Source: Vulcanimicrobiota bacterium (GTDB lineage: Bacteria; Vulcanimicrobiota; Vulcanimicrobiia; Vulcanimicrobiales; Vulcanimicrobiaceae). Taken from it: a stretch of 64,000 bases of DNA. The translations under genes were made by a program, and so were the position numbers. This document shows positions 1 to 64,000 of the stretch, piece after piece. The notes beneath the pieces are model-generated. The model made no database searches, was not told where the DNA came from, and worked only from the letters and a program-made list of their open reading frames with translations. The DNA is taken from NCBI GenBank assembly GCA_963833095.1, contig CAWHWQ010000001.1, forward strand, positions 160,001 to 224,000. The letters are read 5' to 3'. Every line of letters begins with the position of its first letter. Position 1 is the stretch's first letter.

Positions 1-788
1 GTCGCGTCTCGCGCTCGCGCGGATCGAGGAAGGCGAGCAGCTTCTCTTCGAGCAGACGCGGGTTGTCGCCGGCCTGGATCGCGAGGATGCCTTCGATCAT
101 GATCTCGCGCATCAGCAGCAGCTGACCGTTGCGCTCTTTGATCTTCGTGGCGATCGGCAGCCAGAGCAAGTTGGCAAACATGATACCGAAGAACGTCGCG
201 ACGAACGCCTGCGCGGTCGCAACGCCGATCGTGCCGGCGACGTTGGTGCTGTTGCCCATCGTCCGAGAGGCCCTTGAGCATGCCGATCAGGCCGAGCACG
301 GTACCGATGATGCCCAGGGTCGGCGAGAAGCCGCCCAAATTCATGAAGACTGCTTCGGCCTTGGCGCTGTGTCTCTTGCGTGTTGCTGACTTCGGTCTCG
401 AGAACTTTGCGGATGATTCGGTGTCGCGGCCGTCGATGACGAGCTGGATGCCTTTGCGCATGAACTCGTCGTCGAGCGCCGCGGCCTCGTTCTCGAGGGC
501 GAGCAAACCTTCGCGGCGCGCCTTTTCGGCGAACGAGACCAGGGTCGAGATGATGTCGCGCTCGTGATAGTCGACCTCGACGAACGCGGTCTTGAAGCCA
601 CCGAAGAACCCGCGCATGAAGATGCGCATCGGGAACGAGGTCAGCGTCGCGCCGAGCGTTCCGCCGAGGATCAGGATGAACGCTTCGCAGCGCCCGAAGA
701 TGATGCTCGGGTCGGTTCCGCCGACGTACCCGGCAAAGAAGATGGCTCCAAAGCCGAAGAGTAGGCCAATAATAGTCGCAAAATCCAA
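1..788 (-). CDS. motA: Flagellar stator protein MotA (frameshifted; runs off the window edge)
   Basis: TTG start gives MDFATIIGLLFGFGAIFFAG. Later fragments SFAEKARREGLLALE, GGFSPTLGIIGTVLGLI, AFVATFFGIMFANLLWLPIATKIK and MIIEGILAIQAGDNPRLLEEKL are typical of MotA. Several indels. Confidence 0.9.
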   Translation of the reverse strand, partial: MDFATIIGLLFGFGAIFFAGYVGGTDPSIIFGRCEAFILILGGTLGATLTSFPMRIFMRGFFGGFKTAFVEVDYHERDIISTLVSFAEKARREGLLALENEAAALDDEFMRKGIQLVIDGRDTESSAKFSRPKSATRKRHSAKAEAVFMNLGGFSPTLGIIGTVLGLIGMLKGLSDDGQQHQRRRHDRRCDRAGVRRDVLRYHVCQLALAADRHEDQRAQRSAAADARDHDRRHPRDPGRRQPASARREAARLPRSARARDA

Positions 789-824
789 CGATCGATCTCC
801 GCAGGGTGAAGTCGCTCCTTTAGG

Positions 825-851
825 GTATCGGCCAGGGGGCCAATCCCAATA
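825..851 (-). promoter_or_regulatory. Putative sigma-28 promoter upstream of motA
   Basis: -10 GCCGATAC at 825-832 (minus strand). The -35 is weak (TATT at a 15-nt spacer). Confidence 0.5.
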
Positions 852-883
852 TGAAGTTTTCGTACAGGGCTACGCGGGCCGAT

Positions 884-1078
884 TTAGCCCTCCCTGGCCC
901 GTAGATTCGCCGTCTTGAAGGCCATGATCTTGCTGCTGAATCGTCGGCATCGGTCCCGAACGATCAGCTTGTTGCCCGAGGTCAGGGTCACGACCGTATC
1001 GGGGGTCTCCTCGATCGACTCGATGAGGTCGCTGTTGACCATCACCGGATGGCCGTTAAGCCGCGTCAGTGCAATCAC
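884..1078 (-). CDS. flbD: Flagellar FlbD family protein
   Basis: MIALTRLNGHPVMVNSDLIESIEETPDTVVTLTSGNKLIVRD, located between flgE and motA. C-terminus probably frameshifted. Confidence 0.9.
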   Translation of the reverse strand: MIALTRLNGHPVMVNSDLIESIEETPDTVVTLTSGNKLIVRDRCRRFSSKIMAFKTANLRAREG

Positions 1079-1136
1079 GAGGCTCCCTTAGTCGCGCAGA
1101 ATGCGGCGGCGGACCCTCCCGCCGCCCGCGAGATCT

Positions 1137-1164
1137 GAAAACGGCAGCAGCTTTCGCTGCTGCC
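1137..1164 (-). terminator. Putative intrinsic terminator after flgE
   Basis: Minus strand GGCAGCAGC-GAAA-GCTGCTGCC followed by GTTTT. Confidence 0.55.
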
Positions 1165-1183
1165 CGTGCGCGTGGTGCCTGAA

Positions 1184-3051
1184 CTAGTTTTCGCTTGCCT
1201 CGGAGGTGCGTGATGGTGATCGAGGTTCTGGTCGGCGGTCTGGATGCCGCGCGTGTTCGCTTCGAACGCGCGCTGGGCGACGATGAGGTTGGTGAACTCG
1301 GTCGCGAGGTTGACGTTCGATTGCTCGAGCGATCCGGCCACAATCGAACCGAGATCGCCGCTGTTTGCCGTTCCGACTTGCGCCAAGCCCGAGTCGGCGG
1401 TCTGCGGCGAACTGGTTGCCGCCGATGCGCTCAAGCCCGTCTTCGTTTTGGAAGCGTCGCCAACGCGAGCTTGAGCGAGCGTCTTGTGCTGACCGTTCGT
1501 GAACGATCCGGTGACCGTACCGTCTTCGCCGACCGTGATGTTCGAGAGCGTGCCGGCCGAATAGCCGTTCTGCGTGATGACGTTGGCCTGTACGAACGCC
1601 GTTCAAGCTGGTGTTGTCCAAGAAGCCGAGCGCGATGGCGCCGGGACTGCGGTATTGGTGGGTGCTTGTGCGGCGTTGCCCGCGCCCGGGCCCCACTGGG
1701 TGACGTTCAACAGGTTGCCGTCGAGCGTGGGACTGCGGTGGCCCGGCGGTCGTGGAAGTAGCCGGCAGCGTTCGCGCCGATGACTGCCCCGCGGCCGCCG
1801 ATCCCTATCGACGACGAGTTGATGAACTGGCCGTTCTGATCGAAGTAGACGTAGCCCATGTTACCCGTGTTGCTGTTGCCCGTCGTGCCTGCGGTGACCG
1901 CGCCGCCGGCATTGACCGTGCCTGGCGTGTTGAGGGTTTGAAACGTCGTGCCGTCCGCGAAGCTGACGCTGACTGGCCATGCGCGTCGACGGGTTTACCG
2001 TAACACCGGCTGAGTTGGAAACACCGGCTGGGAGTCCGCTCGAGGCCGCCGTCGCGGTGATGGTCCCGGCAGCGCCGGCATCACCGACCGTGAAGGCGCC
2101 CACGGTGAAGCTCACGCCGTCCATCGGTAATCGCGTCGCCGGCAGTGGCGTTCTGCGTGTTGCCTTGACCGTCGGTCACCGTCGCTGCGGTGCCCGTTCC
2201 GTTCACGGTGACGTCAATCGTTCCGTTGAAATTATCAGCCTGATTGACCGTTTGTCCGTTGATCAGATTGCCCGTGATCAGCGCTGCGTTTGCCGTAGCG
2301 ATGGTAGCGGCGACCGCGTTCGGCGCAACCGGTGTGTAGGTGAGCGTCGCTTCGTGCGCGCTGCCGAGCGAATCGTAGAACGTCGTCGAGACGGTCACAG
2401 CCGCGCCCGGATTGGCTGACGCGCCGACGGAATTCTGGAAGGCTTGCGGCCAGTTGGTCTGATCGAGATTGCCGCCCAGCGCGACGTCGAAGTTTTGGTC
2501 GTTGATCGAGGGGCCGGTCTTGACGCCCGAGCCCGTCGCCGTGGCTTGCTCTTGCAGACCGACCGGAATCGTGATCGCGCCCGGCGTGCCGCGTGGCGTT
2601 GACGACGCCGGCGTTATTGGCCATGTAGCCCATGCACCGCATTTCCCGACGCGGGATCGTAGAGGAGCCCGTTTGAGTTGAGCGAGAATGCGCCGTCGCG
2701 TGTATAGGTCGGCGATCCCGTTCCGTTGGCGTTGTTCATGATGAAGAATCCGTCGCCATTGAGCGCGAGATCGGTGTTGATGCCGGTCGTTTCCAGGCCG
2801 CCTTGGCCGAACTCGGTGTCGACGGTATTGACCTTAACGCCGAGTCCCTGATCGACCGGATTGACGCCACCGCTGGTTTGGGTCGGGCCCGACGGTGAGC
2901 CGATCTGCTGATAGAACTGATCGGCGAAGGTCATACGCTGGGCTTTGAAGCCCGTGGTCGCGGTATTCGCGATGTTATTGGAGATCATGTCGATCCAGCT
3001 CTGGTATGCATCCAGGCCGGAGATCCCCGTATAGAGTGAATCGAAAGCCAT
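1184..3051 (-). CDS. flgE: Flagellar hook protein FlgE (multiple frameshifts)
   Basis: N-terminus SLYTGISGL..ISNNIANTATTGFK and YTRDGAFSLN; C-terminus GSLEQSNVNLATEFTNLIVAQRAFEAN. Split over several frames. Confidence 0.92.
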
Positions 3052-3071
3052 TCTTGACCTCTATTACGGAT

Positions 3072-3129
3072 CCGCGATGTTTCAGTTGATCCACATCACG
3101 GCCGGAGCTCCGCAAGCGGTCCGCCCCGG
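3072..3129 (-). promoter_or_regulatory. Two tandem RNA hairpins in the flgE 5' leader (candidate cis-element)
   Basis: Minus strand CCGGGGC..GCTCCGG with inner CCGC-TT-GCGG, then CCGTGATGT-GGATCAACTGAA-ACATCGCGG. Confidence 0.45.
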
Positions 3130-3137
3130 GAGTGTTG

Positions 3138-3566
3138 TTAGATGATTGCGGCCGAGTCGATGTTGGTGAAGACGTTTTCTTTCATCGAGTCGGAGTCGAC
3201 CGCAGTGATGACGGTACGGTTCTTGATGCTCACGACCATGGCAACGTCGCGGACGATGAAGAGCGAATTTTTCGCTCCCTTCGCTGCGGCTTTGTCGGCC
3301 ATCGCGTTCATCTTGGTCACGTCGTCCGACGTGAGGCTGATGTTACGTGATTGCAGACGCGCCATCGCGTGAGCTGAGAACTTGAGTGGTTCGCTCGACG
3401 TATTCGCCGGCGTTTGCTGTTGTTGTTGGGTTGCAACGCCTTCGAACACCGAGCGGAAGCTCGGCGACGAGGTCGGCGGAATCTCGACAGGTTGACCGAC
3501 CGGACGCGCCGCCGGACCGGGAAGAATTCCCGGCTGTTGGACGCGGCTGATGTCGTTCGGATCCAT
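3138..3566 (-). CDS. TIGR02530-type flagellar operon protein
   Basis: LKFSAHAMARLQSRNI..AAAKGAKNSL..VVSIKNRTVITAVD..ENVFTNIDSAAII, between flgD and flgE. Confidence 0.88.
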   Translation of the reverse strand: MDPNDISRVQQPGILPGPAARPVGQPVEIPPTSSPSFRSVFEGVATQQQQQTPANTSSEPLKFSAHAMARLQSRNISLTSDDVTKMNAMADKAAAKGAKNSLFIVRDVAMVVSIKNRTVITAVDSDSMKENVFTNIDSAAII

Positions 3567-3570
3567 GTCG

Positions 3571-4083
3571 TTATGTCCCCGGAGTACTCGAGCCGGTGCC
3601 GGTTATGGATGCCGCGCTCCCGATGCCAACGATTTGGCTGGTCGAGAACAGCAGCGGATTGCCGTTATTATCGGTCATCGTCTGACCGGACGAATTGGTC
3701 ATGGTGAAGTACGGCGTGCCGTTTTGCACGTCGATCGATTGAATGATGCCCGTGACGGTCGAGCTGTTACTCGAGCTTCCGCTCGTGCTCGTGTTGACCG
3801 TCGCGGCCTTGCCGATGAGCGACGCTGCCTGCGTTACACTGAAATTGCTCTGAAACGAGGCAAAGTCGTTGGTCAGCTGTTGCTGATACTGCAGTTCGGA
3901 CATCTGGGCAAGCTGAGTCACCGATTCATTTGCGTCCTGCGGCGACGTCGGATCTTGGTTTTGCAATTCCGTCGTCAGTAGTTGCAGAAACGCGTTCGGA
4001 CCCAGTTGATTGTCCGTCGTCGTCGCTGAGTTGTTGGCACCGGCGTTGACCGTAGTCGTTCCGACGCCTGTTGTGGGTTCCAT
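3571..4083 (-). CDS. flgD: Flagellar hook capping protein FlgD
   Basis: LGPNAFLQLLTTELQNQDPTSP..TQLAQMSELQ..QAASLIGK. Confidence 0.92.
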   Translation of the reverse strand: MEPTTGVGTTTVNAGANNSATTTDNQLGPNAFLQLLTTELQNQDPTSPQDANESVTQLAQMSELQYQQQLTNDFASFQSNFSVTQAASLIGKAATVNTSTSGSSSNSSTVTGIIQSIDVQNGTPYFTMTNSSGQTMTDNNGNPLLFSTSQIVGIGSAASITGTGSSTPGT

Positions 4084-4091
4084 AGTTCCTC

Positions 4092-5753
4092 CTACGCGAG
4101 GGAGTTAAAGAGCTCGAGGTTCGAACCGCCTAACAGCGACGGTCCTAGATTCGAAGCTTCGGTGGTTTCGGTCTTGGGTTGACCGCCCAACTCGTGAACG
4201 GTATACCGCCGTCCAAAACCGGCGGTGCGATCCTTGCTTTGATCTTGACCCGCGTCACCTCCCGACACGTCGACCGAGAAACCCGAGAGGGTCAACCCGG
4301 CTTGTGAGAGAGAGCGCGCGAGGTCTTGTTGGTTGGCAACGAGCGCACTGCGCACGTCGGCGCTCTGCGCGACGACGGTGGCGCTGACTTGATTTCCGGT
4401 AACGGTGAGCCGCATCGTCAATTGACCCAGGTTCTCCGGATGCAACTGCAACCGAATTTCCGAGGTCCCTTGTGCGAGCGTACGCATCGACATCCCGTTG
4501 ATCATCTGCTCGAGGACCGCGTTCGCATCGACCGTGGTGCCGCCGCCCGTCGTCGACTGCAAGGCGTTCTGCACTTGCGAGCCCAGACTGGTGTTTGGCG
4601 CCGCGATCAGACTCGCCGCATTGGTGCCCGAAGGCGCCTGCTGCGCGAGATCTTGACCGAACGAGTGTCCCGAGTTGGTACTTGTCGAGGTATTCCCCGA
4701 GGACGAACCCGCCGTTACCGCTACGCCGTCTGCGTCCCCGAGGAGCGCTGCAAATCGCGCAGCGAGCATCGAGGGTGAGACCGACGTGCCTGCGGGTGCA
4801 GCCAGCGCCGATGCGCCGCTGCTTGCGTCACTTGCACCCGGCGTACCGCCTGCGTTGAGCTGCGCGTCGACGCCGGCTGCGCGCACGAGCATACGCGCGA
4901 GCAAGTCGGGTGCGTTCGACATCGAGATCGACGTCTGCGGTGACGGTGGTGCTGGTGAAGCAACCGCGTTTGCGGTGGATTGGGTCAGCAGTCCGGCGTT
5001 GAGCGTGGACGGGGCGCTTTGTTGCGCCGCGAGCGCGGACGTTGCCGGAGACTGCGCAGTTGCGAGTTGTACGGGGGAATTGGACGGCTTTGCGGGTGGA
5101 GCGGTTGCCGACGGCGCGTTGAGCGCCGCGATCACCGACGACAGAAGCGAACTCACCAGCGACGAGACGTCGAGCGTACTCGATGTGCCGTTGCTTTGTT
5201 GTTGTTGGGCCGGGAGTTCTTTCGCCGAGTTGGCGTCCAAGAGGTTCCCCGAGAGTTCATTCTGCTGCCCAGATCCGTTTTGCGCGTCCCTCGCGATCGA
5301 CTCGACTACACTTTGCAATCGGGCTGCGAGGGCTGCCGCTTGTTCGGCGGCGGTCCCAGGTGGTCCGTTACTGGGTGGAGAGAGTGCGTTTGCGAGCGTT
5401 TGCGTGATGGAGTTGCGAAGTCGATCGAGGTCACTCGAACTCATCTTTCCGGCGAGCAGCTGGGCTGCCGACGAACCGACGCTTTGAGCGAGTTGATCGA
5501 CGATCGTTGCCATCGGTGTTCCGTTTTGCAACAGCGACGTGAGTTGCGCGAGTAGATCTGCGTTGGTCGCCAACGGACTAACCGACGGCGATGAAGACGA
5601 AGATGCGCTACTCGCATTTGCAAGTGAGGCTCCGAACAGCGACGCCCAATGTGCGCCTTTGCCCTTAGCTCCCGCGTGCGCTGTGCCGGTGGCCGTAGTT
5701 GTTATAGTGGCCGGAAGCACCGATGCGATGGATATCATGCTTATTTCATTCAC
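4092..5753 (-). CDS. fliK: Flagellar hook-length control protein FliK
   Basis: Low-complexity A/S/P/T body plus C-terminal EIRLQLHPENLGQLTMRL..V.ATVVAQSADVR domain. Confidence 0.88.
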   Translation of the reverse strand: MNEISMISIASVLPATITTTATGTAHAGAKGKGAHWASLFGASLANASSASSSSSPSVSPLATNADLLAQLTSLLQNGTPMATIVDQLAQSVGSSAAQLLAGKMSSSDLDRLRNSITQTLANALSPPSNGPPGTAAEQAAALAARLQSVVESIARDAQNGSGQQNELSGNLLDANSAKELPAQQQQSNGTSSTLDVSSLVSSLLSSVIAALNAPSATAPPAKPSNSPVQLATAQSPATSALAAQQSAPSTLNAGLLTQSTANAVASPAPPSPQTSISMSNAPDLLARMLVRAAGVDAQLNAGGTPGASDASSGASALAAPAGTSVSPSMLAARFAALLGDADGVAVTAGSSSGNTSTSTNSGHSFGQDLAQQAPSGTNAASLIAAPNTSLGSQVQNALQSTTGGGTTVDANAVLEQMINGMSMRTLAQGTSEIRLQLHPENLGQLTMRLTVTGNQVSATVVAQSADVRSALVANQQDLARSLSQAGLTLSGFSVDVSGGDAGQDQSKDRTAGFGRRYTVHELGGQPKTETTEASNLGPSLLGGSNLELFNSLA

Positions 5754-5819
5754 CTCCTTTCTTCGTATTAAGGCCGAAATACCAAAACGGAGAGCATGGC
5801 CTGGACGCCCTCAACTCTT

Positions 5820-5847
5820 TCATCGGCCCCCAGAGAGGCGGGGTTTA
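5820..5847 (-). promoter_or_regulatory. Sigma-28 (FliA/SigD) promoter upstream of fliK
   Basis: Minus strand TAAA-N16-GCCGATGA, close to the sigma-28 consensus. Confidence 0.75.
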
Positions 5848-6438
5848 GGCCGGCCCGAGACCGGCGGCCGCAAGTACGGAGCGGAGCATCTGGCCACCGC
5901 TCTCGCTCAGGACCGACTCGGGGTGGAACTGAACGGCCGCGACGGGGAGGCTCCGATGGGCGATCCCCTGGACGACGCCGTCGGCGCTGCGAGCGCTGAC
6001 GTGCAGTGAATCCGGAAGGGTCGCTGGGTCGAGGCACAGGGAGTGGTAGCGGGTCGCGGTCAAGGGCGAGGGGAGGCCGGCGAAGATCCCCGAGCCGTCG
6101 TGTTCGATGGCGCTGGTCTTCCCGTGCATCAGGGATGGAGCGTGGGTCACCGTACCGCCCAGCGCCTCACCGATCGCCTGGAGCCCAAGACAAACGCCGA
6201 AGACCGGCATCCCACGCTCGATGGCGCTTTTGAGCACTGCCATCATACGCGGTTGCTCCGACGGGTTGCCCGGGCCGGGTCCGATCACCAGCAACCGATA
6301 GCCATCGAGGAGCTCGGGCACCAAACGCTCGTCGTCGTTGAGGATCACGTCCGGCGGCGCGCCTTGCGCGGCAAGCAGATGCACCACGTTATACGTGAAG
6401 CTGTCGTAGTTATCAATGAAGAGGACGTCAGCGCTCAT
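5845..6438 (-). CDS. trpG: Anthranilate/aminodeoxychorismate synthase component II (glutamine amidotransferase)
   Basis: IDNYDSFTYN, GPGPG, GVCLGLQ, RYHSL and QFHPES motifs. Confidence 0.93.
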   Translation of the reverse strand: MSADVLFIDNYDSFTYNVVHLLAAQGAPPDVILNDDERLVPELLDGYRLLVIGPGPGNPSEQPRMMAVLKSAIERGMPVFGVCLGLQAIGEALGGTVTHAPSLMHGKTSAIEHDGSGIFAGLPSPLTATRYHSLCLDPATLPDSLHVSARSADGVVQGIAHRSLPVAAVQFHPESVLSESGGQMLRSVLAAAGLGPA

Positions 6439-7760
6439 AAAACTCCCAACATCTCGCGAGCGATGCGAGTTTTATGGAGCACTTCTTCGTACTCGAACTG
6501 CGGATCGCTGTCGGCGACGATGCCGGCCGAGGCCTGCCAATAGACCTTGCCGTTTTGCACGTGTAGGCTGCGCAGCGTGATGCACGAGTCGAAGTCGCCG
6601 CCGTACGACCAACGCCCAACGCTGCCGGCATAAAAGCCGCGCGTGACCGGCTCGAGTTCGTCGATGAGCTGCATCGCTCGCACCTTCGGCGTCCCGGTCA
6701 CCGTCCCGGCGGGGAATCCCGCGCGAAAGAGATCGAGCCCGTCGCACTCAGGTCGCAGGTCTCCAACGAGATCGGAGACGATGTGCATCACGTGACTGTA
6801 GCGCTCGATCTGCAACAATTCGTCGACCGCAACCGATCCGTACTCGCAGACCATGCCGAGGTCGTTGCGCCCAAGATCGACCAGCATCACGTGCTCGGCG
6901 CGCTCCTTTTCGTTTTCGAGCAGCTCGCGCGCAATGCGCGCATCGTCTTCGTCGGTGTCGCCGCGCGAGCGCGTGCCGGCGAGCGGCCGGATGCGCGCGC
7001 GCCGTCCTTCCAATCGCACGAGAAATTCCGGCGATGCGCCGAGGACCTTTCCAAACGGCCCGTCGACGTAAAACATGTACGGCGACGGATTGCGCCTGCG
7101 CAGTGCTCGATACAGGTCGAACGGATCGCCGTGCAGATCGGCGCTGAAGCGAATACCGAGCTGCAATTGATAAACGTCACCGTCGTAGATATGGTGCTTC
7201 ACCCGGGCTGCACGCTCGAGATACCCATGCCGGTCCATCGATGCGTGCACGGTGCCCACCGCATGCACCGGCAGTGCAAGTTGCGGTGCTTGCGCAAGCA
7301 AACGCGACACATAGCCGTCGAGCCGCTGTTCGACGCTGCTCGCGCTTTCGCCGCAGCCCCACAACACGAGCGAATGAGTCAAATGGTCGAAGACCAGCCA
7401 ACTTGCCGGCACCGCGACGTAGGCAGCGGGCATCGCCGGCGTATCTTGTTTTCGCTGCGGGAGGTGCGCGAACGGACGTGCTGCATCGTAGGCGAAGGCG
7501 ACCAGTGCGCCGCCCCAGCCGCCTGGGTCATCGCTTGGACGAAAGCGCTCGACAAACGCGCGGATGCGATCCAGCATATCGGCCGTTGCAGGGAACGATT
7601 CGGCCGCCAGATAGTCCAAGCCAATGAACGAATAGCGTGAGATTTTCCCGCCGTGCTCAACGCTCTCGAGCAAGCACGAGGCACCCGGCGACGCGAGCGC
7701 GAGATACGCACCGATCGGTGAGAGGACGTCGGCGGGAAGCGTTCGCGTGCGGACGATCAA
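6435..7760 (-). CDS. trpE: Anthranilate synthase component I
   Basis: LLES Trp-feedback motif, NPSPYMF, ASPE, PLAGT, KERAEHVMLVDLGRND, FPAGTVTGTPK. Confidence 0.92.
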   Translation of the reverse strand: MIVRTRTLPADVLSPIGAYLALASPGASCLLESVEHGGKISRYSFIGLDYLAAESFPATADMLDRIRAFVERFRPSDDPGGWGGALVAFAYDAARPFAHLPQRKQDTPAMPAAYVAVPASWLVFDHLTHSLVLWGCGESASSVEQRLDGYVSRLLAQAPQLALPVHAVGTVHASMDRHGYLERAARVKHHIYDGDVYQLQLGIRFSADLHGDPFDLYRALRRRNPSPYMFYVDGPFGKVLGASPEFLVRLEGRRARIRPLAGTRSRGDTDEDDARIARELLENEKERAEHVMLVDLGRNDLGMVCEYGSVAVDELLQIERYSHVMHIVSDLVGDLRPECDGLDLFRAGFPAGTVTGTPKVRAMQLIDELEPVTRGFYAGSVGRWSYGGDFDSCITLRSLHVQNGKVYWQASAGIVADSDPQFEYEEVLHKTRIAREMLGVL

Positions 7761-7770
7761 GACGCCGCGA

Positions 7771-8434
7771 TTACCTTTTTAGGCTAGGGTTCTCTTGCGT
7801 CAGTTGTGCCGCAAACGCGGGCGGAACTGCGTCGAGAATGGCCCCGACGTCATCGGGCGACATCAGCGCAAGACTTCGGCGACATACGGAACCGGCAATC
7901 GCTGCAGCGACCTTTGCGGCGTTTTCCGGCTGCATCGTTCGCCCACACCTGCGCGGTACGGCGCATCTCCGGTGTGGCGTTGGACGATCGTCGTCGGTGG
8001 CGCCGCCGGCAGTGGCCGTTGCGGGATTGCTTTGCGCAGCCCCTGCAGCCGGCGCTGCGCTTGGCGCGGTCGCGGAGCTGCGCGCACTTGCGGCCTGGCT
8101 CTGTAGTTGACCGATCTGCTGTTGAGCGATGAAATCTGCTTGTCTTTAGCGGCGCTTTGCGCTTGCAGGCCGGCGATCTGTGATTGGAGTTGCGCGATCT
8201 GCCGGTTGCGATCGGTGAAGACTTGATTTTGCGCGGCGAAATGAAACGGCTGCCGCAGTCGTATCGAAGCGCGACCCGACGATTTTGGAGCATCGGCGAA
8301 AGCGGGCCACCGTTGAGAATCACGTTGCGCGAGGGCGGCCAGACGAATGCGAAAACGACGAGACCAATGGCGACCACCGGCAAGATCAGGCGTCTCCACG
8401 GAAACGGCTTGCGCCGCTGGCGCGTGACAATCAC
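7771..8434 (-). CDS. MotE/YlxF-like flagellar protein (frameshifted)
   Basis: N-terminal transmembrane segment, coiled coil, and C-terminal MQPENAAK..LPVPYVAEV..MSPDDVGAILDA resembling MgtE-N repeats; follows fliJ. Confidence 0.7.
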
Positions 8435-8883
8435 GGCGTACCTCCTACTTGCGCTCGCCCGTGCCGGCGGGCATTTGCGTCTTCGAGCTCGCTTTTGTTC
8501 CATGCGCATCTCCTCGGCGCGTATCGCTTCGCGGCGGCGCTCCTTGAGCTTCTCCACGATCTTCTTCTCTTTACTCGCTGCGAGGAGATCCGTTCGGGCT
8601 CGTTCCAGAGCGGCACGGCGCTCCGCCACGATGCGGATCTGCGCGACGATACGCGGTCGAGGAAATGCAAATGCGCGTAGATGCATTGCAGCTCGCGCGT
8701 CTCGAGCTTCTTATGGCCGTCGCGCAGCATCGCCGAATGCTTGCGAAACTCCTCGTTGAGACGCTCGAGTTCGCGCTCGGCCTCGTCGCAGCGAGCGGGC
8801 ACGCGCGGCAACGATCATTGCTTCTCGTCTTCGATGCGCTGGCGGTGATCGAGCACCGGCTGCAAAGGCGAAGCGTTCGACAC
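8431..8883 (-). CDS. fliJ: Flagellar export protein FliJ (frameshifted)
   Basis: LQPVLDHRQRIEDEKQ..ASKEKKIVEKLKERRRE..ELEDAN, downstream of fliI. Confidence 0.85.
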
Positions 8884-8888
8884 GCGCT

Positions 8889-10208
8889 TCACGTGATGCT
8901 CAGCAATTTGGCGAGCGTCTGCTCGTACGAGCTGGCCTCGTAGATGCCCTGGCGCAAGAAGTGCCGGATCGCCTTCGATCTTCGAGAGCGCGAGATCGAC
9001 GCGTGGGTTGCTTCCCGGAACGTACGCGCCGATGTTGATCAGATCTTCGGCATCGCGATACGTGGCGAGCACGTCGCGCAGCTGCCGACGCGGCCGAGTA
9101 CTGATTGGCGTCGACGACGTCCGGCATGACGCGGCTGACGCTCTGCAAGACGTCGATTGCCGGATAGTGATTGGCCGAAGCGAGCGCGCGCGAGAGCACG
9201 ATGTGCCCGTCGAGAATCGAGCGCACGGCGTCCGCGATCGGTTCGTTCATATCGTCGCCGTCGACCAGCACGGAGAACAGTCCGGTGATCGTGCCCTTCT
9301 CGCGAGGTGCCGGCGCGCTCCAACAGTTTCGGCAAGCAGCGCGAAGACCGACGGCGTGTAGCCGCGCGTCGTCGTCGGCTCGCCGATCGCAAGACCGACT
9401 TCGCGCTGCGCCATCGCAAAACGCGTCACCGAGTCCATCATGAACATGACGTCGAGACCCTGATCGCGGAAATACTCGGCGATCGTCATCGCGACGAACG
9501 CGGCCTTGATGCGCACGAGCGCCGGCTGGTCGCTGGTCGAAACGATGACGACACTGCGGCGCAGACCTTCTTCGCCCAGATCGCGATCGATAAAGTCGCG
9601 AACTTCTTTGCCGCGCTCGCCTACCAGCGCGATGACGTTGACGTCGGCGGCGGTGTTGCGCGCGATCATGCCGAGGATCGTCGACTTTCCGACGCCCGAG
9701 CCCGCAAAGACGCCGACGCGCTGGCCCTTCCCGCAGGTCAGCATTCCATCGATCGCCCGAATGCCGAGCGGAAGCGGTTCGGTGACGCGACGGCGTGACA
9801 ACGGCGGCGGCGGCGCTGCGGTGACGACCGCGCGCTGTTCGGCGACGATCGGACCCTTGCCGTCGATCGGACGGCCGAGGCCGTCGAGCACGCGACCGAG
9901 CAAATGATCGGTCACGCCGATCTCGAGCGGCGCGCCGAGCGCGACGACGTCGCTTCCGGCGGCGATGCCGGCGAGCTCGCCGAGCGGCATGATGAGCACT
10001 TTGTTGTCGCGGAAGCCGACGACTTCGGCCAGCACCGGCTCGGCGTTGCGCTTATATGATATCGCACGTCTCGCCGACGGCCATGTTCGGCCCGAGGCTC
10101 TCGATCACGACGCCGATGACCTGTCGCACTTTACCGTATTGCCGCACCAAGTCGGCGCCACGGAACGCGTCGAGGTAGCGGCTCGGCGGAGAAGGCGGTC
10201 GTCTCCAC
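8889..10208 (-). CDS. fliI: Flagellar export ATPase FliI (frameshifted)
   Basis: AGSGVGKST Walker [52 protein letters not shown]. Confidence 0.95.
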
Positions 10209-10218
10209 AGTGCGGCCG

Positions 10219-11088
10219 CTAGCTGGCTTGCGCGGGCGAGTGAATAGTCCGCCTCGCCGAGCGCGATCTCGTCGTCGCTCAGAAATGCGCGCCGCGCTTC
10301 GCGCAATTGGGTGGAATCTTGGCGTCGATCGTGCCGGCGTCGGTCTCGACGATGACGCCGCCGCGGTCGACGCGTTGATCTTCGACGACGCGCAGATGTT
10401 CGACGTCGTTCGCCGCGACGATCTCATCGCGATGCTCGCGGATCGTATCCAGATCGCCGGGATTGACCCGCAGCGTCACGACTTCGCGGCCGACTAGGCG
10501 GGTCAGCGCCTGGCGTACGTTTTCGACGACGACGTTCGGGTTCGAACGAGTTCGTTCGTGCACGATGCGCTCGGCGATCGCCATCGCAAGTCGCGTGAGT
10601 TCGGGTTCGGCTGACGGTCATAACCGCGCTGCGCTGCGCGCGAATGCTTTCGATGAGCTCTGCGAGGCGTCGAAATCACCGGCTGCCAGCTCCGCTTCGG
10701 CGGCGCTCTTTCCGGCGCTGGAGCCTTCCTCGTGTCCGCTCGCGCGAGCGTCTTCTTCCATTTGCGCGATGCGCATCGCAGCCGCAGCCATAAGGTCGAG
10801 TGCGTTGGCATCGCTTGGCAGGATCAGACTCTCGGCGTCGCTTGCCGCGTGATCGATGATCGCCGCGTGCGTCGGCGCGCAGCTTTTCCCAATCGACGCT
10901 GGGCTCGGCCTGCGGAAGCGTAATACGCTCCGTGTGTCCGTTGGAAGACGGCGTTACAAACGGCGCGGCGAACCGGTCGTCCGGCTCGCCAGGTGTTTGC
11001 GCTTGCGCTTCGGCGACAAAGTCAACGTGCGGAACTTCGACGACGTAAGCGGCGTCGGAGAAGCGCGCCGCTTTACTATTTTACCCAT
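10219..11088 (-). CDS. fliH: Flagellar assembly protein FliH (frameshifted; ends approximate)
   Basis: MAIAERIV..VTLRVNPGD..VEDQRVDRGGVIVETDAGTIDAKI, between fliG and fliI. Confidence 0.85.
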
Positions 11089-11105
11089 CCGTACTCCGCA
11101 CGGAC

Positions 11106-11177
11106 GGGTCCCCAAGAGGTTTAACCGGCGCTCCGCTGCGCTGCGCGCCCCCCGACGGCAGAGCCGTCGGGGACCCC
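11106..11177. repeat. Repeat family A copy (REP/MITE-like, about 70 bp)
   Basis: GGGTCCCC...GGCGCTCCGCTGCGCTGCGCGCCCCCC-hairpin-GGGGACCCC; similar to 53174-53241 and 12277-12321. Confidence 0.7.
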
Positions 11178-11187
11178 CCGACCGTCA

Positions 11188-12271
11188 TCAGACAAGGCGC
11201 TCGTCCTTTGCTCCGCGAGCGATGACGATCTGGCCGTTCTCTTCGAGCGTGCGGATGACGTCGACGATCTGCTGCTGCGCCTTGCCGACTTCGCGCATGC
11301 GCGTCGGGCCGAGCAACTCGATTTCTTCTTTGAGCATCGGCGACGCGCGCGTCGACATGTTCTTGTAGACGCGCGCGAGCAGCTCTTCGTTGGCGACCTT
11401 GAGCGCGAGCGCAAGATCCTTGCCATCGACTTCCTTGAGGATGCGCTGGATCGAGCGGTCGTCGAGGTTGATGATGTCTTCGAAGACGAAGAGCAGGTTC
11501 TTGACTTCCTGCGCGAGCTCGGGATCGCGCTTGGCGAGACCGTCGAGAATGTTTTTCTCGGTTTCGCGGTCGACGAAGTTCATCACGTTGGCCAGCGACT
11601 GCACGCCGCCGGCCTTGGCGAAGTCGGCGCCGCTGACGAGCAGTCGGCGGCCGAGCAGCTCGTCGAGCTGCTCGAGCACTTCCGGCGCGGTCTTCTGCAA
11701 AATCGCGATGCGCATCGCGACTTCGGCTTGCAGATCCGGCGGGAGCGCCGAAAGCACGGCGCCCGCTTGTTCGGGCTGCATGTAGACGAGGATCAGCGCG
11801 ATCGTCTGCGGATGTTCGTCTTGAATGAACTGCAGTAGCTGCGCGGGTTCGGTCTTCTTGATGAGCTCGAGCGGATTGCCGTGCTTGAGCGCGGCAAACA
11901 GCCGCGATCGTCATGTCGTCGGCTTGGCCGGCGCCGAAGCTGCGCTCGAGAATCTCCTTGGCGTACTCGATGCCGCCTTCGTTGATGTACTTGAGCGCGA
12001 TCGCGCGCTGGTAGGCTTCTTGGATGACGGCGTCGCGCTTCTCGATCGGAACGGTCGTGATCTTGGCGATCTCGAGAACGATCCGCTCGACTTCGTCTTG
12101 CCGCAAGAACTTGAAGATCGTCGCCGAGAGCTCGAGCCCCAGCGTGATCAAAAGAATCGCGGCCTTTTCCGGCCCCGAAATCTCGATCTGCGGATTTTCG
12201 GGCAGACCGGTGAGCGGCGGCGGCTCCGGCAGCCCGCCCATGCCCGAGAGATTGACGATCGGTGATTCCAT
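11188..12271 (-). CDS. fliG: Flagellar motor switch protein FliG (frameshifted)
   Basis: SGPEKAAILLITLG, GGIEYAKEIL, EHPQTIALIL, LFVFEDIINLDDRSIQ, NMSTRA. Confidence 0.95.
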
Positions 12272-12276
12272 TAGCA

Positions 12277-12321
12277 AGGTGCTCCGGCCGAGCCTACGCA
12301 CCCCCCGCTAAGCGGGGCCCC
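12277..12321. repeat. Partial repeat family A copy
   Basis: GGTGCTCCG..CGCACCCCCCGCTAAGCGGGGCCCC. Confidence 0.5.
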
Positions 12322-12416
12322 CGTACCAAGGCGCGCGACAGATCGCATGTATGCAACAGTCTCCCCCAGGGCGCGCCCAAACAACATTACGTCGACAGCG
12401 TTCATTTCACGGGACC

Positions 12417-14093
12417 TCATTCCGCCAGCCACAGTTTGACGAGTTTGGCGATGCTGTCGGGGTTCTCTTGAGCGACGGTGGTAACGTATTCGATCATCTG
12501 TTCGCGAGTCAGATCGGCAGCGGATCGTATCGGTGCGGCGATGCCCGGCGCACCTTCGAGGATCGGATGCTCTTCGAATGGGGGCAGCTCTTCGGCAAGC
12601 GAGGTGTCGAAGGACGGCAGTTCGGTGGCCGGCGCGAAGCGTCCGCGACGCGAACGCGTTACCAAGAGGCCGCCGATTGCGAGCGCGGCTGCGAGACCGA
12701 CGGCGATAAGTGCCCAAAGTGGCATGCCGAGGACGGTCGTCGTTGCGGACGACGGCGCACCGACGTTTTCAACCGACGGATTGAACGGAATGGCTTCGAC
12801 CGACACTTGATCGCCCTGCGCGACGTTAAGGCCGGCAGCGGCAATGACGGCGTTGCGAATCTGTTGCACGTTTGCCGGCGTCAATTGGTAGGTCTGCGCG
12901 GCGGCGAGAGCGGGCGTGCCGTTTGCGTTTGCAGCTTGCGCCGAGGCGTCGACCAGCACCGCGACGCTGGTTTGCAAAACTTTGCCCGGCGCGTCGATGT
13001 GCTTGATGTTCTGCTCGGTGATGTCGTAGTTGGTCGTCGACTTCGAGCGATTGTAGCGCCCGTTAGCTTGTTGATTGGCGGCCTGATAGGTGCCGATGTT
13101 GCTCGTCGTTCCCGGGACGCCGACCGCCGGGTTACGAACCGGCTGCGTCCCGACATACGATTCGCGCTCGGATTGCGCGGAGAGCACGGTGCCTTGCGGC
13201 GCGTACACTTTGCTGTCGGTCGAGTTAGCGTCGAAATTCATCTTGGTCGAAACGCGAGCGACCGCGCGCTTGGGACCCAGTGTCGAATCGAGCATCGACT
13301 GGATGCTGGTTTGCAGCGCCGACTCGTAGCGCTCCTTAGCGAGCAGTTGCTCTTGCGTCATCTGCAATGCGCTGGCCGAACCGTCCCCCGAACCCGAGCC
13401 CGTTGGTCCCGCGCCGGGCAAGAGAATTTGCCCGTCTTGATTGACGATCGTAACGTCTTGAGGCTTGAGCCCGTCCACCGCGCTGGCGACGAGCATCGTG
13501 ATGCCTTTGACTTGGCCGGCATCGAGGCTTTGGCCAGGCTTGGTCTTGATCGCGATCGAGGCCGTTGTAGGTTCCTGCGTTGCCGTGTAGAGCGCCTGGT
13601 CCGGCGCGGCGATGTTCACGCGCGAGGACTCTACCGGATCCAGGCCATCGATCGTGCGCTCGAGTTCTCCCTCGACGGCGCGCGTCTTATCGAGCTTCTC
13701 CTGGAACTCGGTCATCCCGAAGTTGGTCCGGTCAAACAGCTCGTAACCGGTGGACCCGCCTTTGATGAGACCTCCGCCGGCGATCGCGACCCGCTCGTCG
13801 CTGACGCTGGCGTCCGGAACGTAGACCGTTTTGCCGTCGGCAGAAAGATGATAAGGAACTTTATCATCTTTTAAATGTTGTGTAACGGCAGCGGCGTCGT
13901 CGGCCGAAAGGTTCGAAAACAGGGTCTCGTAGTGCTGACCCCGACCGAGGTAGAGCCACGAAAGTGCGAGCAAGCCGATGACGACCGCGGCGATACCGGT
14001 GACGGCAATCGTGCGTGTCTGGCGGTTCTGATTCTGCCAAATAGCCGTTAAACGGCCGGCAAGGTCGGACCAAAGCGAGCTAAGACGGTCCAC
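12417..14093 (-). CDS. fliF: Flagellar M-ring protein FliF
   Basis: LFSNLSADDAAAV, GYELFDRTNFGMTEFQ, RAVEGELERTI; two transmembrane segments; C-terminal AKLVKLWL. Confidence 0.96.
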   Translation of the reverse strand: MDRLSSLWSDLAGRLTAIWQNQNRQTRTIAVTGIAAVVIGLLALSWLYLGRGQHYETLFSNLSADDAAAVTQHLKDDKVPYHLSADGKTVYVPDASVSDERVAIAGGGLIKGGSTGYELFDRTNFGMTEFQEKLDKTRAVEGELERTIDGLDPVESSRVNIAAPDQALYTATQEPTTASIAIKTKPGQSLDAGQVKGITMLVASAVDGLKPQDVTIVNQDGQILLPGAGPTGSGSGDGSASALQMTQEQLLAKERYESALQTSIQSMLDSTLGPKRAVARVSTKMNFDANSTDSKVYAPQGTVLSAQSERESYVGTQPVRNPAVGVPGTTSNIGTYQAANQQANGRYNRSKSTTNYDITEQNIKHIDAPGKVLQTSVAVLVDASAQAANANGTPALAAAQTYQLTPANVQQIRNAVIAAAGLNVAQGDQVSVEAIPFNPSVENVGAPSSATTTVLGMPLWALIAVGLAAALAIGGLLVTRSRRGRFAPATELPSFDTSLAEELPPFEEHPILEGAPGIAAPIRSAADLTREQMIEYVTTVAQENPDSIAKLVKLWLAE

Positions 14094-14196
14094 GCCTATA
14101 TGTACCTAATTCTCCGAGCCAACCGTGGCATGCAACACCGAGCCTCCGTGTTCGGTGCGGGAGAAGCCCAACTCGAACGTCAGGCTACTATCTCGT

Positions 14197-14223
14197 GTAT
14201 CGGTCACGGTGCTATCGCCTTTA
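14197..14223 (-). promoter_or_regulatory. Sigma-28-like promoter upstream of fliF
   Basis: Minus strand TAAA-N15-ACCGATAC. Confidence 0.65.
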
Positions 14224-14227
14224 GCAC

Positions 14228-15481
14228 TTACCGGGCCAGTTCGTTTCGTTCTCGTCCGACCGAGATTAATTCGACCGGGGTCGCTAGTACCTCTTCTATA
14301 CGGGCGATGTAGCGCCGGGCTGCTTGCGGCAACGCCGCCTTGGCGCGAATGTGCCCGATCGGCTCGCTCCAGCCATCGAGTTCCTCGACGACAACCTCGA
14401 GATCCGGGGATCCGGCAGCCGAGAACTCGGCTGCTTGCCCGCGCAACCGATAGCCTGTCACGATCCCCACGCGCTCGAATCCGCAGAGCACGTCGAGTTT
14501 TGTAAGGGCTAACGCCTGCAAACCATTAAGCCGAACCGCATACCGTCCCGCGACCGCATCGAACCAGCCACACCGCCGTGGGCGCCCCGTCACGGTGCCG
14601 AATTCGCCTCCCGCTTGGCGCAAGCGTTCCCCCCGCTCGTCCGGTAACTCGGACGGAAATGGGCCGGCACCCACTCGCGTGCAGTAGGCTTTGACCACCC
14701 CGATCACGCGGTCGATCGCCCCGGGGCCGATGCCGAGGCCAATGCACGCGCCGCCGGCAATGGTGTGCGAACTGGTAACGTACGGATACGTCCCATACCC
14801 CACATCTAACAGCGAACCTTGCGCGCCTTCGATTAACACTCGCTTATCGCGCTCGAACTTTTCGTGAATGTACGCAACGCCGTCCACGATGTGCGGCGCG
14901 AGCCGTTCGGCCGCGTCGAGCGTGGCTCCAACTAGGTCCGCTTCGCTCGGAACGTTCTCGCCCTCGAGCAACGCGGCGCGGTGGAGCAGATTCAAGCGAA
15001 TTTTCTCGGCGAGCGACTCTCGTCGCGCAAACTCACCGAAGGTAATGCCGCTGCGCGCGGCTTTGTCCACATAGGCGGGGCCAATACCGCGGCCGGTCGT
15101 TCCAATCGCGCCGGCTCCTCGGGCCCGTTCGCTCGCGCGATCTTGCGCGGCATGGTACGGCAGCACCAGGTGCGCGCGATCGGAGATCTTGACACGCGAG
15201 ATGTCGACGCCGATCGCGGCTAATCGGTCGAGCTCCTCCAGCAGGCCGGTCGGATTGATGACCGTGCCGCCACCGACAAAGAGCTCGACGTGCGGATTGA
15301 GTACGCCGGAAGGCACGATGCGCAGCGCGATGTCAACGTCGCCGACCTTGATCTGGTGACCGGCATTGTCGCCGCCGCCGAAGCGCGCAACCACGTCGTA
15401 GTTCTGCGCGTACAAATCGACGACGCGCCCTTTTCCTTCGTCACCCCACTGGATGCCTACGATGATATCTGCTTTGGTCAT
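14228..15481 (-). CDS. purA: Adenylosuccinate synthetase
   Basis: QWGDEGKG, GGDNAGH, IGTTGRGIGPAY, EGAQG, GTYPYVTSS, TVTGRPRRCGWFD. Confidence 0.98.
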   Translation of the reverse strand: MTKADIIVGIQWGDEGKGRVVDLYAQNYDVVARFGGGDNAGHQIKVGDVDIALRIVPSGVLNPHVELFVGGGTVINPTGLLEELDRLAAIGVDISRVKISDRAHLVLPYHAAQDRASERARGAGAIGTTGRGIGPAYVDKAARSGITFGEFARRESLAEKIRLNLLHRAALLEGENVPSEADLVGATLDAAERLAPHIVDGVAYIHEKFERDKRVLIEGAQGSLLDVGYGTYPYVTSSHTIAGGACIGLGIGPGAIDRVIGVVKAYCTRVGAGPFPSELPDERGERLRQAGGEFGTVTGRPRRCGWFDAVAGRYAVRLNGLQALALTKLDVLCGFERVGIVTGYRLRGQAAEFSAAGSPDLEVVVEELDGWSEPIGHIRAKAALPQAARRYIARIEEVLATPVELISVGRERNELAR

Positions 15482-15489
15482 CTCTGCTT

Positions 15490-15632
15490 TCGTGATTTGT
15501 CATTTGCTCCTGAGGGAGCCACTCCTCGCAACCACATCGTGTGGTTGCTCCTGTTGCACTTCTCCGCGCTCTCGCCATCCTGGCTGCGCGCCTCGTACGT
15601 AGCCTCCCCACGGAACAGGTGACAAATCACGA
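15490..15632. repeat. Repeat family B: 143-bp long-hairpin (MITE-like) element in the purA leader
   Basis: 13-bp perfect terminal inverted repeat TCGTGATTTGTCA/TGACAAATCACGA, extending imperfectly; inner hairpins GCAACCACATCGTGTGGTTGC and GCCATCCTGGC. Confidence 0.7.
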
Positions 15633-15681
15633 CGCTAGAGATTGCGACGCGATGTCATCTGCGGGGGGAATTGGATGGGTT

Positions 15682-17007
15682 CTATTCAGACCTGAATTCT
15701 AAGTCGCTTGTGTCACCCATCGGGATTTCGCGCGCGCCTTGGAACTGCGTCATAACGAACTCCGAGAACAGGGCATTGGGCCATCCGAAGTCTTCGCGCG
15801 TGAAGCGCTTGGGATCGTCGGGATCGAACGATTCGTGCAGCAGGTGATCGCCGGGATCGCTCGCGAGCAATTGCGTCAGGACGTCCTGCTTTTCCACGCT
15901 GGTCGTTGCGGTGAGACCCTCCATGATCAGCGCGAGCGGCCAGATCCAATGGTCGGGTGTATGGAAGCTGCCGATACCGCGCGCAACTTGCCCCTGATAG
16001 AACGACGGGTTGTCGGCGGAAAGCAAGAAGTGGCGCGTGTTCTCGTAGTAGCGGTCGTTGGGCGTCGTATAACCGATGTAGGGCGCCGAGAGCAGACTCG
16101 GAACGTTGGCGTCGTCAGTAAGGATCGCGTGACCCAGTCCGTCGACCTCGTAGGCGTAGATGTAGCCGTATTTCGGCACCAGCACCAATCCATAGGTTTG
16201 GATGCCGCGCTGTACTTCATCCCGCAGCGAGGTCGCTTCGTTGGCCTTAACCACATTGTGATAGACCGTGCGCTCGATCTCAGCCATGTCGCCGAGCGCG
16301 ACCACCGCGAACATTTCCGACGGGATCAGGAAGTTGTAGTAGCACGCGTCGTCCGATGGGCGGAATCCCGTCCAAATCATGCCCGTGTAGCCGACGGCAC
16401 GACCCTTGCCGTCCTCGGCGAGTTCCTTATGCGTATAACGCGAGTCGCGCGGATGATCTTGTTCGCGCTGCATCGTCGCCAGAACCGCGTCCAGCGCTTT
16501 TTGGTAGTCGGGCGTGAAAATCGATGCGTCACCGGTGGTCTTCCAATAGCTCCACGAAAGCGCGATCGGATAGGCAAGGGAATCGAGTTCGAACTTCTGC
16601 TCCCACACGCGGTAGTCGAGCGTGAACGCATTGGCGTAGGGATCGACTTGCAGGTACTTCACCATGCGCGCGATGATCGCGCGCAAGAGCGAACGCGTAT
16701 CGGGATCGTCTTTGGCGAAGAACAGATACGGACGCGCTTGGGCGCTGGCGTCGCGTAGCCACTCAGCCGGAATGTCGCCGGTCTTGATGTACGCGGTGCC
16801 GTCGGGCGCGTACTCGGCGAGCTTGCCCGTGTCGAGTAAAGCCGCCCGGAACATCTCGGCCAGGTGGGCGTTGGGGTTATTGTAGTCGGCCGCGGCGCGC
16901 GCAATCGACTGCAGCTCGAGCGAATTGGCGCGCAACGGAAACACTCCGGCGAGGAGCGCCACAATCAGCGCGCACACGCGCGTCCCGCGGGTCCAAGTCT
17001 TAATCAC
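15682..17007 (-). CDS. Glycoside hydrolase family 125 (exo-alpha-mannosidase-like), with signal peptide
   Basis: KTGDIPAEWLRDAS, DPYANAF, KFELDSL, FRPSDDAC, AYEVDG, DDANVPSLL, LHESF, FTREDFGWPN. Confidence 0.92.
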   Translation of the reverse strand: MIKTWTRGTRVCALIVALLAGVFPLRANSLELQSIARAAADYNNPNAHLAEMFRAALLDTGKLAEYAPDGTAYIKTGDIPAEWLRDASAQARPYLFFAKDDPDTRSLLRAIIARMVKYLQVDPYANAFTLDYRVWEQKFELDSLAYPIALSWSYWKTTGDASIFTPDYQKALDAVLATMQREQDHPRDSRYTHKELAEDGKGRAVGYTGMIWTGFRPSDDACYYNFLIPSEMFAVVALGDMAEIERTVYHNVVKANEATSLRDEVQRGIQTYGLVLVPKYGYIYAYEVDGLGHAILTDDANVPSLLSAPYIGYTTPNDRYYENTRHFLLSADNPSFYQGQVARGIGSFHTPDHWIWPLALIMEGLTATTSVEKQDVLTQLLASDPGDHLLHESFDPDDPKRFTREDFGWPNALFSEFVMTQFQGAREIPMGDTSDLEFRSE

Positions 17008-17513
17008 GGCCACGCTCCATGAGCATACAATCCTTGCAATTCCCGGTAGCGACCGCAATAGTCGAGCCCGTAGCCCACGACATAGACGTCGGGGATTTCA
17101 AAACCGCGGTACTTGACCTCAATATCGGCAATTCTGCGCGCCGGACGATCCAGCAGGGTGCAGACCGCCAACGAGGCAGGCGAGCGGGCGGAAAGCGACT
17201 TGAAAACATATTGGAGAGTCATACCCGTATCGATGGTGTCGTCGACTAGGATAACGTCCCGCCCCTCAATGGAGGCTGAGGTGTCCTTGAGGAACCGGAT
17301 GCCCTCGGCGCTGCTGAACTTGGTGACGGCGATCGCATCGTACTCGCACGGGATCGTGACGGCCCGTGTCAGATCGGCCAAAAAGGTCGCAGCCGCGTTG
17401 AGGACGCCGATCAGCACGGGGATACGTCCCTCGTAATCTCGCGAGATCTGGGCGCCCAGCTCCGCGACGCGAGCGGCGATCGCCCGGGCGTCAAAGAGCA
17501 CCTCGCCGATCAT
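17004..17513 (-). CDS. hpt: Hypoxanthine phosphoribosyltransferase
   Basis: VILVDDTIDTGMTL PRPP motif and VVGYGLDY..YREL. Confidence 0.9.
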   Translation of the reverse strand: MIGEVLFDARAIAARVAELGAQISRDYEGRIPVLIGVLNAAATFLADLTRAVTIPCEYDAIAVTKFSSAEGIRFLKDTSASIEGRDVILVDDTIDTGMTLQYVFKSLSARSPASLAVCTLLDRPARRIADIEVKYRGFEIPDVYVVGYGLDYCGRYRELQGLYAHGAWP

Positions 17514-17839
17514 GCGGCAGGCCGAAGGCGCGCGAAGAGCCGCTCGATGTCACGTCGCGTAAACAGTTTGACGCGCACGCGAGGATGATGCTGCGCCATC
17601 AAACGCAGCTTGCGGTTCTTGCGCGTATTCAACGCGGGCTTGGCCACGGTCATCTCGATATACAGGTCGTAATCCGGCAGATAGAAATCGGGCGTAAAAA
17701 AAGCGACAGGTCTGCCGCTGGGGTCCCAAAAGATCGGGAACGAACGAGGTTCGTATTCCCAGACGATTCGATAGAAGTCGAAGAGCCGGGCGAGAGCCGA
17801 TTCGCTCTCGTGCGCAAAAACAATCCGCGACGCCGCCAC
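17510..17839 (-). CDS. Small PD-(D/E)XK-like fold protein, translationally coupled to hpt
   Basis: FAHESE..WEYEP..FTPDFYLPDYDLYIEMT; the Lys of the E-x-K motif is replaced by Thr. Confidence 0.7.
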   Translation of the reverse strand: MAASRIVFAHESESALARLFDFYRIVWEYEPRSFPIFWDPSGRPVAFFTPDFYLPDYDLYIEMTVAKPALNTRKNRKLRLMAQHHPRVRVKLFTRRDIERLFARLRPAA

Positions 17840-17849
17840 GGAAGACGTT

Positions 17850-19001
17850 CTACGACATGCTCGGCCGAAATTCCGCCTTTGCGCCGGGCAAACGAATCAC
17901 AAATCGCGCCCCTCCCAGCGGAGAGTCGGCAATGCTTACGTTGCCGGCCGCGCGTTGCACGATCGTACGAACGATGGCAAGGCCAATTCCGCAGCCGCGT
18001 GCCGCGTCGCTCGCGCCGCCTCGCGCGCGATGCTCGAAGACAAGCTCGCGCTCGGAGGGTGCGACGCCGGGTCCATCATCGTCCACGATCGCGTGAACAA
18101 ACGGATCCTGGCGTTCCACCGTGACGATAATCCGTCCGCCGGGTCCGGCGTACTTGATGGCATTCTCGATCACGTTGAGCAGCACGTGCATGCACGCGTC
18201 ACCGCCGATCCGCGCGACGACGTCGCCATCATGCGCGACGCGCAGGCACATCCCCGCTTCTCGCGCGATCGGATCGAGCGCATCGATCGCGGCCTGGGCA
18301 GCGGCCACAAGATCGGTGACGCCCGCTACCGGTTGCGGGGAGAGATCCAGAAGCGAAAAGTCGAGCATGCCGTCCACCAGGCGCCCGAGTCGCAGCGCTT
18401 CGTTGCGCGCGACCTCGAGAAACCGGCGCGCCGTAACGACGTCGAGATCGTCGTCGTCAAGCAAGGTTTCGATGTAGCCGCGTATCGACGTGAGCGGCGT
18501 TCGTAGCTCGTGGCCGACCGTTGCAAGAAATTCGTACCGTTCGCGCTCGCGCGCGCCGCGTTCCAGGGCTCGCTCGATTGTCGATTCGAAGGCTTCAACG
18601 TCACCGGGTGTGGAGATCGGCCACCAGCCGGTCTCCATCCGCTTTCCGGTCACGAGCGACATCGTAGCCGCAATCCGCTCGAGCGCCGAACGCGCATCAA
18701 GCGTCAGCGCAGTGGCTGGATCCCGCGCGGGCGCGAGCATCGCGATGACAAACCAGTCGCTACCCGGTTCGTGAGCTAGCCGGTCACCCTCGCGCACAAT
18801 GCGCTCGGCCGCACGGGCAAATGCTTCAACGGTTTCACGTTCCAATCGCCGCGCCGCGCGCCTCCCGTCACGCCAGGCGAGACGCGCTACCTCGGGCAAA
18901 CGCAGAACCAAGAGCGGGACCTCTCGATTCTGCGCGAGCACCTCCAAAATCCGCGGTTCGAGCTGCGCAAGCGCGTAGATTCGACGTCCGCGAACGTTCA
19001 T
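17850..19001 (-). CDS. Cytoplasmic sensor histidine kinase
   Basis: HELRTPLTSI H-box, NVIENAIKY, DDGPG, GIGLAI; no obvious transmembrane segment. Confidence 0.92.
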   Translation of the reverse strand: MNVRGRRIYALAQLEPRILEVLAQNREVPLLVLRLPEVARLAWRDGRRAARRLERETVEAFARAAERIVREGDRLAHEPGSDWFVIAMLAPARDPATALTLDARSALERIAATMSLVTGKRMETGWWPISTPGDVEAFESTIERALERGARERERYEFLATVGHELRTPLTSIRGYIETLLDDDDLDVVTARRFLEVARNEALRLGRLVDGMLDFSLLDLSPQPVAGVTDLVAAAQAAIDALDPIAREAGMCLRVAHDGDVVARIGGDACMHVLLNVIENAIKYAGPGGRIIVTVERQDPFVHAIVDDDGPGVAPSERELVFEHRARGGASDAARGCGIGLAIVRTIVQRAAGNVSIADSPLGGARFVIRLPGAKAEFRPSMS

Positions 19002-19687
19002 ACCCGAACGAATTTGTATCCGTACCCGTGGATGGTTTGGACGATCGGGGGCATCCCGGCATCCTCCTCGATCTTGGCGCGCAAGCGGCGCACGTGGACG
19101 TCGACGGTACGCTCGTCGCCGTCGAAGTCGAAACCCCAGACGCGCTCGAGTAACCGTTCGCGCGACAGTGCGACACCGGCGTTGGCCGCGAGTTCGAGCA
19201 GGAGGGCAAACTCGCGCGGTTTGAGCCGGACGTCGACCCCGTCGACGCGCGCCTCGCGCGCGGCTTCGTCGATCTCTAACCGCCCGAAGCGCAGGCTTGC
19301 CGGCGCCGCATCGAAGGTCCGCCCCGCCCGGCGCAAGACCGCGCGCACGCGCGCAACGACCTCGCGCGGAGAAAACGGCTTGCAGATGTAGTCGTCGGCG
19401 CCCAGTTCGAATCCGACGACGCGATCGATCTCATCGATGCGCGCAGTTAGCATCACGATGGGTACGGGTCGCTCCTCGCGTCGAAGGGTCCGCACCACGT
19501 CAAAGCCGTCGACACCCGGCAAGCCAATATCCAGAATGACCAAATCGGCAGCATGACGCGCGCTGCGAAGTGCCGCCTGGCCGTCGCTTACAGCGACGAC
19601 GCTGAAGCCCTCGCGTTCCAAATGATGCGCGAGGAGCTCGCGGATCGCACTGTCGTCCTCAGCGACGACAATCGTGGGGGCGGCCAT
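18998..19687 (-). CDS. OmpR/PhoB-family response regulator
   Basis: LVILDIGLPG, GADDYICKPF, RTVDVHVRRLRAK, GYGYKF. Confidence 0.95.
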   Translation of the reverse strand: MAAPTIVVAEDDSAIRELLAHHLEREGFSVVAVSDGQAALRSARHAADLVILDIGLPGVDGFDVVRTLRREERPVPIVMLTARIDEIDRVVGFELGADDYICKPFSPREVVARVRAVLRRAGRTFDAAPASLRFGRLEIDEAAREARVDGVDVRLKPREFALLLELAANAGVALSRERLLERVWGFDFDGDERTVDVHVRRLRAKIEEDAGMPPIVQTIHGYGYKFVRV

Positions 19688-19713
19688 ATGTTGACCAGTG
19701 CCCGCTGGGTTGT

Positions 19714-20196
19714 CTAGAGGGACAGGATCTCCGAGAGCGCTGTGTCGTTTGCAGCCCTTTCACGCAGCACCGCATAAATTGTGGATGCTGCAAAGCCCAA
19801 ACGCTCGAGGCGACGCGCAGCGGCGGGGTAGCTTGGCGCCGCGCTGCGAAGGAGCGCATCGAACGCACGTATGCAGCGCGAACGCTCGCCTTCATCGAGC
19901 GCATCGACGGCGGCCTGCGCCTCGTCGCGGCCGATACCCTTGCGGATTAGGTCGCCGACCAGGCGCATATCGCCCAGCGCCTTGCGCGTGCGCTCAACGT
20001 AGAGTTGCGCAAAGAGACGATCGTCGAGAAAGCGCTCGGCCTTGCAACGAGCGACGACACCAGTAATGGTGTCGTCGTCGAAGCCTTTGCGCTCGAGGCG
20101 CTCCCAGAGCTGCGCCTGCGTCAACCGCCTCCGTGCCAACATCCCCAGAGCGCACGCATAGGCGGTTCGTTCAGCCGCATCGTGCGGCTTGCTCAT
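19714..20196 (-). CDS. recX: Regulatory protein RecX
   Basis: Overlaps the recA stop; [34 protein letters not shown]. Confidence 0.88.
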
Positions 20197-21245
20197 CACT
20201 CTTCCGTGGCGGCGACGACGGCGCCGATGCTGTGGCCATTCTTTGAAACCGCGTTGGTAAGAGCCTCGCGGATCTTCGTTTCGATCTCGCCGGCCATATC
20301 GAGGTGTTCTTCCAGAAATGCTTTGGCGTTCTCGCGCCCTTGTCCAATGCGTTGCTCGCCGTAGGTGTACCACGAACCGCTCTTGCCGACGATGTTCTGT
20401 TCGAGCGCGACATCGAGGATCGAGCCCATCTTCGAGATGCCCCGACCATAGGTGATATCGAATTCGGCTTGCCGGAACGGCGGCGCCACCTTGTTCTTGA
20501 CGACCTTGGCGCGCGTGCGTGAACCGACCACATCTTGCCCGACCTTGATCTGTTCGAGCTTGCGTACGTCGACGCGGATCGAGGCATAGAATTTGAGCGC
20601 GCGGCCGCCCGAGGTCGTCTCGGGACTTCCAAACATCACGCCGACCTTCTCACGCAGCTGGTTGATAAAGATCATGACGGCCTTGCTGCGCGAGATCGCG
20701 GCGGTGAGCTTGCGCAGCGCTTGCGACATCAAGCGCGCTTGCAGGCCGACGTGCGCATCGCCCATGTCGCCCTCGAGCTCGGCCTTGGTCACGAGCGCCG
20801 CCACCGAGTCGACGACGATCACGTCGACCGCGTTGCTGCGCGTGAGCATTTCGGCGATCTCGAGCGCCTGTTCGCCGGTATCGGGTTGCGAGACGAGCAA
20901 ATTGTCCAGATCGACACCGAGCGCGGCGGCATAATTCGGATCGAGTGCGTGCTCGACATCGATGAAAGCGGCGGTGCCGCCGTTCTTTTGCGCCTCGGCG
21001 ATTGCATGCAGCGCGAGGGTCGTCTTACCGCTTGATTCGGGACCGTAGATCTCGACGATACGGCCGCGCGGATATCCGCCGACGCCGAGCGCGAGATCGA
21101 GTGCGATCGATCCGCTGGGCACAACCTCGAACGCCATGCGTTCCTGGAAGTCGCCCATTTTCATGATCGATCCCTTACCAAATTGCCGCTCGATCTGGGC
21201 GAGGGCATTGCCCAGGGCGATTGCTCGTTCGTCTTGCGCTGCCAT
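20196..21245 (-). CDS. recA: Recombinase RecA
   Basis: [38 protein letters not shown]. Confidence 0.99.
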
Positions 21246-21313
21246 TCTCTCTCCTCTAGTAATCGTTGCTTTCATATACCATCACGTTGTCAGGCGCTGG
21301 TGACAAGTGTATG

Positions 21314-22246
21314 TCACACTTTCACGGAATCCGGGGCCTCATCGAAAAGGGCTTGGGTGAATTCGGCGGCGACAAATGGGCGCAGGGCATCGGGAGTCTC
21401 GCCCAGGCCGATGAATTTGATCGGAATCTCCAGCGTGTCGACAATGGCCACGAGCACGCCGCCCTTTGCCGTCGAATCGAGTTTGGTGACCACGACGCCC
21501 GTGAGCTGCGTCGTTTCATTAAAGAGCCGCGCCTGCGAAATCGCGTTCTGCCCGGTCGTGCCGTCGAGCACCAGTAACGTTTCATCGGGCGCGCGACCAA
21601 GTTCGCGCTCGATCACGCGGCGAACTTTTTTGAGTTCTTCCATCAAATTCGTTTTGGTTTGCAGCCGCCCGGCGGTGTCGACCAAGATCACATCGACGCC
21701 GCGCGCTTTTCCGGCTTTGATGCCGTCGAAGATCACCGAGGCGGGGTCGGCGCCTTCGGCACCACGCACGATCTCACTCTTGGAGCGATCGGCCCAAATC
21801 GCCAATTGTTCGGCGGCTGCGGCGCGGAATGTATCCCCGGCGACCAAGAGCACGCGTTTGCCTTCGGCGCGAAGTCGCGTTGCGAGCTTGCCGATCGTCG
21901 TCGTCTTGCCGCTCCCGTTCACGCCGACGACAAGAACCACCGACGGCGGATCGCTGCTCAGTTGTAACTCTGCGCCGGGAATCGTCAAAAACTTTTCGAC
22001 GTCGCGGTGGAATCGCGCAACCGCCTGATCGGTCGTAGCCCAGGCCTCTTGCTTGGCAACGGTCTTGAGGCCCTCGATGATCTTAGCCGTCGTCGGAACC
22101 CCGAAGTCGCCCATGATGAGCAGCTCCTCGAGGTCGTCCCAAAACTCCGGCGTGAGCGGCTTGCGGGCGAGGCCCAGGTTCTGTACCGCGGCGAAGGTGT
22201 CGCGGGCCTTGCCAAGGGACGCCTTGAGTCGTTGAAACCAGCTCAC
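21314..22246 (-). CDS. ftsY: SRP receptor FtsY (short, NG domain only)
   Basis: GVNGSGKTTT, DTFRAAA, DTAGRLQ, TKLDSTAKGG. Confidence 0.97.
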   Translation of the reverse strand: MSWFQRLKASLGKARDTFAAVQNLGLARKPLTPEFWDDLEELLIMGDFGVPTTAKIIEGLKTVAKQEAWATTDQAVARFHRDVEKFLTIPGAELQLSSDPPSVVLVVGVNGSGKTTTIGKLATRLRAEGKRVLLVAGDTFRAAAAEQLAIWADRSKSEIVRGAEGADPASVIFDGIKAGKARGVDVILVDTAGRLQTKTNLMEELKKVRRVIERELGRAPDETLLVLDGTTGQNAISQARLFNETTQLTGVVVTKLDSTAKGGVLVAIVDTLEIPIKFIGLGETPDALRPFVAAEFTQALFDEAPDSVKV

Positions 22247-22302
22247 GGACCCTTTCCTTTCCTACCCAAGCATCGAACTCCTGTTCGCTAGTGCCAGCAT
22301 TT

Positions 22303-22347
22303 TTGTCACCCTGAGGTGCAAGCCCGCTAGGGCGAGCCTCGAAGGGT
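22303..22347 (+). repeat. Repeat family C (REP-like) copy
   Basis: TTGTCACCCTGAGGTGC-hairpin-GAGCCTCGAAGGGT; an inverted copy lies at 22784-22826. Confidence 0.8.
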
Positions 22348-22364
22348 CGACCCCGGAGAGGTGG

Positions 22365-22761
22365 TCATTGCAGTTTACGCTTCGCCCTCAGCCTTCTGCG
22401 GTGTGGCCAACTAGCAACGACCTGAAACGCCGCCGACAATAAAGTCGGACAATGCCAGCAGTAAGATACGCACTACTTTCGTGCGTGACGACGGCAATCG
22501 ATCGTGATTTTTCTTTGGGACATTTCCCACCGATCAGCGTACCAGCCAAGCCGGCCGCCGACTACAGCATTCCCGTTATAACATAAGAGCGTTTCAGGTT
22601 GGTAAGCCGTCCCGTCGAACACGTCGTCGCTATACACCGATAAATCAGACGATGATGCTTGGAACGAGAGAATGATCAGAACGGGCCGCTATGAGACTCG
22701 TTGCCACACCGAGCACGCCCGACCACTTCTTAACGACCACTACGAAACTATCTCGAAACAT
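22365..22761 (-). CDS. Possible small two-TM orphan membrane protein (needs 2-3 frameshifts)
   Basis: GGAG RBS then MFRDSFVVVVKKWSGVLGVATSLIAA/VLIILSFQ..LLCYNG../GGKCPKE..YLTAGIV/LLSAAFQVVASWPHRRRLRAKRKLQ. Looks lower in GC than its flanks. Confidence 0.35.
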
Positions 22762-22783
22762 TTGATCGCCTTCACTCCGCAAC

Positions 22784-22872
22784 ACCCTTCGAGGCTCGCG
22801 CTAACGCGCGCACCTCAGTGTGACAAGTTGCGGTGCTCCCTCGACTACGCTTCGCTACGCTCGGGATCACAA
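22784..22872 (-). repeat. Two tandem family C (REP-like) copies
   Basis: ACCCTTCGAGGCTC..CACCTCAGTGTGACAA and TCCCTCGACTACGCTTCGCTACGCTCGGGATCACAA. Confidence 0.8.
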
Positions 22873-22874
22873 GG

Positions 22875-23378
22875 TTAGGCAACGGGGTCCAGGCCCGTGA
22901 TGCTGGAGGCCTCCATCTTTACCCACTGCGGGGCGGCGCCGTCGACCCGCACCGGATACTCGAAAGTGACGTTGGGCTGCCCGATTTGATCGCGCATGAT
23001 ATCGGCCAACCGTCCTTCGATGAACACGCGCCGGCCCGCCCCGAACGGTGCGTGTCCAGGCGCGAAGTGAATCTCGAAGACGGCTGCCGAGGCCGAAAAC
23101 GCGTGCACGCTCCCGCCGAAACAATCGTGCACCGCCATCTTGAGCGCAGCGACGATTTGCGAGAAGAGCGTGTCATCGACGCGCGCGTGGCGTTCGTCAA
23201 AGCAGCGTTCGCGATCGATCACGTAGCGCGTCGGCTCGACGCCGTCGATGAATTCGACCCTAAACTGACGACCTGAGATGTGCATCTCGAGGTTCCCGCC
23301 CATTTTGGTCAAGCGCACTTCGCGAATCCAGTCCTTGTGATCGCGCATCGTCTTGGAAAGCCAGTTCTTCTTCCACAC
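22875..23378 (-). CDS. Hypothetical protein
   Basis: 167-aa ORF starting 2 nt after the flhB-C gene; no motif recognised. Confidence 0.65.
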   Translation of the reverse strand: MWKKNWLSKTMRDHKDWIREVRLTKMGGNLEMHISGRQFRVEFIDGVEPTRYVIDRERCFDERHARVDDTLFSQIVAALKMAVHDCFGGSVHAFSASAAVFEIHFAPGHAPFGAGRRVFIEGRLADIMRDQIGQPNVTFEYPVRVDGAAPQWVKMEASSITGLDPVA

Positions 23379-23380
23379 GG

Positions 23381-23686
23381 TTAACCGGTGCGCTCCCGAA
23401 AGGCGGCATCGACCCGATAGACATACGCGAGCACTTCGGCCACCACGCTGTAGAGTTCACGCGGAATGCTGTCCGTCACGTTGAGGCGCGCCAGCGCTTC
23501 GACCAGCCCGGCATCTTCGTAGAGCGGGATACCGCGCTCTTTGGCGATGCGCACGATCGTTTCGGCCGTGATACCGCGTCCGACCGCAACGACCTCGGGC
23601 GGATCCGAGCCGAGCGGATCCCACTTCAGCGCAGCCGCCGCCGGCCGCTTGAACACCGATTTGCGAAAATCGAAAAAACGGCTCAT
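23381..23686 (-). CDS. Stand-alone FlhB C-terminal domain protein (EscU/YscU/HrcU family)
   Basis: AAALKWD..PEVVAVGRG..AETIVRIAKERGIP..IPRELYSVVAEVL. Confidence 0.9.
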   Translation of the reverse strand: MSRFFDFRKSVFKRPAAAALKWDPLGSDPPEVVAVGRGITAETIVRIAKERGIPLYEDAGLVEALARLNVTDSIPRELYSVVAEVLAYVYRVDAAFRERTG

Positions 23687-25563
23687 GCGCGTGTATCCCA
23701 GAACGATTTTCGCTCCCCAGATGCCGGCGATTGCGCGGCTTCTGACGCGGATGCGACACTACCCGATGGCGACGCGACGCCGGCACCGATCGAGGAGATG
23801 CGGTAGCGCAGTCCTTCCAGGCGTGAACGCAGGTCGTTCAATGTCGTGCGGAAACGATCGGCGGCCAGGGTGGCCTGCGTCTTCACGTCCACGCTCACCG
23901 CGCGACCAACGGTCTGCACGTCGATCGCGACGGTTCCCAGCGACTTGGTATCGAGGATGAAGGCGATGTGAAAATTATCGGCATCCATCGCATTCTTACC
24001 GTTTGGCGCATCGCGTGAAATACGCAGCTGCACAGGTTCGCCGCCTTCGTAGAAATAGGCCGGGAGCGGAATAGCAATGGTTCGAGGATCGTTGCTCTGC
24101 GACGAAAGCACATTGAGCTGCAGCGCGGTCGTCGCGGTAAGCGCGTCGCGCAGCGCACCGGCGATCTGCGGCGAGCCGTCGCGCGACGCTGACGTAATCA
24201 TCGCAAGGATCGCCGACTTCACGTCATACTCCATGGCCGCAGCGCGTTCGGCCGCCTGCGCCGCGGCGTTGACCCCCGCCGGCGTGACCGGTTGCGCGCT
24301 CTGCGCCAACGCCTGCGCTTGTGACTGCGCTTGCGCGGGCGTTTGCGACGGAGCATCCGCCGGAGCATCCGCGGGTGGTTCAGTCTGTGCGAGCGTGTTC
24401 CACGCAGCGACGCTCTGCACGATCTTCGATTCGGCGCCGTCGAGCACGTCGGAAACAAATGTTGCGAACTGCTCGGGCAGAGCGCGCGGGTTGCGCAGAT
24501 CGAAGCGCGCAACGAATGCCAGCATCGAACGCAGTGCGCCAGCGCTATCCGGCGCGATTCGTGCAAGCAGGCCTTCGAGCCGTTCGTATGACGCGGTGAC
24601 GCTCTGCGTCGCCGTGTTGACGGTCCGCGCTGCCGCGAGTGTGGGCGGAGTGATCGGCACGCCGAGGCGTGTTAACAGTTCGCCTTCGGGCGTCGACGGC
24701 GTCGCTTGGGCGGGCGCGGGTGCTTGCGGCGAAGCCGGGAGGTTCGACGCGGGCGCAACGATGGGCGGCGCCACCGGAAAGCGCGGACTCTGCGGTGCGG
24801 CGTTGACTGCAGCCGCCGATGGCGGCGGAACGCCGCGCGCAGAAGCGGGAAGCGCCTGCGACGACGATGGCGCCGACGGCGGCGCCGGCGCGGCGCTCGC
24901 GCGATTTGCCGCAAGACGCGCCTCGACGTCGTTGCTCGCAATCGCCTCTTCGATTTGCGCGGCGAGTGCGCGCGCATTGGCGGCCAAATTCGGGCGCACC
25001 GACGCGGCGACAAAGACTTCACGCGGCGGAGCAACGTTCGCGGGAGTCGCTGCGGGCGGCGCCGTGGCCCCAGGCGACGGCGGGACAACCGGCGGAAGCA
25101 CCGTCGGCGCGGCCGCGCTTGGCGCGGGCGCAGTCGCCGGGATCGTTTCCGGGGCACTCGGCGCGGGCGCGATTTGGGTGGTCAGCACGGCAGTTTGCGG
25201 AGTGCTGCTTGAAGGCGCAGTCAGCCCGGGGTTGACGGTTGGAATCGGGTTCTGCGGATCGATCGACCCGAGATTGCGAACCGTCACCGTTGAATTGGTA
25301 AAGCCCGTCACTTGTAAGAGCAACGTTTCGCCGGGATTGATGCCGGGCGGAATTTGCGCTGCGACTGTCTGCCCAAGGAACGATAGGAGATCGGTGCCGC
25401 CTTGCGGCGGTAGGACGGTAGCAGCGATCACGTCGCCAACGTTGATTTGTGCTTGGAGGGTCGCGACATCGGCTCCGAGGCTAAGAATTGCCTCGTCCAT
25501 CGCGATTTGCGCGTTGGCGACCGCTTGAGCAGCGAGTGCAGCGAGCGGATCGAGCCCCGACAT
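23683..25563 (-). CDS. Second FliK-like protein
   Basis: Pro/Ala-rich body; C-terminal IAFILDTKSLGTVAIDV..LRSRLEGLRY resembles FliK-C; overlaps the FlhB-C gene. Confidence 0.7.
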   Translation of the reverse strand: MSGLDPLAALAAQAVANAQIAMDEAILSLGADVATLQAQINVGDVIAATVLPPQGGTDLLSFLGQTVAAQIPPGINPGETLLLQVTGFTNSTVTVRNLGSIDPQNPIPTVNPGLTAPSSSTPQTAVLTTQIAPAPSAPETIPATAPAPSAAAPTVLPPVVPPSPGATAPPAATPANVAPPREVFVAASVRPNLAANARALAAQIEEAIASNDVEARLAANRASAAPAPPSAPSSSQALPASARGVPPPSAAAVNAAPQSPRFPVAPPIVAPASNLPASPQAPAPAQATPSTPEGELLTRLGVPITPPTLAAARTVNTATQSVTASYERLEGLLARIAPDSAGALRSMLAFVARFDLRNPRALPEQFATFVSDVLDGAESKIVQSVAAWNTLAQTEPPADAPADAPSQTPAQAQSQAQALAQSAQPVTPAGVNAAAQAAERAAAMEYDVKSAILAMITSASRDGSPQIAGALRDALTATTALQLNVLSSQSNDPRTIAIPLPAYFYEGGEPVQLRISRDAPNGKNAMDADNFHIAFILDTKSLGTVAIDVQTVGRAVSVDVKTQATLAADRFRTTLNDLRSRLEGLRYRISSIGAGVASPSGSVASASEAAQSPASGERKSFWDTRA

Positions 25564-25573
25564 CGGTTAGCCT

Positions 25574-25897
25574 TTACGCGGTGAAGTCGATGAAGTGCTC
25601 GCCTTCGCCGGAGAGTCCGAGTGGCGACTCCTGAGCTCCATCGTCGTCTGGACGGCCGTGCCGCTGACCGGGCGTATAGCCGCCGTTATTACTGCCGTCG
25701 GGGTTGGTGCGAAGCGACGTGCGTTCACCGTGCTCGGTCTGTTCGATGGTTTCTTCGCGCTGCTGCAGTTGCGCGGCGAACGCAGTCTGGGCGGCTGCCT
25801 GAGCGGCCTGTGGGGCCTGCTGGGCGACGCTAACCTGGGCCGCGTTTTGCGGGGCGGCCAGGTATGCCAGCTGCAGATCCGCCGGACGGATCGCCAT
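25574..25897 (-). CDS. Hypothetical flagellar-associated protein
   Basis: MAIRPADLQ...GEHFIDFTA; Gln-rich; follows fliA. Confidence 0.7.
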   Translation of the reverse strand: MAIRPADLQLAYLAAPQNAAQVSVAQQAPQAAQAAAQTAFAAQLQQREETIEQTEHGERTSLRTNPDGSNNGGYTPGQRHGRPDDDGAQESPLGLSGEGEHFIDFTA

Positions 25898-25931
25898 GGT
25901 CCGGTATTTCCCCCGGGAGGTCCTTTCTACT

Positions 25932-26765
25932 TTATTTTCGGCCGCTTCGGGGCAGGCGGCGGGCTTCCGCAAATACTTCTGTTTGATCGTCGGGTCGTCT
26001 TCGCGATAGCCAGGTCGTCGCGCAGCTCGCGCAGGCGTTGCGCAAGTGGATCACGGCCTGGGCGTGGATCTGCGAGACCCGCGACTCCGAGACGCCCAGA
26101 GCGCCCTTGATTTCCTTGAGCGTCTGGCCTTCGAAGTAGTAGAGCGGATCACGGTGCGCTCTTGCGGCGGCAGCGCGTCGACCGCGCCGACCAGTCGGCC
26201 CGTGACTTCGCGCGACTCGACCTCGCTCGTGACGTCGTTGCCGTCGTCCTTGAGCGTGTCGACCAGCGGGATCTCGTAGCCGCGTTCGTTGGGCAGAAAC
26301 TCCTCGAGCGAGAGCACCGCGGTGCCGCGAACGCGCTGCATCAGCTGATCGAACTCTCTGCATCGTCAGGCCCAGCCGCGCCGCGACTTCTTCTTCGGTC
26401 GGCGCGCGGCCGAGTCTCGATCTCGAGTTCTTGATAGGTGCGCTCGAGCTCGCGGGCGCGTTGACGCACGGCGCGCGGAACCCAATCGAGCGAGCGCAGG
26501 GCGTCGAGAATAGCGCCGTTGATGCGGGTGATCGCGTACGTCTCGAACTTGACTCCGCGCGCGTCGTCGTACTTTTCGATCGCGTCGATCAAACCGAGAA
26601 TACCGTCGTTGATCAAATCGTTGATCTCGACGTTCGGGGGCAGGTTCACCGAGATTCGACCGGCGACGTACTTGACCAAGATGCAAGTACTTGTGCACGA
26701 TCTCTTCCCGTGAGAGTTCGGCGCCGCCGATAATGTAGCGCCGTGGCTCGCGGCTCAGCCTTCAT
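25932..26765 (-). CDS. fliA: RNA polymerase sigma factor FliA/WhiG (frameshifted)
   Basis: [47 protein letters not shown]; region 4 [17 protein letters not shown]. Confidence 0.93.
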
Positions 26766-26898
26766 GCATTCCCCGCGGACGCGCAAAGCAGCGCGCCGTG
26801 CCCCGTTATTCACAGTCTGCCTATCGGCCTCCTTGCGCGATCAGTCGGGTCTCGGCAAAGCTCTGTTATCAATATGCGTTAAGCCTTCGCGCCGGACG

Positions 26899-27978
26899 TC
26901 AGCGAGGACCAGAATGCCGCGAGATTTCGTCGAGCGGCGCGACGCGATCGACCAGCCCGGCGACCGCGGCGGCTCGCGGCATTCCGTAGACGACGCACGT
27001 CTTCTCGTCTTGCCCGACCACATAACCGCCGCGCGCTTTAAGACGCTTGAGCCCTTTGACGCCGTCCTGCCCCATGCCGGTCAGGATGACGCCGACCGAA
27101 AGCGGGCCGTACATATTGGCAACTTGCTCGGTCATGAAGTCGACGCTCGGAACATGCAGCGACGAACCGTCGTCGCGGATGCAGTCGACTTCGACCTCAC
27201 CCGTCGCGCGGCGACGCAGCTCGCACCTGCTTGCCCGACGGGATCGACGAGCGCCGTGCCTGTCTCGAGGATCATGCCGTTGGCTGCTTCGAGCACGCGC
27301 ATTTTGCTCTACGCGTTCAGGCGATCGGCAAGCGGGCGCGTGAAGCCGATCGGCATGTGCTGAACGATGACGATCGGCGTCGGGAAGTTTCCGGGAAGAT
27401 CGGCATGACGTGCGAGAGTGCGACCGGACCGCCGGTCGACGTACCGATCGCGACGCATTCGTAGTTTCCGCGTGCGCGACGCGTCGCGCGCAACCGGCGG
27501 CGGCGCGATGATCCGCGGAGCTTGCTCGATCGGCGGCGCGGGCGTCGCACGATCGGTGAGCCGGCTGACGCGCCGCGCCGCGCAAGGTGCGGATTTTGGC
27601 GACCAGATCGCGCGCCACTTCGATGATGTTCGTGTACGCTGCATCCGGTTTCGCGATGAAATCGACCGCGCCGAGTTCGAGCGCGCGGAACGTCGTCTCG
27701 GCGCCCTCGCGCGTGAGCGAACTGCACATGATGATCGGCACGCGATGATGCGCGACGATGTTACGCACGGCTTCGAGACCGCCCATTCCCGGCATCTCGA
27801 CGTCCATCGTGATGACGTCGGGATTGATCTGCTGGGCCTTGGTGATCGCCTCTTCGCCGGTACGCGCGGTGGCGATCACGCGGATGTCCGGCTCGTTTTC
27901 GACAATGTTCGTGATCGCTCGGCGCATGAACGCCGAGTCGTCGACCACCAAGACGTTGATCAATTCCCACGTTGACAT
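26899..27978 (-). CDS. cheB: Chemotaxis methylesterase CheB (frameshifted)
   Basis: Receiver domain VVDDSAFMR..DVEMP; AIGTSTGGP, VQHMP, PSVD, ILTGMGQDG, VVYGMP. Confidence 0.95.
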   Translation of the reverse strand: MSTWELINVLVVDDSAFMRRAITNIVENEPDIRVIATARTGEEAITKAQQINPDVITMDVEMPGMGGLEAVRNIVAHHRVPIIMCSSLTREGAETTFRALELGAVDFIAKPDAAYTNIIEVARDLVAKIRTLRGAARQPAHRSCDARAADRASSADHRAAAGCARRVAHAETTNASRSVRRPAVRSHSRTSCRSSRKLPDADRHRSAHADRLHAPACRSPERVEQNARARSSQRHDPRDRHGARRSRRASRCELRRRATGEVEVDCIRDDGSSLHVPSVDFMTEQVANMYGPLSVGVILTGMGQDGVKGLKRLKARGGYVVGQDEKTCVVYGMPRAAAVAGLVDRVAPLDEISRHSGPR

Positions 27979-28835
27979 CAGCCTTCCGTCGGTAGTAAAT
28001 GGCTTTGGGAGTGATCGACCGGTTGGTATATGTCGGTCACGCGCATGATCGATTCCGCATGCCCAAGGAAAAGAAATCCGCCCGGGCGCAGCGCTCGCGC
28101 AAAGGCCTCGACGACGCGCTTTTGCGTGGGCTTATCGAAATAAATGAGGACGTTGCGGCAAAAGATCGCGTCGAATGTGCCGATCGATGCGACGGCGTGT
28201 TCGTCCATGAGGTTGATGCGCGAAAACTGCACCATGTGCTTGACCTCGTCGTTGATGAAAAAACCGCCTTCAAAAGGGCGGAAGTACTTTTGCACCATCT
28301 CCGGCGGCGTGGCTCGAAAGGACAGTTCGCGATAGAAGCCGGTCGCCGCCTGCTCCAGCGCCCGCGGCGAAAGATCGGTTGCGCGCAAAACCACGTTCGA
28401 CGGCGTGACGCGATGCGTCTGCATGAGCATCATCGCCATAGTGTAGGGTTCTTCGCCGGTCGATGAGGCGGAGGACCAGACTCGCAACGGTGTGCCGGCG
28501 CGTTGAGCCTCGTCGAGAACTTCGGTGACGAGAACCTCGAGCTGCGCGCGCTCGCGGAAGAAATAGGTTTCGTTGTTGGAGAGGACCGACGCCAGTTCGC
28601 TCCACTCGCTTTCCCGGTCCGGCGACGACGTCAGGAAGCGCTGGTAGCCTGCGAAATCGGCGACGCGGCACTTGAGCAGGCGCGTCTGCAAACGGCTTTG
28701 CAGCAAAAACTGCTTGGTGTCGTCGTAATAGATACCAAACCGCTCGCGGATCAAATCGCGCAACGTTTGAAATTCGGTTCCGATATAGCAATAGTCGACA
28801 AGCGATCGTATCCGTACTAGGCCCGGCTTCGCCAT
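27978..28835 (-). CDS. cheR: Chemotaxis methyltransferase CheR
   Basis: NETYFFRE, WSSASSTGEEPYT, FDAIFCRNVLIYFD, GFLFLGHAES. Confidence 0.95.
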   Translation of the reverse strand: MAKPGLVRIRSLVDYCYIGTEFQTLRDLIRERFGIYYDDTKQFLLQSRLQTRLLKCRVADFAGYQRFLTSSPDRESEWSELASVLSNNETYFFRERAQLEVLVTEVLDEAQRAGTPLRVWSSASSTGEEPYTMAMMLMQTHRVTPSNVVLRATDLSPRALEQAATGFYRELSFRATPPEMVQKYFRPFEGGFFINDEVKHMVQFSRINLMDEHAVASIGTFDAIFCRNVLIYFDKPTQKRVVEAFARALRPGGFLFLGHAESIMRVTDIYQPVDHSQSHLLPTEG

Positions 28836-30029
28836 CTAGACAAAAGAAGCCCGCGTCGCAAAGCGCAGTGCGTTGAGAGCAAGCGTGAGGCGGTCGAATG
28901 GCGTCCGCTGCACGTCTTCCTTTTGAAGTGCGTCGGCAAACCGTGCGCTTCCCGCGAGCTGATCGAACAGCAGGCCGTAACGCGCGGGGCGCGCCTCGAG
29001 GTAGCGCATCAACCGAACGCGATGTTCGAGCCGCCGCGTAAATCGGCCGCGAAGCCGCTGCGCGTAGAGTTGCGCGGCGCTTTGGGGCGCGGAACGGCGT
29101 TCGCGCACCGCTGCCGCGGCGAGGCGCCCGCTCATCGCTGCTTCGAAGATCCCTTCGCCGTTGGTCGCATCCACAAGGCCGGCAGCCGTGCCGCCAACCA
29201 TCGCGGCGCCGGCCGCAAACTGCGCGCGCGGCCAGCCTCCATAGAGGAGATGTCCTTCTTCCTTAATCCGCTTAACGTTCGCGTTTGCGTAGAGCCGATC
29301 GCGCGTACGCGCCGTGAAGGCGTCGAGCTCTTCGCGCAGACGCTTCCCGTCGAGTTTGCCGACCAGACCCAAACCGATGGCCAGGTGATCGCGCTTGGGA
29401 AACATCCAGGCGACGATTTGGCGCCCATCGGAAGCCGAATAGTAATGAAGCTCGAGCGTGCGATACGCCTCGGGTACCGCCGGACGATCCAGATACACGC
29501 GATATTGCAGCGTCGTCATCAAGCCACCGTTCCAGCGTGGATCGCAAAACGCGCGATCGAAGCGCGCCGTCGCTCCCTGCGCGAAGAACACGTTGCGCGC
29601 GCGAAGACGCCGCCGTTCGCCCGAACGCAAATCGGCGTACTCGACAATCGATCGATCCCCATCCCGTTCGAAGGAACGCCAAAGCGATTGGGTTCGGATG
29701 ACCGCGCCTTCGTGGGCGGCAAGGCGCGCAATCTCTCCGTCGAGTTCTTCGCGCGTCGTCGTGTGACCGGGGCCGAAGAAGATTTCGTACTCGCGCCCTT
29801 GCGGGTCAAAGAGCGCGAGGCGCGGCGTGTCGCAGTGAATCAGTTCGCGCGAAAGATCGAACGTGCTGCAAAAGCCCGGGCGCAATCCCGCAGCGCAGAC
29901 GCGCTTTGCGCCGACGACCGCATCCTTCTCGAGCACCACGGTCTCGACACCGGATCGTGCGGCCTCGCGAGCAGCGGTCGCTCCCGCCGGGCCCGCGCCA
30001 ACGACGAGAAACTCGGTCTCCTCCAGCAT
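28836..30029 (-). CDS. FAD-dependent oxidoreductase, geranylgeranyl-reductase-like
   Basis: VVGAGPAG, WMFPK, AAGLVDATNGEGIFEAAMSG. Confidence 0.85.
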   Translation of the reverse strand: MLEETEFLVVGAGPAGATAAREAARSGVETVVLEKDAVVGAKRVCAAGLRPGFCSTFDLSRELIHCDTPRLALFDPQGREYEIFFGPGHTTTREELDGEIARLAAHEGAVIRTQSLWRSFERDGDRSIVEYADLRSGERRRLRARNVFFAQGATARFDRAFCDPRWNGGLMTTLQYRVYLDRPAVPEAYRTLELHYYSASDGRQIVAWMFPKRDHLAIGLGLVGKLDGKRLREELDAFTARTRDRLYANANVKRIKEEGHLLYGGWPRAQFAAGAAMVGGTAAGLVDATNGEGIFEAAMSGRLAAAAVRERRSAPQSAAQLYAQRLRGRFTRRLEHRVRLMRYLEARPARYGLLFDQLAGSARFADALQKEDVQRTPFDRLTLALNALRFATRASFV

Positions 30030-30071
30030 GTCGAGGTCCTTGGTTGAGCTTGCGAGAACACCCTGCGCCTC

Positions 30072-30611
30072 ATGAGCCTACCGGATCCCCGTAATTATTT
30101 ACTATTACCGCTGGGGGAGCGCCAACCCGACGAAATCAACGTCGTGGTCGAGATTCCGGAAGGATCGCGAAACAAGTACGAATACGACAAGTCGCTCGAC
30201 ATCTTCCGCCTCGATCGAGCCTTGCATTCGGCAATTCATTATCCCGGCGACTACGGGTTTGCGCCGCAGACGCTCGCGCTGGACGGCGATCCGCTCGACG
30301 TGCTGGTGCTCGCCATCGAGCCGACCTTCCCAGGATGTCTGGTCGCGGCCCGTCCGATTGGGCTGCTCGAGATGGTCGACGGCGACAAACAGGACGACAA
30401 GATTCTCGCCGTCCCGGTCGGCGAGCCGCTCTTCGACGAAGTCCACAACTACTCGCAGATCTTTCCCCATCAACTGCGCAAGATTTCGCACTTTTTCGAA
30501 ACCTACAAAGCGCTTGAAGGGAAGCAGACGCGCGTCGGGTCGTGGCGCGACGCCGCGTCGGCACGCCGGGAGATCACTGAGTCCTACCAGCGCTTCGCGG
30601 AGAAGGACTAG
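30072..30611 (+). CDS. ppa: Soluble inorganic pyrophosphatase (family I)
   Basis: NKYEYDK, YPGDYGF, DGDPLDV, DDKI, FFETYK. Confidence 0.96.
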   Translation: MSLPDPRNYLLLPLGERQPDEINVVVEIPEGSRNKYEYDKSLDIFRLDRALHSAIHYPGDYGFAPQTLALDGDPLDVLVLAIEPTFPGCLVAARPIGLLEMVDGDKQDDKILAVPVGEPLFDEVHNYSQIFPHQLRKISHFFETYKALEGKQTRVGSWRDAASARREITESYQRFAEKD

Positions 30612-30693
30612 GCGGACCATCGCAGTACCGCCCTAGATTAAGCGGCGCCCCTTGGGCGCCGCACTGCTGCTTCCTCAAGGACCTATACGTTAC

Positions 30694-32804
30694 ATGACGG
30701 CACAATACGCGATTTGGGCCGGGCTTATCGGTGGTGCGCTGGCGGTGCTCTATGGCATCGTGCTCACCTTCTGGGTGCTCGGTCAACCGGACGGCAACGC
30801 CCGCATGAAGGAGATCGCTGCGGCGATCCAAGAGGGCGCCATGGCCTTCCTCAAACGCCAATATGGAACGATCGCGATCGTCGCGGTTATCCTGGCGATT
30901 CTCATCTTCATCGCCCCCGCCGCTAGGCTGGGAGGCGGCGGTCGGCTTCCTGATCGGCGCGATCCTCTCGGGGGCGGCCGGTTTTATCGGCATGATCGTC
31001 TCGGTCCGCGCCAACGTGCGCACCGCCGAGGCGGCGCGACGCGGTCTGGGCCCGGCGCTCAACGTCGCTTTCCGAGGCGGCACCGTGACCGGCATGCTCG
31101 TCGTGGGTCTTGGACTGCTTGGCGGTTTCCGGTTACTTTGCGTTCCTGCAAAACATCAACGCCGGCGACACCACCAAGACGCTCGGCGCGATGGTCGGCC
31201 TGGCCTTCGGATGCTCGTTGATTTCGGTCTTCGCGCGTTTGGGCGGCGGCATCTACACCAAGGCCGCCGACGTCGGCGCCGACCTCGTCGGCAAAGTCGA
31301 GGCCGGTATTCCCGAAGACGATCCGCGCAATCCGGCCGTGATCGCCGACAACGTCGGCGACAACGTCGGCGACTGCGCCGGCATGGCCGCCGACCTGTTC
31401 GAGACGTATTGCGTCACGACGGTCGCCGCAATGCTGCTCGGCAACCTGCTCTTCGGTGACAAACTGCCGGGCGCGACGACCTTCCCGCTCGTGCTCGGCG
31501 CGCTCTCGATCGTTGCTTCGATCATCGGCTCGTTGTTCGTCGGCCTGGGCAAGGTCTCCAAGGCTCGCATCATGGGCTCGCTCTACAGCGGCATGATCAT
31601 TGCGGGCGTGCTCGCGCTGATCGGCTTTTGGTTTGTGACGCAACAAGAGTTCGCGCGGTGCGACGGGCGTCAATCCGCTCAGCATCTTCTTCTGCGCCGT
31701 GGTCGGCGTCGTGATTACCGGCCTGATCACCTTCATCACCGAATACTACACCGGCACGCAATTCGCGCCGGTGCAGAGCATCGCGAAAGCTTCGGTCACC
31801 GGACACGCGACCAACATCATCGCGGGTCTGGCCGTCTCGATGCAAGGTACGGCGCTTCCGGCCATCGTGATCGTGCTCGGCATCCTCGTGAGCTATGGTC
31901 TTGCCGGTATTTACGGCGTCGGCATCGCGGTCATGGCGATGCTTTCAATGGCCGGCATCATCGTCGCGATCGACTCGTTCGGCCCGATCACCGATAACGC
32001 GGGCGGCATCGCCGAGATGGCCGAGATGCCCGAAGACGTGCGCAACGTTACCGATCCGCTCGACGCGGTCGGCAATACGACCAAAGCCGTGACCAAGGGC
32101 TATGCGATCGGTTCGGCGGCGCTTGCGGCGGTCGTGCTCTTCGCGTCGTTCGTGCAAGAGCTGATCAAGGCCAAGTGCGCAGCCGGCGGCGGCGCGGCCT
32201 GTGCGGAAGGCGTCACCAATCTTTTTGCGATCGGCAATCCTTACGTACTCTCGGGTCTGTTCATCGGCGGTTTGCTGCCGTATCTGTTCGCCTCGCTTTC
32301 GATGGAAGCGGTCGGGCGCGCGGCCGGAGCGGTCGTCGAAGAAGTCCGCCGCCAGTTCCGCGAGATTCCCGGCATCATGGAGGGAACCGCCAAGCCGGAT
32401 TACGGAACGACGGTCGAATCGTGACGGCGGCGGCGCTCAAAGAGATGATCGTTCCGGCACTCATTCCGGTCGGCGTGCCGATCATCGTCGTGCTGCTCTC
32501 GGTCTTCAATATCCTCAACGGCGATACCGCCGCGCAAATCATGGGCGGCATTCTGGTCGGCTCGATCGTCACGGGGCTCTTCCTCGCGATCTCGATGACG
32601 ACCGGCGGCGGCGCGTGGGACAACGCCAAGAAATACATCGAAGACGGCCATCTCGGCGGCAAAGGCTCGATCGCGCATCAAGCCGCCGTCACCGGTGATA
32701 CCGTCGGCGATCCCTACAAAGATACGGCGGGCCCCGCGATCAACCCGATGATCAAGGTGCTCAACATCGTCGCACTCTTATTGGTCGGCTTCCTCGTACA
32801 CTAA
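30694..32804 (+). CDS. hppA: Membrane H+-translocating pyrophosphatase, probably K+-independent (frameshifted)
   Basis: [56 protein letters not shown]. Confidence 0.95.
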
Positions 32805-32873
32805 GAGGATCAACGCTTTGCGTTGATCCGTGGCGTTCGGTGCGCTTACGCGCACCGATCCGCAACCTGATAT

Positions 32874-32906
32874 GCGAGTGCCCCTGGTGGGTGCTCGCTT
32901 TTTTTT
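32874..32906 (+). terminator. Intrinsic terminator after hppA
   Basis: GCGAGTGCCC-CTGGT-GGGTGCTCGC followed by a T tract. Confidence 0.7.
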
Positions 32907-33093
32907 ACCACAAACTGCCGTCGGCGACGAGACAGTAGAGAATCGGACCCAGGCCCCAGATGATGCTGACGATGAACCAGATGACCTTCGTGCCGCCCGA
33001 CATATCGGTGCGCGCGGCCAGATTGATCCACATGAGAATCATGGCGATCGGATGCAAGATGATCGAGAGCAGAATTTCGAGGAGAAGCTTCAT
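32905..33093 (-). CDS. Small membrane protein (PLDc N-terminal-like)
   Basis: 62 aa; KVIWFIVSIIWGLGPILY. Confidence 0.7.
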   Translation of the reverse strand: MKLLLEILLSIILHPIAMILMWINLAARTDMSGGTKVIWFIVSIIWGLGPILYCLVADGSLW

Positions 33094-33133
33094 CTCCTTA
33101 CCTTATTCCGCAACGGACATTTCGGCAACCACT

Positions 33134-33694
33134 TCACGGCTCGGTTAGCCAGTTTGCCGCCTTGAACCAAAGCTCCATCGCTGCATTGACGCGCGACCGT
33201 TCTTCCGTGGCGCAGTAATCCATCATCGCGCCACGATACACCGCGAGCGAGAGCGTCGCAAAGGCTTCGGCTCGATCGTTCGGAACCCCGCGACGCTCGA
33301 GCGCCTCTTTGAGCAGGCCCAGCCAGTCGTTGATGCCGTGCAGAAAGTCACCGTAGTGCTCGTCGCGAAGCGCCAGGCCATAGGCTTCGAAGAACAGGCG
33401 CGATTCGCTCGCGGTCTCCACATAGAAGTCCCACATCATTCGACGGAACGCGTCAGGCGGCAGCGAGAGATCGAGGCTTGCAAATTTGCTGCGCAGCCGA
33501 ATACGATTGCGCGCGATCAGCGCCGCGATCAAATCTTCTTTGGTCGGGAAAAAGTCTTCTAGCGCGTCGCCGGGCAGACCGAGAGCAGCGGCCGCCCCGT
33601 CGAGTGTGAGCGCGCAAAGACCGACCTTATCGACATGCGGGCGCAGACGTTCTAAGAGGTCGTCACGTTCGCGCAGCTCCGCGGTCGGATCCAT
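33134..33694 (-). CDS. TetR-family-like regulator
   Basis: LTLDGAAAALGLP..FFPTKEDLIAAL HTH-like N-terminus; all-helical. Confidence 0.75.
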   Translation of the reverse strand: MDPTAELRERDDLLERLRPHVDKVGLCALTLDGAAAALGLPGDALEDFFPTKEDLIAALIARNRIRLRSKFASLDLSLPPDAFRRMMWDFYVETASESRLFFEAYGLALRDEHYGDFLHGINDWLGLLKEALERRGVPNDRAEAFATLSLAVYRGAMMDYCATEERSRVNAAMELWFKAANWLTEP

Positions 33695-34185
33695 CAGCCG
33701 CTCGCAGGCGTCGCATGGTCCAACGCCTCGTATTTCCGGTAGACCGCGAGATACGTTGCGCCGATGATCCCAACGGCAAAGAACAAGAGACCGTCTCCGA
33801 CCACGTTTCCAATCGCACTGGTCGGCGGCAGCAGCATGCGAATCACCGCGCGACCGACGAATGCGCCCACGTAAATCAACGCCGTCGCCCAGTTCGGGCC
33901 GAGCTGCATCACGCCGTGCCGATCGGTGGCAGTGACTTGGGTGTGATGACCGCGCAGGATTCCAAGCGGAATACCGGCAGCCAGACCAAGTATTACCGAC
34001 GCGGCAATTTGCCACACCGGCGGATGAAAGAAGATGACACTTTCGTACATAAACGTGCCCGCGAGCACGATCAGCATGCCCGCGAAAATCCACATGCGCG
34101 TGACGCTGATGCGCTGCGGCTGTGACGAACGGTAGAGTATTAGCGCCATTAATACGAAATAAATCAGGATGTTCTCGCGGCTCAT
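33694..34185 (-). CDS. Membrane protein, CcdC/DUF1453-like
   Basis: About five hydrophobic segments; GIPLGILRG. Confidence 0.65.
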   Translation of the reverse strand: MSRENILIYFVLMALILYRSSQPQRISVTRMWIFAGMLIVLAGTFMYESVIFFHPPVWQIAASVILGLAAGIPLGILRGHHTQVTATDRHGVMQLGPNWATALIYVGAFVGRAVIRMLLPPTSAIGNVVGDGLLFFAVGIIGATYLAVYRKYEALDHATPASG

Positions 34186-34226
34186 GTCGCCCGTCGTTGG
34201 GCGCGCTTTCGGTTCAACGCCTTTAT

Positions 34227-34258
34227 AAAAAAACGAGGCCGCAATCTGCGGCCTCGTT
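34227..34258 (-). terminator. Intrinsic terminator after rplL
   Basis: ACGAGGCCGCA-stem hairpin followed by a T tract on the minus strand. Confidence 0.8.
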
Positions 34259-34280
34259 CTTGCTTTTCCGGTCGAGGAAA

Positions 34281-34652
34281 CTACTTGATCTCGACCTTCG
34301 CGCCGGCTTCCTCGAGCTTCTTCTTGACGCTCTCGGCTTCGTCTTTGGTGACGCCTTCTTTGACGGCCTTGGGGGCGCTCTCCACGAACGACTTGGCCTC
34401 GGTGAGACCCAGGCTCGTAAGCTCGCGCACGGCCTTGATGACCTTGATCTTCTCCGGTCCCGCTTCGGACAGGATCACGTCGAATTCGGTCTTTTCGGCG
34501 GCGGGTGCGGCGGCCGCGGCAGCCGGACCGGCAACCATTGCGACCGGGGCTGCGGCGCTAACGCCGTATTTCTCTTCGAGCTGCTTGACCAGGTCGGCGA
34601 GCTCGAGCACGGTGAGTTTGTCGATTTGATCGATGACTTCGGCAACTGCCAT
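34281..34652 (-). CDS. rplL: 50S ribosomal protein L7/L12
   Basis: [36 protein letters not shown]. Confidence 0.99.
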
Positions 34653-34667
34653 GATAGATGAATCTCC

Positions 34668-35201
34668 TTAAGCGTTCGAACCCGCGGCTTCTTTTTGCTC
34701 GCGGATGGCATTGAGTACGCGGACGAGACCGCTCTGGTTGCCCGATAGTACGGTAACGAGACCGCGCATCGGGCTTGCGAGCGTTCCGACGAGTCTAGCG
34801 ATGAGCTCGATCTTGGGCGGCAGCGAAGCGAGGACTAAGACTTGCTTGGCATCGACGAGCACGCCGTCGATGTAGGCAGCTTTGATTCCGAGCTTCTTGC
34901 TGTCGTCTGCGAACTGTTTGATTGCTTTTGCCGGCGCGACCGGATCGGTGCCTGCAAAAACGATGCCGGTCGGACCGGCCAGATACGCATCTAACTGCTT
35001 GGCGATCTCTTCGCCGGCAGCGATCTTGAAGAGCGTGTTCTTGACGACGGCATAGGTGCTGCCGTCTTTGCGCAGCTCGCCGCGAAGCTTCGTGATCTCT
35101 TCAACGGTCAGGCCTTGGAAGTCAGTCAAGAACAGGTTCTGCGAATCGGCGAGCCGATCGCGCAACTCTTGAACCGCGGTTTCTTTACTTGCGGTTGGCA
35201 T
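34668..35201 (-). CDS. rplJ: 50S ribosomal protein L10
   Basis: MPTASKE..DFQGLTVEEITKLR..VVKNTL..GPT. Confidence 0.97.
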   Translation of the reverse strand: MPTASKETAVQELRDRLADSQNLFLTDFQGLTVEEITKLRGELRKDGSTYAVVKNTLFKIAAGEEIAKQLDAYLAGPTGIVFAGTDPVAPAKAIKQFADDSKKLGIKAAYIDGVLVDAKQVLVLASLPPKIELIARLVGTLASPMRGLVTVLSGNQSGLVRVLNAIREQKEAAGSNA

Positions 35202-35287
35202 TGACGTTGTTGCTGCTTTCTTGGATTTAAAAAAGCGCTCCATCCGTCCGGAGGGCGCTTCACCAAGAACAATGCACGTGGCGACAC

Positions 35288-35313
35288 TTGTCACCTTGAG
35301 CCTGTCGAAGGGT
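35288..35313 (+). repeat. Short family C (REP-like) copy in the rplJ leader
   Basis: TTGTCACCTTGAGCCTGTCGAAGGGT. Confidence 0.7.
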
Positions 35314-35322
35314 CGAACGCAT

Positions 35323-35430
35323 CCTCTGTTGGGCGGGTTTGGCTTCGCCAAACCCGGACGGCGCTTCGCGCTCGTCCAGGGTTGCCGCGCCATTCCCGTT
35401 TGAGTATCAATACCCCAACGGTCTTCGGAG
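35323..35430 (-). promoter_or_regulatory. L10 leader-like autoregulatory RNA
   Basis: Minus strand CCGAAGACCGTTGGGG...CCCAACAGAGG. A terminator-like hairpin with T tract follows (about 35228-35259), and an extended -10 TGGTAGTCT lies upstream at 35440-35448. Confidence 0.7.
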
Positions 35431-35510
35431 CCAAGAGGTAGACTACCACGGCGGCCCCTCCCCGCGCAACCGGAGGAGCCGCCCCGTCGCCCGAGCGAAC
35501 CGACGCGCCC

Positions 35511-36131
35511 ATGCCCTTTACTTTGCCGTCCACCCCAGATGAGGCGCTCGCCCGTCTGCTCGAAGGCAACCGCCGCTTCTTCGAGGAGCGCCCGCAGACT
35601 GCGGTCCCTTCGGCCGAGCGCGTCGAGCTGGCTAGCGCTCAACGTCCCTTTGCCGTCGTCTTGGGATGCTCGGACTCGCGCGTTCCGGTCGAAACGATCT
35701 TCGACCAGCGCCCCGGCGACTTGTTCGTCATTCGTTTGGCCGGGAACATCGTTACCACCGAAGGCCTGGCGTCGATGGAGTACGCGCGTGAGGTGCTGGG
35801 CAGCTCGCTAGTCCTCGTGCTCGGGCACACCAGCTGCGGGGCGGTACAGGCCGCGATGTCTCTGGTCGAGTCGGGCACGGTGTTTCCGGGACACATCGCG
35901 CTGTTGGCCGAGGCGATCGCGCCGATCGCTCGCGACACGCGCACGGCGCAGTCCGACTGGTGGACCGCGGCGATCGAATGCAACGCGCGTGCCGGAAAGC
36001 GCGCGATCTTACGCCGATCGCAAATATTACGAACGGCGACGGCGCACGGAAGTCTGCGCGTCGCCGCCGCGGTCTACGATCTACACACCGGAATGGTTAC
36101 GCTGCTGGACCAGACTTCCGATCCTCCATAA
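35511..36131 (+). CDS. Beta-class carbonic anhydrase
   Basis: GCSDSRV, GDLFVIRLAGN, LGHTSCGAV. Confidence 0.95.
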   Translation: MPFTLPSTPDEALARLLEGNRRFFEERPQTAVPSAERVELASAQRPFAVVLGCSDSRVPVETIFDQRPGDLFVIRLAGNIVTTEGLASMEYAREVLGSSLVLVLGHTSCGAVQAAMSLVESGTVFPGHIALLAEAIAPIARDTRTAQSDWWTAAIECNARAGKRAILRRSQILRTATAHGSLRVAAAVYDLHTGMVTLLDQTSDPP

Positions 36132-37380
36132 CACGCAGCGGACGCAGCACACCAATCGAGAGCAACGCCGCCACGATGTTGAAGACCCCCGCGACCGAGA
36201 TCGCGAGCGTCCAACTTCCAGTTGCCGCCGTGAGCACGCTCGCAAGCGGTACAAGTAGCGAACCAGTACCCTTTGCGGTGTAGAGCATGCCGTAATTCGT
36301 CGTGGCATACTTCTGTCCGAATTGATCGCGCGTCGTCGCCGGGAAGATGCTGAAGATTTCGCCCCAGGCGAAGAACACGACGGCGGAGAGCAGCACGAAC
36401 GCCACCGGCGAATGGCCGAACTGCATCAGCGCGAAGATGCCGATGCCTTCGAGCAGAAACGCGATGAACAGCGTGAGCTCGCGCCCAATGTTGTCGGAAA
36501 TCCATCCGAGCAGAGGCCGCGTGAAACCGTTGACGAGACCGTTGAGCGAGAGCGCAAAGGTGAGCGCCGGAAGCGTCCACAGGAAGATCGTGACCGGCGA
36601 CTTCGCAATACCAAAGTCGCTCGCTATCGGCCCCAGCTGCGCGACGGCCATCAAGCCGCCCGAAGCGACCAGCGTGAACATTACGTACATCACCCAGAAG
36701 ATCGGCGAGCGCAACGTCTCACCGGGCGTGTAGTCGCGCTTGCCCTGCAGCACCTTGATGGGTCGCGCTTCCTTGACCGTCGTGGCCGGCGGCGTGAGCA
36801 AGAACATCGCCGCGATGATTACAATGGCGCCTTGGATCAGTCCGAAAACGAGGAACGTTTGCTCCCATCCGCTCGATTTAATCAGCAGCGTCAGTGGAAC
36901 GATCGTGATCGCCGTCCCGGCTCCGAATCCCATCGCGGTCAACCCCGCCGCAAGACCGCGATTACCGGCAAACCACTTGAGCGCGTTGCCGATGCACGCG
37001 CCGTAGACGATGCCCGCGCCGATACCGGCGAAGACAGCGCCGAGATACAACACCTCGAGCGACGACGCAAAGGAGTTGGTTACCCATCCCAGCGCGGCAA
37101 AGATGCCGCCGACGACGACCATTCGGCGCGGGCCGAACCGGTCGACAAGCGCCGCCTCGAACGGAACCAGCCAGGTTTCGACGAGCACGAAGATCGTGAA
37201 TGAGACCTGAATTGCGGCCTTCGACCAACCCATCGAAGTATGGATCGGATTGACGAAGATAGTCCAGCCGTACTGGAGGTTTGCGATCATCGCCATGCAG
37301 ACGATGCCGGCTACGAGCTGAACCCAGGGGTTACGCAATACGCTTTGTCGCGGCTGCGCCGCGGCGGTTTGAGCGGCCAT
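36097..37380 (-). CDS. oxlT: Oxalate:formate antiporter (OFA-family MFS)
   Basis: IANLQYGWT, GNALKWF..RGLAAG, WGEIFSIFP, YGMLYTAKG. Confidence 0.9.
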   Translation of the reverse strand: MAAQTAAAQPRQSVLRNPWVQLVAGIVCMAMIANLQYGWTIFVNPIHTSMGWSKAAIQVSFTIFVLVETWLVPFEAALVDRFGPRRMVVVGGIFAALGWVTNSFASSLEVLYLGAVFAGIGAGIVYGACIGNALKWFAGNRGLAAGLTAMGFGAGTAITIVPLTLLIKSSGWEQTFLVFGLIQGAIVIIAAMFLLTPPATTVKEARPIKVLQGKRDYTPGETLRSPIFWVMYVMFTLVASGGLMAVAQLGPIASDFGIAKSPVTIFLWTLPALTFALSLNGLVNGFTRPLLGWISDNIGRELTLFIAFLLEGIGIFALMQFGHSPVAFVLLSAVVFFAWGEIFSIFPATTRDQFGQKYATTNYGMLYTAKGTGSLLVPLASVLTAATGSWTLAISVAGVFNIVAALLSIGVLRPLRVMEDRKSGPAA

Positions 37381-37431
37381 TCATGCACCCTTTCTCACGT
37401 AATGAGCCGAGAAGCAACAGTTCGGAGTAAT

Positions 37432-38910
37432 TTAGCGACGAAGACTGATCCAGATCGTCTTCTTATCGGTGTAGTTATCCAGAGCGGTCTCTCCAAGGTC
37501 GCGACCCATCCCGGAGTCGCCTCCTAAACCGCCCCACGGCAGGCGCGTGTCGCTCTGCCCATAGGTGTTAACCCACACGGTGCCGGCGCGAAGACGCTGC
37601 GCCATTATGTGCGCGCGCACGACGTCTTTCGTCCAGACCCCGGCAGCGAGGCTGAAGTCCGAATCATTCGCGATTCGGACTGCGTCATCTTCATCCTTGA
37701 ACCGAATCACAGCGGCCACGGGGCCGAAGATCTCTTCCCGCGCGATCTTCATCGAATTGTCGACCTCGGTAAAGACCGTGGGTTCGAGGAAGTAACCCTT
37801 CGTTCCGACACGATCGCCGCCCGAAAGCAGGGTCGCGCCTTCGCTCTTGCCGGCTTCGATGTAACCCATGATCGAGTTCATCTGCTTCTGCGAGATGACC
37901 GGCCCAATATAGGTCTTTTCGTCTTGCGGGTCGCCGATTTTCAACGACTTCGAACGTGCGACCATTCGTTCGCAGAACTCGTCGTATACGCTCTCTTGCA
38001 CAAGTATTCGCGAGCCGGCCGAACATACTTGACCGCTGTTGAAGAAAATGCCCGCCGAAGACCCTTTGACCGCCGCATCGATGTCGGCATCCTCGAAGAT
38101 GAGGTTCGGCGATTTGCCGCCTAGCTCGAGGGTCAAACGCGTCACGAACGGTGCAGCATTCTCCATGATCAATTTGCCGACACCGGGCGAGCCGGTAAAC
38201 GAAATCTTGTCGACGTCGGGATTCCTCACGATCGACATGCCCGCAGTTGATCCCGGACCAGGTACGATGTTGAGGACACCCGGCGGGACGCCGGCCTCGA
38301 GCGCAAGCTCGCCGAGCAAAAGCGCGGTGAGCGGCGTCTCGGTCGCTGGTTTCATCACGATCGTGCATCCGCAAGCCAACGCCGGCGCGATCTTCCACAT
38401 CGAGTTCATCAGCGGGAAATTCCATGGCACGATCGCGCCCACGACGCCGACCGGCACCCGCGCGATGTACGTGTGTGCGTCGGGACGTACGGGGACGACG
38501 TCGCCGGTGATCTTGTCGGGCCAGCCGGCGTAATATTCAAGGCAGTCCAGCATCGCCGGATAATCCTGACGGCGCACCGAGCTGATCGGCTTTCCACCGT
38601 CGAGCGACTCGAGCATGACGATCTCGTCCTGGCGCTGGCGAATCATTTCCGCGAAGCGCATCATGATGCGGGCGCGTTCGGAAGCACGCATCGTGCCCCA
38701 GGGCCCCGATTCGAGCGCCGCGCGCGCCGCCTTTACGGCCAGCGCGGTATCTTCGGGACCGGCCGATGCGACATTCGCAATGACCTCTTCGGTTGCGGGA
38801 TTGCGTGTTTCAAACGTCTCGCCCGAGCGCGCATCGACCCATTTGCCGTCGATCAACAACTTGGTCTGCGGAATGCGGACAGGTGGACGCGGTGTTGCGG
38901 CAATTGCCAT
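37432..38910 (-). CDS. NAD-dependent aldehyde dehydrogenase
   Basis: PWNFP, FTGS, LELGGKSP, FNSGQVCSAG, EEIFGPV. Confidence 0.96.
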   Translation of the reverse strand: MAIAATPRPPVRIPQTKLLIDGKWVDARSGETFETRNPATEEVIANVASAGPEDTALAVKAARAALESGPWGTMRASERARIMMRFAEMIRQRQDEIVMLESLDGGKPISSVRRQDYPAMLDCLEYYAGWPDKITGDVVPVRPDAHTYIARVPVGVVGAIVPWNFPLMNSMWKIAPALACGCTIVMKPATETPLTALLLGELALEAGVPPGVLNIVPGPGSTAGMSIVRNPDVDKISFTGSPGVGKLIMENAAPFVTRLTLELGGKSPNLIFEDADIDAAVKGSSAGIFFNSGQVCSAGSRILVQESVYDEFCERMVARSKSLKIGDPQDEKTYIGPVISQKQMNSIMGYIEAGKSEGATLLSGGDRVGTKGYFLEPTVFTEVDNSMKIAREEIFGPVAAVIRFKDEDDAVRIANDSDFSLAAGVWTKDVVRAHIMAQRLRAGTVWVNTYGQSDTRLPWGGLGGDSGMGRDLGETALDNYTDKKTIWISLRR

Positions 38911-38912
38911 GA

Positions 38913-40164
38913 TCAGATAACCCCTTCCGCGCGCAGGTTCTCGACCTGCGCGGCATCGTAGCCCATGAGTTCGTGTAAGAGCTCTGCATTGTGCTCGCCG
39001 AGAAGCGGCGCGCGTTTATAGTCCACCGGAGAGTCCGAGAGCACTAGCGGACAGCCGACAGTGTAGTAGGTTCCGCGCTGCGGATGCTCGACCGCGGCGA
39101 CCATGCCGCGGGCGCGCAGCGATTCGTCTTCGAGCAACTCTTTCATCGCGAGAACCGGCCCGCAAGGGATGTCGAGCGCGTTGCAGCGCTCGAGCACTTC
39201 GTACTTCGTATATTTCTGCGTCCACTGTTCGACGATGCCGAACACTTCGGCCAAGATCGGAACACGCGCTTCGGGGGTTGCGTACTTCGGATCGGTGATG
39301 AGATCAGGTCTTCCCATCGCGTTGCAAAGCGGCTCCCAGATTTGCGGCTGAATGATCAGGTACACATAGTCGTTGGGGCCGCCCGGAGCGCAACGCAACG
39401 CCGAGCCCGGATGTCCGCCGCCCGAAGCGTTGCCCGAGCGCGGCACGACGCCGTTGAAATTGGAATTGGGATATTCGCGCAACGGCCCGCGTTCCAAACG
39501 CTGCTGATCGCGCATCTTCACGCGGCACAGGTTGAGCACCGAGTCCTGCATGGTACACATGACGCGCTGGCCTTCGCCGGTGTGCACGTCGCGTTGATAC
39601 AGCGCCGCGAGAATCGCCGCGACGGAATGGATGCCCGTGCCCGAGTCGCCGATCTGCGCGCCCGTCACCAGCGGTGGTCCGTCCTCCCAGCCGGTCGTGC
39701 TCATCGATCCGCCCATCGCTTGCGCCACCGGTTCGTAGGCTTTCGCGTCGGCGTACTGACCCGGCCCGAAACCCTTGATCGATGCGTAGATCATCCGCGG
39801 ATTGAGTTCGTGGATCTTCTCCCACGGAAAACCTTGCCGATCGAGGACGCCCGGGCCGAAGTTCTCCACCAGCACGTCGCACTCGTGGATGAGCTTGGTG
39901 AAGATCTCTTTGCCCTGCGCCGTTTTGGTATTGAGGGTCAACGAGCGTTTGTTGCCGTTGAGCATCGCGAAATACAAACTGTCGACGTCGGGCATGTCGC
40001 GCAGTTGCTGGCGGGTGATGTCGCCGCGACCGGGTAGCTCGACTTTGATCACGTCGGCGCCGAGCCACGCGAGGATTTGCGTGCATGACGGGCCCGACTG
40101 GACATGGGTCATGTCCAGTATGCGAACGCCGTCGAGCGCCTTTTTTGTCGTTTTGTGCGATCAT
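38913..40164 (-). CDS. frc: Formyl-CoA transferase (CoA-transferase family III); probable 1-nt indel near the 5' end
   Basis: [57 protein letters not shown]. Confidence 0.92.
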
Positions 40165-41876
40165 TTGTACATCGTTTGGTTTTCGGTGCCCGGAGCATAG
40201 GCGTCGGGATCGAGCCACACGTTGATAACCGCGCAGGTCCCGGACTCGCGTGCGCGCTCGAGCGCCGGCCGAATTTGTTCGGGTTCACGCACGGCCTCGC
40301 CGTAGAACCCAAGCATGTCGGCGAACTTCTCGAAATCCACGTCGCCGAGATAATTTCCCACGTCGCCGCGTTCTTTTCCATACTTCTGGATCTGACCGCA
40401 GCGAATCTGATTCATGTAGCTGTTGTTCCCCACGATGGCGATGTACGGCAAGCCGAAGCGCACCGCGGTTTGCATGTCGAATCCGGTCATTGCGAACGAA
40501 CCGTCGCCAAAGAGAGCGACGACCTCGCGACTCGGATGCGCGAGTTTGGCCGCCATCGCGAAGCCGGTGCCGACGCCGAGTGTCCCGAGCGGGCCCGGGT
40601 CCATCCATAATCCCGGAGCCTTCGGCCGTACGACATTGCCGGCAAAGGTCACGACGTCGCCGCCGTCGCCGACGAAGATCGAGTTGTCGGTGAGGAAGTT
40701 GTCGATCTCGTAGGCGAGACGATACGGGTGAATCGGCCGGGCGTCACTGCGCAGTTTGGGCAAACGCGCTGCAACCGCGGCGTTTTCTTTTTCGCGAAGC
40801 ATCGCGACCCAGGCGTTGCGCGCAGTCGCGGCGTCCTTGTTGCCTCCGGCGGCATGCGCCACCGCAGCGAGGATGACCCCGACGTCCCCGACCAGCCCCA
40901 AATCGACATCTCGGTTACGACCGACGGTCGCATACGACATATCGATCTGCACGACGGTCTTGGCCTTGAGGCTCTTGCCGTAGCGCAGACGGAAGTCGAA
41001 TGGCGTGCCGACGACCACGATAACATCGGCTGCTTCGAATGCGTCGCGACGCGTGAGTTGGAAATTTAGCGGATGATCCGGCGGCAGCGTCCCGCGACCG
41101 GCACCGTTCATATAGGCCGGGATGTTGAGCCGCTCCACGAACTCGCGCGCCGTCTCCGAGGCGCCGCACGTCCACACTTGCTGGCCAAGCAGCACGCACG
41201 GTTTGGTCGACTTCGAGAGAATGTCGGCGAGTCGCTGGATGTCGTTTGGATCGCCTACGCTCTTGGTTGAGGCGCGGTAATGCCCCGCTTGCGGGATCAC
41301 GGCCCTCTCCGGCTCGATCTCATGATCGAGGACCGTGCGCGGAATCTCGAGGTAGACCGGGCCGAACGAGCCGTTGAACGCCTCGCGCGCCGCCATCGAC
41401 ACGAAATCCGCTACGCGTAACGTCGTGGGCACACTCGTTGCAAACTTGGTGATCGGTCGCAACATCTCGACGTGCGGCAGATCTTGCAAGCCACCCATAC
41501 GATGTTGTGCAAGCCCGGCTTGACCGCCGATCAACAACATTGGACTCTCGGCACGAAATGCGTTTGCCACGCCGGTGATCGCATTAGTCGTTCCCGGCCC
41601 CGCGGTTACGACCGCGCAGCCCAAGTTGCCGGTCATGCGCGCATAGCCGTCGGCCGCATGGGCCGCGACCTGCTCGTGGCGCACGTCGATGATCTTGATC
41701 CCTTCGTCGATGCAGCCGTCATAGATGTCGATAATGTGTCCGCCGCAGAGCGTGAAGATCGTATCGACACCTTCAGACTTCAGCGCTTTCGCGACGAGAT
41801 GTCCGCCCGAGAGTTTTTTCTCGGATGCAGTCACCTCCACCGCGGGTTGACTAGGAACTGAAAGCGTTTGCGCCAT
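40161..41876 (-). CDS. ThDP-dependent enzyme, oxalyl-CoA decarboxylase / 2-hydroxyacyl-CoA lyase-like
   Basis: DVRHEQVAAHAADGYAR, DPGPLGTLGVG, GDGSF..NN; coupled to frc. N-terminal LCGGHI differs from the canonical Oxc VVGIP. Confidence 0.85.
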   Translation of the reverse strand: MAQTLSVPSQPAVEVTASEKKLSGGHLVAKALKSEGVDTIFTLCGGHIIDIYDGCIDEGIKIIDVRHEQVAAHAADGYARMTGNLGCAVVTAGPGTTNAITGVANAFRAESPMLLIGGQAGLAQHRMGGLQDLPHVEMLRPITKFATSVPTTLRVADFVSMAAREAFNGSFGPVYLEIPRTVLDHEIEPERAVIPQAGHYRASTKSVGDPNDIQRLADILSKSTKPCVLLGQQVWTCGASETAREFVERLNIPAYMNGAGRGTLPPDHPLNFQLTRRDAFEAADVIVVVGTPFDFRLRYGKSLKAKTVVQIDMSYATVGRNRDVDLGLVGDVGVILAAVAHAAGGNKDAATARNAWVAMLREKENAAVAARLPKLRSDARPIHPYRLAYEIDNFLTDNSIFVGDGGDVVTFAGNVVRPKAPGLWMDPGPLGTLGVGTGFAMAAKLAHPSREVVALFGDGSFAMTGFDMQTAVRFGLPYIAIVGNNSYMNQIRCGQIQKYGKERGDVGNYLGDVDFEKFADMLGFYGEAVREPEQIRPALERARESGTCAVINVWLDPDAYAPGTENQTMYK

Positions 41877-41904
41877 GAACGACCCTTTCAAGACGAGTGA
41901 AGTA

Positions 41905-42615
41905 TCAAATATCGTGAACGTGCGCGGCGACGTGCGCCGCCAAACCTAAAGCATGTTCGCGCACCAACCGCTCGGCGAGTTCGCCCTCGCGCGACTCGAG
42001 TGCCTCGATAATCTGCATATGGTCGACCATCGATCGCTCGAACCGGTGGTCTTCAGAAATCGTGCGATGACGGATCGAGCGAACGTGAATCATGAGTGTC
42101 TCGGCCATGCGCGAAAGCGTCGCCGAACGCGCCAGCTCGATGATGCGTCCGTGGAAGGCCAGATTCGCATCGGAGTATTCGTCGAGTTTAGCGGCGATGG
42201 CGCCGTTCTCAAAGGTCGCGAAAATCGTGCGCAGCGACGCGATCTCGTCGTCATGCGCGCGCTCGGCGACGAGACGAGCGGCCATGCTTTCCAACGCGGC
42301 CCACACCTTGATGATCTCGACGAGCTCGTCTCGGCTCTTACGAAGGATGAAGTAGCCTCGACGCGGCACGCTTTCGACCAGACCTTCGTGTTCGAGCCGC
42401 GCCAGCGCGTCACGAATCGGCGTTCGGCTCACGCCAAGACGCGCGGCCAAGTCACGCTCGTCCAGGCGAAGGTCTTGATCGGCGCGCTCGTAGATGTTCA
42501 TCTCCAGCAAGGCAGAACGCAGCGCCGCATACGCGCGGTGCGCGAAACTCGCTTCGGATTCGAGCCTGACCAAACCCAATGCCACTACCCACGCCCTCCC
42601 AGGGAAAAGTGGCAT
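41905..42615 (-). CDS. GntR/FadR-family regulator (true start may be slightly downstream)
   Basis: LDERDLAARLGVSRTPIRDAL..LEHEGLV; FCD domain NLAFH..DHMQII. Confidence 0.93.
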   Translation of the reverse strand: MPLFPGRAWVVALGLVRLESEASFAHRAYAALRSALLEMNIYERADQDLRLDERDLAARLGVSRTPIRDALARLEHEGLVESVPRRGYFILRKSRDELVEIIKVWAALESMAARLVAERAHDDEIASLRTIFATFENGAIAAKLDEYSDANLAFHGRIIELARSATLSRMAETLMIHVRSIRHRTISEDHRFERSMVDHMQIIEALESREGELAERLVREHALGLAAHVAAHVHDI

Positions 42616-42616
42616 A

Positions 42617-42634
42617 TGGTATCTGGTATACCAG
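42617..42634. promoter_or_regulatory. Putative GntR operator
   Basis: Perfect palindrome CTGGTATACCAG (42623-42634) plus an adjacent TGGTAT half-site. Confidence 0.7.
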
Positions 42635-42683
42635 TTCCTTCGAGGTGCACCAAATTACGGCTAGCCGCACGATGCGGCCGCTT

Positions 42684-43574
42684 CTATTGTTGCTCTAGTT
42701 CATCGAGAGTCTTGGGCCAGTCCGATTTGAGCAGACGCGAGAGGCTGCGGTCGGCGAGCAGCTTGCCGCCGTTCTGGCACTGTGCGCAATAGTTCGTCTC
42801 GTTGCCGGCGTAGCGAATACGTTGCACCGGCCGGCCGCATGTCGGGCAAGGCTGACCATAGCGCCCATGCACGGCAAAGTCTTTGCGAAAGGCCGTGACA
42901 TGCTCGGGAAACCCTTCGTCGGCTTCGGCGCGTAGACGGTCGATCCAGCTCCGCAAGGTGCCGCGTGCGGCGGCGAACAGGCGCTCCCATTGCTCCGGGG
43001 TCAACTTCTGCGTCAACGCAATCGGCGAAAGCTGCGCTGCGTGCAAGATCTCGTCGGAGTACGCATTGCCGATGCCGTCCACGATGCGCGGATCCGTCAG
43101 GGCGCGTTTGAGAGTTCGGTTTTCGGCCGTCAGCGCGGCGCGAAACGCCTCGATGTCGCCGGCAAAAATATCGAGGCCCCCACGATCCATCTCGGCTAAT
43201 GCCGCTTCTCCCGCCACGACGCTAAGTGACGCGCGATGTTTCGAGCCCGCTTCGGTGAGCACGAGCGAACCGCTGGAAAAATCGAACGCCGCCAGGCTAT
43301 TGCGACCGCGAAGCGCGGCCTGCGCCGCGCGCCAGTGGAGGCGCCCCGCGATCATGAGGTGCAGCACCAGCCAAAGGTCGTTGTCCAAACCGATCGCGAT
43401 GCGCTTGCCGATGCGCCGAAGCGAACGAACGCGATGCCCTTCCACTTCCGAAATTGCCGGCTGCGCGGTTCGTAGCAAAAAGGGACTCGCGATCCGCACG
43501 CGCTCGAGCGTTTCGCCGAGGATGCGCCCATCGAGCGCATGCAAGTACGCGGCAATATCCGGAAGTTCAGGCAC
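42684..43574 (-). CDS. Fpg/Nei-family DNA glycosylase
   Basis: MPELPD, HLMIAG, GIGNAYSDEIL, CPTC..CAQC zinc finger. Confidence 0.95.
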   Translation of the reverse strand: MPELPDIAAYLHALDGRILGETLERVRIASPFLLRTAQPAISEVEGHRVRSLRRIGKRIAIGLDNDLWLVLHLMIAGRLHWRAAQAALRGRNSLAAFDFSSGSLVLTEAGSKHRASLSVVAGEAALAEMDRGGLDIFAGDIEAFRAALTAENRTLKRALTDPRIVDGIGNAYSDEILHAAQLSPIALTQKLTPEQWERLFAAARGTLRSWIDRLRAEADEGFPEHVTAFRKDFAVHGRYGQPCPTCGRPVQRIRYAGNETNYCAQCQNGGKLLADRSLSRLLKSDWPKTLDELEQQ

Positions 43575-44484
43575 GGCGAGCGAGCGCTATCGCGGATTGC
43601 ACGCCGGCGTCGTCGAGTGCGATGACGCGCACGCGCGGGAATGCGGCGTGGGCAAGATCGGTCAGGACGTGGCCCGGGATCGCCTCGATGAACATCTTCG
43701 CCCCCATTTCGACGAGCATCGTCGAGGCGTCATGCCAGCGCACTTCATGCGCGACACCAGCGGCGAGATCGTCGCGCAAACCGCGGGCGTCGCGAATAAC
43801 ACGCGGCCCAACGCTGCCGACGTACGTGATCCGGGGATCGCGGATCTCGATCGATGCCAGCACTTCCTCGAGGCGCGCTTGCACCGGCGCAAGCAGCGGA
43901 CAGTGCGACGGCACGGCCACGTCGAGCCGGTCGGCTCGGCGCGCACCGGCTTCTTTGCCCGCGTCGAGAGCGCGCGCGAGCGCCACGTTCTCGCCGGCGA
44001 CGACGCACTGCGTGGGAGCGTTGACATTCGCGACGTACACCTGCGCTCCATCGCCCGAGACTTCGCTAACGATCTCCCGCACGTCGCGCTCCGGCAGACC
44101 GGCGATCACCCCCATACCAAAGCCACCTGGAAAGAGGCGCTCCATCGTGCGGGCTCGCTCGAGAACGACGTGCAGTGCGTCGGCAAACGTCATCGCATGC
44201 GCCGTAACCGCAGCGGCGAACCCACCCACAGAATGTCCGGCGACAACCTGCGCGTAGACCTCGCGCGCTTCGAGGATTCGCGCCGATGCAACGCCGGCAA
44301 CCAGTATGCCGAGCTGTACGTTGACCGTCGACGCCAGGGACGCGACGTCGTCGCGCGTGCGTATATCGTAACCAAGCGCCGCCTGCGCCTCGTCGAAGGT
44401 GCCCGCCGCCAGCGGGTCGCTCGCGATGCGCGCGAACATATCGGGATACTGCGAGCCTTGTCCCGGGAAAAGCAGCGCTAGCAC
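43567..44484 (-). CDS. mdcH: Malonyl-CoA:ACP transacylase of malonate decarboxylase
   Basis: LFPGQGSQ, GHSVG, VPSHCPLL. Confidence 0.9.
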   Translation of the reverse strand: MLALLFPGQGSQYPDMFARIASDPLAAGTFDEAQAALGYDIRTRDDVASLASTVNVQLGILVAGVASARILEAREVYAQVVAGHSVGGFAAAVTAHAMTFADALHVVLERARTMERLFPGGFGMGVIAGLPERDVREIVSEVSGDGAQVYVANVNAPTQCVVAGENVALARALDAGKEAGARRADRLDVAVPSHCPLLAPVQARLEEVLASIEIRDPRITYVGSVGPRVIRDARGLRDDLAAGVAHEVRWHDASTMLVEMGAKMFIEAIPGHVLTDLAHAAFPRVRVIALDDAGVQSAIALARRA

Positions 44485-44485
44485 G

Positions 44486-45886
44486 CTAAGACCAGCTACG
44501 TCGTTCGATCGAGTCCACAAAGAGTGTTGCGGCGAGCAAATCGGCGGCACCGCCCGGCGAGGCGTGGTGCGCGAGCAGCTCGGATTCAAGCGCATCAAAC
44601 GCCTGTCGTCCCGCGCCTGTACCGATCCCGCCTGCGTCAAGGGCGGTGGCGGCGCCGGTTTGCATTGAGCGCAGCGCTGCCCCACCGCCGCGATGGAGCA
44701 CGCAGGTATCGTCGAGTGTGCGCATGATCGTCAAGAGCGCATCGATCCGCGCGACTGCTTCGCTTGCGCCGCGCTCGCGCGCGGCGCGTAGCGCGGGGAG
44801 CGCGCGGTCGACCACGTGGGGAAACCCCGCCTGCGCTTCGCCCATCGCGCCGCGCACACCATAACGCGCGCGCGCGTGCTCGCCATGCGAATCGATGCTG
44901 CCGCGCAAGGAGTCGGGCAATGATGCGATCGTCGCGGCCGTTTGCGCAAGCACGCGGGGATCGTGCGAGCCCGTGCGCGCGTGAGCCGCTAGCAAAAGCC
45001 CAAGCGACCAAATCGCTCCCCGATGCGTGTTGACGCCACCGGTTGCGCGCAGCATCGCTGCCTCCCCGTCACGTCCGATCGCTCCAAGGCGTTCGCGCAA
45101 GGTCGCATCGAGTGAGGCGCTGCGCGCGGCTGCCGCAACCGCTTCAAACGTTTCGCCAAGCGCCACGGCCGAGCGCAGTAACAGCTCAAGCGAAAGATCG
45201 TTGTGCGCGCCGCTGCCGCGCCGATCGACGAGCGCCGGCTTGGGGGTCAACTCCGCCTCGGCAACGAGCACTTGAACGGCAGCCTGCGCGGGAGAGAACG
45301 GCGGGAGGAGCCGCGGCCCACCGGGTGTTTTAACCATCAATTCTCCGCCGCGCAACGCTTCCGCGAGCGCGGCACCATAGTCGTCCCCGAATGCGACCTC
45401 GACGTCGATGCGCACCGGTAAATCAGTAACCGTGCGAGCAAAGGAATGCAGTTGCGCGTCCATCGGCTCAGCGCGAACCAGGACGTCGAGATCACTCTCG
45501 CCGTGCAATGCTGCAATGCCGGTAGCAAGCTCAAATCCGGCCGCCCCAATGGGACCGACGGTTAAAGAACGCGCGCGGGCTTCACGCACGACCGCCTGGA
45601 GCGCGTCAAATGCGCCGTGGCTTCGAGCCGGCGCGAGGCCGGCCAGCATTTCGGGGGTGACGAGTTCCTCAATTTCATCGTCGTGGACGACTGCCGCAAA
45701 GCGCTCTTCGCGGCCCGTTCCGCGCACGCCGATCGCGACGCCCCGATTGACGTGAGCGCGCCGCACGGCAGCCCAAGGAGCGCGCCCAAGACTCGCGCCG
45801 ATCCACCCGGGCGCATCGCCGCTAATCCGCGCGACCGCGGACGAGGTCAGGCGAACGAGGTCGTGCGGACGCGGCCGATCATGCAT
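44486..45886 (-). CDS. Fused MdcG (phosphoribosyl-dephospho-CoA transferase) and MdcB (triphosphoribosyl-dephospho-CoA synthase)
   Basis: N-half RPHDL..VRR..GVRG..R..GFELATG..SDLDV..KT..GP; C-half EAELTPKPALVDRRGSGAH, NTHRGAIW, DDTCVLHRGG, SPGGAADLLA. One open frame. Confidence 0.85.
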   Translation of the reverse strand: MHDRPRPHDLVRLTSSAVARISGDAPGWIGASLGRAPWAAVRRAHVNRGVAIGVRGTGREERFAAVVHDDEIEELVTPEMLAGLAPARSHGAFDALQAVVREARARSLTVGPIGAAGFELATGIAALHGESDLDVLVRAEPMDAQLHSFARTVTDLPVRIDVEVAFGDDYGAALAEALRGGELMVKTPGGPRLLPPFSPAQAAVQVLVAEAELTPKPALVDRRGSGAHNDLSLELLLRSAVALGETFEAVAAAARSASLDATLRERLGAIGRDGEAAMLRATGGVNTHRGAIWSLGLLLAAHARTGSHDPRVLAQTAATIASLPDSLRGSIDSHGEHARARYGVRGAMGEAQAGFPHVVDRALPALRAARERGASEAVARIDALLTIMRTLDDTCVLHRGGGAALRSMQTGAATALDAGGIGTGAGRQAFDALESELLAHHASPGGAADLLAATLFVDSIERRSWS

Positions 45887-46676
45887 CCCATTGCGTCTGC
45901 AGTTCGTCGCGAACCCGCCGCGACAGCGCACGCGTGTGCAACGCCGCGGGCGCGTCGAGTCGCTCGCGAGGATTGCGAAGGCCAAGACTCGGGTTGCGCA
46001 AGACGTCGGTGAGCGCATGCACCACCAAGGCGACGTCTGCGTCGCTGGGCGCGCTTGGATCGCTGACCGGGAAGAGCCGATCGATCCCGCCGAGGGTTGC
46101 GAAGGTGCGTATGTCGCGCGCTGTCGCCGGGACCTCACGCGCGACGCGAGCAAGATCCTCGCGCTCCATGCGCGTGACCCGCGCAACCGCAGCCTCCGAC
46201 ATTACGTGTATCTCGATGCCTTCATCGTCGAGTGCGCCGATCCAACCGGCCTGCAATCCGTGGCACAGAAACGCGCCCGAGATTGCCTTACCGACCACTA
46301 GCGCGAGCACCGGATGCCCGCCGCGACGCGCGCGAATATAGGCGTTGGTCGAAGCGGCGAGCGCGCGTTGCAAGCCGACCGCTTCTTCACGCGTGCCGAA
46401 CGACTGGCCGGGCACGTCGACGATCGCGAGAATCGCGCTTCCCGCGGGTGTGCCGCTCACGGCCGTTGCGAGCCCAAAGCCTTCGTCAATGCCCATCTCG
46501 CCGTTGCGCGCGCGCGGAAAGCGTCCATTCGGATCGGGAACGACGGCTACGGCGCGCACGGCATGCCCACCGATCGACGCGTCCGCCGCGAGCACTGACG
46601 CGGGAAGTCCCGCGATCGGTTTTGCGCCTGCGGTCAAGCGCTCGAACCAGGCGCGTCCACGCACGCTCGCACTCAC
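45879..46676 (-). CDS. mdcE: Malonate decarboxylase gamma subunit
   Basis: FPRARNGEMG, VDVPGQ, GKAISGAFLCHG, HVM...AVARVT. Confidence 0.92.
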   Translation of the reverse strand: MSASVRGRAWFERLTAGAKPIAGLPASVLAADASIGGHAVRAVAVVPDPNGRFPRARNGEMGIDEGFGLATAVSGTPAGSAILAIVDVPGQSFGTREEAVGLQRALAASTNAYIRARRGGHPVLALVVGKAISGAFLCHGLQAGWIGALDDEGIEIHVMSEAAVARVTRMEREDLARVAREVPATARDIRTFATLGGIDRLFPVSDPSAPSDADVALVVHALTDVLRNPSLGLRNPRERLDAPAALHTRALSRRVRDELQTQWDA

Positions 46677-47479
46677 GGCTGTATCTCCATCGCGCGTAAG
46701 AACGCATCGCGTTCAAGACGGGGATCGGGGAATGGCTGCGCAACGAGCGGGCCGAGTTCGCGCGGTTCTTCAAACGCTCGCTCGATGGCAGCTCGAATCG
46801 CTGTGACATCGTCGCTAACCAGTTCGGTAGCAAAGCCCTGGCGAAAGCGGAGCTGGCCGCCGGTCACGCGCCAGATGAGCGGACGATCGGACGAATCCAT
46901 CTCGTCGATTCCCGACTCGGTTTCCACCACATCGGGACCGTTGAGGCCGACGCGAGCGCCTTCGCTAACGATGATTTCGCTGCACAACGCAGTGGAGAGC
47001 GAGAGTCCACCATAGACGCCGACGCGTCCCGCGATCAGCGCAACGACCGGCATCAGCTCGCGCAACGCCACGATGCCGTCGCAAATCTCCGAGACCGCGA
47101 GAATCGCGAGATTGGCTTCCTGCAAGCGGATGCCGCCGGTATCGAGCGCAAGCACCAAACGAGTCGGCGTTCCGCGCTGCGCGTCTCGCCGCGCGAGTTC
47201 GAGCGCTCCCGCAATCTTTGCTCCGCCGATCTCGCCGATCGATCCGCCGAGGAAACGCCCATCGGTTGCAACGACGCATGCGCGCACGCCGCCGATAGTG
47301 CCGCGTGCGACCACGGTGCCATCGTCTGATTGCGGCACGACGCCTTGGGCTTCGAGATACGGCGAAGCAATGCGTTCGAAAGGACCGAGCAATTCGCGAA
47401 AGCTCTGTGGGTCAAGCAACGCACGCGCTCGGTCGCGGGCACCACGCTCGGCAAAGGATTCGGCCAAGAGCAAACTCAC
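46673..47479 (-). CDS. mdcD: Malonate decarboxylase beta subunit
   Basis: ARDRARALLD..FRELLGPF, QSDDG, DTGGIRLQEAN, GLNGPDVVE. Confidence 0.93.
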   Translation of the reverse strand: MSLLLAESFAERGARDRARALLDPQSFRELLGPFERIASPYLEAQGVVPQSDDGTVVARGTIGGVRACVVATDGRFLGGSIGEIGGAKIAGALELARRDAQRGTPTRLVLALDTGGIRLQEANLAILAVSEICDGIVALRELMPVVALIAGRVGVYGGLSLSTALCSEIIVSEGARVGLNGPDVVETESGIDEMDSSDRPLIWRVTGGQLRFRQGFATELVSDDVTAIRAAIERAFEEPRELGPLVAQPFPDPRLERDAFLRAMEIQP

Positions 47480-47772
47480 TGCGCACTCTCCAAAGCTTGT
47501 TCCAAACGCAGCGACACCACAGCCGGCGTCGCGCCGAAATCGTTGATCTCGATCTGTACCGCGACCGGGTTGCGCGTGAAGAACCGCCCCAGTACCGCCT
47601 GCCACGTCGCGCCGAAGCCGCTCACGCTCGTGCGCACGACGATCGAGGAGCGTCCGGCCGGCGCCGGCTCGAGCAAGATCTCGCAGTTGCCGGATGCAAC
47701 AACGCCGACGTGCGCCCGGTGCGCCACTCCATCACTCGCTGGAAACTCATACGTTAACGTCTCGATCATCAC
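47476..47772 (-). CDS. mdcC: Malonate decarboxylase acyl carrier protein (delta)
   Basis: GVVASGNCEIL, NDFGATPAVVSLRLEQA. Confidence 0.95.
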   Translation of the reverse strand: MMIETLTYEFPASDGVAHRAHVGVVASGNCEILLEPAPAGRSSIVVRTSVSGFGATWQAVLGRFFTRNPVAVQIEINDFGATPAVVSLRLEQALESAQ

Positions 47773-49403
47773 CAGCTCCTAAAGCGTTTGGGCGGATCGT
47801 ACAGTCCGCCCGACCACTCGACCAGGTCGCGTACCGAACGCGCCGCCAAGAGCGTGCGGTTGGCCTCGTTACGCCGCACCCCAAGATCTTCGGGGAAGGC
47901 TACGATCCCAGCTTGGCGCAGCGACTGGGTTCGCGTTTCGTCGGCACCAAGGCCGATCTTGGTGACGCCCGCGATCGCCGCCAATGCCGCGCGTCGCTCG
48001 TCGATATCGCGCGCGCGATAGAGATACGCTATACCTTCTTCGGTGACAACGTGCGTGACGTCGTCGCCATAGATCATCACCGGGGCTATCGGAAATCCGG
48101 CGCTGCGCCCCAGTTCGACCGCGTCGAGACGCTCCACGAACGTCGGAACGCCGCTTTCCTGAAAGGTCTCGACGAGTTGCACCACGATCTTGCGTCCCCG
48201 CCGGATCTCTGCGTCCGAGGAAGTCATTTCGAGCCACGCGGTGCTGGAGTGCCGGCGGCCGCGCGGATCGCTGCCTAAGTTGGGAGCGCCCCCGAAACCG
48301 GCGATGCGCCCCAAGGTCGCGGTCGATGAGTTCGCGTCGGGATCGATCTGCAACGTCGATCCGATGAACAGATCCGTCGCGTAAAGACCGGCGGCTTGGC
48401 AAAACGCGCGATTGGAACGCAGCGATCCATCGCGTCCGGTAAAGAACACATCGGGACGCGCAGCAACGTAACGCTCCATGCCAAGCTCGCCGCCATAGCA
48501 ATGCACGCTGCGCACCCATCCGCTCTCGATCGCCGGAATCAGCGTGGGATGCGGATTGAGCACCCAATGCGTGCAAACTTCGCCACGCAAACCCAAACGC
48601 TCACCATAGGTCGGTAGAATCAACTCGATCGCAGCAGTATCGAAGCCGATGCCGTGATTGAGACTCTGCACGCGGTGGCGCTCGTAGATACCGCGTACAA
48701 CGAGCATGGCCATGAGAATCTGCACGTCGCCGATCAGTTCGGGGTCGCGCGTAAAGAGCGGCTCGATTTCGTACGGCTTATCGGCAACAACCACTAAGTC
48801 GACCCAGTCGCCCGGAATATCTACCCTCGTGCAGCGATCGACGACGCGATTAACTTGTGCGATCACGATCCCGTCACGAAAAGCGGTGGCCTCGGCAATC
48901 GTCGGCGTTTCTTCGGTGTTGGGGCCGGTATAGAGGTTGCCATCGGCGTCGGCCTCATCCGCAGCAATGAGCGCAATGTTGGGCGTGAGATCGACGAAAT
49001 AACGCGCGAAGAGCTCGAGATAGGTGTGAATGGCGCCGACGCGTACACGGCCGTCGGCGACCTGCTGCGCCAAACGCAGCGACTGTGGCCCCGAATATGA
49101 GAAATCGACTTGCGAGGCAATGCCGCGCTCAAAGAGCGCAATGTGCTCGGGGCGACCGATGACCGAAATGAGCAGATGCAGGTCGTGGACGCGTTGCGGA
49201 TCGACCGTGGCAAGCGCGCGCGAAAGAAAGTCTGCCTGCTTTTGATTGTTGCCTTCGAGGCAGAGGCGATCGCCCGGCTCGATAAGCTCTTCGAGAACCG
49301 CGACCACGTCGCGTGCCTCGAAACGCCCGTCGCGCACCAAAGCAGAGATGCGCTCCAAGCGCTCGTCCTTGCGCCGGCGGCGCGTATTCCAGGCCGAATT
49401 CAC
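47769..49403 (-). CDS. mdcA: Malonate decarboxylase alpha subunit
   Basis: EGNNQKQADFL, AIHTYLELFARY, LNHGIGFDTAAIE, GFGGAPN, PPKRFRSW. Confidence 0.97.
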   Translation of the reverse strand: MNSAWNTRRRRKDERLERISALVRDGRFEARDVVAVLEELIEPGDRLCLEGNNQKQADFLSRALATVDPQRVHDLHLLISVIGRPEHIALFERGIASQVDFSYSGPQSLRLAQQVADGRVRVGAIHTYLELFARYFVDLTPNIALIAADEADADGNLYTGPNTEETPTIAEATAFRDGIVIAQVNRVVDRCTRVDIPGDWVDLVVVADKPYEIEPLFTRDPELIGDVQILMAMLVVRGIYERHRVQSLNHGIGFDTAAIELILPTYGERLGLRGEVCTHWVLNPHPTLIPAIESGWVRSVHCYGGELGMERYVAARPDVFFTGRDGSLRSNRAFCQAAGLYATDLFIGSTLQIDPDANSSTATLGRIAGFGGAPNLGSDPRGRRHSSTAWLEMTSSDAEIRRGRKIVVQLVETFQESGVPTFVERLDAVELGRSAGFPIAPVMIYGDDVTHVVTEEGIAYLYRARDIDERRAALAAIAGVTKIGLGADETRTQSLRQAGIVAFPEDLGVRRNEANRTLLAARSVRDLVEWSGGLYDPPKRFRSW

Positions 49404-49418
49404 CCGGGGGGAGTTGCG

Positions 49419-49763
49419 CTAGGCCGAAAATCGTACCTGCAACGCGTCGCGCGATTCGCTCAGTTGCAACGCACCCTCGAGCCCGGTGATATTGAAGATG
49501 CGCCGAATTCGCGAACTGACCGGCACGACGACGCCGACGCGGTTCGGTGCCGCATTGGCGGCACGAATAAGCACGTTCAAAATTGTCGAATCCAGGTATT
49601 CGCATCCAGAGAGGTCCACGATTACCGGCAGCTCGCCACGAAGCTTGGCCGCGATCGCCTCGCTAAACCACTGCGCGGCCGCGATATCGAGCTCGCCCTT
49701 GACCGCGAGCACTTCGGCCCAGATAAGTGATTCGTGTCCCAAATCTTTTTGCGAATACGTCAT
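49419..49763 (-). CDS. STAS-domain anti-sigma factor antagonist
   Basis: GELDIAAA..VIVDLSGCEYLDST..RIFNITGL. Confidence 0.88.
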   Translation of the reverse strand: MTYSQKDLGHESLIWAEVLAVKGELDIAAAQWFSEAIAAKLRGELPVIVDLSGCEYLDSTILNVLIRAANAAPNRVGVVVPVSSRIRRIFNITGLEGALQLSESRDALQVRFSA

Positions 49764-49824
49764 GTCTGTACCGTAGCCATAAATCGCGAATAAAACACGT
49801 GGTGACGGTCGGTCTCTTCGGACG

Positions 49825-50235
49825 CTACCGCGCGGCGAAGATGCGCGCGGCCGCCATGATTTCACCCTGTATTTCGGGAAGGGGATCGTCGCGAAGGAGC
49901 ACCGCTGGGACGCGGTCGCCCAAATGCGGGTTGCTCCCATGGAACCAGGCGCGGGCGATGTCGGGGTCTCGCGTACTCAGGATCATCGCGGCGATTTGGA
50001 GTGTGAAGCGGAGCACGTTGGGGCGTTGCGGCGCGCGCCCCGCCGTCCATTGAGCCACGGCGCGCGTCTCGCCGACGCCACCGATCATCGCCACCGTCTT
50101 GGAACCAAGCAACTCCGTAAGCTCCGTGACGACCTCTTCGATCGGCGCGGACATTGCGTGTTGGTGCGCCTCGCCCGCCGACCACTCGCCCCGGGCCCCA
50201 CGGCCAAACGGTTCGACCTTTTCTCTCGCGCTCAC
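49825..50235 (-). CDS. Xre/MbcA-like (DUF2384-type) antitoxin-like protein
   Basis: N-terminal HTH-like region, then ARAWFHGSNPHLGDRVPAVLLR. Confidence 0.7.
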   Translation of the reverse strand: MSAREKVEPFGRGARGEWSAGEAHQHAMSAPIEEVVTELTELLGSKTVAMIGGVGETRAVAQWTAGRAPQRPNVLRFTLQIAAMILSTRDPDIARAWFHGSNPHLGDRVPAVLLRDDPLPEIQGEIMAAARIFAAR

Positions 50236-50336
50236 AGCCGAAATCCCACCTCAAATCCCAGATGCAATGACAGCTTATTTCTACCAGACAACCGAGCCTT
50301 ACGTCTATATCCAAAAAGCTGGACGTTTAAAAGCAA

Positions 50337-50396
50337 AGGCCCCGTGAAATACACGGGGCCTTAGGCTACGAAAAAGTGGGTTCAACCCACTTTTTG
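50337..50396 (-). terminator. Two tandem hairpins / terminators after rplA
   Basis: AGGCCCCGTG..CACGGGGCCT and AAAAAGTGGGT..ACCCACTTTTT. Confidence 0.75.
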
Positions 50397-50404
50397 TAGC
50401 TCTC

Positions 50405-51106
50405 CTAGGCGGTGGCCTTAATACGGTTCGGGTCGACCTTTATGCCGGGGCCCATCGTGCTCGTGAGCGTGACGCTCTTGAGGTAGGTGCCCTTCGAGGC
50501 CGCCGGTTTCGCGCGAACGATCGCATCGAGTAACGCGCCGACGTTCTCGAGCAACTGCTGCTCCTCGAACTGCGCCTTGCCGACGATCGTGTGAATGATC
50601 GCGGCCTTGTCGAGACGGTACTCGACCTTACCGGCCTTGATGTCGCGAATCGCGCCGGCGATGTTCGCGGACACGGTCCCGGCCTTGGGGTTGGGCATCT
50701 TCTGCGCAAGGATGCGTCCCAGTTCTTTGCCGACCTGCGCCATCATGTCCGGCGTCGCAACGGCAACGTCGAACTCGGTGAACCCGGCTTTGAGCCGGTC
50801 GATCAGCTCCTGGTCGCCGACGATATCGGCGCCCGCCTCTTGCGCGGCCTTCGCATTGTCGCCCTTGGCGAACGCGATGACGCGCACCGTACGGCCCGTG
50901 CCGTGCGGCAAGAGCACCGTGCCGCGCACGTTCTGGTCGCTCTTCTTCGGATCGACGCCGAGACGAATGTGAATCTCAACCGTCTCGTTGAACTTCGCAT
51001 TCGCGTTCTTCTTCACGAAGCCGATTGCTTCGGCCGGCGTGAAAAGCGCCTTCTTGTCGAAGTTGGCGACGAGGTTCTTGTAACGTTTTCCGTGATGTTG
51101 CGGCAT
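50405..51106 (-). CDS. rplA: 50S ribosomal protein L1
   Basis: KFNETVE, LGVDPKKSDQNVRG, MPNPKAGTV, STMGPG. Confidence 0.99.
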   Translation of the reverse strand: MPQHHGKRYKNLVANFDKKALFTPAEAIGFVKKNANAKFNETVEIHIRLGVDPKKSDQNVRGTVLLPHGTGRTVRVIAFAKGDNAKAAQEAGADIVGDQELIDRLKAGFTEFDVAVATPDMMAQVGKELGRILAQKMPNPKAGTVSANIAGAIRDIKAGKVEYRLDKAAIIHTIVGKAQFEEQQLLENVGALLDAIVRAKPAASKGTYLKSVTLTSTMGPGIKVDPNRIKATA

Positions 51107-51528
51107 TACTCGACCTCCACGCCCATCGAGCGTGCCGTTCCGGCGATGATTTTCTTGGCGGCGTCGATATCGTTGGCGTTGATGTCGGGCATCTTCACCT
51201 TGGCGATGTCTTCGAGTTGCTTTTGGGTCAGCTTACCGACCTTATTGCGATTGGGCTCTTTCGAACCCGACTCGATCTTGAGCGCCTGTTTGATCAGGAA
51301 CGACGCCGGCGGCGTCTTGGTGATGAACGTGAACGTACGATCTTCGTACACGGTGATCTCGACCGGAATGATCATGCCCGCCTGCGAAGCCGTACGTTCG
51401 TTGTACTGCTTGCAGAAATCCATGATGTTCAGCGAGTAGGGTCCGAGAGCCGGACCGATCGGCGGCGCAGGCGTTGCCTTGCCGGCCGGAATCTGTAGGC
51501 CGATCTTGCCTACGACCTTCTTAGCCAT
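51106..51528 (-). CDS. rplK: 50S ribosomal protein L11
   Basis: [22 protein letters not shown]. Confidence 0.99.
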
Positions 51529-51553
51529 TGTCTTGTCTTTCGTTTGGTACGGT

Positions 51554-51700
51554 ACGCTTTTTCTCTCAGGCGTTCCGCACTTGGAAGACGCGGGGCAACA
51601 TCGTGTTGCCGGCGGTTATGGACATCGCGCCTCTCGCCCATCCAGGGCTCCGGCGCTCGCCAAGTCTTCCTTCGTTGCGGGACGCCTTGCGAAAAAGCGT
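51554..51700. repeat. Repeat family B long-hairpin element in the rplK leader
   Basis: Arms ACGCTTTTTC..GGAAGAC and GTCTTCC..GAAAAAGCGT; inner GCAACATCGTGTTGC and GCCCATCCAGGGC hairpins resembling 15490-15632. Confidence 0.7.
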
Positions 51701-51757
51701 TCCTACCCCTCTGCAGTCTCATGGGCCGGGGTCGTTCCCACGAGAAACTTGCCTATT

Positions 51758-51800
51758 ATGTCATCCCGAGCGTAGCGGCGCAAGCCGCGCAGTCGAGGGA
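51758..51800 (+). repeat. Family C (REP-like) copy
   Basis: TGTCATCCCGAGCGTAGCGGCGCAAGCCGCGCAGTCGAGGGA; matches the reverse complement of about 22838-22872. Confidence 0.8.
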
Positions 51801-51810
51801 CCGGCTATCC

Positions 51811-52527
51811 CTAAACCTTCTCGACTTGGAAGAACTCGAGCTCTACGGGCGTCTCTCTTCCGAAAATCGAGATGAGCGCGCGCAGGCGTTCTTTTTCGGG
51901 TTGGATCTCGTCGACCACGCCGGTGAAGTCGAAGAACGGGCCCGAAGTAACCTTGACGCGGTCGCCCTTGGCGAAGTCGATCTTGAGCTTGGGCGCTTCG
52001 ATGCCCATCTGCTTGAGGATCGTCTTGACCTCTTTCTCTTGCAGCGGCACGGGCTTTTCGCCCGGGCCGGGGCTGCCGACAAAACCGGTCACACCTTGCG
52101 TGTTGCGCACGACGTACCAGGACTGGTCGTCCATGATCATTTCAACCAGGACGTAGCCCGGGAACACTTTTTTCGGCGTGATCTTGCGCTTGCCGTCTTT
52201 GAACTCGACTTCGTCTTCCATGGGAACGAGCACGCGGAAAATCTTCTCGGCCATGTTCATCGAATGAATGCGGCGCTCAAGATTGGCCTTGACTTTGTTC
52301 TCGTAACCCGAATACGTGTGAATCACGAACCAGTTGCGGTTGTCTTTTTTCGCGGGGGCCGGCGCTTCGGCGGCACCATCGTCCCCGACGACGTCGATGA
52401 CTTCGGTGACGTCATCCTCGAGCGGCGGCGGAGTGGTAAGCTCGGCTTCCGGCTCGGCGATCGTTTCGACCGTGGTCGTTTCGTCGTCTTCGTCTTCTTG
52501 GAATTCGCGTTCGATATCGGATGTCAT
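51811..52527 (-). CDS. nusG: Transcription termination/antitermination factor NusG, with acidic N-terminal extension
   Basis: WFVIHTYSGYE, FPGYVLV, IFGRETPVEL. Confidence 0.98.
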   Translation of the reverse strand: MTSDIEREFQEDEDDETTTVETIAEPEAELTTPPPLEDDVTEVIDVVGDDGAAEAPAPAKKDNRNWFVIHTYSGYENKVKANLERRIHSMNMAEKIFRVLVPMEDEVEFKDGKRKITPKKVFPGYVLVEMIMDDQSWYVVRNTQGVTGFVGSPGPGEKPVPLQEKEVKTILKQMGIEAPKLKIDFAKGDRVKVTSGPFFDFTGVVDEIQPEKERLRALISIFGRETPVELEFFQVEKV

Positions 52528-52529
52528 GA

Positions 52530-52763
52530 TCAGATGTTATAGGTGTGAAGCTGTGCGAAAAGCCACGCGAAGCCGTTGTCGAGGGCCCAGGTAATCAGGC
52601 CCACGCCGATTACTAGTCCCAGCGTCAGCACGGTTGCCGAAACCCACTCGTTGCGGGTCGGCCACGTCACGCGGCGCAACTCGGTGAACACACCGCGCAC
52701 GAGATCACTGCCGGCCTGCTGCTGGCGGCTCGCCGCTGCGGATTTCTTTTGCTCGTTCACCAA
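52530..52763 (-). CDS. secE: Preprotein translocase SecE
   Basis: ELRRVTWPT plus one transmembrane segment; between tRNA-Trp and nusG. Confidence 0.95.
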   Translation of the reverse strand: MVNEQKKSAAASRQQQAGSDLVRGVFTELRRVTWPTRNEWVSATVLTLGLVIGVGLITWALDNGFAWLFAQLHTYNI

Positions 52764-52789
52764 ACTTCTTTCGCTCCTGGGGTTAAACT

Positions 52790-52865
52790 TGGCAGGGCGG
52801 ACAGGACTCGAACCTGCAACCGGCGATTTTGGAGACCGCTACTCTACCAATTGAGCTACCGCCCT
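52790..52865 (-). tRNA. tRNA-Trp(CCA)
   Basis: Cloverleaf with anticodon loop CT-CCA-AA and encoded CCA. Confidence 0.97.
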
Positions 52866-52877
52866 AAACGCGCGCGG

Positions 52878-53042
52878 TTACTTTGTTTCGCGGTGTGCGC
52901 GGTGGCAACGGCAAAAGCGGCAATATTTGCTCAGCTCAAGCCGGTCCGTCGTCTTCTGTTTATTTTTTTGCGTGTTGTAGTTGCGACGTTTGCATTCGTT
53001 GCAGGCCAGCACAACCATCACGCGATTTTCTTTTTTAGCCAT
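52878..53042 (-). CDS. rpmG: 50S ribosomal protein L33 (Zn-binding form)
   Basis: [26 protein letters not shown]. Confidence 0.97.
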
Positions 53043-53173
53043 CTGTAGTTTACCACGCGACATGAAATAAACGGCCCGCAGGACCGTTCTTAGCCCACTG
53101 ACTCTACCATAACCCCGCCCCGGCGTGCAACCTCTCGGGGCGGAGTCCGGCAAACCGTGCGCTAAGGCGCGCA

Positions 53174-53241
53174 GGGACCCCAAATAGTTTGAAAGGCGCT
53201 CCGCCGCTTCGCTGCGCGCCCCCCAACGTCGTTGGGGCCCC
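53174..53241. repeat. Repeat family A copy
   Basis: GGGACCCC..GGCGCTCCGCCGCTTCGCTGCGCGCCCCCC..GGGGCCCC. Confidence 0.7.
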
Positions 53242-53249
53242 AAGAATCT

Positions 53250-53323
53250 TGCGTCCGCCCAGAATCGAACTGGGAACCTCGGCCTTAGGAGTGCCTTGCT
53301 CTATCCAATTGAGCTACGGACGC
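53250..53323 (-). tRNA. tRNA-Arg(CCT), weak anticodon stem
   Basis: GCGTCCG/CGGACGC acceptor stem, loop CT-CCT-AA, TTCGA T-loop; CCA not encoded. Confidence 0.85.
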
Positions 53324-53419
53324 CCATCCCTCGCGGCCCGCGTCGTCGACTGGGACCTCGTGTGCTCCAACGCGCACGTCGGCCCCACTCTCCTAGCGTC
53401 CATCGAGGGCTGACCTTAT

Positions 53420-55057
53420 CTAGGCTAAGGGAGGGGGATTGCCCTCTTCGCGCCAGGCAACGAACCGGTCGACGAGGACCGGGTCGAACTGGGTGCCGGC
53501 ACAGCGCTGCAACTCGGCCAGCGCCCCGTCCTCGGTGATCCCGCGGTGGTAGGGGCGGTCGGCCACCATCGCCGAGAACGCGTCGAGTATCGAGACGGCG
53601 CGGGCGATAGGGTGAATGTCCTCGCCGGCGAGCCCGTGCGGGTAGCCCTCGCCGTCCCACCGCTCGTGGTGCTGACCGACGATCTCGGCGACCTCGGCGT
53701 AGCCGGAATGTTGCGCCAGCACGTGCTGCCCATATTGCGCGTGGCGCATCACGGCTTCGTATTCAAGCTCGGTCAAGCGGCCGGGCTTGCTCATGATCCG
53801 ATCGGCGATGAGGAGCTTGCCAACATCGTGCATCAGGCTGGCCTGCAACAACGTCGAGAGCGACGCGTGATCGAGATCGAGGTTATGCTCCGACCACAGT
53901 TTGGCCATCGTGTTGACCTGCAATAGGTGCACGCGCGTAAAGGGGTCGCGGTCGAGCAAACTTTCGACAATCGTCTCGATCCCTTCGAACGATCCATGAA
54001 CCGTGTAAGCGTCGACATCGTCGGCTCCGACCGGAATTCCGCCGAGCTTACGGCTCAGACGCGTGCGGTGCTCGCATAGTGCGACCACGTCGGCTCGCGT
54101 TCCGGCATCGAGCGGAGCCACGACGTAACCGCAGGCAATCGTTATCGGCAAGGTTTGATCGCGCGTCACATATGCGAGCTCAGCGAGCTTCGCCACGACC
54201 TGCATGACGTTATACGGCGCGAGGTCCGAGGCGCTGTCGCGCATCAAGACCATAAAAATGTCTCCACCAAAACGGCCCGCCACCATCGATTCCTCAGCGC
54301 CTTCGAAATCGCGTAATACGGCGGCGATGCGGCGCAGGACGTCGTCGCCTTCGCCGTGGCCGTACAACTCATTGAAATGCGCAAAGTTCACGACGTCGAA
54401 CATCATCGCTACGACCGGCTGCGTCGACGTCGTTCCGGCAATCGCGCTTTCCAATTCGCGCGAGATCCGTGTGTGGCTCGCAAGCCCGGTGAGCGGATCG
54501 TATTCAGCGGTGCGCTGCAGTGCCTGGTACATTCGCTGATTCTGCACCGCCACGCCCAGATAGTGCCCAATCGCCGCGATCGTTTCGACTTCTTCGGCGG
54601 AGTAAGCGTTCTCGTGAACGCTCTGGACCGACAGCGCGCCGACCATCGCTCCGCCGGCGCGCATCGGGACGAAGATCGCAGAGAGCGTATCGTCGGTCCA
54701 GGGGCGGTCGGGATTGATTGGATACGTCCCTTGCGGTGCCCAGACGTCGCGGCGATTCCCCCAGATCACTTCACCGCTTCCGATCACCGCGCGCGCGCGG
54801 GAACGCTCGGTCAACTGGATATGCGGGTAGCGCCGGATCTCGCCATGATCGTAGATGTACTCGATCGCGTGATTGCCGTCGGGATGGGCTAGCGCAATGA
54901 AAACGACGGCTGAGTCGATGTGCGCCGCGAGCATCGTGGTGAGGCGCTCGAAGAGTTCCCCGAGCGAAAGATCGGTCGACAAGAGCGAGGCCGCCTGCTG
55001 TATCAGCAGACGGTCGTTGCCGCCTTCCGGGCGCTTTCCGACCAGTTGATCCTTCAC
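53420..55057 (-). CDS. GAF-GGDEF(degenerate)-HD-GYP signalling protein (start approximate)
   Basis: GAF domain, DPLTGL, RFGGDIF, HDVGK, HHERWDGEGYP. Confidence 0.92.
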   Translation of the reverse strand: MKDQLVGKRPEGGNDRLLIQQAASLLSTDLSLGELFERLTTMLAAHIDSAVVFIALAHPDGNHAIEYIYDHGEIRRYPHIQLTERSRARAVIGSGEVIWGNRRDVWAPQGTYPINPDRPWTDDTLSAIFVPMRAGGAMVGALSVQSVHENAYSAEEVETIAAIGHYLGVAVQNQRMYQALQRTAEYDPLTGLASHTRISRELESAIAGTTSTQPVVAMMFDVVNFAHFNELYGHGEGDDVLRRIAAVLRDFEGAEESMVAGRFGGDIFMVLMRDSASDLAPYNVMQVVAKLAELAYVTRDQTLPITIACGYVVAPLDAGTRADVVALCEHRTRLSRKLGGIPVGADDVDAYTVHGSFEGIETIVESLLDRDPFTRVHLLQVNTMAKLWSEHNLDLDHASLSTLLQASLMHDVGKLLIADRIMSKPGRLTELEYEAVMRHAQYGQHVLAQHSGYAEVAEIVGQHHERWDGEGYPHGLAGEDIHPIARAVSILDAFSAMVADRPYHRGITEDGALAELQRCAGTQFDPVLVDRFVAWREEGNPPPLA

Positions 55058-55115
55058 ACTGGGCTCCTGCAATGGGACTTTCGGCTCTGTTTCGCGGGAC
55101 TCGCCGCGAACCCCC

Positions 55116-55523
55116 TTAGGTCTTCTCGAAGGCCAACGACAGAGAGTTGATACAGTAGCGCGTGCCGCGCGGTCCGGGACCGTCATCGAAGACGTGGCCC
55201 AAGTGCGAATCACAACGCGCGCAGCGTACTTCGGTGCGGCGCATTCCGTGGCTTACATCCTCGAGCAGCCGTACGTTTTGCTGTTCGTGCGGATGCGTAA
55301 ATGACGGCCAGCCACAGTGCGAGTCGAACTTCTCGTCTGAAGTGAAGAGCTCGGCACCGCACGCGCCGCAGAGGAACGTTCCGTCGTCCCGAACCGCAAG
55401 CAACTCGCCGGTGAAGGGGCGTTCGGTCCCGGCCTCGCGTAGAATTGCGTAGCGCTCGGGGCCAAGCTCTTGCCGCCACTGCGCTTCAGTCTTGGCAACG
55501 GGTGGGGTGACATCGTGCTTCAT
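55116..55523 (-). CDS. msrB: Methionine-R-sulfoxide reductase
   Basis: GTERPF, CGWPSF, HLGHVFDDGP, RYCINS. Confidence 0.97.
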   Translation of the reverse strand: MKHDVTPPVAKTEAQWRQELGPERYAILREAGTERPFTGELLAVRDDGTFLCGACGAELFTSDEKFDSHCGWPSFTHPHEQQNVRLLEDVSHGMRRTEVRCARCDSHLGHVFDDGPGPRGTRYCINSLSLAFEKT

Positions 55524-55626
55524 AACATCCTTAAGAACGCCGCACGCCCTAGCGGCGGATGCGTCCAAAGGGCATAAGGAGCGCCAAGTTGCTTGCGCGA
55601 AGCTCAAGCGCCCGGAGGAATCGCTC

Positions 55627-56514
55627 ATGCGCCTGATCACCCGTGCCGATCTCGATGGCCTTACGTCGGCCATCCTGCTTCAAGAAGTGGAGCCGATCGA
55701 GGAAGTCGACTTTGCCCATCCCAAGGACGTGCAAGACGGCAAGTTTGCTCTCTCGGCTAACGACATTCTCGCAAACCTTCCTTACGACGAGCGGGCCGCT
55801 CTCTGGTTCGACCACCATGTGAGTCAGTCAGACGCCGCCTGGAATCCGCAGATGCGCGGGGAATTCGGCGTGGCTCCCAGTGCGGCGCGGGTTATCGCCG
55901 ACCACTACAAATCCGATAAGTTCGGCCGCTTCTCCGATCTGATGGAAGCCACCGATCGGCTCGACGCCGCGCTGCTCACGCGGGACGATATCGTCGATCC
56001 CAAGGGCTGGATTCTGGTCGGATATACGCTGGATCCACGTAGCGGTCTCGGCGCGTTCAAAGATTACTTCCGTCACCTCATGACCCTCGCCAAAGCGCAA
56101 ACCGTCGAGCAGATCCTCAAAGACCCCGAAGTAAGCAAGCACGTCGCGCGCCTCAAGGCCGAAGAGCCGGCGTTTCGCGAGCATCTGCTTGCGACCTCAC
56201 GCCAAGACGGCAACGTGGTGATCACCGACGTGCGCGGCCTCAAGAATCTTCCCAGCGGTAATCGCTTCTTGATCTACGAGCTTTTCCCAACTGCAAACGT
56301 TTCGGTACGCGTGGCTGACGGGCGTGGCGGAGAGTTTGTCTCGATTCAGGTCGGACACAACATTCTCAAACGCGACTGTAAGACGAGCGTCGGTGACATG
56401 CTCGCGGAGTACGGTGGCGGCGGCCATGTGGGCGCCGGAACCTGTCAGCCGACGCCGGCCGACGCCGATCGCGTGTTGGGCGAAATCGTCGAAAATCTCA
56501 AACGCAACGGGTAA
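55627..56514 (+). CDS. DHH-family phosphoesterase
   Basis: TRADLDG, FAHPKD, FDHH, GGGH. Confidence 0.88.
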   Translation: MRLITRADLDGLTSAILLQEVEPIEEVDFAHPKDVQDGKFALSANDILANLPYDERAALWFDHHVSQSDAAWNPQMRGEFGVAPSAARVIADHYKSDKFGRFSDLMEATDRLDAALLTRDDIVDPKGWILVGYTLDPRSGLGAFKDYFRHLMTLAKAQTVEQILKDPEVSKHVARLKAEEPAFREHLLATSRQDGNVVITDVRGLKNLPSGNRFLIYELFPTANVSVRVADGRGGEFVSIQVGHNILKRDCKTSVGDMLAEYGGGGHVGAGTCQPTPADADRVLGEIVENLKRNG

Positions 56515-56539
56515 TGCGCCCAAAAGCTACCACGAGTAC

Positions 56540-56570
56540 AACGGCCTCGCGAAAGTCGCGAGGCCGTTTT
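56540..56570. terminator. Terminator hairpin between the DHH gene and the tRNA operon
   Basis: AACGGCCTCGCGA-AAG-TCGCGAGGCCGTT followed by TT. Confidence 0.8.
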
Positions 56571-56576
56571 CGAGTC

Positions 56577-56651
56577 TGGAGCCGTTGACGGGGATTGAAC
56601 CCGTGGTCTCCTCGTTACCAACGAGGTGCTTTACCGCTAAGCTACAACGGC
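56577..56651 (-). tRNA. tRNA-Thr(GGT)
   Basis: CCTCG-TTGGTAA-CGAGG anticodon arm; encoded CCA. Confidence 0.97.
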
Positions 56652-56655
56652 GCGC

Positions 56656-56906
56656 CGGCGTTTGCTACTCCATCCTACAGTGGCAACCCTACCAGTTGCG
56701 GCGGCGCTAGCCTCGCTGTCGCGTAATCCTCGCCCCACCTCACATAGTGACTGCTCTTGCAGCTAAATGTCACCACGCCCCTGCGCAGCCACCCGCTCTT
56801 GACCTGTACACGGGTGATACGCACATCCTTGTCAGCCAAGAAGCCGGTAACGCGCGTTTCTCTCCAAAGGGCTTGGCGACGGTGTGCCCCTTATGGAGGA
56901 ACGCCG
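56656..56906 (-). ncRNA. Candidate multi-stem structured ncRNA within the tRNA operon
   Basis: Closing stem CGGCGTT/AACGCCG plus CTCCAT/ATGGAG enclosing at least five internal stems; no credible ORF. Confidence 0.6.
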
Positions 56907-56968
56907 CCATGACCATGAGTTCAGAAACGAGACTACGTGGTTAGTCGCCCACCAGTCTGGCACGTTGT

Positions 56969-57042
56969 TGGAGCGGGCGGCGAGAATCGAACTCGCGCTA
57001 TCTGCTTGGAAGGCAGAGGCACTACCATTATGCAACGCCCGC
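56969..57042 (-). tRNA. tRNA-Gly(TCC)
   Basis: TCTGC-CTTCCAA-GCAGA anticodon arm; encoded CCA. Confidence 0.97.
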
Positions 57043-57059
57043 GAAAGCCAAAGACGGGA

Positions 57060-57147
57060 TGGTGGGCCGGGCTGGATTTGAACCAGCGTATCGCTTTCGC
57101 GAGCCGAATTTACAGTCCGGTGCCATTAACCACTCGACCACCGACCC
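57060..57147 (-). tRNA. tRNA-Tyr(GTA)
   Basis: Loop CT-GTA-AA, long variable arm TCGC-GAAA-GCGA, encoded CCA. Confidence 0.97.
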
Positions 57148-57274
57148 ACGGGATCCCGGCACGGCTAACGACGGTACGATACCACGGGCGCGAGGTCCTA
57201 GCAAGGATTGCGCAAAGCGCAATCCGGCTCGTTCGGGCTTCGCCCTCCGGAGAGACGATGTTTGTCGGAAGGGT

Positions 57275-57721
57275 CTACAAGGGCGCGTTGTACTTGAAGA
57301 AAGCGACCTCGCGCAGCCAGCCCTCTCGCTCGTAGACCTCTTGCGCCCGGTCGTTGTCGACAGCCGTTTCGAGGAACATTGCGGCCGCGCCGCTCTCACG
57401 CGCATAGGCCAACGCCGCATCGATGAGCGAGCGACCGATACCGCGCCGGCGAAACTGTGGCTCGACGAAGAGATCTTCCAAAATGAGAACGGGTGCGAGC
57501 CGCACGGTGCTCCACGACTCGAAGAGCTGCACGAAACCCAGCGCGAAACCAGCGCCACTGGCAAAGAACACCGTGCTCGTTCGATCGCGCAGGTGTTTGC
57601 CGATGAAGCGGCGCTCGCCGTCGTCGTCGGGCGGCTGGCCGTAGAACGTGCGATACGACCGCACCAGGGGCAAGAGCGCGTCGACGTCACGGGTGGTCGC
57701 ACGCCGCACGGTGATCTCCAT
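57275..57721 (-). CDS. GNAT-family N-acetyltransferase
   Basis: LEDLFVEPQFRRRGIGRSL, DNDRAQEVYEREGW. Confidence 0.92.
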   Translation of the reverse strand: MEITVRRATTRDVDALLPLVRSYRTFYGQPPDDDGERRFIGKHLRDRTSTVFFASGAGFALGFVQLFESWSTVRLAPVLILEDLFVEPQFRRRGIGRSLIDAALAYARESGAAAMFLETAVDNDRAQEVYEREGWLREVAFFKYNAPL

Positions 57722-57777
57722 GTCTACACAACTACCGCTCACAGGGCCGGCCTTCCCTCCACCTTAATGAATGCCTC

Positions 57778-59361
57778 ATGCCCAAAACCTATGACGCAAT
57801 CGTGATCGGGGGCGGTCACAACGGCCTGGTAGCCGCATGTTACCTGGCGCGCGCGAAGCGCAGCGTGCTGGTCCTCGAACGCCGCCACCTAGTCGGCGGT
57901 GCGTGCGTGAGTGAGGAGACCTTCCCGGGATTCAAAGTCTCGACGGCTGCCTACGTCAATAGCCTGTTTCGCCCCGAGATCGTGCGCGATCTGGATTTGA
58001 AGCGCTATGGATTTGAAGCGATCGAGCGCGATCCCGCGTCCTTTACGCCGTTTGTTGATGGGCGCTACTTGATGCTCGGCCGCGGGCAAGCGCGCGACGT
58101 GGAGGAGATCGCGAAATTCAGCCGCCACGACGCCCAAGTCTACCCGCACTACGAAGCGATGCTGCAGCGTGTCGCTGCGGTGATAGAACCGACGCTCACT
58201 CAAATTCCGCCCGACGTGTTGCATCCCAATTTGGGCGACCTCATCCATCTCGGCGCAATGGCGCGGGCGATGCAAAAAATGGGTCCCAATATGAACGAAG
58301 CGATCGAGATGCTCAGCGGCGCGGCACGACCGATCCTCGATCGCTGGTTCGAAAGCGAAGAGCTCAAAGGAACGCTTGCGACCGATGCAATCATCGGTGC
58401 GTTTATGGCGCCGTCGATGCCGGGTACGGCGTACGTGCTCTTTCATCACGTGATGGGCGAAACGAACGGCAAGCGCGGCGTGTGGGCGTATATGCGCGGC
58501 GGCATGGGCGGACTGACGCAGGCGCTGGCGCGAGCGGCGATTGATCTCGGCGTCGAAATCAAGACCGAAGCCGAAGTCGTCAAGATCCTCACCAAGCGCA
58601 GCGTAGCGACGGGTGTAGCGCTGCGCAGCGGCGAGGAATACGCCGCAAAACAAATTGCCAGCGGGGTCGACATGCATCTCACGTTCGAACGGCTTCTCGA
58701 TCCGTCGACATTGCCACCGGCATTTCGCGAGGCCGTCGGGCGCATTGCGTACGACAGCGCCTCGGTCAAGATCAACGTAGCGCTCGAGCGTTTGCCGAGC
58801 TTCACCGCCCTTCCCGGCCACGAACCCGGGCCGCAGCATCACGGCACCGTGCACTTCTGTCCCGATCAGGATTTCATCGAGCGCGCGTACGATGATGCGA
58901 AATATGGTCAGCCGTCGAAAGAGCCGGTGGTCGAGTGCTGTCTACCTTCGTCACTCGATTCGACCGTCGCTCCGCCCGGGAAACATCTCATGTCGATGTT
59001 CGTGCAGTACGCGCCGTATGCGCTCAAAGACGGCCCGTGGACGCAAAGCGTCAAGGACGATTTCGCCGACCGCTGCTTTGCGATCGTGGAACGCTACGCG
59101 CCGGGCTTTACCTCGTCGGTGATCGACCGCCAGATTCTCAGCCCGGTTGATATCGAACAGATCTTCGGCTTGACCGGCGGGAACATTTTTCAGGGCACGA
59201 TGCCGCTGCACAATCTCTATGCTTTTCGGCCCGTACCCGGCTACGCAAACTACAAGACTCCAATCAAGCATCTTTATATGTGCGGATCGGCGGCGCATCC
59301 GGGCGGCGGCGTTATGGGCGCGCCGGGGTGGAATGCGGCGCGCGTCATGCTCAAGGAGTAA
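57778..59361 (+). CDS. FAD-dependent oxidoreductase, phytoene desaturase-like family
   Basis: IGGGHNGLVAA, ERRHLVGGA, GGMG, HPGGGVMGAPG. Confidence 0.9.
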   Translation: MPKTYDAIVIGGGHNGLVAACYLARAKRSVLVLERRHLVGGACVSEETFPGFKVSTAAYVNSLFRPEIVRDLDLKRYGFEAIERDPASFTPFVDGRYLMLGRGQARDVEEIAKFSRHDAQVYPHYEAMLQRVAAVIEPTLTQIPPDVLHPNLGDLIHLGAMARAMQKMGPNMNEAIEMLSGAARPILDRWFESEELKGTLATDAIIGAFMAPSMPGTAYVLFHHVMGETNGKRGVWAYMRGGMGGLTQALARAAIDLGVEIKTEAEVVKILTKRSVATGVALRSGEEYAAKQIASGVDMHLTFERLLDPSTLPPAFREAVGRIAYDSASVKINVALERLPSFTALPGHEPGPQHHGTVHFCPDQDFIERAYDDAKYGQPSKEPVVECCLPSSLDSTVAPPGKHLMSMFVQYAPYALKDGPWTQSVKDDFADRCFAIVERYAPGFTSSVIDRQILSPVDIEQIFGLTGGNIFQGTMPLHNLYAFRPVPGYANYKTPIKHLYMCGSAAHPGGGVMGAPGWNAARVMLKE

Positions 59362-59373
59362 CGGGAGGCGATC

Positions 59374-60168
59374 ATGCAATCGACGCTCACAACAATCGCA
59401 TTAGACGACGGCGCAACCACGACGCTGGAGAAATGGGGCGAACGCGGCCCGGTGATGCTCTGCGTGCACGGGATGACCAGCTCGCGCAAGGCGTGGTATC
59501 GACTCGCTCAACGGTTCTCCGATCGCTATCAAGTCGCGGCATACGATCAACGCGGTCATGGCGACAGCGCCGCGGTACGGGGCCCAATGACGCTCGATCG
59601 CGGCGTGGCGGATTTGCGCAACGTCGCGGCGGCGATCGGCGCCGATGTGCTGGTCGGTCATTCGTGGGGCGGTGCGCTGGTGGTGCGCGGTGGCCTCGAC
59701 TTAGCAGAGCGCGCGGTCGTAGCAATCGACCCGATGCTCGTGCAAGTCGGCGACACGTGGTACGCGGAGTTCATCGAAGACCTCGACGAAATGTTTTCTG
59801 CCAGCGGGCCGATTCGCGATGCGCGCGTTCGTGTTGACTACCAGCAATGGCATCCCGACGACATCACGGGAAAAATTCACGCGGTGCATTCGATGACCAC
59901 GGCTCCGATCGCGGGACTGCGCGATCAAAATCGCGATGGTACGTGGGATTTGCGTGGCGAAATTGCGATGTATTCGAAGCCCTTACTGCTCGTAATGGCC
60001 GGACGCGAGGGTTCGATCGTGCCCGACGCGGTGATGGCCGAGATCGACGCGCATCATTCGGCAAACGTCCGGATCGTGACGCTTGACGATCAAGGGCACA
60101 ATCTCCATCGCACCGATTTCGATCGCTTCGCAAACGCGATGGAAGACTTTTTGGCTTCGCTGCAATGA
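59374..60168 (+). CDS. Alpha/beta hydrolase
   Basis: VHG, DQRGHG, GHSWG nucleophile motif, GHNLH. Confidence 0.92.
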   Translation: MQSTLTTIALDDGATTTLEKWGERGPVMLCVHGMTSSRKAWYRLAQRFSDRYQVAAYDQRGHGDSAAVRGPMTLDRGVADLRNVAAAIGADVLVGHSWGGALVVRGGLDLAERAVVAIDPMLVQVGDTWYAEFIEDLDEMFSASGPIRDARVRVDYQQWHPDDITGKIHAVHSMTTAPIAGLRDQNRDGTWDLRGEIAMYSKPLLLVMAGREGSIVPDAVMAEIDAHHSANVRIVTLDDQGHNLHRTDFDRFANAMEDFLASLQ

Positions 60169-60220
60169 TCATCCAATCCGACAGGAGCGAAGGCCGGACC
60201 GTGGAAACGAGGGCCGTCAC

Positions 60221-60303
60221 GCCGGAGTCCCATAGCGGTCGATTGGGCGGGTTTTGTAAATCCGAGACGCAAGTCCACGTCGGTTCGAATCCGACCTCCG
60301 GCT
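60221..60303 (+). tRNA. tRNA-Thr(TGT) with an atypical long variable arm
   Basis: Acceptor GCCGGAG/CTCCGGC; anticodon arm CGGGT-TTTGTAA-ATCCG; variable region A-GAC-GCAA-GTC-CAC; T arm GTCGG-TTCGAAT-CCGAC; discriminator T. Confidence 0.85.
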
Positions 60304-60323
60304 CCGTTCGCTAGAAGGAACGC

Positions 60324-60671
60324 ATGCAACCGGTTAACCCCAAATGGCTCGACAGCGGACTGGTTCTGGTCTGCGAGCGCTGTTTCAAGGAACGCATTCC
60401 CGAGGAAGCGCCCGAGGTCGCAGAGCGCATCGGCGACTTCAATTTGCGCGACTGGTTGAAAGCCAAGCTCAAAGAGCACGACGAGTGGGGTCCCATTCGT
60501 GTCATTGCCACTACCTGTATGGACGTCTGCGCCAAAGGTAAAGTAACGGTTTGTTTGGATTCGAAAAATGGCGATCCGGCAAGCGTACTTATCGTCGATC
60601 CCGTCGAAGAACGCGAAAAACTTTACGCGACCATTGTCGAATCGATGGGCAAAAAGGCCCGATCCCAGTAA
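60324..60671 (+). CDS. Small Cys-containing protein, thioredoxin-like ferredoxin-type pattern
   Basis: VLVCERC ... RVIATTCMDVC..GKVTVC. Confidence 0.7.
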   Translation: MQPVNPKWLDSGLVLVCERCFKERIPEEAPEVAERIGDFNLRDWLKAKLKEHDEWGPIRVIATTCMDVCAKGKVTVCLDSKNGDPASVLIVDPVEEREKLYATIVESMGKKARSQ

Positions 60672-60767
60672 ACCCTCAGGCTCCCCGGACCGAACACTTA
60701 TAAAGCATTCCTTGGAGTGCGGGTGTGTTCCAATACTTCCGTCCACTATGGGCAGGGGGCTATTTTC

Positions 60768-62262
60768 GTGGGACTCCTCGTACGTTTCGGGCACGTAGCA
60801 ATCGCGACCGCGCTCCTTCTTCCTCTGATCTCCTGGGCGCCGGCAACTGCCGACGCCATTGTCCGCATCGGCGGATCGACCAACGACACTCCGGCACTCA
60901 CCAAGATTGCGGCAGCATATCAAGCCGCCCATCCCGGAACAACAATCGCCATTAAAGGATCGAGCTCGGGTGAGGGCATCGCCGCGCTACGGGCGCGCTC
61001 GCTCGACATCGCATGCTCGGACGTCGCCATCGACGATCCGGACCTCATCGATACCAAGCTCGGCGTCGTCGGTTTCGTTTTTGTAGTCGGCGGCGGTGCC
61101 GGCGTAACGAATCTAACCCGTGCGGATGTTCAAGGAATTTATTCGGGTAAATTTACCAACTGGAAGCAGGTCGGCGGAAATGACCTTCCGATCGTTCCAT
61201 TTAGCCGGCCGCTCGGCGTCGGGACGCGGTTCATTTTCGAAACGACCGTCGCAAAGACGCTCGTCGATATGAAGACCCTCCCCGACGCAACCGCAGTCGT
61301 GAACACGGTCGCCACGACGCCCGGCGCTATCGGCTACAGTTCGACGAACTATGTCGGCGACCATCAGAATCTCGTCGTGAATTACGAAGGCGTAGCACCG
61401 ACCGATGTCAATATCGTCAACCACATCTATAAATTCGCGACCGACGAGCATGCGTACACGCTCAAGGATGCGACGCCCGAGACCCGCGCGTTTCTCGCGT
61501 ACGTCGCAACGCAGCCGGCAATTCTAAAATCCTACGGCATTCTTACCGCTGCCGACGCATCGCCGGCGAAGGCGCTGCGTGTCGAAGGCACGCTCAATCA
61601 AGCGACGCCGCTGCAAAAGGCCGCAGCCGCCTATCAACTGGCGCATCCGGGGTCGCTCGTTGAAGTCAAGGCTACCAATTCGGGCCAAGGCATTGCCGCC
61701 TTGCGCAACGGCGATACCGACGTCGCCGCATCCGATATTTCGGTCGACTATCCCGAGTTCGTGGATTCTACCATCGGCGTACTCGGCGTCGCCGTTCTTG
61801 CGGGCCCGCACGCCGGCGTAAAAAACATCACCCGCGATCAGCTCGTTGCGATCTACTCGGGCAAGATCAAGAACTGGAAGGAGATCGGCGGGGAAGACCA
61901 GCCGATCGTCGTTTTTGGCCGCGCGATCGGCACCGGAACGCGCATGCTCTTCGAGACGAAGGTCGCCAAAGTCGAGATCCCGACGCAGGATCCGGTCAAT
62001 CCGCTCGAGCTCGTGCATGACGTTGCGACGACGCCCGGGGCCGTCGGCTACATTGCCACATCATTCGTAGCCAATCAGCCGGAGCTCGTGTTGACCTACA
62101 ACGGCGTCGCACCGACCCCCGGAAACATTCGTAGCCACAGCCTACGAATTCTCGACCGACGAACATCTTTACACGCGCAAGGGCGGCCCGGCTGCGGCAC
62201 GCGCCTTTGTGACCTTCGTCACCTCGCAACGCGAGACGCTCGCCTCGTCAGGAATCTACTAA
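60768..62262 (+). CDS. PstS-like substrate-binding protein with tandem duplicated domain (frameshift near the C-terminus)
   Basis: Signal peptide; two repeats of (S/N)SGxGIAAL..IYSGK..NW..GG..GTR..TTPGA(I/V)GY. Confidence 0.85.
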
Positions 62263-62290
62263 AGGAACCGGCAACCACGAGCGACCCGGG

Positions 62291-62325
62291 CTTAACCTTC
62301 TTAACTATTTTACCGATCTATTACA
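62291..62325 (+). promoter_or_regulatory. Possible Pho-box-like direct repeats
   Basis: CTTAACCT, CTTAACTA, TTTACC and ATTACA upstream of the second pstS-like gene; spacing irregular. Confidence 0.35.
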
Positions 62326-62356
62326 AAGCGGGACACCCCGCTCTAAGGAGTTCCAT

Positions 62357-63135
62357 ATGAGATTCAACGCTCCGAGCGCTGGCCACAATGCTTGCCGCAG
62401 CACTTCTCCCGGCCGCCCTTACTCTCCGGCCGGTGCCGACCAAGCCATCGAGGTCGGCGGAACGACGAATCTCGCTCCGCTCGTGACGAAGGCTGCCGCG
62501 GACTATCAGAGTTCGCACCCCGGCGTCACGATCACCGTCAAGGGCAGCAGCTCAGGCGCTGGAATTGCCGCGCTCAAAGATCACCAAATCGACATCGCGA
62601 TGTCCGACGTCGCGGTCAACGATGACGATCTCAGCGACACCGTGCTCGGCGTCGTTGGATTCGCTTTTGTCGTCAATCCCGACGTCGGCGTCAAAAATCT
62701 CACGCGTGACGAACTCATCGGAATCTTTGCAGGCAAAATTACAAACTGGAAAATGATCGGCGGAAACGACCGCAAGATCGTCATCATCGGCCGTCGAGAT
62801 CGGCACCGGCACGCGGTTTGTCTTCGAAGACAAGGTCGCCAAAACGATGATTCCGATCAAAATAGAGGCCAACGCGACCGCGGTCGCAAACCACCGTCGC
62901 GCAACCTCCGGTGCGCTCGGATATCTCGCAAGCGGTTTCCTCGGACGACCATCAAGACATGGTCGTCTCGTATAAAGGGGTCGAGCCGACGCCGGACAAC
63001 ATCCGCAACCGCCTGTATTCGTTTGCGACCGACGAGCATCTGTACACGACGAAGAACGCGAACGGCGCGATCACCGCGTTCATCCAATACGTGAAAGGCG
63101 ACAGCGCAGTCCTCAAAGAGAACGGCGTCTTTTAA
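62357..63135 (+). CDS. PstS-like substrate-binding protein, single domain (frameshifted)
   Basis: GSSSGAGIAAL, DIAMSD, IFAGKITNWKMIGG, YSFATDEHLYT. Confidence 0.85.
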
Positions 63136-63155
63136 AAAAACAATCGGCGAAAAGA

Positions 63156-63187
63156 AAAAGAGGCTCCCGACTGGGAGCCTCTTTTTC
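63156..63187. terminator. Bidirectional terminator between the pstS-like gene and sigH
   Basis: AAAAAGAGGCTCCC-GACT-GGGAGCCTCTTTTT. Confidence 0.85.
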
Positions 63188-63261
63188 TTGGCGCTATCTA
63201 CACGATGCGGATGAAGTTCCAAGCACACGATGTGCGCCCGGCCGTAGGCCGGTGGAATCGT

Positions 63262-63906
63262 CTATTGAAATTCGAATTCCGCGAGGTTCTTCTCAATCTT
63301 TCGCTTCACGCGCTGGAGCGCGTTATCGATCGATTTCACGTGGCGCTCAAGATCGCGCGCCATCTCCTGGTAGCTCTTGCCTTCGAGGTAGGATTCGAGC
63401 ACCTGAGATTCCAGCTCGGAGAGATTCTGCCGGATACGCTGACGGATGTCATCGGAGACTTCCTGGGTGACCACGAGTTCTTCGGGGTCGGAGGTCTTCT
63501 GCGAGGCCATCACATCGAGGAGCGTGCGTTCGCTGTCCTCATCGTAGATCGGCTTGTTGAGCGAAATGTACTGATTGAGCGGAATGTGTTTTTGACGAGT
63601 CGCGGTTTTAATCGCCGTGATGATCTGCCGCGTGATGCACAGCTCGGCGAACGCGCGAAAACTCGAGAGCTTGTCAGCCTTGAAATCGCGCACGGCTTTA
63701 TAGAGGCCGATCATACCTTCTTGGATGATGTCCTCGCGGTCCGCGCCGATTAGGAAATAGCTCTTGGCCTTAATCCTGACGAAGTTCTTGTATTTGTTCA
63801 GTAGGTATTCCATCGCCAGATTGTCGCCGATTTTGCGATGGCGACGAGATCTTCGTCTGGTCTCTCGCTGTATTCAACCATCCGTCACGGGATGGGTCAT
63901 AGCCAT
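63262..63906 (-). CDS. sigH: RNA polymerase sigma factor SigH (Spo0H-type; frameshift in the N-terminus)
   Basis: KYKNFVRIKAKSYFLIGADREDIIQEGMIGLYKA, SFRAFAELCITRQIITAIKTATRQKH, KSIDNALQRVKRK. Confidence 0.95.
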
Positions 63907-64000
63907 AGTTTTTGCCTTCGTTGGTCGATGCGCCGCAAAACGCGGGCCGGAGCCTCATCGGGCGCGGCACATCCACGTGATTATAGGAGGGGGTTCCCGC

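Follow-up and report, generated by a model that had tools for sequence, protein, structure and literature searches.

A tRNA-Thr(UGU) gene with a long, class-II-like variable arm in a Vulcanimicrobiota genome

An extra hairpin arm is in textbooks a mark of the tRNAs for serine, leucine and tyrosine. In the passages of two reviews that deal with the long variable arm, the tRNAs listed as carrying one are only those for Leu, Ser, bacterial Tyr and Sec (PMC9976931, PMC7609411). The same passages describe SerRS as relying mainly on this arm and ignoring the anticodon (PMC9976931, PMC7609411), and bacterial tRNA-Ser as having G1-C72, a conserved G2-C71, a long variable stem and G73 (PMC9976931). Threonine identity is placed there in acceptor-stem pairs and anticodon bases (PMC9976931), and tyrosine identity elsewhere in the determinants A73 and U35 (PMC13433404). 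Allo-tRNAs (Mukai et al. 2016, PMC5389517) are bacterial tRNAs that combine a long variable arm with anticodons other than those for Leu, Ser and Tyr, characterised in the relevant parts of that report by 8/4 or 9/3 acceptor/T branches, a Sec-like D arm, mostly Ser or Ala acceptor function and linkage to mobile elements. The nematode nev-tRNAs, described as decoding an alternative code for leucine, are class II tRNAs with anticodons for neither Leu nor Ser (PMC3333845). Phage T5 tRNA-Thr(UGU) is the same isoacceptor as the one considered here, as a target in phage-host conflict and a means of counter-defence against PARIS AriB; its variant bears substitutions near the cleavage site, and the main text of that report never uses the word 'variable' (PMC12409363).

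Here we describe a tRNA-Thr(UGU) gene with an extra arm in a 64,000-nucleotide stretch of a Vulcanimicrobiota genome, the whole of which we refer to as the window. Very probably this is a working ACA-reading tRNA, a positional orthologue of thrU-type genes with a class-II-like core, and represents a tolerated architectural variant rather than a change of code. It agrees with an ordinary class I tRNA-Thr(UGU) of the thrU type in its YUUGUAA loop with A37, in G1-C72 and C2-G71, in its locus and in ACA standing for Thr, and differs from it in having a 14-nt hairpin arm (5 nt in the thrU type) and a 3-bp D stem with U13.U22 (4 bp in the thrU type). Its U73 is also found in the genome's other Thr tRNAs. 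With bacterial tRNA-Tyr it shares a short variable stem (3-4 bp) with a GNRA loop, one base before the stem and three after it, and a 3-bp D stem, but it has U73 and not A73, G35 and not U35, the anticodon UGU and a GCC... acceptor stem. Long-arm Thr(UGU) tRNAs of IMG/VR contigs and of Spirosoma have the same architecture and a Thr-type acceptor stem; in contrast to the viral forms, the nearest of which is 82% identical, the window gene is chromosomal, is the sole UGU tRNA and is syntenic with short orthologues. Unlike the allo-tRNAs it has a 7/5 branch, a Thr-type acceptor stem and the position of a core gene; unlike the case of the nev-tRNAs, its codon ACA keeps the meaning threonine; and, in contrast to the T5 system, the genomes considered here show no linked nuclease.

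The gene and its extra arm

ARAGORN calls a tRNA-Thr(tgt) of 85 nt at 60221-60305 (+) with the anticodon at its position 35 (60255-60257), and with the Rfam tRNA model (RF00005) it reaches 49.1 bits where the gathering score is 29 (E 2.7e-08). Folded to minimum free energy it forms a cloverleaf of five arms, the extra hairpin among them, which bears out the complete cloverleaf with anticodon TGT read in the initial annotation. The gene and its surroundings comprise:

60221..60303 (+): tRNA-Thr(UGU) gene, positions 1-73, class-II-like body, 83 nt (ARAGORN; Rfam 49.1 bits; minimum-free-energy fold; 18-sequence alignment)
60221..60227 (+): acceptor stem 5' strand GCCGGAG, pairing with 60296-60302 (per-pair table of the 18-sequence alignment)
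60230..60246 (+): D arm, 3-bp stem C10-G25, C11-G24, A12-U23, U13.U22 mismatch, 9-nt loop with G18G19 (ARAGORN drawing; alignment helix 2)
60248..60264 (+): anticodon arm, loop UUUGUAA, anticodon UGU at 60255-60257, then A37 (sequence, ARAGORN, alignment)
60265..60278 (+): 14-nt variable arm A-GAC-GCAA-GUC-CAC, 3-bp stem, GNRA loop, two unpaired bases and C48 (sequence, alignment helix 4)
60279..60295 (+): T arm, 5-bp stem, loop UUCGAAU (Rfam alignment, 18-sequence alignment)
60296..60303 (+): acceptor stem 3' strand and discriminator U73 (sequence)
60304..60306 (+): CCG trailer, no encoded CCA (sequence)
60181..60220 (+): 40-nt leader; contigs of two metatranscriptome runs match it and the tRNA exactly and depart from the window in their outer flanks
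56577..57147 (-): tRNA cluster Tyr(GUA)-Gly(UCC)-Thr(GGU), divergent from the Thr(UGU) gene, a landmark for positional orthology with short-form genes

The variable region exceeds 10 nt and folds as a stem-loop and the 3-bp D stem leaves 13:22 unpaired, features that place the tRNA in class II. The acceptor/T branch is 7/5, the tertiary-core invariants (U8, A14, G15, G18G19, C48 and the T loop) are all there, and the 7-nt anticodon loop UUUGUAA has the U33 and A37 of a tRNA-Thr(UGU). G1-C72, C2-G71 and the discriminator U73 are common to this tRNA and the window's Thr(GGU) in both sequence and alignment, and the variable region is 14 nt long, as the initial annotation had it; changes on both sides of its stem support the arm. 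The 3' end does read CCG rather than CCA, which is ordinary here because 19 of the genome's 40 tRNAs have no encoded CCA (21 do) and a gene for a PolyA_pol-family nucleotidyltransferase is found in the genome. The mismatch at 13:22 is U13.U22 in the window tRNA and G13.A22 in other long forms, as in the genome's Ser tRNAs. Where arm length serves annotation pipelines as a cue to isotype, genes of this kind may be flagged or mislabelled.

In 6 other assemblies of the genus the 85-nt sequence is found again at 97-100% identity. A DNA run, which may be the source sample, shows no difference across the tRNA, and two metatranscriptome contigs from two studies have 0 differences over 60181-60305; these contigs establish presence in RNA libraries, which falls short of proven transcription or maturation. 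Since the gene recurs in independent assemblies and is identical in both RNA contigs, the T run before the anticodon (60252-60255) is genuine; a sequencing error there can be rejected and the anticodon UGU stands. A pseudogene, an assembly artefact or a false positive of ARAGORN is vanishingly improbable. The program does make a false call in this genome ('tRNA-Arg(ccg)' at C2:223418-223502, which has no T-loop motif), but for the window tRNA it agrees with the Rfam model, many independent assemblies conserve the tRNA with compensatory changes, and the only UGU tRNA of the genome has every tertiary-core invariant in place. The gene is confirmed as a real tRNA-Thr gene with an extra arm.

In order to assess covariation we aligned the 18 distinct long forms whose arm is 14 nt long, out of 44 unique long forms. 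In this alignment 99.3% of cells are paired, compared with 73.4% after shuffling and at most 46% with partners slid. Both sides change in 3/3 pairs of the variable-arm helix, which stays 100% paired, and in 2/3 pairs of the D stem, and all 5 pairs of the anticodon stem covary; G1-C72, C2-G71, C3-G70 and G4-C69 are invariant, and nearly all short forms share these first four pairs. Other long forms have arms of 13-19 nt with stems of 2-7 bp, in most cases capped by a GNRA loop. Our analysis shows that the long-arm Thr(UGU) is a conserved gene under structural constraint. A scan for promoter and terminator consensus sequences found nothing. A prophage attachment scar was also considered and rejected, as no partial copy of the tRNA occurs elsewhere in the genome and the downstream genes are syntenic.

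Among the 41 ARAGORN calls in the window's own genome assembly (G000) the only Thr tRNAs are GGU, CGU and the long-arm UGU. The completeness of this assembly is only 80.7%, and the claim to a sole decoder therefore leans partly on complete relatives: with a relaxed pattern, the long form is the only UGU tRNA in four single-contig long-form relatives (G002, G006, G023 and G041). The possibility that the strict pattern had missed a second UGU tRNA was rejected, as none of the 6 extra relaxed-pattern matches in these four genomes is a tRNA. The calls in G000 and in the four relatives together answer the question raised at the start as to whether this is the only such tRNA, and show that the long-arm Thr(UGU) is the sole UGU tRNA and only ACA reader.

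Short and long forms at one locus

Across 151 sampled genomes of the same order, 77 have a variable region of hairpin length, 3 have one of 11-12 nt with no obvious hairpin, and 57 have the ordinary short form alone. A 46-nt pattern match in G072 is not a tRNA and was left out of the long count, and outside the order we set aside pattern rows of odd length (G202, G184 and G187 at 44-50 nt, G209 at 34 nt). Threonine is on this evidence a fourth elongator isotype with a long arm, and at least half of the sampled order carries it as a core gene in sole copy.

Short and long forms both occur within the window's own genus at one locus beside the Tyr-Gly-Thr(GGU) cluster. The distance between Thr(UGU) and this cluster is 0.2-3.6 kb in short- and long-form genomes, the flanks are alignable, and the long-arm gene is the positional orthologue of ordinary thrU-type genes. 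In the short-form genome G021 the genes stand in the tandem order Thr(UGU)-Tyr-Gly-Thr(GGU), which is that of the E. coli thrU-tyrU-glyT-thrT operon. Intermediate-looking forms are also found, with a 3-bp D stem and a 5-nt loop in G013, G101 and G022 and with variable regions of 11-12 nt lacking an obvious hairpin in G042 and G090. A tree of the 49 columns outside the D and variable arms requires at least 11 changes of form, only 5 of which are forced by well-supported branches; the columns are too few for a reliable tree. The pattern is best explained by a locus that flips repeatedly between short and long forms within this order, and on that ground we regard the long arm as a tolerated, heritable architectural variant.

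How a long variable arm is gained or lost is a question that tends to be raised for the deep split of tRNA-Tyr alone. The short, intermediate-looking and long forms at one syntenic locus provide a natural series for the gain and loss of a variable arm together with a matching D arm.

Beyond the order, long Thr(UGU) tRNAs account for 31 of 120 viral-contig matches in IMG/VR and 8 of 120 genome matches, the latter including Spirosoma fluviale and an Acetobacteraceae MAG, and in the Spirosoma family 5 of 81 genomes have one. In Spirosoma fluviale DSM 29961, which can be cultured, the long form is the sole match to the pattern. The viral D-arm types parallel those of the window's bacterial family, and the best viral match to the window tRNA is 82% identical. 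Some of the viral matches sit at the end of a contig and may represent host tRNAs bordering a prophage. A blastn search against named phages returned only a tRNA-Tyr and a match in the T arm. The long-arm Thr(UGU) is widespread, in the order, in other phyla and on many viral contigs, and a literature search found no paper describing it; the proviso of the initial annotation, that such a tRNA might already be both documented and widespread, holds in its second part and, so far as that search went, not in its first.

These matches bear on the question of why the arm exists. One possible answer, to which we give a low probability, is that remodelling and fast turnover were selected by tRNA-targeting nucleases or toxins (of defence systems, phages or competitors), with a pool of resistant variants common to phages and hosts; ACA would still be Thr. 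The rate of change is consistent with this, as within the genus (5 genomes, 10 pairs) Thr(UGU) has a mean identity of 71% and a minimum of 59%, compared with 90% for Thr(GGU), 93.5% for Arg(CCU), 98.7% for Tyr, 99.5% for Gly(UCC) and 100% for Trp (4 genomes, 6 pairs), and the flanking DNA is 70-81% identical; relatedness, however, inflates all such comparisons of identity. Relaxed constraint could also explain part of the rate, since ACA is a minor codon. The conflict reading also draws on the 3' half, near-invariant within families outside the order. The share of long forms among the viral-contig matches, with D-arm types like those of this bacterial family, also favours a common pool, with the reservation already made about contig ends. 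Against selection of this kind, no nuclease or toxin is linked to these genomes, and many long forms retain U36-A-A-U-C-A41, the sequence cut by AriB in E. coli.

A bolder version, similarly doubtful, would have one orthologous locus switch between class I and class II many times in one family, driven by enzymes that cut or modify tRNAs and fed by a phage-host pool of variants, with threonine tolerant through ThrRS editing. On that view Thr could bear an arm like that of Ser, given that Ser-tRNA-Thr is already a target of ThrRS editing.

ACA codons and threonyl-tRNA synthetase

In order to address the meaning of ACA we used 424 tblastn alignments against 400 kb of the short-form genome G021, with 93,059 columns. 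Of the 298 aligned ACA codons, 42% stand opposite T, 18% opposite A and 7% opposite S, and the T share for the other Thr codons in the same alignments is 48% for ACC, 50% for ACG and 41% for ACU; opposite the 298 ACA codons stand 3 Tyr, 21 Ser and 7 Leu codons. ACA makes up 6.3% of Thr codons in G000 compared with 2.6% in G021, and is thus not avoided. By this measure ACA codons behave as threonine codons, with the code unchanged. The test speaks to the evolutionary meaning of ACA and would be compatible with low-level misincorporation of Ser.

The genome has one thrS gene, whose 576-aa product combines a tRNA_SAD domain, the class II core and an anticodon-binding domain. Identity to this ThrRS is 89-91% in four short-form members of the genus and 89-95% in three long-form members, and none of 1027 ThrRS alignment columns separates short- from long-form genomes; adaptation of the enzyme to the form of the tRNA was rejected on this basis. 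Lack of the N-terminal TGS domain as a correlate was likewise rejected, as the ThrRS of the short-form genomes G030 and G177 also begins at the editing domain. In Spirosoma fluviale, which has the long form, the N-terminal stretch of ThrRS looks TGS-like by eye.

The arm could in principle let SerRS, TyrRS or LeuRS charge the tRNA, with ACA wholly or partly another amino acid, and the initial annotation had raised non-canonical charging. We consider such recoding or ambiguous decoding highly improbable. SerRS does lean on a long variable arm and ignore the anticodon in the accounts available (PMC9976931, PMC7609411), the genome's Ser(UGA) likewise has U73, and the nev-tRNAs (PMC3333845) and allo-tRNAs (PMC5389517) are precedents in the sections of those reports that bear on the point. 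The alignments, however, make ACA indistinguishable from ACC and ACG, and since long and short forms alternate between species of a single genus, the whole proteome would have had to be recoded more than once. The tRNA has C2-G71 where bacterial tRNA-Ser is described as conserving G2-C71 (PMC9976931), its arm stem is 3 bp compared with 6 bp in the genome's Ser tRNAs, and A73 and U35 are absent. With ACA aligning with Thr like ACC, ACG and ACU, and with a ThrRS in which no change tracks the form, recoding is not supported.

The exact threonine identity pairs G1-C72 and C2-G71 come from work in E. coli. The window tRNA has both pairs together with G35 and U36, and we infer that ThrRS charges it through these elements. 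In the preferred reading, that of a tolerated variant, the core of a thrU-type gene would have been remodelled to a class-II-like one, with a 3-bp D stem, a 13:22 mismatch and a 14-nt GNRA-capped arm. The extra arm would leave identity unchanged because no ThrRS identity element lies in the D or variable arms, and it would be retained as a hairpin since an enlarged variable region has to fold stably. TyrRS would be excluded by U73 and G35 and LeuRS by U73, and SerRS would be disfavoured by C2-G71 and the short, Tyr-oriented arm. U73 itself may not repel this genome's SerRS, since Ser(UGA) also has it, and how SerRS is kept off a long-arm tRNA with this discriminator is an identity problem in its own right. 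Any Ser-tRNA-Thr that formed would be a natural substrate of the ThrRS editing domain, retained in this enzyme. The genetic code is left as it is, and such tRNAs offer natural chassis for tRNA engineering.

Relation to tRNA-Tyr, tRNA-Ser and tRNA-Leu

The arm of the window tRNA has the geometry of tRNA-Tyr, as first noted: in the window's Tyr and in the long-arm Thr(UGU) one unpaired base precedes the variable stem and three follow it, counting C48, compared with one following base in the genome's Ser tRNAs and two in its Leu tRNAs. The Tyr determinants A73 and U35 are replaced by U73 and G35, A73 as the Leu determinant is likewise absent, and the tRNA departs from bacterial tRNA-Ser in having C2-G71 in place of G2-C71 and the shorter arm stem already described.

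The initial annotation had suggested that the gene arose from tRNA-Tyr by a one-base anticodon shift. Stated in full, a class II Tyr body would have undergone a register shift of the loop (CUGUAAA to UUUGUAA) and acquired a Thr-type acceptor stem; this concerns origin only and fits charging by ThrRS today. We regard it as improbable, though the resemblance is real. The arm geometry matches Tyr and neither Ser nor Leu, and on home-made covariance models the window tRNA scores 52.9 bits with Tyr and 50.6 with class-I Thr(UGU), which leaves Thr and Tyr not separated. With the Tyr model it is second only to real Tyr, although the fit needs a 1-nt shift of the anticodon loop (an insertion and a deletion), and far above the window's other non-Tyr tRNAs (25-37 bits); for comparison, the window's Thr(GGU) has 72.5 bits on the class-I Thr(UGU) model. 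The 28 other long forms are tie-like, with the Thr model higher in 16 and the Tyr model in 12. The best match in a phage collection is the tRNA-Tyr of Agrobacterium phage Atu_ph07 (79% over positions 10-75), a CCC/GGG D stem resembles Tyr tRNAs of several Proteobacteria, and the tandem adjacency of Thr(UGU) and Tyr in G021 would favour exchange.

Descent from this genome's own tRNA-Tyr is not supported. The resident Tyr is only 58% identical to the window tRNA (54% in the core), compared with 63% for Ser(UGA) and 62% for Thr(GGU), and among the D arms of 48 long forms 24 are closest to a Ser tRNA of G000 and 1 to Tyr. Short-arm orthologues at the same locus have the acceptor stem, anticodon arm and T arm in common with long forms: G014 (short) and G015 (long) are identical in 49/49 positions outside the D and variable arms, and the anticodon arm CGGGTTTTGTAAACCCG is common to G013 and G002. 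As these orthologues carry the same anticodon arm, no anticodon shift is needed to explain the loop. The intermediate-looking forms suggest stepwise change of a Thr gene, and the resemblance to Tyr could be convergence imposed by class II geometry. What stands of the suggestion is the geometry and the model score. The motif TGTAAAT(C/T)CG, put forward as common to the window's Thr(UGU) and Tyr, is indeed present in both within the window but is not conserved, and relatives instead read ...TGTAAACCCG.

Structure and conservation of the long-arm gene

ARAGORN predicts six tRNAs within the window, one of them a tRNA-Thr(UGU) whose variable region forms a hairpin (hereafter the long form, as opposed to the ordinary class I short form).

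Features of the window's tRNA-Thr(UGU), arms as read from the sequence
60221-60305, + strand: tRNA-Thr(tgt), 85 nt (ARAGORN), anticodon at 60255-60257
Acceptor stem: 7 bp, GCCGGAG/CUCCGGC
Acceptor-D junction: U8, C9
D arm: 3-bp stem plus a U13.U22 mismatch, 9-nt loop with G18G19
Anticodon arm: 5-bp stem, loop UUUGUAA
Variable region: 14 nt, A-GAC-GCAA-GUC-CAC
T arm: 5-bp stem, loop UUCGAAU
3' end: discriminator U73, then CCG

The Rfam tRNA model scores the gene at 49.1 bits (gathering score 29) and the five-arm cloverleaf is its minimum-free-energy fold, so that the cloverleaf, TGT anticodon, 14-nt variable region and CCG end described in the initial annotation were all confirmed and the long-arm tRNA is a real feature. 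An unencoded CCA is ordinary here, as 19 of the 40 tRNAs that could be parsed in the window's own assembly (G000) also lack it; a PolyA_pol-family nucleotidyltransferase gene was found in G000.

The same gene is carried by seven other genomes of the genus at 89-100% identity, with more divergent long forms in G003 and G011 of the same genus and in G029 from another family of the order. In an alignment of the 18 distinct long forms with a 14-nt arm, taken from 44 unique long forms, standard pairs make up 99.3% of pair cells (73.4% after shuffling, no more than 46% with slid partners), and the variable-arm helix is 100% paired with both-sided changes in 3/3 of its pairs. The long-form gene is thus conserved and structurally constrained. 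In the remaining long forms the arm is 13-19 nt long and its stem 2-7 bp, mostly GNRA-capped, and nearly all have one base 5' of the variable stem and three or four 3' of it.

Metatranscriptome contigs from two runs in two studies match positions 60181-60305 with 0 differences; further out they diverge from the window, which indicates that they derive from related genomes. The tRNA is thus present in RNA libraries, its transcription being putative. The match takes in the 40 nt that precede the tRNA (60181-60220), unchanged in these contigs despite the divergent outer flanks and suggestive of a conserved leader or promoter region; a sigma-70 consensus scan of this segment returned no match.

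Decoding of ACA and threonine identity

Among 41 ARAGORN calls in G000 (2.8 Mb, 8 contigs, 80.7% complete) the threonine anticodons are GGU, CGU and the long-form UGU. Because this assembly is incomplete we also searched four single-contig long-form relatives (G002, G006, G023 and G041) with a relaxed pattern (TTGTAA, 10-32 nt, GTTCRANNC), which recovered the long form and six other matches, none of the six a tRNA by ARAGORN. The long form is therefore the only ACA reader in G000 and these four relatives, answering the question raised in the initial annotation as to whether it is the sole UGU tRNA in the genome and in relatives. One further G000 call, an 85-nt 'tRNA-Arg(ccg)' (contig C2:223418-223502, anticodon at position 38), lacks the GTTCRA T-loop motif and is probably a false call that is not tRNA-like.

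In order to address how ACA is read we compared G000 reading frames with 400 kb of the short-form genome G021 by tblastn (424 alignments, 93,059 columns).

Residues in G021 opposite threonine codons of G000
ACA (n = 298): Thr 42%, Ala 18%, Ser 7%
ACC: Thr 48%, Ala 14%, Ser 8%
ACG: Thr 50%, Ala 13%, Ser 7%
ACU: Thr 41%, Ala 17%, Ser 5%

The G021 codons opposite the 298 ACA include ACG (80), ACA (26) and ACC (18), with only 3 Tyr, 21 Ser and 7 Leu. As ACA aligns with threonine in the same way as the other ACN codons and few Tyr, Ser or Leu codons lie opposite, ACA means threonine in G000. Nor is ACA avoided, making up 6.3% of threonine codons in G000 and 2.6% in G021.

Long forms are invariant for G1-C72, C2-G71, C3-G70 and G4-C69, and a review (PMC9976931) assigns threonine identity to pairs of the acceptor stem and to bases of the anticodon; the identity elements fit threonine. 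Determinants are given as A73 and U35 for tRNA-Tyr (PMC13433404) and A73 for tRNA-Leu (PMC9976931). The window's tRNA has neither the A73 and U35 of Tyr, the A73 of Leu nor the G2-C71 and long stem of Ser. Some caution is due as to how SerRS tells tRNA-Ser(UGA) (contig C1:500125-500211) from the long-arm tRNA, since this Ser tRNA has U73, in contrast to the G73 of the three remaining Ser tRNAs of G000.

The single thrS gene of G000 (contig C4:103815-105485) encodes a 576-aa ThrRS that lacks a TGS domain and has an editing domain (tRNA_SAD), the class II core and an anticodon-binding domain. Identity to the ThrRS of other genus members is 89-91% for four with the short form and 89-95% for three with the long form, and none of the 1027 columns of an 11-sequence alignment tells short-form from long-form genomes. 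ThrRS starts at the editing domain in 11/11 sequences examined in the order (L178 and orthologues), with no N-terminal TGS domain, and likewise, outside the order but within the phylum, in G030 and G177. As the latter two are short-form genomes, absence of TGS was rejected as a correlate of the long arm; the N-terminal stretch of the ThrRS of long-form Spirosoma fluviale is TGS-like by eye. The function of the long-arm tRNA appears ordinary, with ACA read as threonine, and its interest lies in the evolutionary pattern around it.

Origin of the body and the two forms at one locus

The initial annotation proposed that the gene arose from tRNA-Tyr by a 1-nt anticodon shift, a reading that is partly favoured. 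The variable arm has Tyr-type geometry, and a covariance model of 20 Tyr tRNAs ranks the window's tRNA second at 52.9 bits (real Tyr 89.6), albeit with a one-base loop shift, while a model of 21 short Thr(UGU) genes gives it 50.6 bits, less than it gives the Thr(GGU), Gly, Trp and Arg tRNAs of the window. Among 28 other long forms the Thr model scores higher in 16 and the Tyr model in 12. Its best match in named phages is also a tRNA-Tyr (79% identity). However identity to the resident Tyr is no more than 58%, the closest G000 match to the D arm is a Ser tRNA in 24 of 48 long forms and Tyr in one, and short Thr orthologues have the same anticodon arm and acceptor stem. Descent from tRNA-Tyr is possible, if not likely. 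The best description of the molecule is a generic class II core that bears the acceptor stem, anticodon arm and T arm of a Thr tRNA.

In Agrobacterium phage Atu_ph07 a 'hypothetical protein' CDS (L177:585-734) lies antisense over tRNA-Tyr, within a run of six tRNA genes absent from the record's feature table there, and is probably spurious.

Both forms occupy one locus. The short gene of G021 is the first of a tandem, Thr(UGU)-Tyr-Gly(UCC)-Thr(GGU) (L145:17462-17906), and elsewhere in the family most genomes have Thr(UGU) 0.2-3.6 kb from the Tyr-Gly-Thr(GGU) cluster in divergent or inverted orientation. This divergent arrangement occurs with the short form (G005, G014, G022) and with the long form (G000, G002, G011, G023, G041, G047 and others), and within the genus the flanks are alignable at about 70-81%. 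With the D and variable arms set aside, short-form G014 and long-form G015 are identical at 49/49 positions, and short-form G013 shares its anticodon arm with long-form G002. A tree of these 49 columns, which are few, needs at least 11 form changes, five of them forced by well-supported branches. Intermediate-looking genes include short forms already bearing a 3-bp D stem (G013, G101, G022), A/C-rich variable regions of 11-12 nt without an obvious hairpin (G042, G090) and hairpin-bearing genes that share the D arm of G042 (G099, G148a). Hairpinless A/C-rich regions of this kind (...ACAAACA...) make up a second type of expansion, present in bacterial L220 (G042) and L175 (G090) and in viral L249, L303 and L324. 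On two contigs (L204, L205), G148 has besides its long Thr(UGU) a short gene of 72 nt without GG in the D loop; the two may form a genuine pair, or the short one may be a contaminant or a copy in decay.

Distribution, turnover and viral relatives

We surveyed 151 genomes of the order including G000 with the pattern YTTGTAA, 10-32 nt, GGTTCRANTCC, which matched in 138 (141 rows) and in none of the other 13. Matches of at least 37 nt occur in 81 genomes; that of G072 was rejected as not a tRNA, three have 11-12-nt variable regions without an obvious hairpin (G042, G046, G090) and 77 have hairpin-length variable regions, including G155, which is flagged unpublished. Full-length ARAGORN tRNA-Thr(tgt) predictions were obtained for 43 of the 77, the others being judged on the 3' half alone. 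Only class-I-length matches (29-33 nt) were found in 57 genomes. Within the window's genus 10 genomes have the long form, four the short form (G001, G005, G013, G014) and four no assigned form. Among 75 genomes sampled from the phylum outside the order, a short match of 31 nt that hardly varies within families occurs in 45, no match in 29 and a 48-nt match alone in G187.

A GTDB genome scan added at least eight long Thr(UGU) genes among 120 loci listed, including those of Spirosoma fluviale DSM 29961, an Acetobacteraceae MAG and a Woeseiaceae MAG, the last with two short matches besides. The long form occurs in 5/81 genomes of the Spirosoma family, most of which lacks any match to the strict T-loop pattern. 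The initial annotation had asked whether such a tRNA is already documented and widespread; widespread it is, in the order, on viral contigs and in other bacteria, but we found no description of a long-arm tRNA-Thr in the full-text literature, although subscription journals or supplements could hold one. It is an unusual variant, apparently not yet described, and no earlier case is known to us of a long-arm tRNA-Thr gene that is chromosomal, syntenic and single-copy and takes turns with a short form.

Turnover was assessed by tRNA identity across five genus genomes (10 pairs; for Trp four genomes, 6 pairs).

Identity of tRNA genes within the genus
Thr(UGU): mean 71%, minimum 59%
Thr(GGU): mean 90%
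Arg(CCU): mean 93.5%
Tyr: mean 98.7%
Gly(UCC): mean 99.5%
Trp: mean 100%

A scan of viral contigs (at least 120 loci) gave, among the matches listed, 31 long tRNA-Thr(tgt) and 14 tRNA-Tyr by ARAGORN. The closest of those listed is 82% identical to the window's tRNA, and the D-arm types of viral long Thr(UGU) parallel those of the window's bacterial family. Some viral matches sit at the end of a contig, where they may belong to the host and flank a prophage. It is thinkable that phage-host conflict drove the long arm, as by escape from AriB, the tRNA-cutting nuclease of the PARIS defence system; however many long forms retain the AriB-cut sequence.

Thr(GGU) (window 56577-56651, - strand) and its orthologues are also clearly more variable than the adjoining Tyr and Gly, with changes in the anticodon and T stems.
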